Positions 1-53,411 of a stretch of DNA of 53,411 bases are shown here, piece by piece. The stretch comes from an uncultured Acidimicrobiaceae bacterium. GTDB taxonomy: Bacteria > Actinomycetota > Acidimicrobiia > Acidimicrobiales > RAAP-2. Location: positions 1 through 53,411 of the forward strand of contig CAIVIS010000072.1 of assembly GCA_903906055.1 (NCBI GenBank), read 5' to 3'. The notes under the pieces are model-generated. The model was not told where the DNA came from and searched no databases. It was given only the letters and a program-made list of their open reading frames with translations. The translations under genes were made by a program, and so were the position numbers. Each line of letters starts with the position of its first letter. Position 1 is the first letter of the stretch.

Positions 1-1
1 C

Positions 2-880
2 GTGGTCGATGACATCGTCGATGCCCTCGCCGTCCTGCGCCCGGTGTTCGACTCGTCGGGGGGACGCGATGGTTTCGTCTCTGTCGAAGTAGCCCCTGCG
101 CTGGCCCACGACACCGAGGGGACCACGGTTGCCGCCCGAGGGCTCCACGAGCGCATCGCTCTGCCCAACGTACTGGTCAAGATCCCGGCCACGGTCGAAG
201 GCATCCCCGCCATCCGCCAGATGATCGCCGAGGGTCGCAGCATCAACGTCACCCTCATCTTCTCCCTCACCCGGTATGCGGCGGTCATCGAGGCCTACCT
301 GTCCGGCCTCGAGGAACTGGCCGCTTCCGGAGCCACCGACCTGTCCGGCGTGGCCAGCGTCGCATCGTTCTTCATCAGCCGGGTCGACACCGAGGTGGAC
401 CGCCGCATCGAGGCGGCGGCCGATGGCGATGCTGACCTGTTGGCCCTTCGAGGCCAGGCCGCAGTAGCCCAAGCCAAGATGGCCTACGCGCTGTTCGCCG
501 AGGCGTTCTCAGGACCCCGGTGGGAAGTGTTGGCCGCCAAGGGCGCCCGGGTACAGCGTCCGCTGTGGGCCTCGACGTCGACCAAGAACCCGGCCTATCT
601 GGATCTGGCCTACGTGGACACGCTCATCGGACCTGACACCGTGAACACCCTCCCCGACGGAACCGTGGCCGACTTCCTCGACCACGGCACTGTGGCCCGG
701 ACGGTCGACGTTGACCTAGCCGGTGCTCGCCAAGTCATCGACCAACTGGCCGCAGCCGGTATCGACATGGAAGCGGTGGCCGAGGTGCTCGAGTCGGAGG
801 GCGTGGCTTCCTTTGCCGCCTCATTCGACGACCTGATGGAGTCCCTGGAAAAGAAGGCCGCCGCACTCGGTGCTGGCTGA
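2..880 (+). CDS. tal: Transaldolase, C-terminal part (5-prime end cut by the window edge)
   Basis: The ORF is open at the window start. VLVKIPATVEGIPAIRQMIAEGRSINVTLIFS matches the active-site Lys region of actinobacterial-type transaldolase. It is followed by gnd-zwf-pgl. Confidence 0.9.
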   Translation: MVDDIVDALAVLRPVFDSSGGRDGFVSVEVAPALAHDTEGTTVAARGLHERIALPNVLVKIPATVEGIPAIRQMIAEGRSINVTLIFSLTRYAAVIEAYLSGLEELAASGATDLSGVASVASFFISRVDTEVDRRIEAAADGDADLLALRGQAAVAQAKMAYALFAEAFSGPRWEVLAAKGARVQRPLWASTSTKNPAYLDLAYVDTLIGPDTVNTLPDGTVADFLDHGTVARTVDVDLAGARQVIDQLAAAGIDMEAVAEVLESEGVASFAASFDDLMESLEKKAAALGAG

Positions 881-1031
881 ACCACACATCAGGGGACGAG
901 GACCGGTACGTTCTACCTGGACGCAGCAGTTAGCGCCGCTCAACTGTTGAGCTTCTTCCGATCCGACGGATGCACGGACGTGTCCACGTCCAACCACTAC
1001 CGCTGTCACACACTTGCTTGAAGGAGCATTC

Positions 1032-1967
1032 ATGAAGATCGCAATGGTCGGACTCGGCAAGATGGGCTCCAACATGGCCCAGCGCCTGATCGAGCACGGG
1101 CACCAGGTGGTGGCGTTCGACCTCGACCAGGAGGCGCGGGAAGCCACCGCCGCCTTCGGTGCTGTTCCGGTCGCCACCCTCGAGGAGTTAGCTGCAGCCC
1201 TCGAACCACCCCGGGTGGCGTGGGTGATGGTGCCATCCGGTGCACCTACCGACTCGACAATCACCACCCTGGCCAGCTTGTTCAGCCCCGGCGACGTCAT
1301 CATCGATGGGGGGAACTCCAACTACAAAGAGACCGCTCCCCTGGCCGTCGCCCTGGCGGCCGAAGGGATCGCCCTGGTGGATGCCGGAACGTCGGGTGGC
1401 ATCTGGGGACTCACCGAGGGCTACTGCCTGATGGTGGGCGGCACCGATGAAGCCGTGGCCATCTGCGAGCCGGCGTTCTTGGCCCTCGCCCCCAAGGACG
1501 GCTACGCCCACGTAGGTCCCCCTGGCGCTGGACATTTCGTCAAGATGGTCCACAACGGCATCGAGTACGGCCTCATGCAGGCTTACGCCGAAGGCTTCGA
1601 GATCCTGTCCGAAGCACCCGAGTTCGACCTGGACCTCCATGAGGTCGCCTCGATCTGGCGATACGGGTCAGTGGTCCGATCCTGGCTGCTGGAGTTGACC
1701 GAGCGCGCCCTGCGACCCGGATCAGGATTCGAAGAGATCGAAGGTGTCGTGGCCGACTCCGGCGAAGGACGATGGACCGTTGAAGAGGCCATCGACCGGG
1801 GGGTGTCGGCGCCTGTCATATCGGCGGCGCTCTTCGCCCGGTTCGCCTCACAGAAGCCCGATGCCTTCGGCATGCGCTTACTGTCCGCGCTGCGAAACCA
1901 GTTCGGCGGGCACGCCTTTACAACCACTGAGGGCACTCAGGGCGGCGAGACTGCGACCCCCAAATGA
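1032..1967 (+). CDS. gnd: 6-phosphogluconate dehydrogenase (decarboxylating), short Gnd/YqeC-like form
   Basis: Rossmann N-terminus MKIAMVGLGKMGSNMAQRL and the GHFVKMVHNGIEYG motif. AAGGAG at 1021-1026 lies 5 nt before ATG 1032. The track ORF starts at an upstream TTG at 1014. Confidence 0.85.
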   Translation: MKIAMVGLGKMGSNMAQRLIEHGHQVVAFDLDQEAREATAAFGAVPVATLEELAAALEPPRVAWVMVPSGAPTDSTITTLASLFSPGDVIIDGGNSNYKETAPLAVALAAEGIALVDAGTSGGIWGLTEGYCLMVGGTDEAVAICEPAFLALAPKDGYAHVGPPGAGHFVKMVHNGIEYGLMQAYAEGFEILSEAPEFDLDLHEVASIWRYGSVVRSWLLELTERALRPGSGFEEIEGVVADSGEGRWTVEEAIDRGVSAPVISAALFARFASQKPDAFGMRLLSALRNQFGGHAFTTTEGTQGGETATPK

Positions 1968-3514
1968 GCACCGCAACGGAATCGACCGCCCTGTCGCCCG
2001 CACCTCCGGTGGCACTGGTGATTTTTGGTGCCTCGGGCGACCTGACCACTCGCAAGATCCTTCCCTCCATAGCCCGCCTGGTAGACGGCGGCGTCCTCGA
2101 TGCCGGGTTCACCATCATCGGTGTGGCCCGGACCGAGTGGACGGACGCCGACTTCCGACGAGAGGTCACCGCTTCCACCCCCGATGCCGGCCCTCGGTGG
2201 CGGTCCATGACGGAACGGTTCCGCTACATCGCAGGCGAGTATGACCACCCGGACACCTTCGATCAACTGAAGGTGCTGCTGGCCGATGCAGACGCCAACG
2301 ATGGCACTGCCGGGAACCGCATCTACTACCTGGCCACGGTGCCCGCTGTGTTTGGCTTGGTGGCCAAGTCGCTGGCCTCCCATGGCTGCGCCACCCCAGG
2401 AGAAGGCGGCTCCTTCGCCCGGATCGTGGTGGAGAAGCCGTTCGGCCGTGATCTCGAGAGCGCCCTCGATCTTAACGAGCAGATGCACTCGGCCTTCGAC
2501 GAGAGCCAGATCTATCGGATCGACCACTACATGGGCAAGGAGACGGTCCAGAACGTCCTCGCCTTGCGGTTCGCCAATGCCATCTTCGAGCCCATCTGGA
2601 ACCGCCGGTACATCGAGCAAGTTCAGATCACCGTGGCGGAAAGCCTGGGCGTCGAGCACCGGGGGGCCTTCTACGAAACCGCCGGGGCCTTGCGCGACAT
2701 CGTCCAGAACCACGTCATGCAGGTCCTGGCCCTGACGCTCATGGAGTCGCCCACCAGCACCGATGCCGATCGCATCCGCGACGAAAAGGTCAAGTTGTTG
2801 CGGGCCATCTACATCCCCACTCCCGATGAGGCCGTTGACCGATCTATCCGGGGCCAGTACGCGGCCGGCACTATCGACGGCCAGCCGGTCATCGGCTACC
2901 GCGACGAGGACGACGTGGCGCCCGACAGCCAGACCGAGACGTACCTCGCCCTGCAGCTACGAGTGGAGAACTGGCGGTGGTCGGGAGTACCGATCTACGT
3001 CCGTACTGGCAAGCGCCTCGCGGGCCGGGTCACCGAGGTGGCCCTCACCTTCCGCCAGGTGCCGTTCCTCCTGTTCGACCACCGGTCCAGCCGCGACCTC
3101 CGACCCAACACTCTGATATTGCGGATCCAGCCCGACGAGGGCATCAGCCTGGAGTTCGGGGCCAAAGTGCCCGGGGAGAAGTTCCATCTGCGTTCGGTGG
3201 CCATGGACTTCTCCTACGACGAGGCGTTCGCCGACACCAAGGCAGCCGACGGCTATGAGCGGCTCATCCACGACGCCATGGTCGGCGATGCCACCTTGTT
3301 CATCCGATCCGACGAGGTCGAGCAGGCCTGGCGGATCGTCGACCCCTATCTCCAGGCGTGGTCCGAGCCAGGGGCCGGCCTCCACCTGTACGAGTCCGGG
3401 TCGTGGGGTCCCCACATGGCAAATCTGATGACCGAGCGAGCCGGACATGAGTGGCGCAACCCCAAGATCGATCTGGAGCTGAGCGACGGTGGCCAGCCCC
3501 ATCTCGACCAGTGA
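1964..3514 (+). CDS. zwf: Glucose-6-phosphate 1-dehydrogenase
   Basis: Signature motifs EKPFGRDL and RIDHYMGKE. The ATG overlaps the gnd stop (ATGA at 1964-1967). Confidence 0.95.
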   Translation: MSTATESTALSPAPPVALVIFGASGDLTTRKILPSIARLVDGGVLDAGFTIIGVARTEWTDADFRREVTASTPDAGPRWRSMTERFRYIAGEYDHPDTFDQLKVLLADADANDGTAGNRIYYLATVPAVFGLVAKSLASHGCATPGEGGSFARIVVEKPFGRDLESALDLNEQMHSAFDESQIYRIDHYMGKETVQNVLALRFANAIFEPIWNRRYIEQVQITVAESLGVEHRGAFYETAGALRDIVQNHVMQVLALTLMESPTSTDADRIRDEKVKLLRAIYIPTPDEAVDRSIRGQYAAGTIDGQPVIGYRDEDDVAPDSQTETYLALQLRVENWRWSGVPIYVRTGKRLAGRVTEVALTFRQVPFLLFDHRSSRDLRPNTLILRIQPDEGISLEFGAKVPGEKFHLRSVAMDFSYDEAFADTKAADGYERLIHDAMVGDATLFIRSDEVEQAWRIVDPYLQAWSEPGAGLHLYESGSWGPHMANLMTERAGHEWRNPKIDLELSDGGQPHLDQ

Positions 3515-3592
3515 GCCAGGGGCTCAGAAGTAACCGGTCGATTCCAGTGAGACGCCGACACGGATGCATGACCCACAGATGAAGGACCCGAC

Positions 3593-4288
3593 GTGAACGG
3601 CACGCTGCGCTTGGTGCGGTCGGTCCCTGACGCATTCGCCGAACTGGTGGCTGAGGGCATCGCCGCCGCTGTCGGATCCCCTTACGGACTATTCCTGTCC
3701 GGTGGAGGCACCGCCTTGGAGTGCTATCAGGCCCTGGCTGCCCGAGGCGACATCTCATGGGCTGGTGTCGACATCTTCTTGGGCGATGAGCGGTGCGTCC
3801 CACTCGACGACCCCGACTCCAACCACCGGATGATCAACGAGACCTTGGTGGAACTGGTCGGCCCGGTGCACTCCGACCATCCCATGTACCGGTCGGGTTC
3901 GCCCGAGGACGCGGCGGCCGCCTACCAGGATCTGGTGGCCGCACTCCCCCGGTTCGATCTGGTCCACCTCGGGCTCGGGCCGGACGGGCACTGCGCTTCG
4001 CTCTTTCCGGGTTCGACGGCCCTGGATGACCAGGATCCGGCCCACCTGGTGGTGGCCAATCGCGACCCCAACGGTGTGAACCCCCACGACCGGATCACGC
4101 TCACCCTGGCCGGCATCGCCCAGGCCGAGCGCACCATCTTCACCGTGGCCGGAGCATCCAAGCGCAACGCGCTGGGCCGCATCAGAGGCGGAGAGGACCT
4201 TCCGGCCGGCCGGGTCACCGGCGCAGACGTAATCTGGCTGGTGGATGCCGAGGCGCTCGGCGACCTCGAGCCCGACCAGGTCGGCTGA
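3593..4288 (+). CDS. pgl: 6-phosphogluconolactonase
   Basis: GDERCVPLDDPDSNHRM and GLGPDGHCASLFPG motifs. GTG start with GAAGGA at 3581-3586. Confidence 0.85.
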   Translation: MNGTLRLVRSVPDAFAELVAEGIAAAVGSPYGLFLSGGGTALECYQALAARGDISWAGVDIFLGDERCVPLDDPDSNHRMINETLVELVGPVHSDHPMYRSGSPEDAAAAYQDLVAALPRFDLVHLGLGPDGHCASLFPGSTALDDQDPAHLVVANRDPNGVNPHDRITLTLAGIAQAERTIFTVAGASKRNALGRIRGGEDLPAGRVTGADVIWLVDAEALGDLEPDQVG

Positions 4289-4296
4289 ACGTGCCT

Positions 4297-4399
4297 CGTC
4301 CCCTACGACCCCTCCGATCTGGTCGTCCCCTACGACCCCTCCGATCTGGTCGTCCCCTACGACCCCTCCGATCTGGTCGTCCCCTACGACCCCTCCGAT
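4297..4399. repeat. Perfect 27-bp tandem repeat (cgtcccctacgacccctccgatctggt), 3.8 copies, between the pgl stop and the fbiC start
   Basis: Read directly: units at 4297-4323, 4324-4350 and 4351-4377, plus a 22-nt partial unit at 4378-4399. All copies are identical. Confidence 0.97.
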
Positions 4400-4402
4400 A
4401 AG

Positions 4403-6805
4403 GTGACCGAGATGCCTGCCGACCCCGGCTCCCACCACTCCCCGACCGGGGACGTCGACCTCCAGCGCGAGTTGCTGACTGCCCCGTTGTCCGATCTGAT
4501 GGATCGGGCCGCTGCGGTGCGCGATGCCGCCTTCGGCACCAGGCTGACCTTCTCTCCCAAGGTGTTCATCCCGCTCACCATGTTGTGCCGGGATCGCTGC
4601 GGCTACTGCACCTTCGCCAAGGCCCCAGCCCACCTGGACTCCCCCTACCTGGGCCTCGACGAGGTCCTGGCCATCGCCCAGGCCGGACGAGCTGCTGGGT
4701 GCCATGAAGCACTGTTCACCTTGGGCGAAGGACCCGAAGACCGATATCCGGCGGCCGCCGACTGGCTGGCCGACCACGGCTACTCCTCCACTGTCGACTA
4801 TCTGGCCGCTGCCTGCGCCCTCGTACTGGCCGAGACCGGCCTGCTGCCGCACGCCAATGCCGGTGCGCTCAGCGCCGACGAGTTGGCCGCTTTGCGAATG
4901 GTGTCGGCCAGCCAGGGGATGATGATCGAGTCCACCAATCCGGACCTCGACGCCCACCGCTCGGCACCCGACAAGGTGCCAGCTCGACGGTTGGCCACCA
5001 TGGAGGCCGCGGGCGAGCTAGCCATCCCCTTCACCACCGGACTCCTAGTGGGCATCGGTGAGTCCCGCCAGGACCGGCTCGACACATTGGCCGCCATCGC
5101 CGCCAGCCATGCCCGGCACGGTCACATCCAGGAGGTGATCGTCCAGAACTTCCTCCCCAAGGCCGGGACCTCGATGCACCGCTACCCGCCTTGTCCGACC
5201 GACGAGTTCCTCTGGACCATCGCCGCCGCTCGTCTGCTCCTTCCCACCGAGATCCACCTGCAGGCTCCCCCGAACCTCTCCGACGACCTGGGCCCCCTGG
5301 TGGCGGCCGGAATCGACGACTGGGGCGGCGTGTCCCCGGTCACGGCCGACCACGTCAATCCGGAGCGGGCCTGGCCGGCACTCGGGATCCTGCGCGATGC
5401 CACCGAGGCCACCGGCCACACGCTGGCTCCCCGGCTGACCATCTACCCCGAGTTCGCCCTCGATCCCGATCGGTGGCTGGACGAGGCGCTGCGCTTTCCC
5501 GTGCAGGATGCCTCCGATGCCGAGGGGCTCGGCCGAGACCATCCGTGGGCATCAGGTGGCGAGTTCCCGCCGCCCGACATCCTGGAGTTCATCGCCGCAC
5601 TCGATCCGGCCGACTCCGTACCGGCACCGGGGCGGCCTCCGGTGGTCACACTGGCCTCGACCGGCGGGGCGGTGGCCGAGGTGCTGGCTGGCGTGCTGGC
5701 CGGTCAGACGGTCGACGAGGACGAGATCGTGATCCTCTTCGGCGCCCGGGGCCCCGAGGTGCGGGCGGTGGCCGAGGTTGCCGACCAACTGCGCTTCGAC
5801 ACCGTGGGCAATGAGGTGACCTACGTCGCCAACCGGAACATCAACTACACCAATGTGTGCACGTTCAAGTGCAAGTTCTGCGCCTTCTCGAAGGGCCCGC
5901 TGTCGTTGAACCTGCGCGGGGCGCCCTATCTGTTGGAGCTGAGCGAGATCACCGACCGGGTGTCTGAGGCCGAGGCGCTAGGGGCTACGGAAGTCTGCCT
6001 TCAAGGTGGGATCCACCCCGATTTCGACGGCGAGTACTACCTCCATGTGATCCGGGCCGTCCGCGAGGCCTCGGCCACCATTCACATCCACGGGTTCACC
6101 GCGCTCGAGGTAACCGAAGGGGCCCGTCGCTCCGAGATGCCGTTGGCCGACTACCTGGTACTGCTCCGCGATGCTGGACTGCGGACCATTCCCGGCACAG
6201 CGGCCGAGATCCTCGACGACGACGTACGGGCCGTCTTGTGCCCGGACAAGATCAACACCGAGCAGTGGTTGGAGGCCCACCGGGTCGCCCACAGCGTCGG
6301 CCTCAACTCGAATGTCACCATCATGTTCGGTGCCATCGAACAGCCCCGCTCGTGGGCTCGCCACCTGATGCGGACCCGCGCACTGCAGCAAGAGACCGGC
6401 GGGTTCACCGAGTTCGTGCCCCTGCCATTCGTGCACATGGCCACGCCGATCTACATCAAGAAGCGCTCGAGGCGGGGGCCGACCTTCCGCGAAACCCTGC
6501 TCATGCACGCAGTCGGCCGCATCGCCTACCGGGGAGCCATCGACAACATCCAGCTCAGCTGGGTGAAGCTCGGTGCTGACGGCGCCCGCCAACTGCTACG
6601 GGCCGGGGTCAATGACCTCGGTGGGACGCTGATGGACGAGAACATCTCACGTGCTGCCGGGGCCAGCCACGGCCAGATGATGGATGCCGAGTCCTTTGGC
6701 GCCGTGGTAGCCCCCTTGGGGCGACCGCTGGCCCAGCGCACCACCCTGTACGGCAGGGTCACGCCCACCGACGGACACGAAACCGTGCTCGCGGCGATCA
6801 GCTGA
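4403..6805 (+). CDS. fbiC: FO synthase (7,8-didemethyl-8-hydroxy-5-deazariboflavin synthase), fused CofG/CofH
   Basis: Two radical-SAM boxes: CRDRCGYC in the N-terminal half and CTFKCKFC in the C-terminal half. The 800-aa two-domain architecture fits FbiC. The start could be GTG 4403 or ATG 4412. Confidence 0.93.
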   Translation: MTEMPADPGSHHSPTGDVDLQRELLTAPLSDLMDRAAAVRDAAFGTRLTFSPKVFIPLTMLCRDRCGYCTFAKAPAHLDSPYLGLDEVLAIAQAGRAAGCHEALFTLGEGPEDRYPAAADWLADHGYSSTVDYLAAACALVLAETGLLPHANAGALSADELAALRMVSASQGMMIESTNPDLDAHRSAPDKVPARRLATMEAAGELAIPFTTGLLVGIGESRQDRLDTLAAIAASHARHGHIQEVIVQNFLPKAGTSMHRYPPCPTDEFLWTIAAARLLLPTEIHLQAPPNLSDDLGPLVAAGIDDWGGVSPVTADHVNPERAWPALGILRDATEATGHTLAPRLTIYPEFALDPDRWLDEALRFPVQDASDAEGLGRDHPWASGGEFPPPDILEFIAALDPADSVPAPGRPPVVTLASTGGAVAEVLAGVLAGQTVDEDEIVILFGARGPEVRAVAEVADQLRFDTVGNEVTYVANRNINYTNVCTFKCKFCAFSKGPLSLNLRGAPYLLELSEITDRVSEAEALGATEVCLQGGIHPDFDGEYYLHVIRAVREASATIHIHGFTALEVTEGARRSEMPLADYLVLLRDAGLRTIPGTAAEILDDDVRAVLCPDKINTEQWLEAHRVAHSVGLNSNVTIMFGAIEQPRSWARHLMRTRALQQETGGFTEFVPLPFVHMATPIYIKKRSRRGPTFRETLLMHAVGRIAYRGAIDNIQLSWVKLGADGARQLLRAGVNDLGGTLMDENISRAAGASHGQMMDAESFGAVVAPLGRPLAQRTTLYGRVTPTDGHETVLAAIS

Positions 6806-6806
6806 G

Positions 6807-7847
6807 ATGAGCACACCTCCGACTGGGGAGGACCAGCCGATTGAGAGCCAGACGATCGAGGAGCGCATCGCTCAGGTCGCCAGTCCGGCCGAACGCCGCC
6901 TCTACCGATCGATGGTCGACACCGTGGCTGGGCTGATCGACCACCAAACCGAGGTCATCGACCTCAAGGTGGCCGACACCGCCCTGTCGGAGATGGCCGA
7001 GGCGTTCGCAGTATTCCAGCCCCTGCGTAAGCGGATGAAGGTGACCATCTTCGGTTCGGCCCGGACCGAGGCCGACCACCCCGCCTACCGTCAGGCCCGA
7101 GCGCTGGCTGCAGCCATGTCAGGAGCTGGCTGGATGGTGGTGACCGGGGCCGGGCCGGGCATCATGGCCGCGGGCATGGAGGGGGCGGGGCGGGACCAGT
7201 CGGTCGGGGTGAACATCCGACTCCCCCACGAGCAGGGAGCCAACCGGTTCATCGCCCAAGACCCGAAACTGGTCGAGATGCGGTACTTCTTCACCCGCAA
7301 GCTCATGCTCTTGAAGGAGTCGGACGGCTTCATCGTCCTACCCGGTGGGTTCGGCACCCTGGACGAAGGGTTCGAACTTCTCACCCTGCTCCAGACCGGA
7401 AAGGCCGAGCCCGCCCCGATGGTGCTGCTCGATGTGCCCGGCGGCACCTTCTGGCAGGGGTGGAGCCGGTTCCTGAGCGAGGAGGTCGAGCCCCGAGGGT
7501 TGGTATCCGAGCACGATCGCGCCTTCTTCACCATCACCGACGACGTCACCGTGGCGGCTGCTGCCCTACTCAGCTTCTACCGCAACTACCGGTCATGCCG
7601 TTGGGTGGGCGATCTATTGGTGCTGCGGATGGCGGTCGCCCCCGACAAACAGCAACTGGCCGACCTCAACCGCCGGTTCGCCGACATCGTCGCATCCGGC
7701 GTGATCCGCACGGTCGATCCACTCCCCCCGGAACGTGCCGACGACGATGTGGTCGACCTACCGCGGTTGGCCTTCCGGTTCGACAAGACGCACTACGGAC
7801 GCCTCCGACAGCTGATCGATGCCGTCAATCAGATCGTCGACGCCTGA
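6807..7847 (+). CDS. LOG / TIGR00730-family nucleotide-binding protein (putative nucleotide phosphoribohydrolase) with N- and C-terminal extensions
   Basis: TIFGSAR, GAGPGIMAA and PGGFGTLDE motifs. The ATG lies 1 nt after the fbiC stop. Confidence 0.8.
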   Translation: MSTPPTGEDQPIESQTIEERIAQVASPAERRLYRSMVDTVAGLIDHQTEVIDLKVADTALSEMAEAFAVFQPLRKRMKVTIFGSARTEADHPAYRQARALAAAMSGAGWMVVTGAGPGIMAAGMEGAGRDQSVGVNIRLPHEQGANRFIAQDPKLVEMRYFFTRKLMLLKESDGFIVLPGGFGTLDEGFELLTLLQTGKAEPAPMVLLDVPGGTFWQGWSRFLSEEVEPRGLVSEHDRAFFTITDDVTVAAAALLSFYRNYRSCRWVGDLLVLRMAVAPDKQQLADLNRRFADIVASGVIRTVDPLPPERADDDVVDLPRLAFRFDKTHYGRLRQLIDAVNQIVDA

Positions 7848-7878
7848 CCGACCCCCTCAGGTCTGTCGCTCGGCATCA

Positions 7879-7950
7879 ACCAGCGTCAGACGACCAGCGT
7901 CAGACGACCAGCGTCAGTCGATCAGCGTCAGTCGACCAGCGTCAGTCGAT
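7879..7950. repeat. 14-bp tandem repeat (accagcgtcagacg and variants), 5 copies
   Basis: Units at 7879, 7893, 7907, 7921 and 7935. Variants differ at 1-2 positions. The repeat lies between the convergent LOG gene and the small minus-strand gene, whose stop (7942-7944) falls in the last unit. Confidence 0.95.
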
Positions 7951-8190
7951 CGACACCCGGGTGACTCTCCGGTGGAACCGACGATGGCTGTGCAGCACCG
8001 GCGGATCACGAAGTTCGATCGAGGCCAACTCGAAACGCTGGTCGATCAAGTCGAGCGGCGGCGGGTCCTGGGATTCGATGCCGCTATCGCGGACGAGGGA
8101 TGTGGGGATGCCATTCGAGAACCACCGGGCCTCGTGCAGTCCGAACGGATCGAGGCACCAGTTCTGGGCGTTGTGGGGGTCGTGCTCCAT
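7942..8190 (-). CDS. Small DUF2510-like protein (82 aa)
   Basis: The minus frame has strong third-position GC bias. NWCLDPFGLHEARWFSNGIPTSLV resembles the DUF2510 GW-x2-DP-x-G-x4-R-[YW]-[WF]-x-G-x3-T motif. The overlapping plus-strand ORFs look non-coding (Arg/Ser/Pro-rich). Confidence 0.5.
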   Translation of the reverse strand: MEHDPHNAQNWCLDPFGLHEARWFSNGIPTSLVRDSGIESQDPPPLDLIDQRFELASIELRDPPVLHSHRRFHRRVTRVSID

Positions 8191-8388
8191 GGATTGAGTT
8201 TACCTTTAGATAACCTAGAAGTCACGCACCGTTCATTTCAGACATCTTCAGTTCATGTTGACCGATCAGGTCCTGCAGGCGCCTCAGGCGTCAACTTGGT
8301 CTGCTCCCCGGTGCGGTGGGGAGCGCCCTACCCAGATAGTGCCGATGGACCCTAGGGAGTTGGCTCTCCGATGAGCGATCCTAGATAG

Positions 8389-10683
8389 GTGAGTGCGATT
8401 CGTTCCTTGTCATCATCGCTCGGGCTCGATCCCGAGGGGATCGGGCACCATGTCCGCGTCCAGGATGTCCTGAGTTCGATCGCCGACCCCTACCTGTTCG
8501 GACGGTCGGTACGAGATACCGACGGCAGAATCGTCGACCTGTCACTAGTAGACGCCAACAGTGCGGCCCGTCTGGCCGCCGGAATCCCTCCGGGAGACTT
8601 GGCCAATGCACTTCTCTCTGACGTGTTCGGACCCGAGGACATACGCGCCCTGCTGTCCGACCTCGACACGATGGACCCGGGTGAGCCCCTGTCTCTCGAT
8701 GACTATCGGCTGAGCCCACTTACGGCCAGGACAAAGACCACCCGCTCCGATGTCCGAGTCACACAGGTCGACGGGTCGGTGGCCATCACCTGGCACGACG
8801 TCACCAAACTCTACGAGCAACGCAAGAAGTTCGAGCTTCTCATGAGTCACTCGGCCGATGTGGTCCTCGTGAGCCAAGACGGACTCCTGGACTGGGTCTC
8901 CCCCGGTATCGCCGACCTGCTCGGATGGACGGTCGCCGAGTTGGTCGGCACCTCGGGCGATGGGCTGGTTCACCCCGACGACCGGCACCGCATGCTCGAA
9001 TCACGCGCCCAGAACGCACAGGGTCTCTCGACTCAGGTCCGGCTGCGCTACCTCAGACGCGACGGTGGATACGTGTGGTGCGACGCACGCGCCCGTAGCG
9101 TGCACGATGATGAGTTGGGCGGCCTCGGGATCGTGGTCACTTTGCGCGACATCTCGTCCAGCATTGCACTCGAACAAGCACGCGACCGCTCAGATGCCCG
9201 CTATCGGCTGGTAGCCGAGCATTCATCCGATGTCGTCTACACCACTGATCGGATGCACTGTTTCAACTGGGTCTCGCCGTCGATGGCGACCATCCTCGGA
9301 TGGACGCCTGACGAGTTGGTAGGGACGCCGACCGATTCGCTGCTCGATCCCGTCGATCCCGCCGATCCCGACCTTCTTTCGGACCTCCGGCATCGGCTGT
9401 ACGACGAGGGCGGTGCGACCGAGCCGTTCAAGGTGCGCTACCGCACCAAGTCCGGGGGAACTCGATGGATGTCGGTGTCTACCCTGCCGGTCACCGAAGA
9501 CAAAGGTCTGGGCGTCGGTGCCGTCGTCACGCTCCGCGACTGCCAGGACGAAGTACTGGAGCGGCGGGCCGCCGATACTCTGTCCGCCGGCAACGGGCTC
9601 CTCGCAGTGGCCGAAGATGAGAAGGGCCTGCTCGGCGCCATGTGCGAGACCGCGGTCGCCGTCGGTGGGTACCGGTTCGCCTGGTACGGGCGGTGCGCCC
9701 CCACCAACGATGGCACCCCCGGCGAGCGGGTAGTGCCGGTGGCCAGCAGCGGCGGCTTCCAGCCGTACCTCGATCGCCTCGATATCCGGACGGCCAATAC
9801 TCGAACCGGCAGGGGGTCGGCTGGGCGTGCGGCCTGTACCGGGCATCCCGCTGTCGAGTCCGACATGGAGACTGATGCTGCAACCGCGTCGTGGAGCACT
9901 CAGGATCTTGGCCAGGAGTTCCGGTCGTCGGCCAGCTTCCCGGTAATCATCGAGGGAAGCCTTGATGGGGTCTTCAGCGTCTATGCATCCGAACCAGACG
10001 CCTTCGACGAGCACTCGCTCTCCATCTTGGAGGATCTCGCCACCACCCTCGGCTACGGCGTCGCTCGAGTGCGCGAGCGCAACGAGCTCCACCGTTCGTT
10101 CGTCAGCGCCATCGATCTGGTGGCCGCCGTCGTCGAGTCCCGCGACCCGTACACCGCTGGCCACCAGGCACTGGCTGCCGAGTTGGCCCGTGCCATCGGC
10201 GAAGAGTTGGGCCTCGATCCGCACCGACTGGACGGTCTGTCGCTGGGGGCTCGGATCCACGACGTCGGAAAAGTGGGTGTGCCCATCGACATCCTGTGCC
10301 GTCCCGGCGTGCTCGCCCCTGAAGAGCTCGCCGTGGTCCGGCGCCACTCGACCATCGGCTGGGAGATCGCCGGACACTTCGACTGGCCGTGGCCGGTGGC
10401 CGACATCATCCATCAGCACCATGAGCGGTTCGACGGGTCGGGCTACCCCCAAGGGCTCGTCGGCGACGACATCCTTCTGGAGGCACGCATTGTGGCCGTG
10501 GCTGATGCCTTCCAGGCCATCGCTGCCCGCCGTCCCTACCGCGCCGCACTCGGTGTCGACCGGGCCTTCGCCATCATCGTCGATGGCGCGGGAACCCAGT
10601 TCGACCCGACCGTCGTCGATGCCTTTGTACGAGTGCTCAACGCTGGGTTCCAGTTCAGCCTGTCGGGCACGGACGAGGCGTGA
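8389..10683 (+). CDS. Multi-sensor signalling protein: PAS-like x3, GAF-like, C-terminal HD-GYP phosphodiesterase domain
   Basis: HDVGKVGVP and HHERFDGSGYPQGL (HD-GYP). PAS-like blocks include LLMSHSADVVLVSQDGLLDWVSPGIADLLGW and LVAEHSSDVVYTTDRMHCFNWVSPSMATILGW. The GAF-like block ends at FSVYASEPDAFDE. Confidence 0.85.
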   Translation: MSAIRSLSSSLGLDPEGIGHHVRVQDVLSSIADPYLFGRSVRDTDGRIVDLSLVDANSAARLAAGIPPGDLANALLSDVFGPEDIRALLSDLDTMDPGEPLSLDDYRLSPLTARTKTTRSDVRVTQVDGSVAITWHDVTKLYEQRKKFELLMSHSADVVLVSQDGLLDWVSPGIADLLGWTVAELVGTSGDGLVHPDDRHRMLESRAQNAQGLSTQVRLRYLRRDGGYVWCDARARSVHDDELGGLGIVVTLRDISSSIALEQARDRSDARYRLVAEHSSDVVYTTDRMHCFNWVSPSMATILGWTPDELVGTPTDSLLDPVDPADPDLLSDLRHRLYDEGGATEPFKVRYRTKSGGTRWMSVSTLPVTEDKGLGVGAVVTLRDCQDEVLERRAADTLSAGNGLLAVAEDEKGLLGAMCETAVAVGGYRFAWYGRCAPTNDGTPGERVVPVASSGGFQPYLDRLDIRTANTRTGRGSAGRAACTGHPAVESDMETDAATASWSTQDLGQEFRSSASFPVIIEGSLDGVFSVYASEPDAFDEHSLSILEDLATTLGYGVARVRERNELHRSFVSAIDLVAAVVESRDPYTAGHQALAAELARAIGEELGLDPHRLDGLSLGARIHDVGKVGVPIDILCRPGVLAPEELAVVRRHSTIGWEIAGHFDWPWPVADIIHQHHERFDGSGYPQGLVGDDILLEARIVAVADAFQAIAARRPYRAALGVDRAFAIIVDGAGTQFDPTVVDAFVRVLNAGFQFSLSGTDEA

Positions 10684-10828
10684 GGATCACCGACTGCTAG
10701 AACATCCGGATGCTCTCCATCGGTCGTGCCGTGGGTCGTGGCTTCGATGCGATGCGCGTACCCTCGGCGTGTCGCCACTCCGCCAATGAGCCAGACGAAG
10801 TGCCGACGGTGCTGCGCCCGGTGGCCCT

Positions 10829-11642
10829 TTGAACCCGCACCCCGAACAGCCGACATCCACCGGCCGGACAGCGATCGACACCGGCGGCCTCGGTCCGTTC
10901 ACCACCCGCCGAGTGATCCGCCTCATCGACGGAACCGAGGAGGTGTGGCAGTCGCGCTCTGCTCGTAAGCAGAGCCGGAACCCGACCGAAAAGACCTGGT
11001 GGGCACCGGGTGCGCTCGGTTGGTGGCTTGCCGTCCTCTTTGCCATCGGATCGGCCTGCTTCGCAATCGCCGCCATCCCGCCAGTGGCATCGGCACTCGG
11101 GGCGAGCTCGGACAACCTCCTCTACTTCGTCGGTTCCCTGTTCTTCACCACGGCCGGACTCCTGCAGTACGCCGAAGTGGCTGGCATCGACCAGCCGGGA
11201 CTGGTCGGCTTCAAGGCTCGAGCGCACACGCTCATCACGGTCGACATCGGTCGCATCGACTGGCTGGCCGCTGTCATCCAGAGCCTGGGCACGCTCTTCT
11301 TCAACATCAGCACCGGCCACGCGCTTGCCATGTCTGCGGCTCAACCACATTCGATCAACCATGCCGTCTGGAGGCCCGACGCCTTCGGATCGATTTGCTT
11401 CCTGGTATCGAGTTACCTGTCGTGGGCCGAGGTGTGCCACGGACCAGGGCGGATTCGGCCTCGAGGGCTCTTCGGCCATCGCTTCCAAGGTCCTGGCCGA
11501 CGGCGATCTCCGCAGTGCGACTTGGACCTCCCTCGGCACATTCATCGGTGGTCTGTGCTTCCTAGGTGCGTCTCTTCTGCTCCTGCCCGAACGGACCGAG
11601 GCTCGCGAAGGCGGTCCGGTCCCACTCCCCCGCCCAGAGTGA
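10829..11642 (+). pseudogene. Integral membrane protein, apparently split between two reading frames near 11440-11470
   Basis: The frame starting at 10829 reads as a membrane protein up to ...FLVSSYLSWAEVCHGPG and then turns Arg/Pro-rich. The +1 frame continues with GSSAIASKVLADGDLRSATWTSLGTFIGGLCFLGASLLLLPE and stops at 11642. Confidence 0.45.
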
Positions 11643-11702
11643 TCGGCCTGTGGCACGCGTAGGTTGCCGCTGGGCCAACCGGAGTACCGGGTGCCGCTCG
11701 GT

Positions 11703-11933
11703 TCAGGGGCCCTCGTCGAACCCAGGTGTGCTCCCGCCCCCCAACAAGTTGACCGCCTTCTCCACCGAGCGCCGGGCCCGGGTGATCCTCTTCTCCTCGG
11801 CCACCACTGCTGGATCTGGCTCGCCTCCGGCCCGAATGGTGTCCGCGTTCTGACGGAGCCGATCGAGGGCGGCATCAGCGAGGTCCTCGGCGATCGAACC
11901 CAATCGCACGGCCAACTCCTCCAGATCCGGCAC
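11703..11933 (-). CDS. Small hypothetical helical protein (76 aa) downstream of the acyl-CoA ligase
   Basis: GTG at 11933 is preceded by AGGGGG and lies 2 nt from the ligase stop. The frame shows GC3 bias. Peptide: PDLEELAVRLGSIAEDLADAALDRLRQNADTIRAGG... No family recognised. Confidence 0.4.
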   Translation of the reverse strand: MPDLEELAVRLGSIAEDLADAALDRLRQNADTIRAGGEPDPAVVAEEKRITRARRSVEKAVNLLGGGSTPGFDEGP

Positions 11934-11935
11934 GC

Positions 11936-13570
11936 TCAACCCCCTGCGGTCAGATCGACCTCGACCACGTCGAGCGCACCGGCGGCGTACCGAGCCCGCA
12001 GCACCTTCTTGTCGAACTTGCCCACACTGGTCTTGGGTACTTCGTCGATGATCGACCAGCGCTCCGGAACCCACCACTTGGAGACCCGGTCCGCCAAGAA
12101 CGCCACCAGGTCGTCCGGCGTAGTGGTCGACCCCTCCTCGAGCACGACAGCGGCCAGGGGCCGCTCGCTCCACCGGTCGTCGGGTACCGCGATGACGGCG
12201 GCCTCGATGACATCAGGGTGGGCCATGACCTCGTTCTCCAGCTCCACCGAGGAGATCCACTCGCCGCCAGACTTGATCACGTCCTTGCTGCGGTCGCTGA
12301 TCTGCATGTAGCCCTGCCCGTCGAACGAGCCGATGTCACCAGTGCGCAGCCACCCGTCGTGGAACCGATCCTCGGACGGATCGCCGTAGTACGAGCCGGT
12401 GATCCACGGGCCGCGGACCTCGAACTCACCGACGGCGACACCGTCGTTGGCCAGTACTGAACCGTCGTCGTCGCAGATCCGGACCTCTACGCCGGGCACG
12501 ATACGGCCGGCCTTGACCCGCCATTCGATCTCTTCGGCCGGGGCGGCCTGGCGGGGCGGAGTGGCCAGCGAACAGAGCGGACTCGTTTCCGTCATCCCCC
12601 AGCCTTGGACCATCTCCACGCCCATCTCGTCCCGGAACCGCTCGATGAGCAGTCGGGGCACGGCGGCACCGCCAGCCGTGATCATCCGGAGACTCGACAT
12701 GTCGACCGTGTTGGTCTGGGCGTATCGCAGCAGGTCGCTCCAGATGGTGGGCACGCCGGCCGAGACAGTCGGTCGGTGACGGTTGATGATGGCAGCCAAT
12801 GGGGCAGCCTGCAGGTACTGCTGGGGCATGATCAGGTCGGCCCCGGTCATGAATGCCGCATACGGCGTACCCCATGCATTGGCATGGAACATGGGCACGA
12901 TCGACAACACGCTGTCGCGCTCACTGATCCCGAGCGACGAGCCGGCGGTGATGGCCATGGTGTGCAGATAGGTCGACCGATGGCTGTAGACCACACCCTT
13001 GGGGTTACCCGTGGTGCCCGAGGTGTAACACATGGCCGCCGCTTGGCGTTCGTCGAACTGCGGCCAGTCATAGCCCGGCTCCTCGGCGGCCAGCAGCTCC
13101 TCGTAGTCCAAGGTGTCGCCCAAGGCCGAGGTATCGCCCTCGCCCACCACGATGATGTGGCGCACGGTGGGGATCTCATCACGCACCTCGCCGAGCAGGC
13201 CGGCGATGGACGCGTTGCAGATGATGACCTGATCCTCGGCGTGGTTGATGATGTAAGCCAACTGCTCAGGAAAAAGTCTCAGGTTCAGCGTGTGGAGAAC
13301 TGCACCCATGGCGGGGACGGCCAAGTACGCCTCCAGGTGAGCCTGGTTGTTCCACAGGAATGTCGCCACCCGGTCCGAGTCGCCTATTCCGAGTCGACCG
13401 AGTGCCCGAGCCAGTCGCTCGGCCCGCTCCGCCACTTCGGTGAACGTAGCCTCGACGGCATCGCCTTCGGGGCTCACGATTGTTCGGATCCGGCTGTCCC
13501 CGTAGACGGACTGGCCGTGGCGCAGTATGCCGCTGACCAGCAGCGGGTAGTCCTGCATGGTGCTGAGCAT
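11936..13570 (-). CDS. AMP-dependent acyl-CoA synthetase (long-chain fatty-acid-CoA ligase family)
   Basis: AMP-binding signature [20 protein letters not shown] and a C-terminal GWLRTGDIG block. Confidence 0.9.
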
Positions 13571-13820
13571 GGTGGTTCCTCTCCTGTCGCCCTATCGGCT
13601 GACGACCGAGTGTACCGAGCCGTAGTCGTGACGATGGGACCGTGCTCTGAGCGATCCATCGGTGACGCGGCCAGCCGTGCGGCGATGTATTGGTTGGAAC
13701 GGTTCGCAACTGACCCTGACCAGAAGGCCGTAGACAAATGACACATCCGACCGATAATCTCACTGATAGAGGTAATTGCAGCACTCTGAGTAGTCAAGCT
13801 GCAGGGAAGGTTCGAGGGGC

Positions 13821-14378
13821 ATGCCACGAACATTGATGACCATCATGGCCACAACCATCGCCGTAGGTGGTTTGGCCACCGGAGTAGCGGGTGCAGATTC
13901 GGCGGTGCCGAAAACTCCTGCGGCAGCTGTCGCCGCCGCGTCTGCCGAGGAGCAGCAACTCCACGCTGCCATCGTTGGACTGACGGCCACAGAGCGGCAA
14001 CTCCAACGCACCCTGGCCGAGCAGCAGTCCGCCTCGGGCATCCCTACGGACACACTGATACCGCCGCCAGAGGTGCCGACGACGACCACACCAGCGGGCG
14101 CGGTGTCGACGACGACGCGCCCTGCCGTGGGTCCGCCTCCGACAGCGCCGTCCCGAGTCCAGTCTCAGCCGTCGCAGACGTCAGACCATGATGATGAGTC
14201 GACTGCAGGTCGGTCGGGACCGACCACAACGACACCGAGCACGCCGAGCACGCCGAGCACGGTGGCGACTCCGGTGACGACGACACAGCCGCCAGCTCCA
14301 TCCACTACCACCACCCAGGCACCCGCTCCCTCCACCACGACCACCCAGCCCCGGAATCGAGGTGGTTCCGATGACTGA
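13821..14378 (+). CDS. Secreted Pro/Thr-rich low-complexity protein
   Basis: Signal peptide MPRTLMTIMATTIAVGGLATGVAGA-DS. A short helical segment (EEQQLHAAIVGLTATERQLQRTLAEQQ) precedes a P/T-rich tail. The tail includes PSTPSTPST (9-bp x3 DNA repeat at 14235-14261) and TTTQPPAPSTTTTQAPAPSTTTTQP. Confidence 0.6.
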   Translation: MPRTLMTIMATTIAVGGLATGVAGADSAVPKTPAAAVAAASAEEQQLHAAIVGLTATERQLQRTLAEQQSASGIPTDTLIPPPEVPTTTTPAGAVSTTTRPAVGPPPTAPSRVQSQPSQTSDHDDESTAGRSGPTTTTPSTPSTPSTVATPVTTTQPPAPSTTTTQAPAPSTTTTQPRNRGGSDD

Positions 14379-15054
14379 ACCGATCGGACCAAGACGCGGT
14401 AGCCGTAAACGCCGCAGCGTGGTGTCGTCCTCGGTGGCAGCCGCCGCCACCGTGGGTGTGACCGGGCTCACCATGGCGTGGGCTGTGGGCTCCACTCCGG
14501 CGACCGGTGTGGCGGCCGGGGCGGCGCAGGTTTCGACTCAGATAGCCGCCGACAAGGCAGCGATGGCCGAGATCCGCCAATCGATCGCTGCCACCCAGGG
14601 CCAGTTGGCCGCCCTCGGTATCGTCGTCCCCAGCTCGGCGACGACCCCAGGGGATCCAGCGGCACCAGCGGCACCAGGAACGCCAGGCACACCAGCCACA
14701 CCTGGCGCACCCGTGCCAGCCGGCGCCACCGCAGCCACCGTCGGAAAGAACGGATCAGTCGTTGCACCAGCGGGGGGAAGTGGCTCCGCAGCCTCCACAG
14801 CCAAGACCCCAGGATCAGTAGCCGTCTCCGGTGGATCATCCAGTTCTGGCGGTGCCGCGCCCTCGACCAACTCGGCATCTAGCGGCGCTTCGGCGCCAGC
14901 TCCGGCACCGGTGGCCACCACTCCGGCTCCAAGTCCGACATCGCCGCCTGCGACATCACCGCCAGCGACCGCACCTCCAGTGACATCCCCTCCGGCCACC
15001 ACGCCTCCACCTCCGGTGACGGCCACCACGGGTGCGTCGGCGGCCACGCCGTGA
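14371..15054 (+). CDS. Secreted Pro/Ala/Ser/Thr-rich low-complexity protein
   Basis: ATG 14371 follows GAGGTGG and overlaps the upstream stop (ATGACTGA). Basic N-region and hydrophobic core end in MAWA-VGS. A helical segment (QIAADKAAMAEIRQSIAATQGQLAALG) precedes the low-complexity tail. The track start is GTG 14362. Confidence 0.6.
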   Translation: MTEPIGPRRGSRKRRSVVSSSVAAAATVGVTGLTMAWAVGSTPATGVAAGAAQVSTQIAADKAAMAEIRQSIAATQGQLAALGIVVPSSATTPGDPAAPAAPGTPGTPATPGAPVPAGATAATVGKNGSVVAPAGGSGSAASTAKTPGSVAVSGGSSSSGGAAPSTNSASSGASAPAPAPVATTPAPSPTSPPATSPPATAPPVTSPPATTPPPPVTATTGASAATP

Positions 15055-16007
15055 CCCAGGTCGAGGTCGACCATCGCATAGCGGTGGTTGCCAGCATCCG
15101 GGCTATGGCTTGTGACGTCACCGTCCACGGGCCGACCGATACCACCGCGGCCTCGTCGATCGACCGGGCACTCGACGTCTTCCGAGCCGTCCATCGGTCC
15201 TGCACCCGCTTCGATCCCTCCAGTCCGCTGATGCGGATGAACGCTCGTCCGGGGCAGTGGCACGAGGTTCCTCCTGTCCTGTTCGGCGCCGTTACCGAGG
15301 CGTACGCCGCCTACGAGCGGACGCAGGGGCGGTTCGATCCTCGAGTGCTGAGCGACCTGGTCGACTTGGGCTACGACCGGAGTCTCCCCTTCGAAGACGG
15401 TGTCGACACTCCCAAGCGCAGCGGAAGCCATCGCCAGCCACTAGAGCGCTGGCGACCCCGCTTCCTCGCCGGTCGCCACCCCGAGATCCACCTGGGGGGC
15501 ATTCCCATCGACCTCGGTGGGATCGGCAAAGGCCTGGCCGTACGGTGGGCCGCCGAGATCCTGGCCGAGGAGATGAGCGACTTCTTCGTCGATGCTGGCG
15601 GCGACTGCGCCTGTCGGGGGACCGGACCCGAGGAGGATGGCTGGCGAGTGGGCGTCGAAGATCCCCGTGGGCGCCTATGGCCCGTCGCCGTGCTCGCACT
15701 GCGCGATCGAGCCTGCGCTACGTCATCGACCCGCCTGCGCCGGTGGCGCTCGGGAACCGAAGCCGCCCACCATCTGATCGATCCGGCCAGCGGCAGTCCC
15801 GGTGGAGCCGGACTGCGCTCGGTGACCGTCGTGGCCGATGATGCCGCCGAAGCCGAGGTCACCACCAAGTCCCTCTTTTTGGCCGGTGTCGACGGCATCG
15901 CTGCTGGCGCCGCTTCGCGCGATACGGCCGCTCTGTGGGTGGGCTCCGACGGTACCGTCGGGATGAGCGCGGCCATGAAGCGCTATGTCGTGTGGACCAA
16001 CGAGTGA
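15051..16007 (+). CDS. apbE: FAD:protein FMN transferase (ApbE family), no signal peptide
   Basis: IRAMACDVTV (the AMGT-type N-terminal block), IDLGGIGKGLAV, FFVDAGGD and HHLIDPASG motifs. The GTG overlaps the upstream stop (GTGA at 15051-15054). No upstream in-frame start is available. Confidence 0.85.
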   Translation: MTQVEVDHRIAVVASIRAMACDVTVHGPTDTTAASSIDRALDVFRAVHRSCTRFDPSSPLMRMNARPGQWHEVPPVLFGAVTEAYAAYERTQGRFDPRVLSDLVDLGYDRSLPFEDGVDTPKRSGSHRQPLERWRPRFLAGRHPEIHLGGIPIDLGGIGKGLAVRWAAEILAEEMSDFFVDAGGDCACRGTGPEEDGWRVGVEDPRGRLWPVAVLALRDRACATSSTRLRRWRSGTEAAHHLIDPASGSPGGAGLRSVTVVADDAAEAEVTTKSLFLAGVDGIAAGAASRDTAALWVGSDGTVGMSAAMKRYVVWTNE

Positions 16008-16852
16008 GCCACGACTCGGCAGTCTCTACCGAGCGGCGGTCACCCACCGCCCCCCGGTCTGTTCCCGAGCTCTCCCTCGACGGAACGTTGCCGATTCTGG
16101 AGCCATCGTCTGACCTGCCGGCGAGACAGCCGGCGTCGCCGATCCCCGAGTTGCGGCCTTCTTCATCGCCACGCTCGCCCCTCGCCCAGGCTGAAACCCC
16201 CGGCTCACGAGCACGGCCGGTGGCCATGTTGGCCGGTCTGCTGGTGGCGGCCCTGCTCGTCGGTCGGTTCGCTGGAACCCCGACCCAGACATTGCTCCAC
16301 AACAAGATGCTGCCGTGGATCCTTGGCCGCAGTTTGGGGGTGGCCACCTATCTGTCGCTCACGGCCATGGTGTTCCTCGGGCTGTGGCTGCGCCATCCGT
16401 GGCGGGCCCGCTTCCGTCGGCCCGGTCCCGAGTCCATCCTTTGGGCCCACGTATCCCTGGCCGCATGCACCGTGGCGCTGCTGGCCGGTCACCTCACCGC
16501 ACTGGCCCTCGACCGCTACGCCGGGGTCGGATGGACCGGGGTGTTCGTCCCGTGGGGAGCGCAGTACCGCCCCACCGCTGTGGCCCTCGGCACCCTCGCC
16601 TTCTACCTGCTCCTCTTGGTGATCGGCACGGCAGCCCTGGCCGGGTCGATCGGTCGAGCCGTCTGGTTCCCCATCCACACCGCCTCGGTGGTGGTCTTCT
16701 GCATGACCTTGGCTCACGGGGTCCTGTCCGGTAGCGACGGCACCTCCCTTCGGTGGGTCTACGTAGCCTCGGGCCTGGTGGTCCTCACGCTCCAGTTCAC
16801 CCGGTGGCTGGCCGGGACTCTTGGCCATGGCTCCGCGGTGATCGACGAATGA
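16004..16852 (+). CDS. Stand-alone ferric-reductase-type (NOX/FRE/MsrQ-like) 6-TM membrane domain protein
   Basis: Six hydrophobic helices. His pairs are H-x13-H (codons at 16448 and 16490) and H-x12-H (codons at 16676 and 16715). The protein ends right after TM6. GTG 16004 overlaps the apbE stop (GTGA). Confidence 0.75.
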   Translation: MSHDSAVSTERRSPTAPRSVPELSLDGTLPILEPSSDLPARQPASPIPELRPSSSPRSPLAQAETPGSRARPVAMLAGLLVAALLVGRFAGTPTQTLLHNKMLPWILGRSLGVATYLSLTAMVFLGLWLRHPWRARFRRPGPESILWAHVSLAACTVALLAGHLTALALDRYAGVGWTGVFVPWGAQYRPTAVALGTLAFYLLLLVIGTAALAGSIGRAVWFPIHTASVVVFCMTLAHGVLSGSDGTSLRWVYVASGLVVLTLQFTRWLAGTLGHGSAVIDE

Positions 16853-18252
16853 CAGTGCAGCCCGAAGTCCGGGTCCACCCGCGTCGCGGGGTCGCACGAG
16901 TCGACTCGTTACTGCCCGGCCTCGGTCCACAGATCACCGTCGAGGCGGCTGTTGCCGGATTAGGCGATCCCCTGGGGCTCCTGCTGTCGGGTCCGCCGGC
17001 CGGTCCCGACGGCGAGGGACTGGAGAGCCACCTGGCCCGGTGGAGCGAGCTTCCCCCACTTGATGGGGCAGGGGTGCGAGCCCTGCTTCGGGCCAGCGCT
17101 CTGGATGGGCGGGGTGGTGGAGGCTTTCCCCTCGCCCGCAAGGTGGAGACGGCCATGCTGGCCGGAGGGCGCCCGGTACTGATCGTCAACGCCAGCGAGA
17201 GCGAGCCGGCCAGTCACAAGGACCGGACGCTGTGCAGCCAGCGGCCCCACCTCGTTCTCGACGGTGCCGCATTGGTGGCCGTGGCCCTAGGGATCGACGA
17301 GGTGGTGATCCATCTCCACCGTGCTCTGGGTTCGCCGGTCCGGGTGCTCGAGGCCGCCATGGCCGAGCGCCAAGGACGCTCCATTGCCGATCCACGGTGG
17401 AGTATTTCGACTGGACCTGACCGGTATGTATCCGGTGAGTCCTCTGCCGTTGCCCGATACGTCGCCGGCGGTGAAGCTCGGCCCCTGTTCACCACGATCC
17501 CGTTGGCCGCTGAGGGCCCATCTGGTCGGCCGACAGTGATCAGCAACGCCGAGACCGTGGCGCATCTCTCGGTGATCGCTCGCATGGGTCCGGACGCCTG
17601 GAGCGGGCTCGGCACGGCGAGCTCCCCTGGGCCTCGCTTGGTAACACTCACCGGAGCGGTAAACAGCCCAGGGCGCGTGCTCGAGGTATCAGGTCCAGCC
17701 ACTCTTGGAGAGATCTTGGCCACCGACGGCATGTCCACTCGCCCGGCCGCCGTGCTGGTCGGTGGCTTCGCCGGTACCTGGTTGCTCGGGGATGATGCCT
17801 GGCAGACTCCGTTCTCACGCGATGCGCTGGCCGCCGTCGGCGTCCAACCCGGGTGCGGACTCCTCGGTGTACTCCCCCACGGTGCCTGCGGACTGACCGA
17901 GACGGCTCGCATCGTCCGATACTTGGCTGGTGAGTCAGCTGGTCAGTGCGGAACCTGCGTAGCCGGACTTCCTCGGCTGGCCGACTCGTGCGAGTCGCTA
18001 GCGGCTGGGACGTTCCGCAAGCGTGGTGTGCGCAAGATGTCCGCTCTGGCCGACACCGTGCTGGGCAGTGGAGCCTGCGGCCACCCTGATGCGGTGGTCC
18101 GGCTCATCCGATCGACATTGGATGTATTCGAGGACGACGTGGTGCGCCACCTCGCGGGCCACGCTTGCCGAGCCGCCGATCATCCTCCCGTGTTCGCCGT
18201 ACCGGAACCGGTGCTCGCCATCGGGCGTGACGACACTCGGGAGTGGACATGA
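16849..18252 (+). CDS. NuoF/RnfC-like NADH-binding FMN and 4Fe-4S flavoprotein
   Basis: GRGGGGFPLARK, VNASESEPASHKDR, YVSGESSAV, ISNAETVAHL and ESAGQCGTCVAG align with NuoF (51-kDa subunit) motifs. The ATG overlaps the upstream stop (ATGA at 16849). Confidence 0.8.
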   Translation: MTVQPEVRVHPRRGVARVDSLLPGLGPQITVEAAVAGLGDPLGLLLSGPPAGPDGEGLESHLARWSELPPLDGAGVRALLRASALDGRGGGGFPLARKVETAMLAGGRPVLIVNASESEPASHKDRTLCSQRPHLVLDGAALVAVALGIDEVVIHLHRALGSPVRVLEAAMAERQGRSIADPRWSISTGPDRYVSGESSAVARYVAGGEARPLFTTIPLAAEGPSGRPTVISNAETVAHLSVIARMGPDAWSGLGTASSPGPRLVTLTGAVNSPGRVLEVSGPATLGEILATDGMSTRPAAVLVGGFAGTWLLGDDAWQTPFSRDALAAVGVQPGCGLLGVLPHGACGLTETARIVRYLAGESAGQCGTCVAGLPRLADSCESLAAGTFRKRGVRKMSALADTVLGSGACGHPDAVVRLIRSTLDVFEDDVVRHLAGHACRAADHPPVFAVPEPVLAIGRDDTREWT

Positions 18253-18512
18253 CCGCCCAGATACGGATCGACCCGACCCTGTGCCGTGGGCACGCCATCT
18301 GTGCCTTGTTCTTTTCTGATGCGGTGGATCTCGATCAGTGGGGATTTGGCAAGGTGGCCGTGTCGGTGATCGACTCGGAACGCGACCTGCGACGGGCCCG
18401 TCGGGCGGCGGCGGCCTGCCCGAACGGGGCATTCGTGGTCACCGGCGCCGATGGATCCGTCGACAACGGGGCACGGCGCCCACGGCGTCTGCGAGTGCGC
18501 GCCGCACGCTGA
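18243..18512 (+). CDS. Small ferredoxin (single-cluster Cx5C...CP type) with a basic C-terminal tail
   Basis: IDPTLCRGHAIC ... AAACPNGAF pattern. The start is GTG 18243 or ATG 18249; both overlap the upstream stop at 18250-18252. Confidence 0.7.
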   Translation: MDMTAQIRIDPTLCRGHAICALFFSDAVDLDQWGFGKVAVSVIDSERDLRRARRAAAACPNGAFVVTGADGSVDNGARRPRRLRVRAAR

Positions 18513-18537
18513 ACGCTGAACGCTGAACACTGAACGC
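18507..18537. repeat. Heptanucleotide tandem repeat (cgctgaa) x4, one variant
   Basis: Units at 18507, 18514, 18521 and 18528 (the last is cactgaa). The first unit contains the ferredoxin stop codon. Confidence 0.9.
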
Positions 18538-18726
18538 CCGACGTTCCCCATGATCGCAATGAGATCGGGCACCCCTCCTGGCAGACGACCCCTTGCCATC
18601 CAGCGGCGCCCGTGGTGGACTGTGGTCGCAGTTTGAGGTCGGAAGCTCGACCCACTGCCATCGGTGCCACCGCACGACTCTGAGCCCCCGCTCACCCCAG
18701 TCCCCCGTCATCGACGAGGAGTCTCC

Positions 18727-19653
18727 GTGAGCAAGTTGGTAGGTGCCGCTGCATTCCTGGTGATCGTGTTGTCATTGACCGTGGCCATCCTGGCCGCCGC
18801 CGTGACCGGTGGGCTCGCGGGTTCCTCACCCAGTGCCGCACCCGACCCGAGCGCTACGACAACTTCGGGCGCAACCGGCCAAGTGGCCGATCTTCCTCCC
18901 GGTTGGCAAGCCATGGAGGTGGCAGCGGCAGCCACCTGTCCTGGGCTGCCGTGGTCGGTACTGGCCGCCATCGGAGCACTCGAGTCCGATAGCGGCCGCT
19001 CGACGTCCCCAGGCGTCTCCTCGGGCGCCAACGCTGCTGGTGCCGAAGGCCCCATGCAGTTCGAGCCAGCCACCTTTGCCGCCTACGCCACCGTCGGGCC
19101 CGGTGGCGCGTCACCAGCCAACCCGTACGACCCGATCGACGCCGTCTATTCCGCGGCCACCATGCTGTGTGCTGACGGCGCCGGCACCACCTCGGGACTG
19201 CGCAATGCCGTATTCGCCTACAACCACGACCGGTCCTATGTGGACAGAGTGCTGGCGCTCTCCCTGGTGTTCGCCGACGATCCATCCGTGGACCGTGCCG
19301 TCGTGGCCGCCATCGGGTTTGCCGCCGGCCAGTTGGGCAAACCCTATCGATGGGGCGGCAACGGACCAGACGGGTTCGACTGCTCCGGACTCACGCTGGC
19401 TGCATTTCGAGCAGCTGGTACCGCGCTCCCTCGGGTGGCTCAGGATCAGTTCGGCCGAGGGCCTGCGGTAGTCGGCGGAGATGCAGTCCGACCAGGCGAT
19501 CTGCTCTTCTTCGGCACAGGGCCAGCCGGGGTGGATCACGTAGGTATCTACGTTGGTTCGGGCCTGATGCTCGACGCACCCCACACCGGGGCCGTGGTGC
19601 GAGTGGAACCGGCGGGCTGGGAGGGATTCGTGGGTGCCACCCGACCGGGCTGA
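18727..19653 (+). CDS. Secreted cell-wall hydrolase: lytic-transglycosylase-like N-domain fused to an NlpC/P60 endopeptidase domain
   Basis: GAGGAG at 18714-18719 precedes GTG 18727. TM/signal segment LVGAAAFLVIVLSLTVAILAAAV. SLT-like block WSVLAAIGALESDSG...GPMQFEPATF. NlpC/P60 block YRWGGNGPDGFDCSGL...GDLLFFG...DHVGIYVG. Confidence 0.8.
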   Translation: MSKLVGAAAFLVIVLSLTVAILAAAVTGGLAGSSPSAAPDPSATTTSGATGQVADLPPGWQAMEVAAAATCPGLPWSVLAAIGALESDSGRSTSPGVSSGANAAGAEGPMQFEPATFAAYATVGPGGASPANPYDPIDAVYSAATMLCADGAGTTSGLRNAVFAYNHDRSYVDRVLALSLVFADDPSVDRAVVAAIGFAAGQLGKPYRWGGNGPDGFDCSGLTLAAFRAAGTALPRVAQDQFGRGPAVVGGDAVRPGDLLFFGTGPAGVDHVGIYVGSGLMLDAPHTGAVVRVEPAGWEGFVGATRPG

Positions 19654-19656
19654 CGG

Positions 19657-19691
19657 CGTCGGGCCGGGACTCCCATGAGTCCGGCCCGACG
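19657..19691. terminator. Strong GC-rich hairpin between convergent genes (candidate bidirectional terminator)
   Basis: cgtcgggccgggactc / ccat / gagtccggcccgacg: a 15-bp stem with one bulged G and a 4-nt loop. There is no clear U-tract. Confidence 0.6.
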
Positions 19692-19731
19692 AGTCAGTGG
19701 TTAGACAGCAACTGCATTGAGAATCCGCCGA

Positions 19732-21303
19732 CTACGAGCCGTCCGCCCCCTCCGAAGGGTGGCTGGCTCGAGGAGCGACCAGCGAGAGCGTGCCCATCTC
19801 GCCTTCCCAGAAGACGTTGCCATTGTAGAACGGCTGGATCTGGGTGCCCTGTGTCATGGCTGGCAACTGCGCCGATGTGGCCAGCACTGCTCCAGTGGCC
19901 GCGCTACGCCAGACGATGCTGTCGGTGGAGTTGGCCCCAGGCGTCTGCGATGTCGGGATGTCAGTGGTCACGAGCACCCGGTGCTCCGGTGAGCCGATCA
20001 GCAGCATGAACTCCGTGGTGGTGTCCGGCATCGACCAGACGACACTCAGGGATGGCTTGCCTTTGGTCACCGTGAGCTTCAAGGCGTCGACGAGGCGGGC
20101 AGCCGTGTCAAAGACGTAGATACGGCCCGTGGACACGTCGGCGGATACCGCGGCCGGAGCCCAACTGGTGGCACCCAGGGCTGCCGCATAGGTCGGATCG
20201 ATCGGGATGTTGGCGAACGGCTGCAGGCTTGCCGCAACGGAACCATCGGCCTGGCTGATCGCCGTCACCGTCAAGGGAACGTGGGACCTGAGCGAGTTGT
20301 TCTGGATGACCATCCAGTTTCCGAAGACCCCGAGAGATGTCGTGGCGGACTCTCCGGCGATCGGATTCACATTGGCCGCTTTCCACGACGTGTCGAAGGT
20401 GAACTGTCCGGTCGACGAGATGCTGTAGCGCACCGGATAGGCGTCACCATAGAAACTGCCTTCGACCAGGTAGTAGTAAGTCTTCCCGTTGAACTGCGCG
20501 ATCGTCGGCCGAGCACCGGCGGGCTGGGTCAACTGCACTGTGTCATCCACGGTCATGGTGCTGGAGTTGACCGACACGATGACCGAAGGGGGCACCGGTC
20601 CTGAGCACGACAGTGCATTCGGACCCTGCTTGGTGCAGCCGGCGGTCCGGTAGAGCGACTTCAAGATGATGGTTCCGTTCGGTGTGGCATCGAATCCGTT
20701 GAACGAGGTGTCCGTAGCCGCTGCTCCCGGGTGAGGGAGTTCGAGGGTGGCGAGCACCGCACCAGTACCGGGGTTCACCTTGGCCAACTTGTCGCTGTAT
20801 GTGACGTAGATGTTGCCATCCTTGAGCAGGCCCATGACCCCGGGGTAGTCCCAGGTGCCCGCATCAGGGCCAGTGGTGATGTTCATCAACTGCGTGTACC
20901 AGATGGGCTGCAACGTCGTCGGGTCGACCTGGGCCACGAAGGCACCGATCGAGCCCGGGACGTCGCCGTAGCTTCCGCCGTAGATGTACACATGTTGAGC
21001 GTCCTTGTAGACCATGTTGTAGGCCGACGGGTACTGGTGTTCAGGTGATGACTGACTCGTCACCGTGTTGGCGCGATGCTCGGATCCACCGAAGTAGGCG
21101 TCGGAGAAGACGTGCGACCGCCCCGAGTCAAATGACTCGAAGGCATTCAACGACGGAAACCACGGTGCGTTGCTGTTGCTGTGCTGAGGACTGGGCGTGG
21201 CCGACGCAGATCCCGGCGAAGAGGAGATGGATACAGCGACGACCAAGGTCGACGCCAAAAAGGTGCCAAGCGCCACCGCTACGGCCTTGCGAGAACGAAT
21301 CAT
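19732..21303 (-). CDS. Secreted hypothetical protein (523 aa), family not recognised
   Basis: Signal peptide MIRSRKAVAVALGTFLASTLVVAVSISSSPGSASA. Long ORF with coding-type GC3 bias, rich in Gly/Tyr/Thr beta-strand-like segments. I could not assign a diagnostic motif. Confidence 0.65.
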   Translation of the reverse strand: MIRSRKAVAVALGTFLASTLVVAVSISSSPGSASATPSPQHSNSNAPWFPSLNAFESFDSGRSHVFSDAYFGGSEHRANTVTSQSSPEHQYPSAYNMVYKDAQHVYIYGGSYGDVPGSIGAFVAQVDPTTLQPIWYTQLMNITTGPDAGTWDYPGVMGLLKDGNIYVTYSDKLAKVNPGTGAVLATLELPHPGAAATDTSFNGFDATPNGTIILKSLYRTAGCTKQGPNALSCSGPVPPSVIVSVNSSTMTVDDTVQLTQPAGARPTIAQFNGKTYYYLVEGSFYGDAYPVRYSISSTGQFTFDTSWKAANVNPIAGESATTSLGVFGNWMVIQNNSLRSHVPLTVTAISQADGSVAASLQPFANIPIDPTYAAALGATSWAPAAVSADVSTGRIYVFDTAARLVDALKLTVTKGKPSLSVVWSMPDTTTEFMLLIGSPEHRVLVTTDIPTSQTPGANSTDSIVWRSAATGAVLATSAQLPAMTQGTQIQPFYNGNVFWEGEMGTLSLVAPRASHPSEGADGS

Positions 21304-21876
21304 GAAATGCCCCCTATTTCAGTTGGTGTCGACCGATCACCCCGCTGGGCGAATGATCCGAACAGATGTCTGACCAGCCTCTCGGCACGATCTTCACATC
21401 CGTCAACTGTTTTAGGGTAACCCAACAATTCTCATTTCACAACTGCATTTGGTTAGCCAGATGGGCCACACCTCTGTTCGAGCAGGTCTTGCCCAAGGTG
21501 CAAATGACCGCCTTGGACGCCGCGGACCTTCGGGTCTGTGCCGAGTTCTTGGTCCCGTGCAATGCCTGCAGGAAACAACTGCGTCGAAAGTGGGTGTGGC
21601 GGAGTCCCCATGCCTTCGAGTCACAGGTGACAGGACCACCGACCTAGGTGATGAACGTGGGTTCCTTTCACAACTGAGCGTCGACGCACCTAGTCCTCGA
21701 GGGAAGCGACGTCTGGAGTTGCCCTTCAGCTTCGAAATCGCGGCCGCGTGGGTACTTCGACACCTGGTCCGAGTGCTCCAGGCTGAGCTGACGACGATCA
21801 CGGTCAAATCGGGTTCGACCAGAACATCCGATACACCCTCGGTCGCCGATGACTCTGCCGCGTGCGCTGCTGCAGT

Positions 21877-21907
21877 AAGGCCGGCCGATCGACCCGATGC
21901 CGGCCTT
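21877..21907 (-). terminator. Hairpin 10 nt downstream of the GH43 gene stop
   Basis: aaggccggc(cg)atcg-acc-cgat-gccggcctt: 13 paired positions with a 2-nt bulge. There is no U-tract. Confidence 0.5.
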
Positions 21908-21917
21908 CAGGGGACGA

Positions 21918-23462
21918 TCAGGAATCGAGTGCGCTCCCGATTACTTTCAATGCCTGCGCCGTCATGTTCGGACAGAGATACTCGGTGCCCGCCACAATGG
22001 CCACGTAGACGTCGAACGCACTCAACGGGTCCTTGGCCAACGAGTCGACGATCTGCTGGGCGGTCGACCCTGCCGCCAGCGCCGCGCACGTCTGGTCACC
22101 GAGGGCCAGCAGTGTGGCTCGGTCCAAATCGGCAGCGCCGTCCGGTGAGCGCTTCACCAGGGCCACGAACGCATCCTTGGGGTCGGCTGGCAGCGACGTG
22201 TCGCCGTAGTAGACGATGGCTTGCGCCACGGCTGCCGCCGGCACCCCGGTGGCCAACCTCGGCAGCTGTCCGGCTGGGAATGTCAACAGGTGGACGTAGA
22301 GGCGCCGCTGAGCACTGTTGCCCTCTTGCCCGGGGGCAAGGGCGTGGTTGACCATCCACACCAGCGGACCGGTCTGGTAGAACTCCTGACCACCTGGCCC
22401 TTGAACCGGCGTCCCGTCGCCCCCTCTGACCCACGCATGGTCGAGGGGCTTGGTGCACGGCCCCGAAATGCTGGCGCACTTGGCGATCCCGATGGCGTAG
22501 TCAGCGAAACCCCACTGGTTGGCCGAGTAGAACAGCCAGTAGGTACTGCCCTCCTTGACCATGGAAGGACCCTCTACCAATCCGCCCTCCCACTTCTGGG
22601 TGGCCCCTATGAGCCGCCGGGCGGGACCGGCGACTGACAGCCCGTCCGATGTGAGTGGCTGGATGGAGATCGAGGTCGCCTTGTCACAGCAGTTCCCATC
22701 GGACTTCCACAGGAGCCACGGGGTGCCTCGGTCATCGATGACCACACTCGGATCGATGGCACCGCCTTGTCGGATCGGACAGATGAAGGGAGCCGACGAG
22801 TCATCGACGAACGGCCCGGCCGGGCTGCTACTGGTAGCTCGTGAGATGCACTGCCCATTGGTCCATCCCTGCAGGGTGGTGCTGACGCAGTACTGGCTCC
22901 GGGGCTCGGCCATGCAGTGGATGGGATTGGTCGCCGGGGTCGAGTAGTAGAGGACGTAGGTGCCACCGGGTCGAGCCCAGACTGATGGAGCCCACTGGAA
23001 TCCTGGGACCGTCCATGACGGCACCTTGGGAAGCACATCACCGATGTACTCGCCGGCGAACCCGCTGCTACGGCTGAGTGAGATGGCCGGGATGTGTGCT
23101 CCGCGTTTCCCGGCCCCGGGCTGCGTCGACGAAGCGTACAGATAGAGGCCGCTGGAGAACGAAAGTGCGGATGGATCGGCGAAGTCCCCGTTGAAGATCG
23201 GCTCATCACCCAAGAGACCTTGGAGGACATCGAGGTGTACGCGATCGGAACTGGCACTGGCCCGGATCGGCCCCTTGGTCGCCTCCTGTCCGACAGTCAC
23301 GGCAGGCTGACCCGACCGGGCCGGCGTCGGGATGGTCCCCAGCGGATCAGCTACCGGGGATGTCGAAGTGCTGCATCCACCCAACACCACCGTGGCCAGC
23401 AATACCGTCAGCAACGGGGTCAAGGCCCCCAGGCACCGAGGCAGGAGGCGGTTCGCCATCAT
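21918..23462 (-). CDS. Lipoprotein glycoside hydrolase family 43 with a C-terminal DUF732-like domain
   Basis: Lipobox LATVVLGG-C after MMANRLLPRCLGALTPLL. GH43 blocks WAPSVWARPGGTYVLYYS, IDPSVVIDDRGTPWLLWKSDGN and EGPSMVKEGSTYWLFYSANQW. The C-terminal GDQTCAAL...GTEYLCPNM is a two-Cys DUF732-like pattern. The track ORF extends to 23771, but that extension has no signal peptide and overlaps the divergent gene. Confidence 0.8.
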   Translation of the reverse strand: MMANRLLPRCLGALTPLLTVLLATVVLGGCSTSTSPVADPLGTIPTPARSGQPAVTVGQEATKGPIRASASSDRVHLDVLQGLLGDEPIFNGDFADPSALSFSSGLYLYASSTQPGAGKRGAHIPAISLSRSSGFAGEYIGDVLPKVPSWTVPGFQWAPSVWARPGGTYVLYYSTPATNPIHCMAEPRSQYCVSTTLQGWTNGQCISRATSSSPAGPFVDDSSAPFICPIRQGGAIDPSVVIDDRGTPWLLWKSDGNCCDKATSISIQPLTSDGLSVAGPARRLIGATQKWEGGLVEGPSMVKEGSTYWLFYSANQWGFADYAIGIAKCASISGPCTKPLDHAWVRGGDGTPVQGPGGQEFYQTGPLVWMVNHALAPGQEGNSAQRRLYVHLLTFPAGQLPRLATGVPAAAVAQAIVYYGDTSLPADPKDAFVALVKRSPDGAADLDRATLLALGDQTCAALAAGSTAQQIVDSLAKDPLSAFDVYVAIVAGTEYLCPNMTAQALKVIGSALDS

Positions 23463-23652
23463 GCCGTGCACGTTCTGTTCATCCACGAGCGAGTCACCGC
23501 CAGATACTAGAGAGGATCTCCTGTATGCGTTCGGCACCCGCGCCCTTACTTTCCGCTCCTCGAGTGGGCTCGGTATCGAAGCCACCAGCCTTGCGTCCGG
23601 TGCTCCGGGGTGTAGATACCCTTTTGCTGCATCGCCATGGGACGATGGCGAT

Positions 23653-24120
23653 GTGTATTCCCACGCCGTCAGACAGGTCAGGTGCCTCATCGTGGGAACT
23701 GTCTTGACTGTTTCGGTGGTAGCCCTAGCTGCCTGCGGGTCCACGACCTCCGCTTCGACCACCACTACCACCGATGCTCCCCCGTCGTCGGGGTCTGCCT
23801 ACGTGCGCTGCGGTGTCGTGGCCAGCGCCGGGGTGGTCGTCAGCCCGGGCACCGAGCCGTGCACGGCAGTGATGGACTCAGGGGTCACGGCGCATATTGA
23901 ATTGAGCCGGGGATTCACCTGGAACGACCCTGTCAGCGACACCGGCACCGTGCGGGTGTCGTCGATCACACGTCCCGCCGATGGTGGACTCCGTGCCGAG
24001 ATCTTGGCCGTCCACACGGGGCGGGCGACCGTGACCGCCTCTGGTGGAATCGCTTGTGATCCGGGCAAGGCATGTCCCGCCCTGGCCCGGGTCTGGACCC
24101 TGTTCGTCGAGGTCCGCTAG
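23653..24120 (+). CDS. Small lipoprotein, hypothetical
   Basis: GTG 23653 gives MYSHAVRQVRCLIVGTVLTVSVVALAA-C (lipobox), then a Thr-rich linker and a roughly 110-aa Cys-containing domain. The upstream part of the track ORF overlaps the GH43 gene. Confidence 0.55.
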   Translation: MYSHAVRQVRCLIVGTVLTVSVVALAACGSTTSASTTTTTDAPPSSGSAYVRCGVVASAGVVVSPGTEPCTAVMDSGVTAHIELSRGFTWNDPVSDTGTVRVSSITRPADGGLRAEILAVHTGRATVTASGGIACDPGKACPALARVWTLFVEVR

Positions 24121-24123
24121 CCA

Positions 24124-24147
24124 GGTACCGGGTACCGGGTACCGGGT
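24124..24147. repeat. Heptanucleotide tandem repeat (ggtaccg) x3.4
   Basis: Units at 24124, 24131 and 24138, plus a partial unit. The repeat starts 4 nt after the lipoprotein stop. Each unit carries a GGTACC palindrome. Confidence 0.9.
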
Positions 24148-24209
24148 GCTAAGCCTCTCAGGCGGGGCTTTTGCCTCTGGTGGGCAGCAGCACGCAGCGC
24201 GACCATCAG

Positions 24210-24869
24210 ATGGTGGCGAAGTTAGCGACCGGAGACGCTGATATTGATGCGCTCTACACGGCCCGTCAAGGACGGGTGGAGTTCGTCGATGTCCCCCAGT
24301 TCGCCTTTGTCGTGGTGGACGGCGAGGGTGGCCCAGGCGGTCCGGCTTTCGACCAGGCCATCCGCACGCTTTACTCCGTGAGTTACATCGCCCACTTCGC
24401 CGTGAAGGCATCCGAGGGCCGCGCCCCCCGAGTCATGCCGCTCGAAGCCCTGTGGTGGGTGGAAGGTGCGGAGGCACTGGCGGTCATGAAGGACATAGCT
24501 GCTGGCCGGTCCTCCATGGATTCGGCCGACCTCAGCCACTGGCACTGGCGGGCGATGATCCTGCAGCTCGCACCCATCGACGAGGAACGCGTCCGCAGCG
24601 CCATCGACCAAGCACGCGCCAAGTCCGACCAGCCTGGCCTCGACCTGGCGTACTACCTGGAGTGGACCGAGGGGCCGAGCGCACAGATCCTCCACGTGGG
24701 CCCCTACGAGACCGAGCAGACCAGCGTGATGGCACTCCATGAGGCCATCGCCGATCATGGATATCGCCCACAGGGACGTCACCACGAGATCTACCTGGGC
24801 GACCCGCGCACCTCGGCACCGGAGCGGCTGCGGACCATCCTGCGTCAACCGGTCGAGTTGGCCTCCTGA
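24210..24869 (+). CDS. GyrI-like small-molecule-binding domain protein
   Basis: VEFVDVPQFAFVVVDGEG..., MPLEALWW and GPSAQILHVGPYETE...HHEIYLGDPRTSAPERLRTILRQPV match the GyrI-like family pattern. An alternative TTG start lies at 24171. Confidence 0.7.
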   Translation: MVAKLATGDADIDALYTARQGRVEFVDVPQFAFVVVDGEGGPGGPAFDQAIRTLYSVSYIAHFAVKASEGRAPRVMPLEALWWVEGAEALAVMKDIAAGRSSMDSADLSHWHWRAMILQLAPIDEERVRSAIDQARAKSDQPGLDLAYYLEWTEGPSAQILHVGPYETEQTSVMALHEAIADHGYRPQGRHHEIYLGDPRTSAPERLRTILRQPVELAS

Positions 24870-25113
24870 ACGGGGTCGACGGAGGACGTCGACGTCGGGT
24901 CCCCCTCGACCGACGTGGCCCTCCCGTATGACTCGAATCGCGTAGGGATCCCGCAGAACTCTCACAGCGATCCCGCCCGCGAGGCTGCCAGCCGGTGGGG
25001 CTCGAAGGAAGCGGAGTTTCGGCGGTTGTGAGCGATGTTTGGGTTGCTGCCGGCGAGAGTGCGTGCAGAATTCAGCGTCCTGATGCGGGCTGGCCAGCCC
25101 ATAGTGTCTAGGT

Positions 25114-25599
25114 ATGCCGTACTCCGAAACTGCACAGATCCGAGGCCCCTGGTCGGCCGCCATGGTGTCCGAGCACCTCGACCGGTCCGTGATCCCCATG
25201 AGGATCGCCGTGGAGACCCCGTCTGGGTGGCCGGTGGTGCTGTCGGTCTGGTTCCTCTCTCACGGCAGCGAGCTTCTGGCTGCTACCCGGCCTGACTCCA
25301 CGCTGGTGCGATGCCTCGAGCACCGACCTCGGTGCGGCTTCGAGATCGCCTCGGATACCCCCCCGTACCGCGGGGTGCGGGGCAGGGCTCAGGTCAAGAT
25401 CGACAGGGATACCGGGGCGGCCACACTCGACCGCCTCCTCGTCCGGTACCTCGGAGGGATCGACAACCCGTTGGCCACCACACTGCGGTCCCGCGGCGCC
25501 GACGAAGTGTGCCTGCGGCTTCGTCCCGTCTCCCTCACCAGTTGGGACTTCAGCTCTCGGATGGCCACCAGCCTCGGCGGGGTCGACGGCCTGGACTGA
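25114..25599 (+). CDS. Pyridoxamine 5-phosphate oxidase-like split-barrel flavin/deazaflavin-binding protein
   Basis: Size (161 aa) and the pattern IPMRIAVETPSGWPVVLSVWF...PYRGVRGRAQV fit the PPOX/FDOR superfamily. Cofactor specificity cannot be told from the sequence. Confidence 0.65.
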   Translation: MPYSETAQIRGPWSAAMVSEHLDRSVIPMRIAVETPSGWPVVLSVWFLSHGSELLAATRPDSTLVRCLEHRPRCGFEIASDTPPYRGVRGRAQVKIDRDTGAATLDRLLVRYLGGIDNPLATTLRSRGADEVCLRLRPVSLTSWDFSSRMATSLGGVDGLD

Positions 25600-25630
25600 G
25601 CCCCGGCACGAGCCCTCGCTTGCAAGTCCC

Positions 25631-27175
25631 TCAGGCGGAGACGTCGAGCGGATGAGCCTCGGGGTCTGTTGCAAAGGCATCGCGGCACCCCGGCCCGCAC
25701 AAGTAGACGTCCCTGCCATCGTGCACCAGGTGGCCACCAGGATCGGCGGGGTCCACGGACATGCCGCAGACCGGGTCACGACTGGTCGCGACAGTAGGCC
25801 CCGATGCCTCTGATCCCTCCAGTTCCGCTCCCATCATTTCGGCGTGCATCGTTGCATCCGAATCTGACATCTGGCCGGCACTTGTCCCCTGCATGAAACG
25901 CGCCGGATCAGCTTCGAACCGAAGCCGGCATCGGTCGGAGCAGAAGTAGACCGCCTCACCCTGGTGGGCGACCGAGGCCGGGGCGTCGGCCATCTTGACC
26001 TGCATACCACACACCGGGTCGAGGGCGTAGCCGCTTCCGCCGCCCAGGCGCTCCCGGTTCCGGTACGCCCAGTACAACAGGGCGAACAGCCCCAAGAAGA
26101 TGATGTTCAGGAACGTGGTGTAGTTCCAACTCACATGGCCCATGGCCACCATGGCTGGACGGTCGGCGGGCACCAGTCCGGCCACTGTGAAGATGCCCTC
26201 GGTCACCAGGCCAGCGGTGGACATGACCGCCCAGAACAAGATCAGCATGCGGATGGTGAGCTTCATCCCGTAGTAGCGGCGGTAGATCAACAGGAGGGGG
26301 AAGGTGATCAGGTCGGCGAAGATGAACGAGATCACACCGCCGAAGGAGATGCCGCCGTGCCACAGGGCCGCAGCTAGGGGCACATTTCCCACCGAGCACA
26401 CGAAGCTGACGATGGCGATCAGCGGGCCGACGATGACGTTTTCGAGGCTGGTCCAGAACCCGTGGCCGTGCATGAACAGCGTGTTCCACACCCGTACCGG
26501 CACCATGACGGTGAGGAATCCGGCCACGGTGTAGCCGATCACCAACTCCTTCCACAGCATGGTGAGATCCGCCATCGTGTAGGTGGCAGCATCGGCCCAC
26601 CCGCCTGAGCTGCGCAGCTTGGTCGACCACGGCTGACCCTGCAGCTCCGTGTTTTCGACCGGTCGGTCCACTCCCCCAGCGGCGGCCACCTCGGACTGCA
26701 GGTGCTCTCGGGCCTCGACGATTACCCGGCCTCGGAACCACAGCCCGCCGAGCACAGTGAGCAGCACGATCATGATGGCACCGCCCACGAACTCGGCCGC
26801 AGCGAACTGCCAGCCCATGAGCACCACCAGCACGATGCCGAGTTCGATGACCAGGTTCGTGGAGGCGAACATGAACACCATCGACGCCACGAAGTCGGCA
26901 CCCTTGACGAAGAGGGACTTCGACATGGCTGAGGCCGCATATGAGCACGACGACGAGATCATGCCGTAGCCGCTGGCCCGAGCGATGGCCGCCGGACCGT
27001 GATCACCCATCTTCTCCTTCATCGACCGGCGGCTGGCGAAGGACTGCACGACGCCAGACAACCCGAATCCGAGGACGAGCGGCCAGAGCGTCTCCCAGAA
27101 CATGTAGAAGCCTTCGCGAAGACTGCGGAGGATGGGATCGAGGACCGGCACGGCCGCCACCAGGTGGTCGGTCAT
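25631..27175 (-). CDS. Permease (DUF318/ArsP-like family) fused to two C-terminal YHS/TRASH metal-binding domains
   Basis: Multi-TM core with ISSSCSYAASAM and SFVCSVGNVPLAAALW. Two copies of DPVCGM-x(n)-Y-[FL]-C-x3-C (DPVCGMQVKM...VYFCSDRC and DPVCGMSVDP...VYLCGPGC). I prefer the ATG 27175 start (MTDHLVAAVPVL...) over the track start at 27406. Confidence 0.8.
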   Translation of the reverse strand: MTDHLVAAVPVLDPILRSLREGFYMFWETLWPLVLGFGLSGVVQSFASRRSMKEKMGDHGPAAIARASGYGMISSSCSYAASAMSKSLFVKGADFVASMVFMFASTNLVIELGIVLVVLMGWQFAAAEFVGGAIMIVLLTVLGGLWFRGRVIVEAREHLQSEVAAAGGVDRPVENTELQGQPWSTKLRSSGGWADAATYTMADLTMLWKELVIGYTVAGFLTVMVPVRVWNTLFMHGHGFWTSLENVIVGPLIAIVSFVCSVGNVPLAAALWHGGISFGGVISFIFADLITFPLLLIYRRYYGMKLTIRMLILFWAVMSTAGLVTEGIFTVAGLVPADRPAMVAMGHVSWNYTTFLNIIFLGLFALLYWAYRNRERLGGGSGYALDPVCGMQVKMADAPASVAHQGEAVYFCSDRCRLRFEADPARFMQGTSAGQMSDSDATMHAEMMGAELEGSEASGPTVATSRDPVCGMSVDPADPGGHLVHDGRDVYLCGPGCRDAFATDPEAHPLDVSA

Positions 27176-27710
27176 GCCCGGCACCGACGTCTCGCGCCAG
27201 CAAGTCTTCGCACACCAGTCAGACGGCGGTCCATGGTCGAATTGTAGCGACCGCAGTCCGAGCCGCATCCCTTTCAACCAACGGTATCCAGTGCTACCCG
27301 GGTGTGCCGCCTCGTCGAGGTTGCGATCATGGCGCTCCTCGATGGACGGTGCCGTCCAGGCTTTCGTTCGATCCCCGCCCCACGGGGAACGACGGGAGAC
27401 CATCACTGCCTCGCTTCTGATCTACGGACTGCCCGGCATCGCCATCACGGTGGCAGCCATCACGGTGGTAGCCAACGTCGCCAACAAGCGACTCTTCACC
27501 GGCGGCCGCACAGGACTACGTCGTGGTCAACCTGATGGTGCTTGCGCTGTGGATCATCGTGGATGGACGTCGACGCAGCATGCGCATGCCATGGATCAGA
27601 TCCATTACGACCGGGCCGCCACCGCTGGGGCAATGAGCCCCTCGCGTTTGACTCAGGGGTAGTCCGCCGAAATACCAGCAGCACCACCTAGCCACCCAAT
27701 CGCAGTCCCG

Positions 27711-28331
27711 TCAGCGGGCGTCTCGCCACATGGTCGTGACCACCGGTCCACCATCGGGCAACGTGAACTCGCCGTGGTCGACAAACCCGACCGACCGGTA
27801 GCGCTCGAGGTTGGTCGCATTGGTCGACTCGAGATAGGCAGGCTCCCCCGCCTCGTCGATCACCGCCAAGTTGTGGCGAAGCAGCCCCATGCCGATCCCT
27901 TGGCCACGGCAGTCCGCCCGGGTGCCGAACAAGCTCAAGTACCAGTGATCCGGTGCATCAGGCCGGGCCGAGGAGAACTGCTCCATGACCACGGTGGCCC
28001 GGGAGACATCGCCGGCCAGGAGTTCGTCGAAGAGCGGCCACATGCGCTCCGCATGCGGTTCGGCCAGCTCAGGCCTGCCCGGTGGGATCCACAACGTCAC
28101 CGCTTCGGCCTCGGGCGTCATCCACACCCCTCCAGCCCCGATGCTCCCCTCGAGGAACAGCGTCCACAAGGCCAGCATCTGCGCACTGCGTGCCTCGGGA
28201 TCGACGAAGACCCACGACCACGCCGGATCCTCGTGGAACGCTCCGGCCAATGTGGCGGCCGCCGACGGGATATCGACACTGACTGCTCGACGTACGTCCA
28301 TGGAAACCATCATGGCCGACCCGGCAGCCAC
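27711..28331 (-). CDS. GNAT-family N-acetyltransferase
   Basis: Acetyl-CoA binding block CRGQGIGMGLLRHNL. About 200 aa. The true start is possibly the internal MDVRRAV. Confidence 0.8.
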   Translation of the reverse strand: MAAGSAMMVSMDVRRAVSVDIPSAAATLAGAFHEDPAWSWVFVDPEARSAQMLALWTLFLEGSIGAGGVWMTPEAEAVTLWIPPGRPELAEPHAERMWPLFDELLAGDVSRATVVMEQFSSARPDAPDHWYLSLFGTRADCRGQGIGMGLLRHNLAVIDEAGEPAYLESTNATNLERYRSVGFVDHGEFTLPDGGPVVTTMWRDAR

Positions 28332-28343
28332 CGGGTGCTCAGG

Positions 28344-29844
<1,501 letters not shown>

Positions 29845-29852
<8 letters not shown>

Positions 29853-32800
29853 GGGACACCTCCATGACGGCCTCATCGATCGAACGGCCCTCGGCCACAG
29901 CCCGTTCAGTTGCCTCGAGTACCCGGCGGTAGTCCCGGGGCATGACCGTCACGAACAGCTCGGACTCGGCGGCCCAGTTGGCCAGGAGCCGTTCAGCCAA
30001 GGCCGATCCGGTCTCGCCAGCGTGCATTTCGATCCGGTCACGCAGCCACTGACGGTCGTCGTGGCTGAGCGGCTCGAGATCCACCATCTCGGAGTTGTAG
30101 ACCTTGGACAGGTTCCGGGCTGGGTCGTAGACGTAGGCCACCCCGCCCGACATGCCGGCACCGAAGTTCCGGCCCGTAGGTCCGAGTACGACCACCCGAC
30201 CACCGGTCATGTATTCACAGGCATGGTCCCCCACGCCCTCGACGACGGCGATGGCACCGGAGTTACGGACGCAGAACCGCTCTCCCACCTGACCGGCCAA
30301 GAACACCTCGCCCGACGTGGCCCCATACAGGATCACGTTGCCGGCGATGATGTTCTCCTCGGCGGCGAACGGTGCGGCCTCGTCGGGCCGGACGATGATT
30401 CGTCCCCCCGACAGGCCCTTGCCCAGGTAGTCGTTGGTGTCACCGATCAGGCGCATGGTGACCCCCTTCGGGACGAAGGCGCCGAAGCTCTGGCCGGCCG
30501 ATCCTCTGAAGGTCAGGTCGATGGTGCCCTCCGCCAGTCCGGCACCGCCGTGGCGGCGGGTGATCTCGTAGCCCAAGAGCGTGCCGACGGTGCGGTCCAC
30601 GTTGGTCACGACCACCTCACCTGTGACCGGGGTCCCGTCTTCGAACGCCGGGCGACATGCTTCGAGGAACGACTGGTCGAGCGCCTTGTCGAGTCCGTGA
30701 TCCTGGGTGGTCACGCAGTGACGCACCGCACCCTCGGGCACGTCCGGTGGCGCCAGGATGGGCGACAGGTCGAGTCCGGATGCCTTCCAGTGGTCGGTGG
30801 CAGCGGCGGCGTCGAGTAGGTCGACCCGGCCTACGGCCTCTTCGAGCGAACGCAGACCCAGGGCGGCCAGGTACTCGCGCACCTCCTCGGCGATGTACTC
30901 GAAGAACGTCTCCACGAACTCCGGTGTGCCCGAGTAGCGCTCACGGAGCACGGGGTTCTGGGTGGCGATCCCCACCGGGCAGGTGTCGAGATGGCAGACC
31001 CGCATCATGATGCAGCCCGACACCACCAACGGTGCGGTAGCGAACCCGTACTCCTCGGCACCGAGCAGGGCCCCGATCACCACGTCCCGACCGGTCTTCA
31101 TCTGGCCGTCGACCTGGACCACGATCCGGTCGCGCAGGTCGTTGGCCATCAGGGTCTGCTGGGTCTCGGCCAGGCCCAACTCCCACGGGATGCCAGCGTG
31201 CTTCTGCGACGTCAGCGGGGTGGCCCCGGTGCCGCCATCGTGCCCCGAGATGAGCACGACGTCGGAGTGGGCTTTGGCCACACCGGCAGCCACCGTTCCC
31301 ACGCCCACTTCGGCCACCAGCTTCACGTGCACCCGCGCCACCGGGTTGGCCGACTTGAGGTCGTGGATCAGTTGGGCGATGTCCTCGATGGAGTAGATGT
31401 CGTGGTGGGGCGGCGGCGAGATGAGCCCGACCCCAGGGGTCGAGAACCGGGTCTTGGCGATCCACGGATAGACCTTGTGGCCCGGCAGTTGGCCGCCCTC
31501 GCCGGGCTTGGCCCCCTGGGCGATCTTGATCTGGATGTCATCGGCGTTGACCAGGTACTCCGAGGTCACTCCGAACCGGCCTGAGGCCACCTGCTTGATG
31601 GCGCTACGCCGCAGATTGCCGTCATCGTCGGGGGTGAACCGGTCCGGGTCCTCTCCACCTTCGCCAGTGTTGGACTTGCCGCCCAACCGGTTCATGGCGA
31701 TAGCCAGAGTCTCGTGGGCCTCGGCCGAGATCGATCCATAGGACATGGCTCCAGTGGAGAACCGGGCCAGGATGGCCGATATCGGCTCGACTTCCTTGAT
31801 CGGCACCGGTGGCAGGGTGCCCGTGCGCAGCGTCATCAGGCCTCGCAAGGTGGCGAGCGCGGTTGACTGGTCGTCGACGGCTTGGGTGTACTCCTTGAAC
31901 ACTCGGTACTGCTTGGTGCGGGTGGCGTGCTGGAGCTTGAAGACTGTCTTGGGGTTGAAGAGGTGGATCTCCCCCTCGCGGCGCCACTGGTACTCGCCAC
32001 CGACCTCACGCTCACGATGGGCCCGCTCCGTCGGACGGTCGATATGGGCCTGATGATGGCGGTAGGCCACCTCACCGGCCAGCACGTCGAGTCCGACCCC
32101 ACCGATGCGCGACACCGTGCCGGTGAAGTACTCCTCCACCACGTCGCCAGCCAGTCCGACCGCTTCGAAGACCTGGGCGCCGGTGTAGGAGGCGACGGTG
32201 GAGATGCCCATCTTGGACATGACCTTGACGATCCCCTTGGACGCCGCCTTGATGTAGTTCTTCTGGGCCTGACGAGGGGTGACCCCGGCCAGCAGTCCCG
32301 AGGCGATCATGTCGTCGATGCTCTCGAAGGCCAGGTACGGATTGATGGCGGCGGCTCCGAACCCCTTCAGCAGCGCCATGTGGTGGACCTCACGGGCGTC
32401 ACCGGACTCGACCACCAGGCCGACCCGGGTACGGGTCTTGGTCCGCACCAGATGGTGGTGGACGGCAGCCACCAGCAGCAACGAGGGAATGGGGGCGAGA
32501 TCTGCCGTCGAGTTCCGGTCGGAAAGCACGATGATGTCGGCGCCGTCCACGATGGCAGCACTCACCTTGACCCGGACCTCGTCGATGGCCGTCCGCAGGG
32601 CCGCTCCCCCGCCGTCGGCCTTGAACAGGCCATCGATGGCGAAGGCTCGGAACCCCGGGGTGCTCCCGTCTTCGTTGACGTAGAGCAGCTTGGCCAGGTC
32701 GTCGTTGTCGATGACCGGCATGGGCAGGATGATCTGGTGACACGAGGCCGGGGTCGGCTCCAGGAGATTCGACTCGGGACCAAGGGTGGACAGCAGCGAG

Positions 32801-34479
32801 GTGACCAGCTCTTCGCGGATGGCATCGAGTGGTGGGTTGGTGACCTGGGCGAACAGCTGGGTGAAGTAGTCGTAGATCAGGCGCGACCGCTCCGACAGCA
32901 CGGCGATGGCCGTGTCCGAGCCCATCGACCCGAGCGGCTCCATGCCAGTGCGGGCCATGGGGGCAAGGATCAACCGGAGCTCTTCGTTGGTGTAGCCGAA
33001 CAACTGCTGGCGGCCGACGACCGAGGCGTGCTGGGGGGTGAGCATCGACCGGGGCGGCAGATCGTCGAGATCGACCTGGCCGGCCTCGAGCCACTCGGCG
33101 TAGGGATGCTCGGCGGCCAGTTCGGACTTGAGCTCGTCGTCATCGATGATCCGACCGGCGGCCGTGTCGACCAAGAACATCCGACCGGGCTGCAGGCGGC
33201 CCTTGCGCACCACCTTGGACGGTGGGATGTCGAGGACGCCTACCTCGCTGGCCAGTACCACCAGGTCGTCATCGGTCACCCAGTAGCGGCCAGGGCGCAG
33301 CCCATTGCGGTCCAAGACGGCACCGATCACGGTGCCGTCGGTGAAGGCCACGGCGGCGGGTCCGTCCCATGGCTCCATCAGCGACGCGTGATAGCGGTAG
33401 AAGGCTCGGCGGGCCGGGTCCATGGTCCGATGGTTCTCCCACGCTTCAGGGATCATCATCAGCACGGCATGGTGGATGGGACGGCCGCCGAGGTGGAGCA
33501 GTTCCAGGACCTCGTCGAACGAGGCTGAATCGCTGGCGCCCGGAGTGATGACCGGAAAGGCCCGGTCGAGCCCGGGCATGAGGTCGGTGGCGCACAGCGC
33601 TTCGCGGGCCTTCATCCAGTTCCGGTTGCCGGCCACTGTGTTGATCTCGCCGTTGTGGGCCATGTAGCGATACGGGTGGGCCAGCGGCCACGACGGAAAG
33701 GTATTGGTGGAGAACCGGGAGTGCACGAGCGCCAGCCCGCTGGCCAGACGCTCGTCGGCCAGATCGGGGTAGAACTCGGCCAGCTGGTGGCTGGTGAGCA
33801 TGCCCTTGTAGGTCACGGTCCGGGCCGACAGCGAAGCGAAATAGCACTCGGCTACCTCGCGCTCGGCCCGGTTGCGCAAGATATAGGCCAGGCGGTCGAT
33901 GGCCAGGGAGGGGTCGCCGGGGCTGAGCACGGTGGCGCCAGCAGGCGCCACGAAGAGCTGGTGCATCGACGGCCGGGCCGCCTCAGCGATGGAGCCCAGG
34001 TTGCCATTGGTCACCGGCAGGGCGCGCCAGCCCAAGACATCGAAGCCCTCTTCGACCGCCAGCAGGTCGATCTGCGCACGAGCCTCGGCTGATGCGGCAT
34101 CGTCCAGGGACAGGAAGGCGATCCCGGTGGCATAGCGGCCAGCCTCGGGCAGGGGGAAGTCGACTACCTCGCGGTAGAAGGCGTCGGGGACCTGGATGAG
34201 GATGCCGGCGCCGTCGCCGCTGTCCTCTTCACTGCCGGTGGCACCCCGGTGGGCCAGGTGCTCGAGGGCATCGATGGCCTGGAGCACCAAGGTGTGCGAT
34301 GGGCGGCCGTGCAGGTCGGCGACCAGGGCGACACCACAGGCGTCGTGCTCGAAGCGAGGGTCGTAGAGGCCGGTGGTGGGGGCGGCAGTGACCCGCCGGG
34401 CCGTCGGGCGAAAAGTCACAGGGGACGTGCGCGCAATCATCATGGCGTCGCCGTCAGGTGAGGGTGCAACTGTCGTCAT
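29845..34479 (-). CDS. gltB: Glutamate synthase large subunit
   Basis: 1544 aa. N-terminal amidotransferase Cys ([11 protein letters not shown]), FMN/3Fe-4S central domain and a GXGXG C-terminal domain. Confidence 0.97.
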
Positions 34480-34706
34480 CAGGTCGCTCCAGAAGAAGAA
34501 GTGGATCTACCGGCGCGGGACGACGTTGGCCCTTGCGTGGTCCGCAGAGTCTATATGGTCCGCCGAGGTTGCCACCACGTCCGGCTTCGATGGTCGCCGA
34601 AAACGCCGCAGACCTCCCGTTCAGGTGGACCCACCCATACTGCGGGTCGACGTTCGCCCTGCCCAACCGCGTCGAACTACCAAACATGCCTCGATCGACC
34701 GAATTC

Positions 34707-34734
34707 GTGGAGAAGTGGAGAAGTGGAGAAGTGG
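34707..34734. repeat. Octanucleotide tandem repeat (gtggagaa) x3.5 in the gltB/tetR divergent intergenic region
   Basis: Units at 34707, 34715 and 34723, plus gtgg. Confidence 0.9.
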
Positions 34735-34823
34735 TGCCGCTGCACGGGACGTGATCGGCCAACTCGATGATCCGAGTTCGGAACCCGCCCAAGGGATAGC
34801 ATCAACCACACCAGGAGGATTCG

Positions 34824-35450
34824 ATGGACCAGCCAACACTTGCAGTCGATTCGCCATTCGCACCACGCAAGTCACGGCCGATGCTGCCGGCCGCCGAGGC
34901 GCAGTCCCGGCTGGTCGAGTCCACCATCGAACTGCTGCGCAACAACCCGGTCAGTGCCGTCACGGTGCGGAAGATCGCTATCGCCTCTGGCCTGCACGCC
35001 ACCACCATCAGCCGGAACTTCGGATCGATGGGGGGACTGCTTTCCCACATCTGCGCCCTGTTGTCGCTGCGATCTTTCGAGCGCATGACCGCCATCCGTG
35101 ATGTGACCATCTTCGATGATCCCGACTTTCTCCTGCGCACAAAGCTCCTGGCCTGGCTCATCGCCGAAGGGGCGGATCCTGCGTCGTTCAGGATCGATTG
35201 GGAACGGGGTCGCCCCAAGCAGATCCTGTCCAACTTCCTGACCGAGGCCGAAGGCGCGGGCGGACCAGTCGGAGCACGAGCTGCTGCCAGTTGGGTGCAG
35301 ATCGCTATCTTCATGCTGGAAGGATTCGTCCTCTTCCGCGAGGTCCACGGCCTCGACGAGGCGATGTTCCGCGATCAATATCTGCTCTTCGAGGCGTTCA
35401 CCAATGCCCTTCCTGAACTTCAGGAGACGCTCGGCTGGGACGCCGGCTGA
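34824..35450 (+). CDS. TetR/AcrR-family transcriptional regulator
   Basis: HTH block VSAVTVRKIAIASGLHATTISRNFGSMGGLL. AGGAGGA lies 5 nt before the ATG. Confidence 0.85.
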   Translation: MDQPTLAVDSPFAPRKSRPMLPAAEAQSRLVESTIELLRNNPVSAVTVRKIAIASGLHATTISRNFGSMGGLLSHICALLSLRSFERMTAIRDVTIFDDPDFLLRTKLLAWLIAEGADPASFRIDWERGRPKQILSNFLTEAEGAGGPVGARAAASWVQIAIFMLEGFVLFREVHGLDEAMFRDQYLLFEAFTNALPELQETLGWDAG

Positions 35451-35516
35451 CTCGGACCGCGTGGCGGTAGGTCCCCGGCAGGGGCGCACGGGTCTGTACA
35501 TTTAGACCATGCGAGC

Positions 35517-37016
35517 ATGCCGATGACCACCGCCCCCACCCGCGCATCCGCCCCTGAGCTACGGATCACCCTGTCCGATGACGCTCCGTTGGAGGCCGCA
35601 GGCGCTGCCGTGCGGGCCTGCGCCCAGGGCAACGGGTTCGAGGCCGAGCGGGCCACGCGGCTCCAGGTCGTTGTCGAAGAACTGCTCCGCGAGTCCCGCC
35701 TCCGCGAAGAGTCCGGCGCATCGGGCGACATCGAGATAGCCATCGAGTTCGACGGCAACAACCTCCAGATCACCATCACCGACCACCGGCTGCCTCTCAC
35801 CCCCGCCCAGTCCCGGCATCTGCCGTCACGGCGGCTGCTCGCTCTCGGGTTCGTCGACCGGCTGCACGTGGGGTTCGAGGGGGCACTGGGGAACATCGCC
35901 ACCTGCCAGCTGAACCTGGCGTCCGCCAACCCCGACGACCATCTACACGAGGCGATGCTGGAGGCCGATGTGCCGGACGCCCCTGATGCCGAGGCGGCCG
36001 AGATCGATGTCCGTCTCATGGTCCCCGACGATGCCGTCGGCCTGGTCCAGTGCGTGTTCCGCTGCTATGGCTATACCTACCCCAATCCGTCGATGTACCA
36101 GGCCAAGGCCATCCGCAAGCAGCTCGAGTCCGGAGCCATGCTCTCGGTGGTAGCCATCACCCCCTCCGGCGACATCGTCGGCCATGTGGCCTGCACCTTC
36201 GAATTCCCGGGCGACCCGGTGCCCGAAGGCGGCAAGATGATCGTCGACCCCCGGTTCCGTGGCCACCACCTGGCCGAGCGGCTGTCGCTGGCCCGAGCCG
36301 CCATGGCTGCCGACCACGGCATACCCGGCGTGTGGGCCGAGGCCGTCACCAACCACCCGGCCAGCCAGCGCCTGGCCATCCAGCGGGGTGCAGCCGAGGT
36401 CGGACTCCTGATCGGCGTGGGCCCCCAAGGGATGCTGATGAACGGCATGCCCAACCACGAAGATGTTCGACCGTCGCTCATCGCGGTGTTCACTCCCGTA
36501 GGTGACCTCGGGACCGCTGCCCTCAGCATCCCCGACCATGTCGCCGACCACGTCCAGACCCTGGTCGACCGGCTGGGCGTGACGCGCACGTTCGACCACG
36601 CCATCGTTGCCCCCACCCGGGCCCGGTCGCAGTTCCGGACCACGGCATCAGCCCTGGCTGGAGGGATCGAGATCCGGGTCCACGAGCTCGGGCTCGATAT
36701 CGCCGAGCGCATGGGCGACACCCTCGATGAGTACCTGGCCATGTCCCCGTCCTACGTGCACGTCCACCTGCCTGCCCGCGACCCGTCGGCCGCATGGGCA
36801 GTCATCGAACTCGAGCACATGGGATTCGCCTGGTGCGCGTGGATCCCCGACTACCTCCCCTCGGGAGACTCCATCCGCCTCCAGCGCGTCACCGACAATC
36901 CGGTGGTCGTCGATCAGATCGTCTGCGCCCGCCCAGAAGGCGAGGCGGTCCGCGACTTCGTGATCAGCGAGTGGACCCGGGTGCGGCACGGCCACCTCAC
37001 GGCCACGGCCACCTGA
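35517..37016 (+). CDS. Three-part protein: RsbW-like (anti-sigma kinase/HATPase-like) N-domain, GNAT acetyltransferase domain, uncharacterised C-domain
   Basis: N-terminal RATRLQVVVEELLRE...IEIAIEFDGNNLQITITDH resembles RsbW/SpoIIAB-type ATP-binding regulators. The central block GHVACTFEF...IVDPRFRGHHLAERL is GNAT-like. The last roughly 200 aa are unassigned. Confidence 0.6.
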   Translation: MPMTTAPTRASAPELRITLSDDAPLEAAGAAVRACAQGNGFEAERATRLQVVVEELLRESRLREESGASGDIEIAIEFDGNNLQITITDHRLPLTPAQSRHLPSRRLLALGFVDRLHVGFEGALGNIATCQLNLASANPDDHLHEAMLEADVPDAPDAEAAEIDVRLMVPDDAVGLVQCVFRCYGYTYPNPSMYQAKAIRKQLESGAMLSVVAITPSGDIVGHVACTFEFPGDPVPEGGKMIVDPRFRGHHLAERLSLARAAMAADHGIPGVWAEAVTNHPASQRLAIQRGAAEVGLLIGVGPQGMLMNGMPNHEDVRPSLIAVFTPVGDLGTAALSIPDHVADHVQTLVDRLGVTRTFDHAIVAPTRARSQFRTTASALAGGIEIRVHELGLDIAERMGDTLDEYLAMSPSYVHVHLPARDPSAAWAVIELEHMGFAWCAWIPDYLPSGDSIRLQRVTDNPVVVDQIVCARPEGEAVRDFVISEWTRVRHGHLTATAT

Positions 37017-37125
37017 CGGCCTGACCCGCTGCCTGACCCGCTGGCGACTCGCTGGCCCGGTCCCGATGCCCCTGCTGGCCGCCACTACGGCCAGGCGACG
37101 TACCTGTCCGTCGTAGCATGAGCCC

Positions 37126-38310
37126 ATGACGCACACCGGACAGCGCGACGTGGTCGTCGTCGGTGGGGGGATCATCGGCCTGGCCATCGCATGGCGAGCG
37201 GTATCGGCTGGCCTGTCGGTCACCGTGGTCGACCCTGACCCGGGCCGGGGCTCCACCTGGGCTGCGGCTGGCATGCTGGCCCCGGTGGCCGAGGCACAGT
37301 TCGGAGAGGAGTCGCTGGCTGCACTCAATCTGGCCGCCGTACGGGCCTGGCCGGGCTTTGCTGCAGCACTCGAAGCCGCCGCCGGCCAACCGGTGCACTT
37401 CCGGGCCGATGGGACCTTGTTGGTCGCTGGCGATCCCTCCGATCGAGCCGCCACTGACCGGGTGCTCGCCTTCCACCAGGCCATTGGGCTGGCTGCCGAG
37501 CGCCTGGGAGCACGGGCCTGTCGGGAGTCAGAGCCCCTGCTCGCTCCCGGCATCAGCGGAGGGGTGGACCTCCCCGACGATCATCAGGTCGACAACCGAA
37601 GCACGGTGGGAGCGCTGCTGGCGGCATGCGAGACCGGTGGCGTCTTGTTCGTGTCCGACGAAGTCACCCGAGTGGACATCCGAGACGACCGGGCCACTGG
37701 GGTGGAACTGTCGGATGGAACTCGGGTCGACGCGGGTGCAGTCGTAGTGGCTGCGGGCAGTCGGTCCGGAGCCCTCGGGGGGCTCCCCGAGGCAGTTCGG
37801 CCACCAGTGCGTCCGGTGCGCGGTGTCACCGTCCGGCTCCAGGCCGGACCGGGGATCCCCCGCTTGCGGCGTACAGTGCGCGCCCTGGTGCATGGACGCA
37901 CCTGCTATCTCGTCCCTCGCCACGATGGCGGCCTGGTGCTGGGGGCGACCATGGAAGAACGCGGATTCGACCTGTCGATCCCCCTCGGCGGGCTCGCCGA
38001 CCTGTTCGAGGACGCCCGCCGGGTGGTACCTGCGTTGGATGAGTACTCGGTGGTCGAGACCACGTCGGGCCTGCGGCCGGGGTCGCCCGACAACGGACCG
38101 ATCGTCGGACTGACCGAGGTGGTCGGACTGGTGATGGCCACCGGCCACTACCGCAACGGCATGCTGCTGGCCCCTCTGACCGCCGACGAAGTGGTCGGTC
38201 TGCTCGGATCCGGGTCGGGATCCTCCGACCCATCCCCCAGCCCGTTCGAGGCATTCCGGCCCGACCGGTTCTCCCCCGTTGTCACCGGTTGGCTCGGGAC
38301 CGACTCGTGA
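37126..38310 (+). CDS. thiO: Glycine oxidase (FAD-dependent), thiazole biosynthesis
   Basis: DVVVVGGGIIGLAIAWR FAD fold. Located immediately upstream of thiS-thiG. Confidence 0.8.
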   Translation: MTHTGQRDVVVVGGGIIGLAIAWRAVSAGLSVTVVDPDPGRGSTWAAAGMLAPVAEAQFGEESLAALNLAAVRAWPGFAAALEAAAGQPVHFRADGTLLVAGDPSDRAATDRVLAFHQAIGLAAERLGARACRESEPLLAPGISGGVDLPDDHQVDNRSTVGALLAACETGGVLFVSDEVTRVDIRDDRATGVELSDGTRVDAGAVVVAAGSRSGALGGLPEAVRPPVRPVRGVTVRLQAGPGIPRLRRTVRALVHGRTCYLVPRHDGGLVLGATMEERGFDLSIPLGGLADLFEDARRVVPALDEYSVVETTSGLRPGSPDNGPIVGLTEVVGLVMATGHYRNGMLLAPLTADEVVGLLGSGSGSSDPSPSPFEAFRPDRFSPVVTGWLGTDS

Positions 38311-38594
38311 CCAGGTCGGAGGATGACGGGACGACCGGACCCGTTGCGGATGCTCCGTTGACCGCGCCAGGCCCGGCACCAGCGCTGGCGACAGCCGTAG
38401 CGACGGTCAACGGCGAACCCTATGACCTGTACCCGGGATCAACCGTGTCCGACCTGGTGGCCGCCTGGTGTCCCTCTCCTCGTGGGGTGGCTGTGGCCAT
38501 CGACAGCGAAGTGGTGCCGCGGAGCACCTGGAATGCGACTCGGATCGAACCCGGCGTCACCATCGAGATCGTCACTGCGGCCGCCGGGGGCTGA
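38307..38594 (+). CDS. thiS: Sulfur-carrier protein ThiS (with N-terminal extension)
   Basis: The C-terminus ...IEIVTAAAGG ends in Gly-Gly. GTG 38307 overlaps the thiO stop (GTGA). An alternative ATG lies at 38289. Confidence 0.8.
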   Translation: MTRSEDDGTTGPVADAPLTAPGPAPALATAVATVNGEPYDLYPGSTVSDLVAAWCPSPRGVAVAIDSEVVPRSTWNATRIEPGVTIEIVTAAAGG

Positions 38595-38619
38595 CTCGGG
38601 GCACCGTGGCGACCCTTAG

Positions 38620-40346
<1,727 letters not shown>

Positions 40347-40412
40347 GGCCCAGGCTCGCCAGGGCGGCCGGAGTAAGCGGGCAGGTCCACGACATCTGTC
40401 TCATGGCGCGTC

Positions 40413-40440
40413 AGAGGCCGGGTCTTGCGACCCGGCCTCT
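40413..40440 (+). terminator. Perfect 12-bp-stem hairpin downstream of thiD
   Basis: agaggccgggtc / ttgc / gacccggcctct. It lies 67 nt after the thiD stop and has no U-tract. Confidence 0.6.
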
Positions 40441-40733
40441 CACTCCCCCGAATCCCCCCCCGGAATTCCCCCGTACCACTGGAACGTCCTGATCCAATCG
40501 GATCGGGACTCCCCTCCTTTTGATGGAGGCTTCTGTGCCTCCATCGACCACGGCATTGTGAAGGAACTCGACCCAGATGTAAACAGTTGGTGAACACATA
40601 TCACGCGCAGCGTTCGGTCCATCACTCATCGTGGTTCTTTGGCGGCTGCATGCCGAATCGGGCCCGGTGGCTGCGGGCCACGAGTCAGACAATCCGACCA
40701 CGAGTTCGGGATCCTCCCATTACCGTGAAGACC

Positions 40734-41189
40734 ATGATCTCCAGCCTCCCCCGTCGCCTGGCGCAGAGCATCGCCATCGGCCGCATCGGCATCGGGTGCA
40801 CCGCCCTGGTGGCGCCGACCCTGATGGTCCGACCGTGGATCGGCGACTCGGCCGGAAATCCAGACGTCCGGCTTCTGGCTCGTACCATGGGGGGCCGCGA
40901 TCTGGCATTAGGCCTAGGAACCCTTCGGGCGCTGGCGGTAGCCAATACCGAGGCCCGCCCGTGGGTCGCCCTATCGGGCATGGCCGACGCCGTCGATGCC
41001 ACCGTGACCGTGCTGGCCTTTCGTCGGCTGCCCCCTGTCACCCGCTGGGCCATCCTGGCATCCACAGTAGGAGCAGCGGTGCTCTCCTTCCGAGTGGCCG
41101 TCGCCCTCGAGCCGCCCATCAGCCCGGCCCAGACCACCGACGTTGCCGCCGATGTTGCCGCCGACGGTCGGAGGCCAGCGACCCCCTGA
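40734..41189 (+). CDS. Hypothetical membrane protein (151 aa)
   Basis: ATG 40734 (MISSLPRRLAQSIAIGRIGIGCTALVAP...). Three to four hydrophobic segments. The upstream part of the track ORF is low-GC and not protein-like. Confidence 0.55.
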   Translation: MISSLPRRLAQSIAIGRIGIGCTALVAPTLMVRPWIGDSAGNPDVRLLARTMGGRDLALGLGTLRALAVANTEARPWVALSGMADAVDATVTVLAFRRLPPVTRWAILASTVGAAVLSFRVAVALEPPISPAQTTDVAADVAADGRRPATP

Positions 41190-41263
41190 TCTCCATCCGG
41201 GATCACCCGTCAACTGACTGGGGCTGGCGATGGCCCCTCGAGCGCCCCCGGTAGCATGCGGAC

Positions 41264-41938
41264 ATGGCTGCGAACCCTGGGGATGTTCCATCGACCATCG
41301 CCGACCCAGAGCCATCCGAGGCGACTGGGGCGTCTGAGGCACCCGTGGCGTCTGAGGCGCCCGTGCCGGCCTCCTCCCTGGCCTACGAGCCGATGTCGGT
41401 CCGTGGACCGGCCTTGGTCGTCCTCGGACTGGCGGTATTCCTTCTGATCGGCGGGGTGGTGGCCTCGGCTATCAGCAGCGGCTCCAACCCGTCCTTCACC
41501 ATCCGTAAGGTCACCTTGGCCGACGGCACGGTCGTGGCCCTCGCCCCAGCCACCCACAAACTGCAGTCCATCGTGAACAACGGCCAACCCCCGGCCGACA
41601 TCATCGGCAACCTGGGTGTCCTCAAGCGGTCCACCGTGGGCACCACCGTCAACTCGGATCAGCACGTTGCGCAGTTCGACCGGACCGTCACCCTCACCAG
41701 CCTGCTGGCCCAGGGCCAGGTGATCGAGGCCTATAGCAAGATGTTCCGGGCCGTTGGTTGGCAGATCATCTACAGCGGTCCCGCCCCCCAGGGGACGCCG
41801 GGATCGACCGAGGTCCTGGCCAAACGGGGCAGTGGGGACGGTTTCTACTGGGAGACGGGCGTCGTGGTCTCCCCCACCACACCGACTGGCTCCACGCCGT
41901 ACTCGCTGGAGCTGTTCGAGACCCCTGACGGCAACTGA
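41264..41938 (+). CDS. Single-pass membrane-anchored hypothetical protein
   Basis: Acidic/Pro-rich N-tail with an 18-bp x2 repeat (ASEAPVASEAPV, 41330-41365). TM segment PALVVLGLAVFLLIGGVVASAI. About 150-aa extracytoplasmic domain, family not recognised. Confidence 0.6.
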   Translation: MAANPGDVPSTIADPEPSEATGASEAPVASEAPVPASSLAYEPMSVRGPALVVLGLAVFLLIGGVVASAISSGSNPSFTIRKVTLADGTVVALAPATHKLQSIVNNGQPPADIIGNLGVLKRSTVGTTVNSDQHVAQFDRTVTLTSLLAQGQVIEAYSKMFRAVGWQIIYSGPAPQGTPGSTEVLAKRGSGDGFYWETGVVVSPTTPTGSTPYSLELFETPDGN

Positions 41939-43371
41939 CCGTCACCCGTGTCGTCGGATGCCGGCGGTGGCATCACTTGGAGCGGATCCTCGGCACGCCG
42001 GAACATCCATGCCCATAAGAACAGGTTGATCGGATAGAGCACGTAGCCGACCCTGGTGGCCGGGGCGAGCAGGATCGCGATCAGCATCACCCATCCAGCC
42101 AGCGAGGTGACGGCTGCCGCATTGCCAGGGGGGTTGCGGATCAGCCGACGGGCCAGGACGGCCAGGCCGAGGATGACAGCGACGATCACGTACGTTCGAT
42201 GGATACCAGGGAACGCCGACACCAGCAGGTGTCCGGGCAGGGCGCTGGCCGCCGGGGACGCCACTCCTGCGAGCCCGAGGGGGAACTTGATCACATTGTC
42301 GATGAAGGCCGACGGATTGAGCACGGCCACCGGGAAGACCACCGGCACCACCAGTGCCAGAACTGCGACGATGTAGCGCCCGATGGCCCGACGACCCTTG
42401 AGGTCGGTAGCAGCAAACAGGGCCAGGAATACCAACGGCCACGCCGTGAACTTGAGGGTGCTGGCCGCCCCGAGGGCCAAGCCAGCCAGTACCGGTCTTC
42501 GGCGCTGCAGGGCGACCAGGCCGAGCAGCATCAGCGCTACTACCGGCATGTCGTCGCCTCCGGTGGCCAGCGGCAGCGCAGCGGTAGGTAGGACGCTCAT
42601 GGCCTGGAAGGACCGGGTACGGGCATCGGTGGACGGTCGGATGCGGCTGAGGGCGATACAGGTGATGAGCAGCGTGAACAGCAAGAACTGGATCCGGGCA
42701 TCGGTGAGACGGGCCTCTACCTTGCTCCCGCTGGAGAAACCGAATACCACCATGCCGGGCAGGTACGGGTAGTAGAGCTCGTAGACCGGGATAGCACTCT
42801 GGCGGATGAGGATGTGGCCCTGGCGGTCGACCACTTGGTAGGGGTCTTGACCGTGGGCGGCCCGGATGCCGGCCCGCTCCACCACGAGCACCTCGGGCTG
42901 CACGTGGAGAGCAGCGTTCCCTTGTGCGGCCCAGACCACCTCGAGGGCGAGCGGCACCACCGTCGCTCCCAACAGCACGATGACGAACGCAGCCAGCCGG
43001 GCGGTCCTCCATCGGTGTAGCGGGCGGTACCAGGTGGTGGCTGCGGTCGCCGTCGGGGCATCCCCGGCATCGCTGCGTTCTGCCTCCCCGTCAGGGTCAG
43101 TGTCACAGTCCGCTACGGGAACAAGGGGGGGCCGAGTAGAGCGCCGTCGGGCTACCACCACCATGAGCACGGTCGCCACCGTGTACGGACCGACGGCCAG
43201 CTGTCCCCACTGGCGGTAGAGCGGGATCCCCACCGCCAGCGCCGTCACCCCAGCGAACAAAGCAGACATCCCGTACAGAAAGGCGTCCCGGCCCTCGGCG
43301 GACAGCGACCGGAGCCAGTTCAGCACCGTGCTCACCGGACCCCGTGCCCACCACGCCTGATCACTGGTCAT
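41845..43371 (-). CDS. Polytopic membrane protein, GT-C type glycosyltransferase-like (DUF2029/GT87-like)
   Basis: More than 10 hydrophobic helices. The early loop YELYYPYLPGMVVFG resembles GT87/DUF2029 proteins. GAGG lies 5 nt before ATG 43371, which overlaps the upstream peptidase stop. Confidence 0.55.
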   Translation of the reverse strand: MTSDQAWWARGPVSTVLNWLRSLSAEGRDAFLYGMSALFAGVTALAVGIPLYRQWGQLAVGPYTVATVLMVVVARRRSTRPPLVPVADCDTDPDGEAERSDAGDAPTATAATTWYRPLHRWRTARLAAFVIVLLGATVVPLALEVVWAAQGNAALHVQPEVLVVERAGIRAAHGQDPYQVVDRQGHILIRQSAIPVYELYYPYLPGMVVFGFSSGSKVEARLTDARIQFLLFTLLITCIALSRIRPSTDARTRSFQAMSVLPTAALPLATGGDDMPVVALMLLGLVALQRRRPVLAGLALGAASTLKFTAWPLVFLALFAATDLKGRRAIGRYIVAVLALVVPVVFPVAVLNPSAFIDNVIKFPLGLAGVASPAASALPGHLLVSAFPGIHRTYVIVAVILGLAVLARRLIRNPPGNAAAVTSLAGWVMLIAILLAPATRVGYVLYPINLFLWAWMFRRAEDPLQVMPPPASDDTGDGQLPSGVSNSSSEYGVEPVGVVGETTTPVSQ

Positions 43372-45382
43372 GGGGACCTCCCATGGCGAACAACTCGCGG
43401 TAGAAGGCGAGTTCGGCCTCGAGAGCGGCCTCGATGGTGTCGGCCCTGCGGAACCCGTGGGACTCCCCGTCGAACACCACCAACCGGCAGTCGGTCCCGG
43501 CCGCCAGCAACTCGGACGCGTAGCGCTCGGCCTGGTCGACCGGCACGATCGGGTCCTGCGACCCCTGGAGCAGCAGCACTCGGCCGACCACGTCGCCCGC
43601 ATGATGCACCGGCGAACGCTCCCGGTAGAGATCGGCGGCATCAGGTAGTGGGCCGACCAGTCCATCCAGGTACCGGGACTCGAAATCGTGAGTGTCGGCC
43701 GCCAGCGCCATCAGATCGGTCACCCCATACCAGGCCACCGCCCCGGCGAAGCACCGGGCTCGGATGAGCGCCGCCAGAGCGGTGAGCCCGCCAGCACTAG
43801 TGCCTCGGATGGCCATCCGCCCACCATCGACCAGCCCATCGGCCGCCAAGGACTCGGCATAGGACACGCAGTCGTCGACATCGGCCTCCCCCCATGCCCC
43901 GTGCAGTAGATCTCGGTAGTCCCGGCCGTATCCAGTGCTCCCTCGATAGTCGACACTGGCCACCGCTATCCCTCGGCTGGTGAAGAACTGGACGACTGGG
44001 TCGTACCCGGGTTCGGCCCGAGCAGTTGGGCCTCCATGGCAGAACACGACCAGAGGTGGGGGAACTCGGCCTGCCTGGCCAAGAGGCGCATAGAACTGCC
44101 CCGGGACCGCCGTGGTGCCCGACGTGGCGATCCGCGGCACCGCCACCGACACCTGTTCGACCGAGATCGTCGCCATTGGTGGTGCGCTCAGTCGAACAGG
44201 TGCGGCCCGGCCTTCGAGGTCGACGGCCAGCACGGTGTGGGCCTCGGTAGATGTCGATCCCAATACGACGGCAGACTTGCCGTCCGGGCTGACCACGGCC
44301 GACAGGCTGATGCACGGCTGCTCGATCTCGTCCAACACCCAACCAGGAGAGTCCGGACCGGCGGATGGGGGCCGCAGGACCACCAGACGGTCTCGCCCGG
44401 ATGCACACATACGAGCCACGAGGGAACCGTCGCGGAGTTCGTCGAAGGTGTGCTGGCCGAAGACCCAGTCCGGCCCGTGGAACTCCGCACTGGTATCCAC
44501 CAGGGCAAACGCTGCAACCGAGGCCAGGGGGCCGTCGAACTGCCCCGGTGCCACCCGGTACGGGAGCCACCAGCCAGAGCGGTCGTCGACGAACAAGAGG
44601 CCGCCATCACGGCACCAGTAGGGCTGACCTACCGATACCCCAGGGCCACCTGCCACCACCGTCGGTACTCCGACGGTGATCGAGGTGCCGTCCATGGATA
44701 ATGGGGCGACCTGCAGGGTCGACGAGTCCCACGGCATGTCCGGATGACTCCAGGCCAACCACGCCAGCCACCGCCCGTCGGGGGATGGACGGGGAGCAGC
44801 CACGAATCCCCCCACATCCACCAGGGTCGTCGTTGCAGCCGTGCCATCCGCGGGCATGGCCACCAGTCGATGGCGTGTGGTCGCCTCACCGACCTCCTCT
44901 TGGACTGACAGCCACCATCGACCGTCGCCTGTCGCGCGTCCATCGGCGTGTCGGATAGGCGTGTCGCCTGCATGCAACGCTCCCAGCCGCAAGGGGTGGG
45001 AGCCTGCCGTCGGGTCGACTCGATACCAGGCCTGATCGTCCTGATCCACGTAGTGCACGATGCCGCCGGCCACGGTGGCCGCACCGCCGCCATATTCGTG
45101 GACCCGGCTGCGCACGCCTACTCCTGACGGCGAGGCGTCCTGGGGTACATCAGACGGGCCAGCACCGGGGTCGGTCCCGACCACGACCTGACGGCCGCCC
45201 TCGGACGGTCTGGACTCGATCCAGTAGACCTGGCCCCCATCAGCTTGCAGCCCGCTACGCCCGATCTTGCCCCCAGCCACCTCGGCCGCCGTCCACGGAG
45301 ATGACCGCGGCACAGCCGACTGCGATCGGGAGATCGACCCGTCTAGCGGCGCCTGATCCCCGGGTGGCTGCTCGATTGTCAT
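43361..45382 (-). CDS. S9-family serine peptidase (prolyl oligopeptidase/acylaminoacyl-peptidase type)
   Basis: N-terminal beta-propeller-like region plus a C-terminal alpha/beta hydrolase with the nucleophile elbow GTSAGG and a downstream D...H. Confidence 0.88.
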   Translation of the reverse strand: MTIEQPPGDQAPLDGSISRSQSAVPRSSPWTAAEVAGGKIGRSGLQADGGQVYWIESRPSEGGRQVVVGTDPGAGPSDVPQDASPSGVGVRSRVHEYGGGAATVAGGIVHYVDQDDQAWYRVDPTAGSHPLRLGALHAGDTPIRHADGRATGDGRWWLSVQEEVGEATTRHRLVAMPADGTAATTTLVDVGGFVAAPRPSPDGRWLAWLAWSHPDMPWDSSTLQVAPLSMDGTSITVGVPTVVAGGPGVSVGQPYWCRDGGLLFVDDRSGWWLPYRVAPGQFDGPLASVAAFALVDTSAEFHGPDWVFGQHTFDELRDGSLVARMCASGRDRLVVLRPPSAGPDSPGWVLDEIEQPCISLSAVVSPDGKSAVVLGSTSTEAHTVLAVDLEGRAAPVRLSAPPMATISVEQVSVAVPRIATSGTTAVPGQFYAPLGQAGRVPPPLVVFCHGGPTARAEPGYDPVVQFFTSRGIAVASVDYRGSTGYGRDYRDLLHGAWGEADVDDCVSYAESLAADGLVDGGRMAIRGTSAGGLTALAALIRARCFAGAVAWYGVTDLMALAADTHDFESRYLDGLVGPLPDAADLYRERSPVHHAGDVVGRVLLLQGSQDPIVPVDQAERYASELLAAGTDCRLVVFDGESHGFRRADTIEAALEAELAFYRELFAMGGPHDQ

Positions 45383-45403
45383 GGAATCTGTACGGTACCT
45401 GCA

Positions 45404-46459
45404 ATGGCATCCCCACCACCTCCTCTTGACGCCGAAGTCGTCGCATCCCAGGCCCGTGCTGCAGGAGAACCGTTTCCTGCCTTCCTGGTGACCCGGGACG
45501 GCGAGTCGGTGGCGTGCGGCGTATCGGCGCTCGTCCTCGAGGATCTGCCCCCTGGTGAGGTCGTGGTCGAGGTGGCCTGGTCGGCGGTGAACTTCAAGGA
45601 TGCCATGGTGACCCGGCCCGGCAACCGGGTGGCTCGGACGTCGCCCTTGGTCCCTGGGGTGGATCTCGTGGGCCGGGTGGTGGCATCAGTGGATCCATCC
45701 ATCACCATCGGCGCCGACGTCATCGTCCACGGCTACGACCTCGGAGTGGCCCGCCACGGTGGGTTCGCCCGCTATGCCCGGGTCCCCTCAGGATGGGTCG
45801 TACCACTGCCCTTTGGGCTGTCTGCCCGGCATGCTGCGGCCCTGGGCACCGCCGGGTTCACCGCCGCGTTGTCGCTGAGCCGTCTAGAGGAACACGGACT
45901 GGCGCCCGGGGCTGGCCCGGTACTGGTCACCGGTGCCTCGGGTGGAGTCGGGGGCATGGCGGTAGCCCTGTGCGCCTCACGCGGCTACGACGTAGTGGCC
46001 AGCACGGGGCGTCTGGCCGAGCGCCAGTATCTGCTCGGACTGGGTGCATCCGAGGTCATCGGGCGCGACGACCTGTCTGTCGATCCGGAACGGACATTGG
46101 GACCTGAACGGTGGGCCGGAGCCATCGACTGCGTGGGGGGAGCCACCTTGTCGGCCGTGCTACGGAGCCTCTGTTATGGAGGAGCCGTGGCCGCCAGTGG
46201 GCTCACCGGAGGGAGTTCGTTCGAATCGACCGTCTATCCGTTCATCGTTCGCAACGCGTCGCTGCTGGGCATCGACACCGTCCAGACCCCGATCGATGAG
46301 CGAACGGCCGTGTGGTCCGAGATGGCCGCCACGTTCGCCACTGACCGCATCGATTCGCTGATCGAGGGCGAAGTCGACCTCGACGGACTGCCTCCGGTGC
46401 TCGAGTCCATCTTGGCCGGACAGGTCCGGGGTCGGATGCTGGTGCGCCCCGGGCGCTGA
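45404..46459 (+). CDS. MDR-superfamily NADPH:quinone/acrylyl-CoA reductase (YhdH/YhfP family)
   Basis: VEVAWSAVNFKDAMV, VLVTGASGGVGGMAV and GRMLVRP blocks. Confidence 0.85.
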   Translation: MASPPPPLDAEVVASQARAAGEPFPAFLVTRDGESVACGVSALVLEDLPPGEVVVEVAWSAVNFKDAMVTRPGNRVARTSPLVPGVDLVGRVVASVDPSITIGADVIVHGYDLGVARHGGFARYARVPSGWVVPLPFGLSARHAAALGTAGFTAALSLSRLEEHGLAPGAGPVLVTGASGGVGGMAVALCASRGYDVVASTGRLAERQYLLGLGASEVIGRDDLSVDPERTLGPERWAGAIDCVGGATLSAVLRSLCYGGAVAASGLTGGSSFESTVYPFIVRNASLLGIDTVQTPIDERTAVWSEMAATFATDRIDSLIEGEVDLDGLPPVLESILAGQVRGRMLVRPGR

Positions 46460-46547
46460 TCGCCACCGGAAGCCACATACGGGACCCCAGGAGTCGGCCG
46501 TCCGCCGAGCACGAGGCTGCTTCAGGCGGAGAAGACCTCCGGACTGC

Positions 46548-47066
46548 CTAGGAGGAGAAGTCCTCCGGATTGATGGTGTCGAGGAAGCTCCGAAACTCCC
46601 CGACGATCTCTTCGGGGTTTCCGTCGGGCGCCTCCCCAGAACCCTCGGAGTCCTCCTCGTCGACGGCGAGCATGATCCCTTCGACATCCATAAGCTCATC
46701 GGCCACAAACAGTGGGGCGCCGGTACGGACCGCCACCGCTACCGCATCGGACGGCCGGGAAGATACCGCTATCTCCACACCGCCCTGTCGCAGGACGATC
46801 TCGGCGTAGTAGGTGCTGTCCCGGAGTTCAGTAACCACCACCCGGAGCACCTCGGAACCGAGCGCTTCGAGGAGGTCGGCGATCAGGTCGTGCGTCATCG
46901 GCCTCGGGGTAGCCATGCCCTGCAGGGCAAAGGCGATGGCTGTCGCTTCGGGCGCACCGATGAAGATCGGCAGCGTCCGCCCCAGCCCCTCGGGCTCTTG
47001 GAGGAGCAGGACTGGCGTGTTCGACTGCAGATCTACCCGAACCGCACGGAGCCGCACTTCGACCAT
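46548..47066 (-). CDS. Bifunctional nuclease (BFN/DUF151) family protein
   Basis: PVLLLQEPEGLGRTLPIFIGAPEATAIAFAL...PRPMTHDL and VVVTELRDSTYYAEI. Its position after the MerR gene matches the mycobacterial Rv1828-Rv1829 arrangement. Confidence 0.85.
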   Translation of the reverse strand: MVEVRLRAVRVDLQSNTPVLLLQEPEGLGRTLPIFIGAPEATAIAFALQGMATPRPMTHDLIADLLEALGSEVLRVVVTELRDSTYYAEIVLRQGGVEIAVSSRPSDAVAVAVRTGAPLFVADELMDVEGIMLAVDEEDSEGSGEAPDGNPEEIVGEFRSFLDTINPEDFSS

Positions 47067-47132
47067 GGGTGCCAACCTACTCGGCGTCACCGGACTCCGC
47101 AGCACGGGGCTACTGCGCCCACACGGTTGGCC

Positions 47133-48398
47133 TCAGCCGTTGAGCAGGCTGCCCAGAGCGCTCCGCAGCAACGAGCCCTTGAGCTCCTGGCCCAGTCTGG
47201 CCAGTTCGTCAGCGCTCTCCACGGCCCGAGCCCGGGCCTCGGGATTGCGCTGGCGCACCATCGGGATCACGATCTGCTCGATGAACCCCGCCTCGCGGTC
47301 GGCAGCATTCTTGTAGAGCCGGAGGTGGCGCGCTTCGATTCCGAAGGCGGAGAACTCGGCGGCCACCTTGGCTACAGCCAGCGCGTCCTCGTCGAAGTAC
47401 TCGCCGCCGGCAATCGAGGCCGGGGAGATCAGGCCGAACTCCCGCAGCTGGTTCATGTACGCCTCGGAAAGGCCGCTGTTGGCGATGAGCTCCGCCATCG
47501 AGAACATGGCGCCGTCCGTCCGGGGGACCCTCGAGGCTGGCGCACCGGCGGAGGGACCACCAGGCAGGGTCGTCTTGGCTCCAACGGGGGCCGTCACCGG
47601 ATCAGAGCGGCGCACTCCGGCCATCGGAGCCGGTTCGGTGGGTGCAGGGGTCAGCCCCACATCCGAGGAACTCGAGAGCACGGCTGAACCGCTTGACTCG
47701 CTGGTCGATCGGGGCATGTCGTCGACGGGGCGGGCCTGAGAGGTCGCAAGATTGGCCCGGTGCGCTCGCCCTACCGGCACCGACTGGCTGGCCCCGGCCG
47801 AACCGGCCGAACCGGTGGGCGATGCCGACGCCGAGGCGCCGGCGGTGAGCCCTCCGACTGCGGCTCCAGAAAGGACGAGCGAGGAGTCACGACCAGCGGT
47901 TCCGCTCTCGTCGGACAGAGCCGCTTCCCCCGCTACCTGGCCGACCAGGACCGGTTCGGCGGAGGCGGCGGGTGCTGCTTGCGCTGGCACCGCTGCGGCG
48001 GCAGTCGTTCCGTTGGCCGTTCCACTGGCGGTTCCACTGGCCGTTCCACTGGCCGTTCCACTGGCGGTTCCGTTGGCCGTTCCGTTGGCCGCGCCACTGG
48101 CCGTTCCGTTGGCCGCGCCAGCGCCTGCCTTCGCCGACTTACCCGCACCCTGAGTCTCTTCGCCGAGGCGGTCCTTGATGACCTTGAGCGGCAAGAAGTG
48201 CTCGCGCTGCTGGCGCAGGACCCAGCGCAGTCGCTCGACGTCGTGCTCGTAGAACTTGCGATATCCCGACGGGGTCCGCTCCGGATTCACCAGACCTTGG
48301 CTCTCCAGAAAGCGGATCTTGGAGATGGTCACGTCCGGGAACTCCTGGCGCAGCAGGGTCAGGACGTCACCGATGGACAGGTAGGACCGTGCACTCAC
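47133..48398 (-). CDS. MerR-family regulator with two MerR-like modules and a long repetitive linker (Rv1828/FtsR-like)
   Basis: N-terminal [45 protein letters not shown]-terminal MerR-like block [31 protein letters not shown] start overlaps the FHA gene stop (GTGA). Confidence 0.85.
48007..48126. repeat. In-frame 12-bp tandem repeat (gttccactggcc / gttccgttggcc variants), about 10 units, inside the MerR gene
   Basis: Units every 12 nt from 48007. On the minus strand they encode (A/S)(N/S)GT repeats: [35 protein letters not shown]. Confidence 0.9.
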
Positions 48399-48928
48399 TC
48401 GGCAATACCCCGCAGGTAGACCAACTTGAACTTGCCCACTTGCACTTCGTCACCGCTGGCCAGGACCGACTGCTCGATGCGCTGGCGGTTCACATAGGTG
48501 CCATTGAGGGATCCGGCGTCGCGCACCGTCGTCGTCTGTCCCTCGGTCACGAAGACGGCATGTCGGCGGGACACGGTCACGTCATCGAGGAAGACGTCGC
48601 TGTCCGGGTGGCGTCCGACCGTGGTCTGCTCCTTCTCGAGCGGAAACCGAGGCCCTTCGTCACTCCCTCGTCGGATGACCAAGAGGCCGACCCCGCGAGG
48701 AAGCTCGAGCTGTCCGACAGGAGGGGCGGCAACTGCATCCGACACATCGTCGATGGGGCTGACCGACACCGAGGTATCGCCGACCGACGTCAGCATCGAT
48801 GCTCCGCAGGCGGAGCAGTAGTTCACCCCTTCAGGGTTTCGATGGCCGCAGCTGTGGCAGAACACGTAGTCCAACGTAGTCGCTCCGTCGAGTCCGTTCC
48901 GTACCGACTTCGAGTCGGCGGAGATCAA
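48395..48928 (-). CDS. FHA-domain protein with an N-terminal zinc-ribbon (GarA/OdhI-position homologue)
   Basis: [19 protein letters not shown] zinc-ribbon. FHA block [24 protein letters not shown]...[11 protein letters not shown]. Lies between gcvH and the MerR gene as garA does in mycobacteria. Confidence 0.85.
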
Positions 48929-49305
48929 CCCTCTGTGAGCTGGCGGTAGGCCCCGGCATCGAGGAGCGCATCCACCGCCGCCGGATCCGAAGGCACGATC
49001 TCACAGAGCCATCCTTCACCGTAGGGATCGCTGTTCATCAGCTCGGGAGCATCGCCCAGTCCGGTGTTGACGGCCACCACTTCGCCGGCCACCGGGGCGT
49101 AGATCTCCGAGACCGACTTGGTCGACTCCACCTCGCCGATCAGCCCTCCGGACTCCACGGTCGCACCAGGTTCGGGCAGGTCGACGAAGACCACATCGCC
49201 CAACGCGTCCTGGGCGTAATCGGTGATGCCGATGCGAATCCGATCGCCCGCTGTGCGGGCCCACTCGTGGTCGCTCGAATACCGCTGATCTTCAGGCACG
49301 TTCAT
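48925..49305 (-). CDS. gcvH: Glycine cleavage system H protein
   Basis: Lipoyl-lysine motif VESTKSVSEIYAPVAGEV. 126 aa. Confidence 0.95.
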   Translation of the reverse strand: MNVPEDQRYSSDHEWARTAGDRIRIGITDYAQDALGDVVFVDLPEPGATVESGGLIGEVESTKSVSEIYAPVAGEVVAVNTGLGDAPELMNSDPYGEGWLCEIVPSDPAAVDALLDAGAYRQLTEG

Positions 49306-49356
49306 GGCGCCCGACCCTATCCGACCGGTAACGACGCTGCCTGCCGGCTCGACCCG

Positions 49357-51843
49357 CTAGCGCATCAGCTGTTCGAGCCGAGTGACGTACTCCTGGACGC
49401 GAGCCTCGGACTGTGCGCTGCTGGGCGCCTCCGCCCACACGTGAGTCAGCGGCTCCTCAGGATCAGGCAGCACCAAGGCCCACCCGTCGTCCTCCATCAC
49501 CTTCACCCCGTCCACCAGGACCAACTCGCGGCCCTGGGACCGCTCCACCAGGGTCCGCATCAGCATCCCCTTCTGATCCCATGGCGTATGCACCGACTGG
49601 TGGGCGATCCGCACCGGAGGCATGGCCGCTACCAGGTCGGACAGGCGCTGACCGGACGTCGTCAGCAGGGCCATGAGGTTGACCAGGGTGGCGGCACCGT
49701 CGAAGGCGGGCAGGAAGGCCGGGAAGATGAACCCGCCGGACTGACTGGCGGCCAGAGTCACGTGCTCGGAGTGAGCCACGTCCATCAGGTGAGAGGCGGA
49801 CAGCTTGGTCCAGATGATTTCGGCTCCGGCATCGCGGCAGATCCGCTCGGCTACCACGCTGGCGGCCACCGGCAGCGCAATGCGGGCACCGGGGACAGCA
49901 TCGGTCACCAGCGTGACGAGGACCAGTAGCGCTTCGTCGTGACTGAGCGTGTGGCCCAGGTCGTCGACGATGTCCACGAACTCACCACCCGGGTCCAGTA
50001 CGGCGCCCAGATGTGCGCCCGATGCCCGGACCAGCTCGGAGACCCGGGCCGCGGCCGACGCCCGGTCGAAAGCCACCACGTTGGCCGTATTGGCGTAGGG
50101 ATTGACCACCAATACATCGGCCTCGATCTTGGCCAGCAGGTTGGGCATGACGAAACTGGCCGTCCCGAAGGAGTAGTCGAGGACGAGCTTGAGACCGGCG
50201 GCTCGGGCCGAAGACAGGTCGACCGAGTCGATCAGGGCCGAGGTGTAGTGCTCGAGCGTCCGGGGTGGGAAGCCGAGGTCGCCGATCTCTCGGGCCAGGA
50301 CCCGTCGGAAGTCCTCGCGGTGATACAGGCGCTCGATCTTGCGCTGCGCCGCTTCGTCGATGTCGATGCCGTTTTCGTCGAAGAAGCGGAGCACCACCGA
50401 CTGGGGGTCATCAGGGTCGAGCCGCACGGTCACCCCGGCCGTGCTGGACGACGAGGTGATCTGGAACCGGGTCACCGGCACGGTGGCGGCCTCGAGGTCG
50501 TCGACGTTCACGCCAGCCGCGTTGCAGCCGACCATGATGGCCCGCTTCAGGACTCGGGCGGCTCGGCTGGTGTCGCGCGAACTGGTGACGGTCGCACCCT
50601 TCTCCAGGGTCGAGGCCCAGGCCATCGAGAGCCGGACGGCAAGTTCGGGGCTGATATCCACATTGGCCAGGCCTCGGACACCGTCACGTCCGAACAGCGA
50701 GCGGGCTCCCCGCGACTCCCACACGATCGAGGAGTTGACGATGGCCCCGGCCTCGACCGTCTTGAACGGGTAGATCTTCACCCCGGCACTGATCTCGGCG
50801 TGGGCGCCCACGAAGCACTCGTCGCCGAGGACTACGCCCTCTTCGCAGCGGACCCCTTGGCGCAGATCAGAGCCGCGGCCGAGCACACTGCCCTCGACCC
50901 GTACCCCGGCACCGAGGTAGGTGTTGTCGTGTACCACGGAGCGCTCGACGACGGCGTTGTCGCCAATGCGGACGTTACGCCCCAGCGTGCAGTACGCCCC
51001 CAGGCTGGCCCCGGGACCGACCACGCAGTTGTCGCCGATGACGGCCGGGCCGACCATCTCGACGCTGGGGTCGATTTCGGCGCCCTTGCCCACCCAGATG
51101 CCTGGACGAAGCGGAAACCCCTCGATGTCGACGTGGACCTTGCGGTCCAGGATGTCCTGGTGGGAGCTGACGTAGGCCTCGAGCGTGCCGACGTCTTCCC
51201 AGTACCCGTCGGCCACGTAGCCATACAGGCCCTTGCCGGCGGCCAGAGCGGCCGGGAACGAATCGGCCGAGAAGTCCACGGCCTCACTCTCAGCGATAAA
51301 ATCGAAGATCTCGGGCTCGAGCACGTAGATCCCGGTGTTGATGGTGTCGCTGAACACCTGGCCCCATGTGGGCTTCTCCAAGAACCGCTCGATGGAGCCG
51401 TCCTCGTTGGTGATGACGATCCCGAACTCCAGGGGGTTCTCGACCGCCTTGAGGGCCAAGGTGGCCAGTCCGCCATGGCTGTCGTGGAAGTCCACGACCT
51501 TTCCGAGATCGATGTCGGTGAGCACGTCGCCTGAGATGACCAGGAACCGCTCATCGAGTTCATCCTTGGCGTTGCGGACCGACCCGGCCGTGCCGAGCGG
51601 GGTGGACTCGGTGGCGTAGACCATGCGGACGCCGAACTCGGAGCCGTCCCCGAAGTAGGTGCGGATGGCGTTGGCCATGAAGGCCACCGTGACCACGATG
51701 TCCTCGAATCCGTGCGTGCGGAGCAGGTTGACCACATGCTCCATCATCGGGATATTGGCCATGGGCAGCATGGGCTTGGGTTGGTTGGAGGTCAGCGGAC
51801 GCAGTCGGGTCCCCTCACCACCAGCCATGATCACGGCCTTCAT
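49357..51843 (-). CDS. Fused sugar-1-phosphate nucleotidyltransferase (ManC/GMPP-like, with left-handed beta-helix) and phosphomannomutase/phosphoglucomutase-family domain
   Basis: N-terminal MKAVIMAGGEGTRLRPLTSNQPKPML, followed by hexapeptide-repeat segments. The C-terminal roughly 450 aa are alpha-D-phosphohexomutase-like. Confidence 0.85.
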   Translation of the reverse strand: MKAVIMAGGEGTRLRPLTSNQPKPMLPMANIPMMEHVVNLLRTHGFEDIVVTVAFMANAIRTYFGDGSEFGVRMVYATESTPLGTAGSVRNAKDELDERFLVISGDVLTDIDLGKVVDFHDSHGGLATLALKAVENPLEFGIVITNEDGSIERFLEKPTWGQVFSDTINTGIYVLEPEIFDFIAESEAVDFSADSFPAALAAGKGLYGYVADGYWEDVGTLEAYVSSHQDILDRKVHVDIEGFPLRPGIWVGKGAEIDPSVEMVGPAVIGDNCVVGPGASLGAYCTLGRNVRIGDNAVVERSVVHDNTYLGAGVRVEGSVLGRGSDLRQGVRCEEGVVLGDECFVGAHAEISAGVKIYPFKTVEAGAIVNSSIVWESRGARSLFGRDGVRGLANVDISPELAVRLSMAWASTLEKGATVTSSRDTSRAARVLKRAIMVGCNAAGVNVDDLEAATVPVTRFQITSSSSTAGVTVRLDPDDPQSVVLRFFDENGIDIDEAAQRKIERLYHREDFRRVLAREIGDLGFPPRTLEHYTSALIDSVDLSSARAAGLKLVLDYSFGTASFVMPNLLAKIEADVLVVNPYANTANVVAFDRASAAARVSELVRASGAHLGAVLDPGGEFVDIVDDLGHTLSHDEALLVLVTLVTDAVPGARIALPVAASVVAERICRDAGAEIIWTKLSASHLMDVAHSEHVTLAASQSGGFIFPAFLPAFDGAATLVNLMALLTTSGQRLSDLVAAMPPVRIAHQSVHTPWDQKGMLMRTLVERSQGRELVLVDGVKVMEDDGWALVLPDPEEPLTHVWAEAPSSAQSEARVQEYVTRLEQLMR

Positions 51844-51848
51844 CGGGT

Positions 51849-51934
51849 ACTCGCCTTCATGGGATCACTCGCCTTCATGGGATCATCGCCGTGCCGTCTG
51901 GTCTTCATCATCGCCTTGTCGTCTGGTCTTCATC
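51849..51934. repeat. Two adjacent tandem duplications: 18 bp x2 (51849-51884) and 25 bp x2 (51885-51934)
   Basis: actcgccttcatgggatc x2 (perfect). atcgccgtgccgtctggtcttcatc / atcgccttgtcgtctggtcttcatc (3 mismatches). Together they span the gap between the phosphatidyltransferase stop and the nucleotidyltransferase start. Confidence 0.95.
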
Positions 51935-52699
51935 ATGGTGGCGGCCGTCGGACAACGCCTTGCGGGCCACCGGAACGTAGGAGCCAGCCGCCACCCAGGC
52001 CAGGGTCAGACCCACCAGCCCGAATCCCCACGCCACGATATGCACCACGGTCTGCCAGGTTGCCGCTCCATCGCTGACCAAGAAGAGCGGGTAGGCGAAC
52101 ATCAGGGCGAACGTCCCCGCCTTACCCACCCACAGGACGTCGATGCGGGCGGCCCCGAGCGAGGCCAGCAGCAAGACGGCGGCGGACACGACGACCTCGC
52201 GAGCCAGTGTGGCCACACCGAACCAGAGCGGGACCGCCCCGTGCGCGGTGATCGTGACGACGGCGGTGACCATCAGGACCCGGTCGGCCACGGGGTCCAG
52301 GACCTTGCCGAACGTAGACACCTGGTGGAAGCGCCGGGCGACATAGCCATCGATCCAGTCGGTGGCACCTAGGACACCCAGCAGTATGGCTGCCGCCGTC
52401 TGACGCTGGGCCCCGAAGAGCAGCCACACGAAGAGCGGAATGCAAGCCAGTCGCACGCAAGTGATCAGGTTGGGGGCAGTGAGTATCCGGTCCAGGCCCG
52501 GGTCATCGTCCGCACTGACTGCAGCGTCGGACCCGTCCGCACCGTCCGACCCGTCCGAGCCGAGCGACAGATCGTCACCGTTCGCTGTCATCGGGCCCGC
52601 CTCTACTCCGTCCACGGCGACCAGTCTACGAGTCCGCCCACCACGGACGGTGCCATCTGTTGACAGTTCCGCCGCACGGCCCGCGACCGCCTCCTGCAC
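51908..52699 (-). CDS. CDP-alcohol phosphatidyltransferase (PgsA-type)
   Basis: D-x2-DG-x2-AR-x8-G-x3-D-x3-D motif (TDWIDGYVARRFHQVSTFGKVLDPVADR). The start is GTG 52699 or ATG 52591. The N-terminal tail is Asp/Gly/Ser repeat-rich. Confidence 0.85.
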   Translation of the reverse strand: MQEAVAGRAAELSTDGTVRGGRTRRLVAVDGVEAGPMTANGDDLSLGSDGSDGADGSDAAVSADDDPGLDRILTAPNLITCVRLACIPLFVWLLFGAQRQTAAAILLGVLGATDWIDGYVARRFHQVSTFGKVLDPVADRVLMVTAVVTITAHGAVPLWFGVATLAREVVVSAAVLLLASLGAARIDVLWVGKAGTFALMFAYPLFLVSDGAATWQTVVHIVAWGFGLVGLTLAWVAAGSYVPVARKALSDGRHHDEDQTTRR

Positions 52700-52733
52700 C
52701 CACTGTCGTACCTAGGTAGGTCACAATGGAACG

Positions 52734-53411
52734 ATGTCGGGGATCAGCCGGGTCGACCGGGCCATCGGGGTCGCACTTGTGGCCGTGCTGGCCGCCCTGG
52801 CCGGGCTGGGTTACTCCCAGAACGTCCGGGCCGCTTCGGCGATGTCGACGGGAGGCCTCGCCAGCCAAGGGGCTGGCTCCCCCGCCGCCGGCTCCTCGGC
52901 CCCCTCAGTACTTTCCTCACCGTCGACGACAGATCCGGCGTCCACCACGACCACGACCAGCACCGAACCCGGCCCGATACCCGGCCCGGTGACCGCAGTC
53001 GGTGACTCGATCCTGCTGGACATTCAGCCCCAGCTCAGCATCGACATCCCCGGGGTGACCGTCGATGGATTGGTCAGCCGCCAGTTCGAGACCGGGATCG
53101 GCGTCGTCCAGTCTCATCGGGCCGCTGGCACCCTAGGTCGGGTCTTGGTGGTGGAGTTGGGCACGAACGGGGCAGTGACCGCCTCCGATGTCGACGCCAT
53201 CATGCAGGCCGCTACCGGGGTCGCCCGAGTGGTGCTGGTCAACGTGTGTGTGCCGAGGGACTGGATGGCGACCGACAATGCCGTGCTGGCCGCCGGGGTG
53301 GCCCGCTATCCCGGCCTCGCCGTGCTGGCCGACTGGAACACGCTGGCCACGCCCCACCCAGAGTGGTTCACGGCCGACCAGGTCCACCTCAACCCGGACG
53401 GCGCCACCGCA
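52734..53411 (+). CDS. Membrane-anchored/secreted SGNH(GDSL)-type hydrolase-like protein, 3-prime partial (runs off the window)
   Basis: Not in the supplied track. My translation from ATG 52734 is [28 protein letters not shown]..., then a Ser/Thr/Pro linker, AVGDSILLD (GDS block), VVELGTNG (G/N block) and WFTADQVHLNPDG (DxxH block). The frame stays open to the last base. Confidence 0.6.
   Translation, partial: MSGISRVDRAIGVALVAVLAALAGLGYSQNVRAASAMSTGGLASQGAGSPAAGSSAPSVLSSPSTTDPASTTTTTSTEPGPIPGPVTAVGDSILLDIQPQLSIDIPGVTVDGLVSRQFETGIGVVQSHRAAGTLGRVLVVELGTNGAVTASDVDAIMQAATGVARVVLVNVCVPRDWMATDNAVLAAGVARYPGLAVLADWNTLATPHPEWFTADQVHLNPDGATA

Follow-up and report, generated by a model that had tools for sequence, protein, structure and literature searches.

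The window analysed here, 53,411 nucleotides from an uncultured Acidimicrobiaceae bacterium (contig CAIVIS010000072.1 of assembly GCA_903906055.1), contains six tightly packed genes, p1 to p6, whose predicted products include a flavin transferase, a membrane protein and two soluble redox proteins. The question raised by this locus is whether these proteins act together to move electrons across the membrane and, if so, by what route. We propose that p1-p6 are best explained as one operon encoding a transmembrane electron-transfer module that is built from separate parts. The host of the six-gene operon is an uncultured soil actinobacterium.

Gene order and coupling

Six open reading frames occupy the + strand between 13821 and 18512, and a check of frames and junctions found the stop of each overlapping the start of the next. 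All six genes and every junction are as described in the initial annotation, namely ATG 14371 with TGA 14376-14378 (p1/p2), GTGA at 15051 (p2/p3), GTGA at 16004 (p3/p4), ATGA at 16849 (p4/p5), and GTG 18243 or ATG 18249 against TGA 18250 (p5/p6), all on the + strand. The 4-nt overlap is conserved in orthologs, both between the genes for ApbE and the ferric-reductase-domain protein (FRD; 39/54) and between those for FRD and the NuoF-like protein (45/50) and for the latter and ferredoxin (Fdx; 40/43), and because p6 overlaps p5 by 4 nt in 40 of 43 loci, ATG 18249 is the likelier p6 start. The lower-GC region noted upstream of the operon is also borne out, with a GC content of 0.57-0.59 over 13550-13999, whereas values of about 0.65-0.71 prevail in the operon and on either side of it. 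This intergenic region contains a promoter-like site on the + strand (TAGACA-16 nt-GATAAT, 13731..13758) some 60 nt upstream of p1. It has 10/12 matches and is the sole such site in 13400-18900, but shuffles of the region contain 0.6 sites on average and the match alone is thus not significant. Relatives keep a −35-like T(A/G)GACA and have an invariant TCAC directly 3′ of a variable −10 region.

Co-occurrence of the genes in relatives had been suggested as a check on the operon, and the order ApbE-FRD-NuoF-Fdx was found in 53 related loci, nearly all of them in Acidimicrobiales MAGs and mostly with 4-nt overlaps. The order holds in all of these loci as far as their contigs extend, with the one exception of L046, where the gene for the NuoF-like protein is about 3 kb distant and in the opposite orientation. 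Chance adjacency is ruled out by the recurrence of this arrangement in 53 independent loci. The arrangement p1 (with HATTGAS), p2 (with HTTTGAS), ApbE, FRD is retained even in a more distant cluster that has neither NuoF nor Fdx. In the neighborhoods of the related loci no acceptor, transporter or terminal enzyme is conserved beside the cluster, which counts against our explanation.

The membrane protein and its soluble partners

Profile searches, as proposed initially, confirmed ApbE in p3, Complex1_51K and NADH_4Fe-4S in p5, and Fer4_15 in p6. The p5 protein (467 aa; 16849..18252, + strand) is a flavoprotein of the NuoF-like type, in which an NAD(H)/FMN site is combined with a helical Fe-S domain (Complex1_51K, 1.8e-26; NADH_4Fe-4S, 9e-16). 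Its match to TIGR01959 (1.7e-46) falls short of that model's cutoff, and among PDB entries it is closest to HydB/NfnB/NuoF (about 1e-35). Residues C336, C347, C367, C370, C410 and C440 are invariant in orthologs. The initial assignment of a NuoF-like protein therefore stands with respect to the Pfam families and the motifs quoted for it, but not for the complete cluster motif: the first Cys of the CxxCxxC motif of the NuoF N3 cluster is Ala in p5 (SAGQCGTC). This difference weighs against our explanation and leaves the Fe-S content of p5 uncertain. A NuoE partner for p5 is not encoded in the operon. The p6 protein (18249..18512, + strand; 87 aa, or 89 aa from GTG 18243) is a single-cluster ferredoxin, as initially annotated (Fer4_15, 1.6e-07), and its C-x2-H-x2-C...CP motif (C14, H17, C20 and C59) is invariant in 44 orthologs.

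The membrane protein p4 (282 aa; 16004..16852, + strand) is a divergent, stand-alone relative of the six-helix ferric-reductase-domain proteins (NOX/MsrQ superfamily) that ends shortly after helix 6. It begins with an extension of ~65 aa, which is cytoplasmic and has a conserved PxPVPEL motif. While the ferric-reductase assignment made initially holds at the level of a family relative by His spacing, profile and fold, p4 has no direct match in Pfam, PF01794 included, a point against our explanation, and the assignment needed indirect evidence. The pairs H149/H163 (helix 3) and H225/H238 (helix 5) are invariant in 92 sequences and have the 13/12-residue spacing of the NOX type. A search with the p4 family profile found 2107 representatives, among them P0366 (3.8e-18) and P0372 (6.8e-18), which PF01794 scores at 37.3 and 35.7 bits, respectively, relative to its cutoff of 28 bits; P0372 is a fused Ferric_reduct+FAD_binding_6+NAD_binding_1 protein. 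Another match, P0250 (1.2e-53), has PF01794 on record, and its gene is located between those for ApbE and a NuoF-like protein. The eight best Foldseek matches of the AF2 model of p4 (pLDDT 70.6) are all transmembrane domains of NOX5, NOX2 or DUOX1 (probability 0.80-1.00), although the E-values are only 0.05-1.2 and to that extent count against our explanation. Hence the fold and the His pattern are those of this superfamily, and p4 would be expected to bind heme.

ApbE and its candidate substrates

The third gene (15051..16007, + strand) encodes an ApbE-family FAD:protein FMN transferase of 318 aa, in agreement with the initial annotation (PF02424, 7.7e-45). It aligns to TM1553 and the Ftp/ApbE structures, including IDLGGIGKG, DAGGD and HHLIDP. 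Neither a signal peptide nor a lipobox is found in p3, no ApbE ortholog has a signal peptide, and wherever the contig extends to the 5′ end of apbE, the first conserved strand can be preceded by no more than about 10-20 aa. This creates a topology problem for the link initially drawn between ApbE and extracytosolic electron transfer. The apparently cytoplasmic ApbE and its exported-looking substrates are in real conflict, and this counts against our explanation.

Those candidate substrates, p1 and p2, have no match in Pfam or NCBIfam. The initial annotation described both as Sec-signal proteins, which fits p1, with its Sec-like N-terminal signal or anchor (MPRTLMTIMATTIAVGGLATGVAGA|DS); the N-terminus of p2 is Arg-rich, weakly hydrophobic and conserved in sequence, and not plain Sec. 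In p1 (185 aa; 13821..14378, + strand) the signal or anchor is followed by a short predicted helix, a disordered Pro/Thr-rich region and an acidic Gly/Asp C-terminus. In p2 (227 aa; 14371..15054, + strand) the Arg-rich N-terminus precedes the weakly hydrophobic segment VAAAATVGVTGLTMAWA, an amphipathic helix, a low-complexity linker, a Pro-rich stretch and the tail TATTGASAATP. The hydrophobic segment and amphipathic helix are conserved in orthologs while the linker is variable. Many but not all p2 sequences have twin arginines, and motif-bearing p1 orthologs mostly do not, which argues against our explanation.

The p2 tail contains a flavinylation-type motif, T-A-T-T-G-A-S (residues 217-223; 15019..15039, + strand), as defined in PMC8238504 and PMC12052999. 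The initial annotation overlooked it and gave ApbE, p1 and p2 no specific role. All 49 loci that reach upstream of apbE, as well as the window, have a p2 tail of the form ...PPV(T/H)xT[TS]GA[ST] ending 1-4 residues before the stop, with the exception that TTRAS replaces TTGAS in five close relatives, which counts against our explanation; the motif always falls within 10 residues of the C-terminus. Within the last 12 aa, [ST]GA[ST] occurs in 39/44 p2 orthologs, whereas 2000 shuffles gave an expectation of 0.63 and never more than 4. The motif is absent from p1 of the window; in p1 orthologs of the basal clade (L037, L040-L052, L055) it is present as (T/A)HATTGAS, 16-35 aa from the C-terminus, and it is the one block that p1 and p2 have in common. 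The motif used by ApbE, [S/T]GA[S/T], does not require the upstream Asp, and flavinylation of seven-residue tags works best when they are placed at protein termini (PMC12052999). The p2 tail departs from known substrates in lacking the conserved Asp of the canonical DxxsGA[ST] and in ending the motif with Ser, where known ApbEs favor Thr, and both differences count against our explanation. The operon's proteins have no FMN_bind domain. The conserved C-terminal TTGAS motif makes p2 the probable ApbE substrate and probable outer electron acceptor, and Ser223 (nt 15037-15039), four residues before the stop codon, is the predicted site of FMN attachment.

A proposed electron path and its alternatives

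We propose the path NAD(P)H to NuoF-like protein to 3Fe-4S-type ferredoxin to two hemes b to tail-tethered FMN to an outside acceptor, and consider it somewhat better than an even prospect. As judged by family membership, p5 would oxidize NAD(P)H at its FMN in the cytoplasm, and single electrons would pass from its Fe-S cluster to the CxxHxxC..CP ferredoxin p6, with p6 or p5 docking at the cytoplasmic face of p4. The four invariant His of p4 would hold two stacked b hemes through which electrons cross the membrane to FMN covalently bound to Ser223 in the TTGAS tail of p2, and p1 may be an additional FMN carrier in basal lineages. The FMN would be attached by p3, consistent with the motif, its conservation and the linkage to apbE, and since no ApbE ortholog has an export signal this probably occurs in the cytoplasm, ahead of p2 export. 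Tat export, the least certain step, would be compatible with a p2 N-terminus that is rich in Arg and weakly hydrophobic. Because p1 and p2 are tethered at the N-terminus and mostly disordered, the flavin would be on a flexible leash, from which it may reduce external acceptors; candidates are Fe(III) or other metals, humic or quinone compounds, and O2. The route outlined initially, from NADH through FMN/FeS, ferredoxin and two hemes to the outside, thus remains the most economical reading, as the domain calls, operon, co-occurrence and NOX-type His spacing of p4 are all supported.

The same hardware could operate with the p2 flavin tail on the cytoplasmic face, where it would link the soluble donors to the inner heme, an arrangement that we regard as unlikely. 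The signal-less ApbE would flavinylate p2 in the cytoplasm and the FMN tail would dock at the Arg-rich p4 loop LRHPWRARFRRP, taking the role of the non-covalent FMN in MsrQ or of FAD in STEAP/NOX. This would fit with the absence of a signal peptide from all ApbE orthologs, the precedent for cytosolic ApbEs with cytosolic substrates, the cytosolic binding of FMN by E. coli MsrQ via two arginines, R77 and R78 (PMC12525009), and the invariant R130-H131-P132-W133-R134 in the helix 2-3 loop of p4, predicted to be cytoplasmic. However, p1 and p2 each begin with a positively charged N-terminus, after which come a hydrophobic segment and a site of the AxA type, and this predicts N-in/C-out or secreted proteins. 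Their linkers are Pro/Thr-rich and their tails acidic Gly/Asp, features typical of exported actinobacterial proteins. Moreover, the cytoplasmic donor chain is already complete with the NuoF-like protein and ferredoxin, and the most conserved p4 loops (LxHNRMLPWILGR, DRYAGVGWTG..PW and HG..GSD) are on the predicted outer face. It is similarly improbable that only the redox core (p4, p5, p6 and perhaps ApbE) is as proposed and that p1 and p2 are envelope or scaffold proteins rather than flavin carriers, their conserved tail serving in docking, processing or glycosylation and ApbE modifying another site or being an FAD pyrophosphatase or flavin-trafficking enzyme. [ST]GA[ST] is a short motif and Ala, Ser, Thr and Gly are abundant in p2, in which a second, non-conserved SGAS occurs by chance at residue 171; the canonical Asp is absent, five loci have TTRAS, and FAD hydrolysis, not FMN transfer, is catalyzed by some ApbE/Ftp homologs (PMC4767422). 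Yet the position of the motif is fixed across loci whose other proteins are 40-50% identical while the surrounding linker varies freely, no other block is shared by p1 and p2, the p2 stop codon overlaps or abuts the apbE start, and none of the window's other five proteins has an [ST]G[AS][ST] site.

Quite improbable, in our view, is that the module is mainly an oxidase or supplies reductant to an envelope enzyme, rather than reducing metals or other external acceptors. In the manner of NOX, the outer heme or flavin would convert O2 to superoxide or H2O2; alternatively, an unlinked periplasmic-type enzyme would be fed, as MsrP is by MsrQ. NOX enzymes are the closest fold matches, many homologs are named MsrQ by JGI, and O2 is the acceptor for a flavinylated three-FMN protein of Streptomyces (PMC12052999), but a gene for an MsrP-type molybdoenzyme or other terminal enzyme is not conserved in or beside the cluster. 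This possibility differs from the path to a leashed flavin solely in the terminal acceptor.

The initial annotation knew of no system of this composition. The published ‘MsrQ-like’ class with NuoF-like partners covers it, however: these ApbE/flavinylation-associated systems are proposed electron exporters, and 31 clusters have a NuoF-like protein instead of the fused NAD-binding domain (Meheust et al., 2021; PMC8238504). The cluster is therefore already assigned in that it falls within a published class, although the class is itself hypothetical and uncharacterised. Judged by its sequence, the operon is most likely a further variant of this hypothetical, ApbE-associated ‘MsrQ-like’ class predicted from genomes in 2021.

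Conserved gene order and redox proteins of the cluster

The cluster comprises six forward-strand ORFs of the window, which encode p1 (13821-14378), p2 (14371-15054), p3 (15051-16007; ApbE by Pfam), the 282-residue membrane protein p4 (16004-16852), p5 (16849-18252; NuoF-like by Pfam) and the Fer4_15 ferredoxin p6, which begins at 18243 (GTG) or 18249 (ATG) and ends at 18512. The initial annotation described these genes as translationally coupled, and every junction that it listed was found, namely ATG 14371 with TGA 14376, GTGA at 15051, GTGA at 16004, ATGA at 16849, and GTG 18243 or ATG 18249 against TGA 18250. It also asked whether the genes co-occur in related genomes. In our survey, a scan of one genome per GTDB species recovered 53 related loci, which were then compared with the window proteins by tblastn. 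Nearly all are from Acidimicrobiales/Acidimicrobiaceae MAGs whose source metagenomes are soil, bog, peat, permafrost and lake, which assigns the window to an uncultured member of this order. The closest locus, L001, shares 81-87% amino-acid identity with the window. By tblastn, the ApbE gene lies directly upstream of the gene for the ferric-reductase-domain (FRD) membrane protein in 53/53 loci, a NuoF-like gene is present in 52 of the 53 (the remaining contig stops 217 nt past the membrane gene), and a ferredoxin gene is found in all 46 loci where the contig is long enough. The sole exception to this order is L046, in which the NuoF-like gene is on the opposite strand approximately 3 kb away. 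The 4-nt overlaps are retained between the ApbE and FRD genes in 39/54 cases, between the FRD and NuoF-like genes in 45/50, and between the NuoF-like and ferredoxin genes in 40/43. The four genes thus do recur together in the related loci, as far as each contig extends.

The soluble proteins belong to known families. The identification of p3 as a member of the ApbE flavin transferase family was correct, as it matches PF02424 (7.7e-45), aligns with the ApbE/Ftp structures 1vrm, 4xdt and 4ifu, and contains the IDLGGIGKG, DAGGD and HHLIDP blocks that represent the conserved FAD/Mg2+ site. The p5 protein matches Complex1_51K (PF01512, 1.8e-26) and NADH_4Fe-4S (PF10589, 9e-16) in Pfam, and it aligns over approximately 360 residues (∼1e-35) with solved structures of HydB, NfnB and NuoF subunits, including the GRGGxGFP, SEP..KDR and GE motifs. 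Its score against the NuoF equivalog of NCBIfam (TIGR01959) is 158 bits, far under the cutoff of 559, and therefore p5 is best described from its sequence as NuoF-like rather than as NuoF; only close orthologs were among the matches listed in a search for its homologs. The 4Fe-4S motif ascribed to this NuoF/RnfC-like protein is present only in part, since the first Cys of the N3-cluster motif is replaced by Ala (ESAGQCGTC vs. ESCGKCxxC). Residues C336, C347, C367, C370, C410, C440, H157, H412 and H434 are invariant in 41 p5 orthologs, and it is plausible that p5 binds an Fe-S cluster with a ligation unlike that of NuoF. In the case of p6, the ferredoxin assignment holds, with a match to Fer4_15 (1.6e-07) and four invariant residues (C14, H17, C20 and C59) that form the pattern CxxHxxC...CP, which we take to be that of the actinobacterial 3Fe-4S-type ferredoxins. 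The P450-type Fer4_15 ferredoxins of actinobacteria resemble p6 in having CxxHxxC..CP.

The membrane protein p4 is an FRD superfamily member that standard profiles do not detect. Neither Pfam nor NCBIfam gave any match to p4, PF01794 did not match p4 or eight members of its family even at E<=10, and a p4 profile gave only a spurious low-complexity match to PDB chain sequences. When 1.84 billion representative proteins were searched with the p4 family profile, 2107 were found at E<=1e-3, and among these are proteins that PF01794 recognizes, including P0366 (p4 profile 3.8e-18; PF01794 37.3 bits against a cutoff of 28 bits) and P0372 (6.8e-18; 35.7 bits against the same cutoff), the latter being a fused Ferric_reduct+FAD_binding_6+NAD_binding_1 protein. 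Another relative, P0250 (1.2e-53), has PF01794 on record and is encoded between ApbE and NuoF-like genes. Since p4 itself misses PF01794 while relatives reached by its profile pass, the homology is transitive rather than direct. Many of the p4 homologs are named YedZ/MsrQ or 'predicted ferric reductase' in the JGI annotation.

The histidine pattern agrees with this assignment, and the predicted fold is compatible with it. The pairs H149/H163 and H225/H238, invariant both in 19 and in 92 family sequences, are located in helices 3 and 5 and have the 13- and 12-residue spacing of NOX. Six long helices are present in an AlphaFold2 model built on 92 sequences (pLDDT 70.6, pTM 0.56), and it superseded a first model from 19 sequences (pLDDT 62.7) for which NOX5 was the top match with E=0.66. 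The top eight Foldseek matches of the later model in the PDB are all transmembrane domains of NOX5, NOX2 and DUOX1, with probabilities of 0.80-1.00 and E-values of only 0.05-1.2, while STEAP1 is at rank 14; the TM-score to 5o0t is 0.51 for this model of pLDDT 70.6. From its Arg and Lys residues, p4 is predicted to have both termini inside, like NOX, an N-terminal extension of approximately 65 residues with a conserved PxPVPEL is predicted to be cytoplasmic, and the most conserved parts of the protein are loops predicted to face outward, with the sequences LxHNRMLPW, DRYAGVGWTG and HG..GSD. Hence the histidines, the profile search, the linking relative P0250 and, more tentatively, the fold place p4 in the FRD superfamily, and p4 would bind two b hemes. 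The initial description of a 6-TM ferric-reductase-type domain is therefore sustained by the invariant His pairs and the transitive profile link and, more tentatively, by the NOX-like model, with the qualification that there is no direct match to PF01794.

A more distant cluster, L055, has neither a NuoF-like gene nor a ferredoxin but retains the membrane protein, ApbE, p1 and p2. This hints that these four proteins are the core of the system and that the donor in the cytoplasm can be exchanged. In L055, p1 is preceded by a gene (46-807) that encodes a signal-bearing protein with a long Pro/Thr/Ala/Glu/Ser-rich tail that ends in Gly/Asp, and by eye a segment of it resembles PepSY-type sequences. 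Two other candidates were rejected as the same system. L058, an ApbE and PF01794 pair, has a different arrangement with no TTGAS-tailed ORF, and the L061 homolog has a lysine-biosynthesis gene upstream in place of apbE. L062 was not classed as its contig is short.

A candidate flavinylation tail on p2 and p1

Neither p1 nor p2 gave a match in Pfam or NCBIfam. The p2 ORF, identified in each locus by its end at or across the apbE start, has the same layout in every locus. An Arg-rich N-terminus is followed by a weakly hydrophobic conserved segment (VVAAATVGVTGLTLxWAV) and an amphipathic helix, then by a linker of free length and sequence, a Pro-rich stretch, and a ...PPV(T/H)xT[TS]GA[ST] tail that ends 1-4 residues before the stop. 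A homolog search with p2 returned only five proteins, because its sequence is of low complexity. Both the window and 49/49 loci with upstream DNA have the tail motif, which reads TTRAS in five of these loci, and [ST]GA[ST] occurs within the last 12 residues of 39 of 44 p2 sequences, compared with an expectation of 0.63 and a maximum of 4 in 2000 trials with shuffled sequences. The motif and its linkage to ApbE are thus conserved. The [S/T]GA[S/T] sequence is that flavinylated by ApbE (PMC8238504; PMC12052999), and in the window the tail reads TATTGASAATP (nt 15019-15054), with Ser223 as the predicted acceptor. The Asp at the start of the canonical D-x-x-[S/T]-G-A-[S/T] is Thr or His in the p2 tails, and the T-G-A-S core is conserved; in a tested substrate, Asp to Ala had a minor effect and Gly to Ala halved flavinylation (PMC12052999). 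Moreover, seven-residue flavinylation tags are modified best at protein termini (PMC12052999). Ser223 of p2 is thus the putative carrier of an FMN that p3 would attach covalently. No [S/T]GA[S/T] site was found in the other five operon proteins, and FMN_bind, DUF2271 and DUF3570 domains are absent from all six by Pfam. The initial annotation was largely right about the architecture of the cluster, but it left the roles of ApbE and the secreted proteins open and missed the p2 tail.

The tail is not confined to p2. It also occurs in p1 of L055 and of the basal clade (L037, L040-L052), as (T/A)HATTGAS ahead of a Gly/Asp-rich C-terminus, and in L055 the TTGAS-type motif is the sole block common to p1 and p2. 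The TTRAS variant is found in p2 of L003, L005, L029, L031 and L053, which are fairly close relatives with an intact ApbE. The Gly to Arg change falls on the most constrained position of the motif; flavinylation has been lost in this clade, or else Arg is tolerated at the site.

Where p2 would acquire its flavin depends on the location of ApbE. In every locus whose contig has the 5' end of apbE, the gene can start only 10-20 residues before the first conserved strand, RAMA[SC]D[IV]T, and the in-frame DNA upstream is an out-of-frame reading of p2. From their sequences, p3 and its orthologs are therefore predicted to have neither signal peptide nor lipobox, in contrast to most characterized ApbEs, which have one or the other, although cytosolic ApbEs are known (PMC12052999). 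A programmed frameshift that fused p2 to ApbE would export the enzyme, but it was rejected because the p2/apbE spacing differs among orthologs (-4, -11, +2, +4, +13 and others). The apparent ApbE-FRD-NuoF fusion proteins P0352, P0306, P0309 and P0299 were likewise not accepted as proof of a cytoplasmic ApbE; they contain long out-of-frame Arg/Pro stretches, most likely result from frameshifts in gene calls on error-prone assemblies, and could mislead domain-architecture surveys. Both p1 and p2 were originally annotated as Sec-signal proteins. This fits p1, which looks like a Sec substrate or an anchor, but p2 has twin arginines in most though not all orthologs, an h-region of low hydrophobicity and an AxA-type site, and its N-terminus appears compatible with Tat export.

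We have a slight preference, and not a strongly grounded one, for flavinylation in the cytoplasm followed by export of p2. The flavin tail may instead act at the cytoplasmic face of p4, near its invariant RHPWR loop, by analogy with MsrQ, which has its FMN site at R77/R78 (PMC12525009), or ApbE may be in an unconventional location. In the proposed chain, electrons would pass from NAD(P)H to the FMN and Fe-S of p5 and then to the ferredoxin p6, from p6 to the inner and then the outer heme b of p4, and from the outer heme to the FMN on the p2 tail (and on the p1 tail in some lineages) and on to an external acceptor. The binding of every cofactor, the flavinylation, the direction of electron flow and the identity of the acceptor are all putative in this scheme. 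Tentatively, p2 and the basal p1 may represent a new class of ApbE substrate, membrane-tethered and intrinsically disordered carriers whose sole functional element is a C-terminal flavin tail, which a dedicated cytoplasmic ApbE would flavinylate before export, possibly by Tat, and which would act as a swinging redox arm that picks up electrons from a split NOX-like protein at its outer heme and carries them across the envelope; we consider this full reading possible but doubtful. If true, the engineered flavin-tag would have a counterpart in nature, and extracellular flavoproteins could be made without FAD export.

Relation to known flavin-based electron transfer systems

The closest known systems are the 'MsrQ-like' flavinylation-associated clusters, of which 1797 were reported, mostly in Actinobacteria (Meheust et al. 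2021, eLife, PMC8238504). In these an ApbE gene also adjoins that of a six-helix, two-heme FRD protein, the cytosolic NAD(P)H-oxidizing partner is fused or is a separate NuoF-like protein, and outward transfer to a flavinylated acceptor is proposed. The NAD-binding domain is usually fused, with a NuoF-like protein instead in 31 clusters (PMC8238504), and the class is a bioinformatic one whose representatives have only been modelled (PMC11334425). The initial annotation, which knew of no characterized system of this composition, therefore overstated the novelty, as a class with NuoF-like partners was published in 2021, but that class is still hypothetical and uncharacterized. The window cluster differs in that it has no FMN_bind/DUF2271/DUF3570 protein, the candidate site being on a tail of approximately 10 residues of a disordered tethered protein, and in that a dedicated ferredoxin is a conserved member. 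The published definition calls for PF01794 to be encoded no more than five genes from ApbE or a flavinylated domain, for ApbE or its FMN-binding/DUF2271/DUF3570 substrate to have a signal peptide or a lipidation site, and for a cytosolic NAD(P)H-binding partner, which may be a fused PF00175 domain or a NuoF-like PF10589 protein (PMC8238504). In the window, ApbE is adjacent to p4, which PF01794 misses although it does recognize homologs of p4; ApbE is signal-less, and the signal-like N-termini of p1 and p2 are outside the four target families; and an NAD(P)H partner is present in p5 (PF10589 9e-16, PF01512 1.8e-26), whose gene overlaps that of p4 by 4 nt. The window cluster would work like an MsrQ-like member but falls outside the definition on three points (a direct PF01794 match, the ApbE signal and the substrate domain), and the pipeline as described by Meheust et al. 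2021 would probably have passed over it. New here are a candidate substrate of the tail type on a disordered tethered protein, an ApbE that is signal-less throughout, an FRD family undetected by Pfam, and an obligatory ferredoxin.

Comparable features are found in better characterized proteins. Fre-MsrQ is the two-component NOX-like system of E. coli (Juillan-Binard et al. 2017, cited in PMC8238504), in which a separate soluble NAD(P)H flavoprotein reduces a stand-alone FRD protein, with flavin in the relay (PMC12525009), much as proposed for the window cluster. MsrQ, however, serves the periplasmic molybdoenzyme MsrP with Fre as the donor (PMC12525009), whereas the window cluster has a NuoF-like protein and a ferredoxin, and an MsrP-type gene is absent from the operon, its window flanks (AMP-binding ligase, NlpC/P60-SLT, unknown) and the annotated relative L054. 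In addition, the FMN of MsrQ is non-covalent and cytosolic and one b heme is described (Carpentier et al. 2025, PMC12525009); both His pairs are retained in p4, and the flavin of the window cluster is proposed to be covalent. The NOX proteins (NOX5, NOX2, DUOX and bacterial SpNOX) are the best structural matches to p4 with identical 13/12 His spacing, but their FAD/NADPH dehydrogenase domain is fused at the C-terminus, whereas p4 stops approximately 15 residues after helix 6 and has no FAD_binding or NAD_binding match in Pfam. Compared with the NuoF/HydB/NfnB subunits, p5 lacks the first Cys of the N3 motif and has other invariant residues (C336, C347, C440, H412 and H434), no NuoE-like gene was found in the cluster, and p5 would be committed to a membrane heme protein rather than to complex I or a hydrogenase. 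As for the tail, short [S/T]GA[S/T] motifs on unstructured C-terminal extensions of FMN_red proteins are flavinylated by ApbE (Huang et al. 2024, PMC11334425), and terminal placement works best for engineered tags of the 'flavin-tag' kind (Tong et al. 2021, reviewed in PMC12052999). The FMN_red tail folds back onto its own flavin-binding domain and the flavin-tag is artificial, whereas p2 is a carrier with no recognizable folded domain, and the flavin-binding partner of its tail would be another protein, presumably p4. A full-text literature search of limited coverage found no account of actinobacterial proteins with disordered tails that are flavinylated.

Flavinylation by ApbE is increasingly seen as a general form of bacterial redox wiring from the cytoplasm to the outside, in which the actinobacterial MsrQ-like branch is uncharacterized (PMC8238504; PMC11334425). 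The window cluster is a compact and testable version, with six small genes, no fused domains and a defined candidate site, Ser223. If the tail is flavinylated, the known ApbE substrates, which are folded domains, would be joined by a bare peptide tail of a disordered protein, an explanation might emerge for some of the apbE 'orphans' of the 2021 study, and the export route of a cytoplasmically flavinylated protein would become a new question. Pfam-based screens today overlook the membrane protein and the substrate alike. The module is widespread in uncultured Acidimicrobiales, in whose habitats extracellular iron or humic reduction would matter biogeochemically. The finding is relevant to the placement of extracellular flavins, leaves current views in place, and is testable by simple co-expression.

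Upstream region, flanks and duplicated modules

The lower GC content noted upstream of the operon is borne out, at 0.57-0.59 over 13550-13999 compared with approximately 0.65-0.71 in most of the operon and flanks. The sequence TAGACA-16-GATAAT at 13731-13758 is the sole sigma-70-like match within 13400-18900, which alone is not significant, and upstream of the cluster in eight relatives its -35-like element is kept, together with an invariant TCAC that closely follows the -10 region. The promoter region could also be read as an iron box (GATAAT...TGATAG), but this was rejected as conservation is limited to the -35-like element and the TCAC block. A further conserved block, GTGACGCGG...GGCGATGTAgGGGgTG, is located at 13655-13700, upstream of the promoter-like site in the intergenic region that separates p1 from the divergent gene for the AMP-binding ligase. 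It was aligned in L001, L005, L006, L031 and L053, and may be the promoter of the ligase gene or a site for a regulator.

Two features involve the ferredoxin gene itself. A terminator-like hairpin followed by a T-run lies within the coding sequence at 18288-18306 and is probably a chance match, as the count of such hairpins equals that from shuffles. Four head-to-tail 7-mers (ACGCTGA, ACGCTGA, ACGCTGA, ACACTGA; 18506-18535) start in the last codons and stop codon and extend into the intergenic region.

The operon is flanked in the window by genes for an AMP-binding ligase on the reverse strand and an SLT+NlpC/P60 protein, and both flanks are kept in the closest relatives only. No conserved transporter or terminal enzyme was found beside the cluster among the flanking genes examined. 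Two genes downstream of the operon, 19732-21303 on the reverse strand encodes a 523-residue protein with an N-terminal signal-like segment and no Pfam match. Several MAGs contain two copies of the ApbE-FRD-NuoF-Fdx module per genome. L011 and L029 share one contig, L003/L008 and L009/L037 are second-copy cases within single MAGs, and tandem pairs approximately 4.5 kb apart are present in L020 (2537-5731 and 7090-10278) and L027 (2541-5769 and 7087-10272). The duplications suggest paralogous systems with different partners or acceptors.
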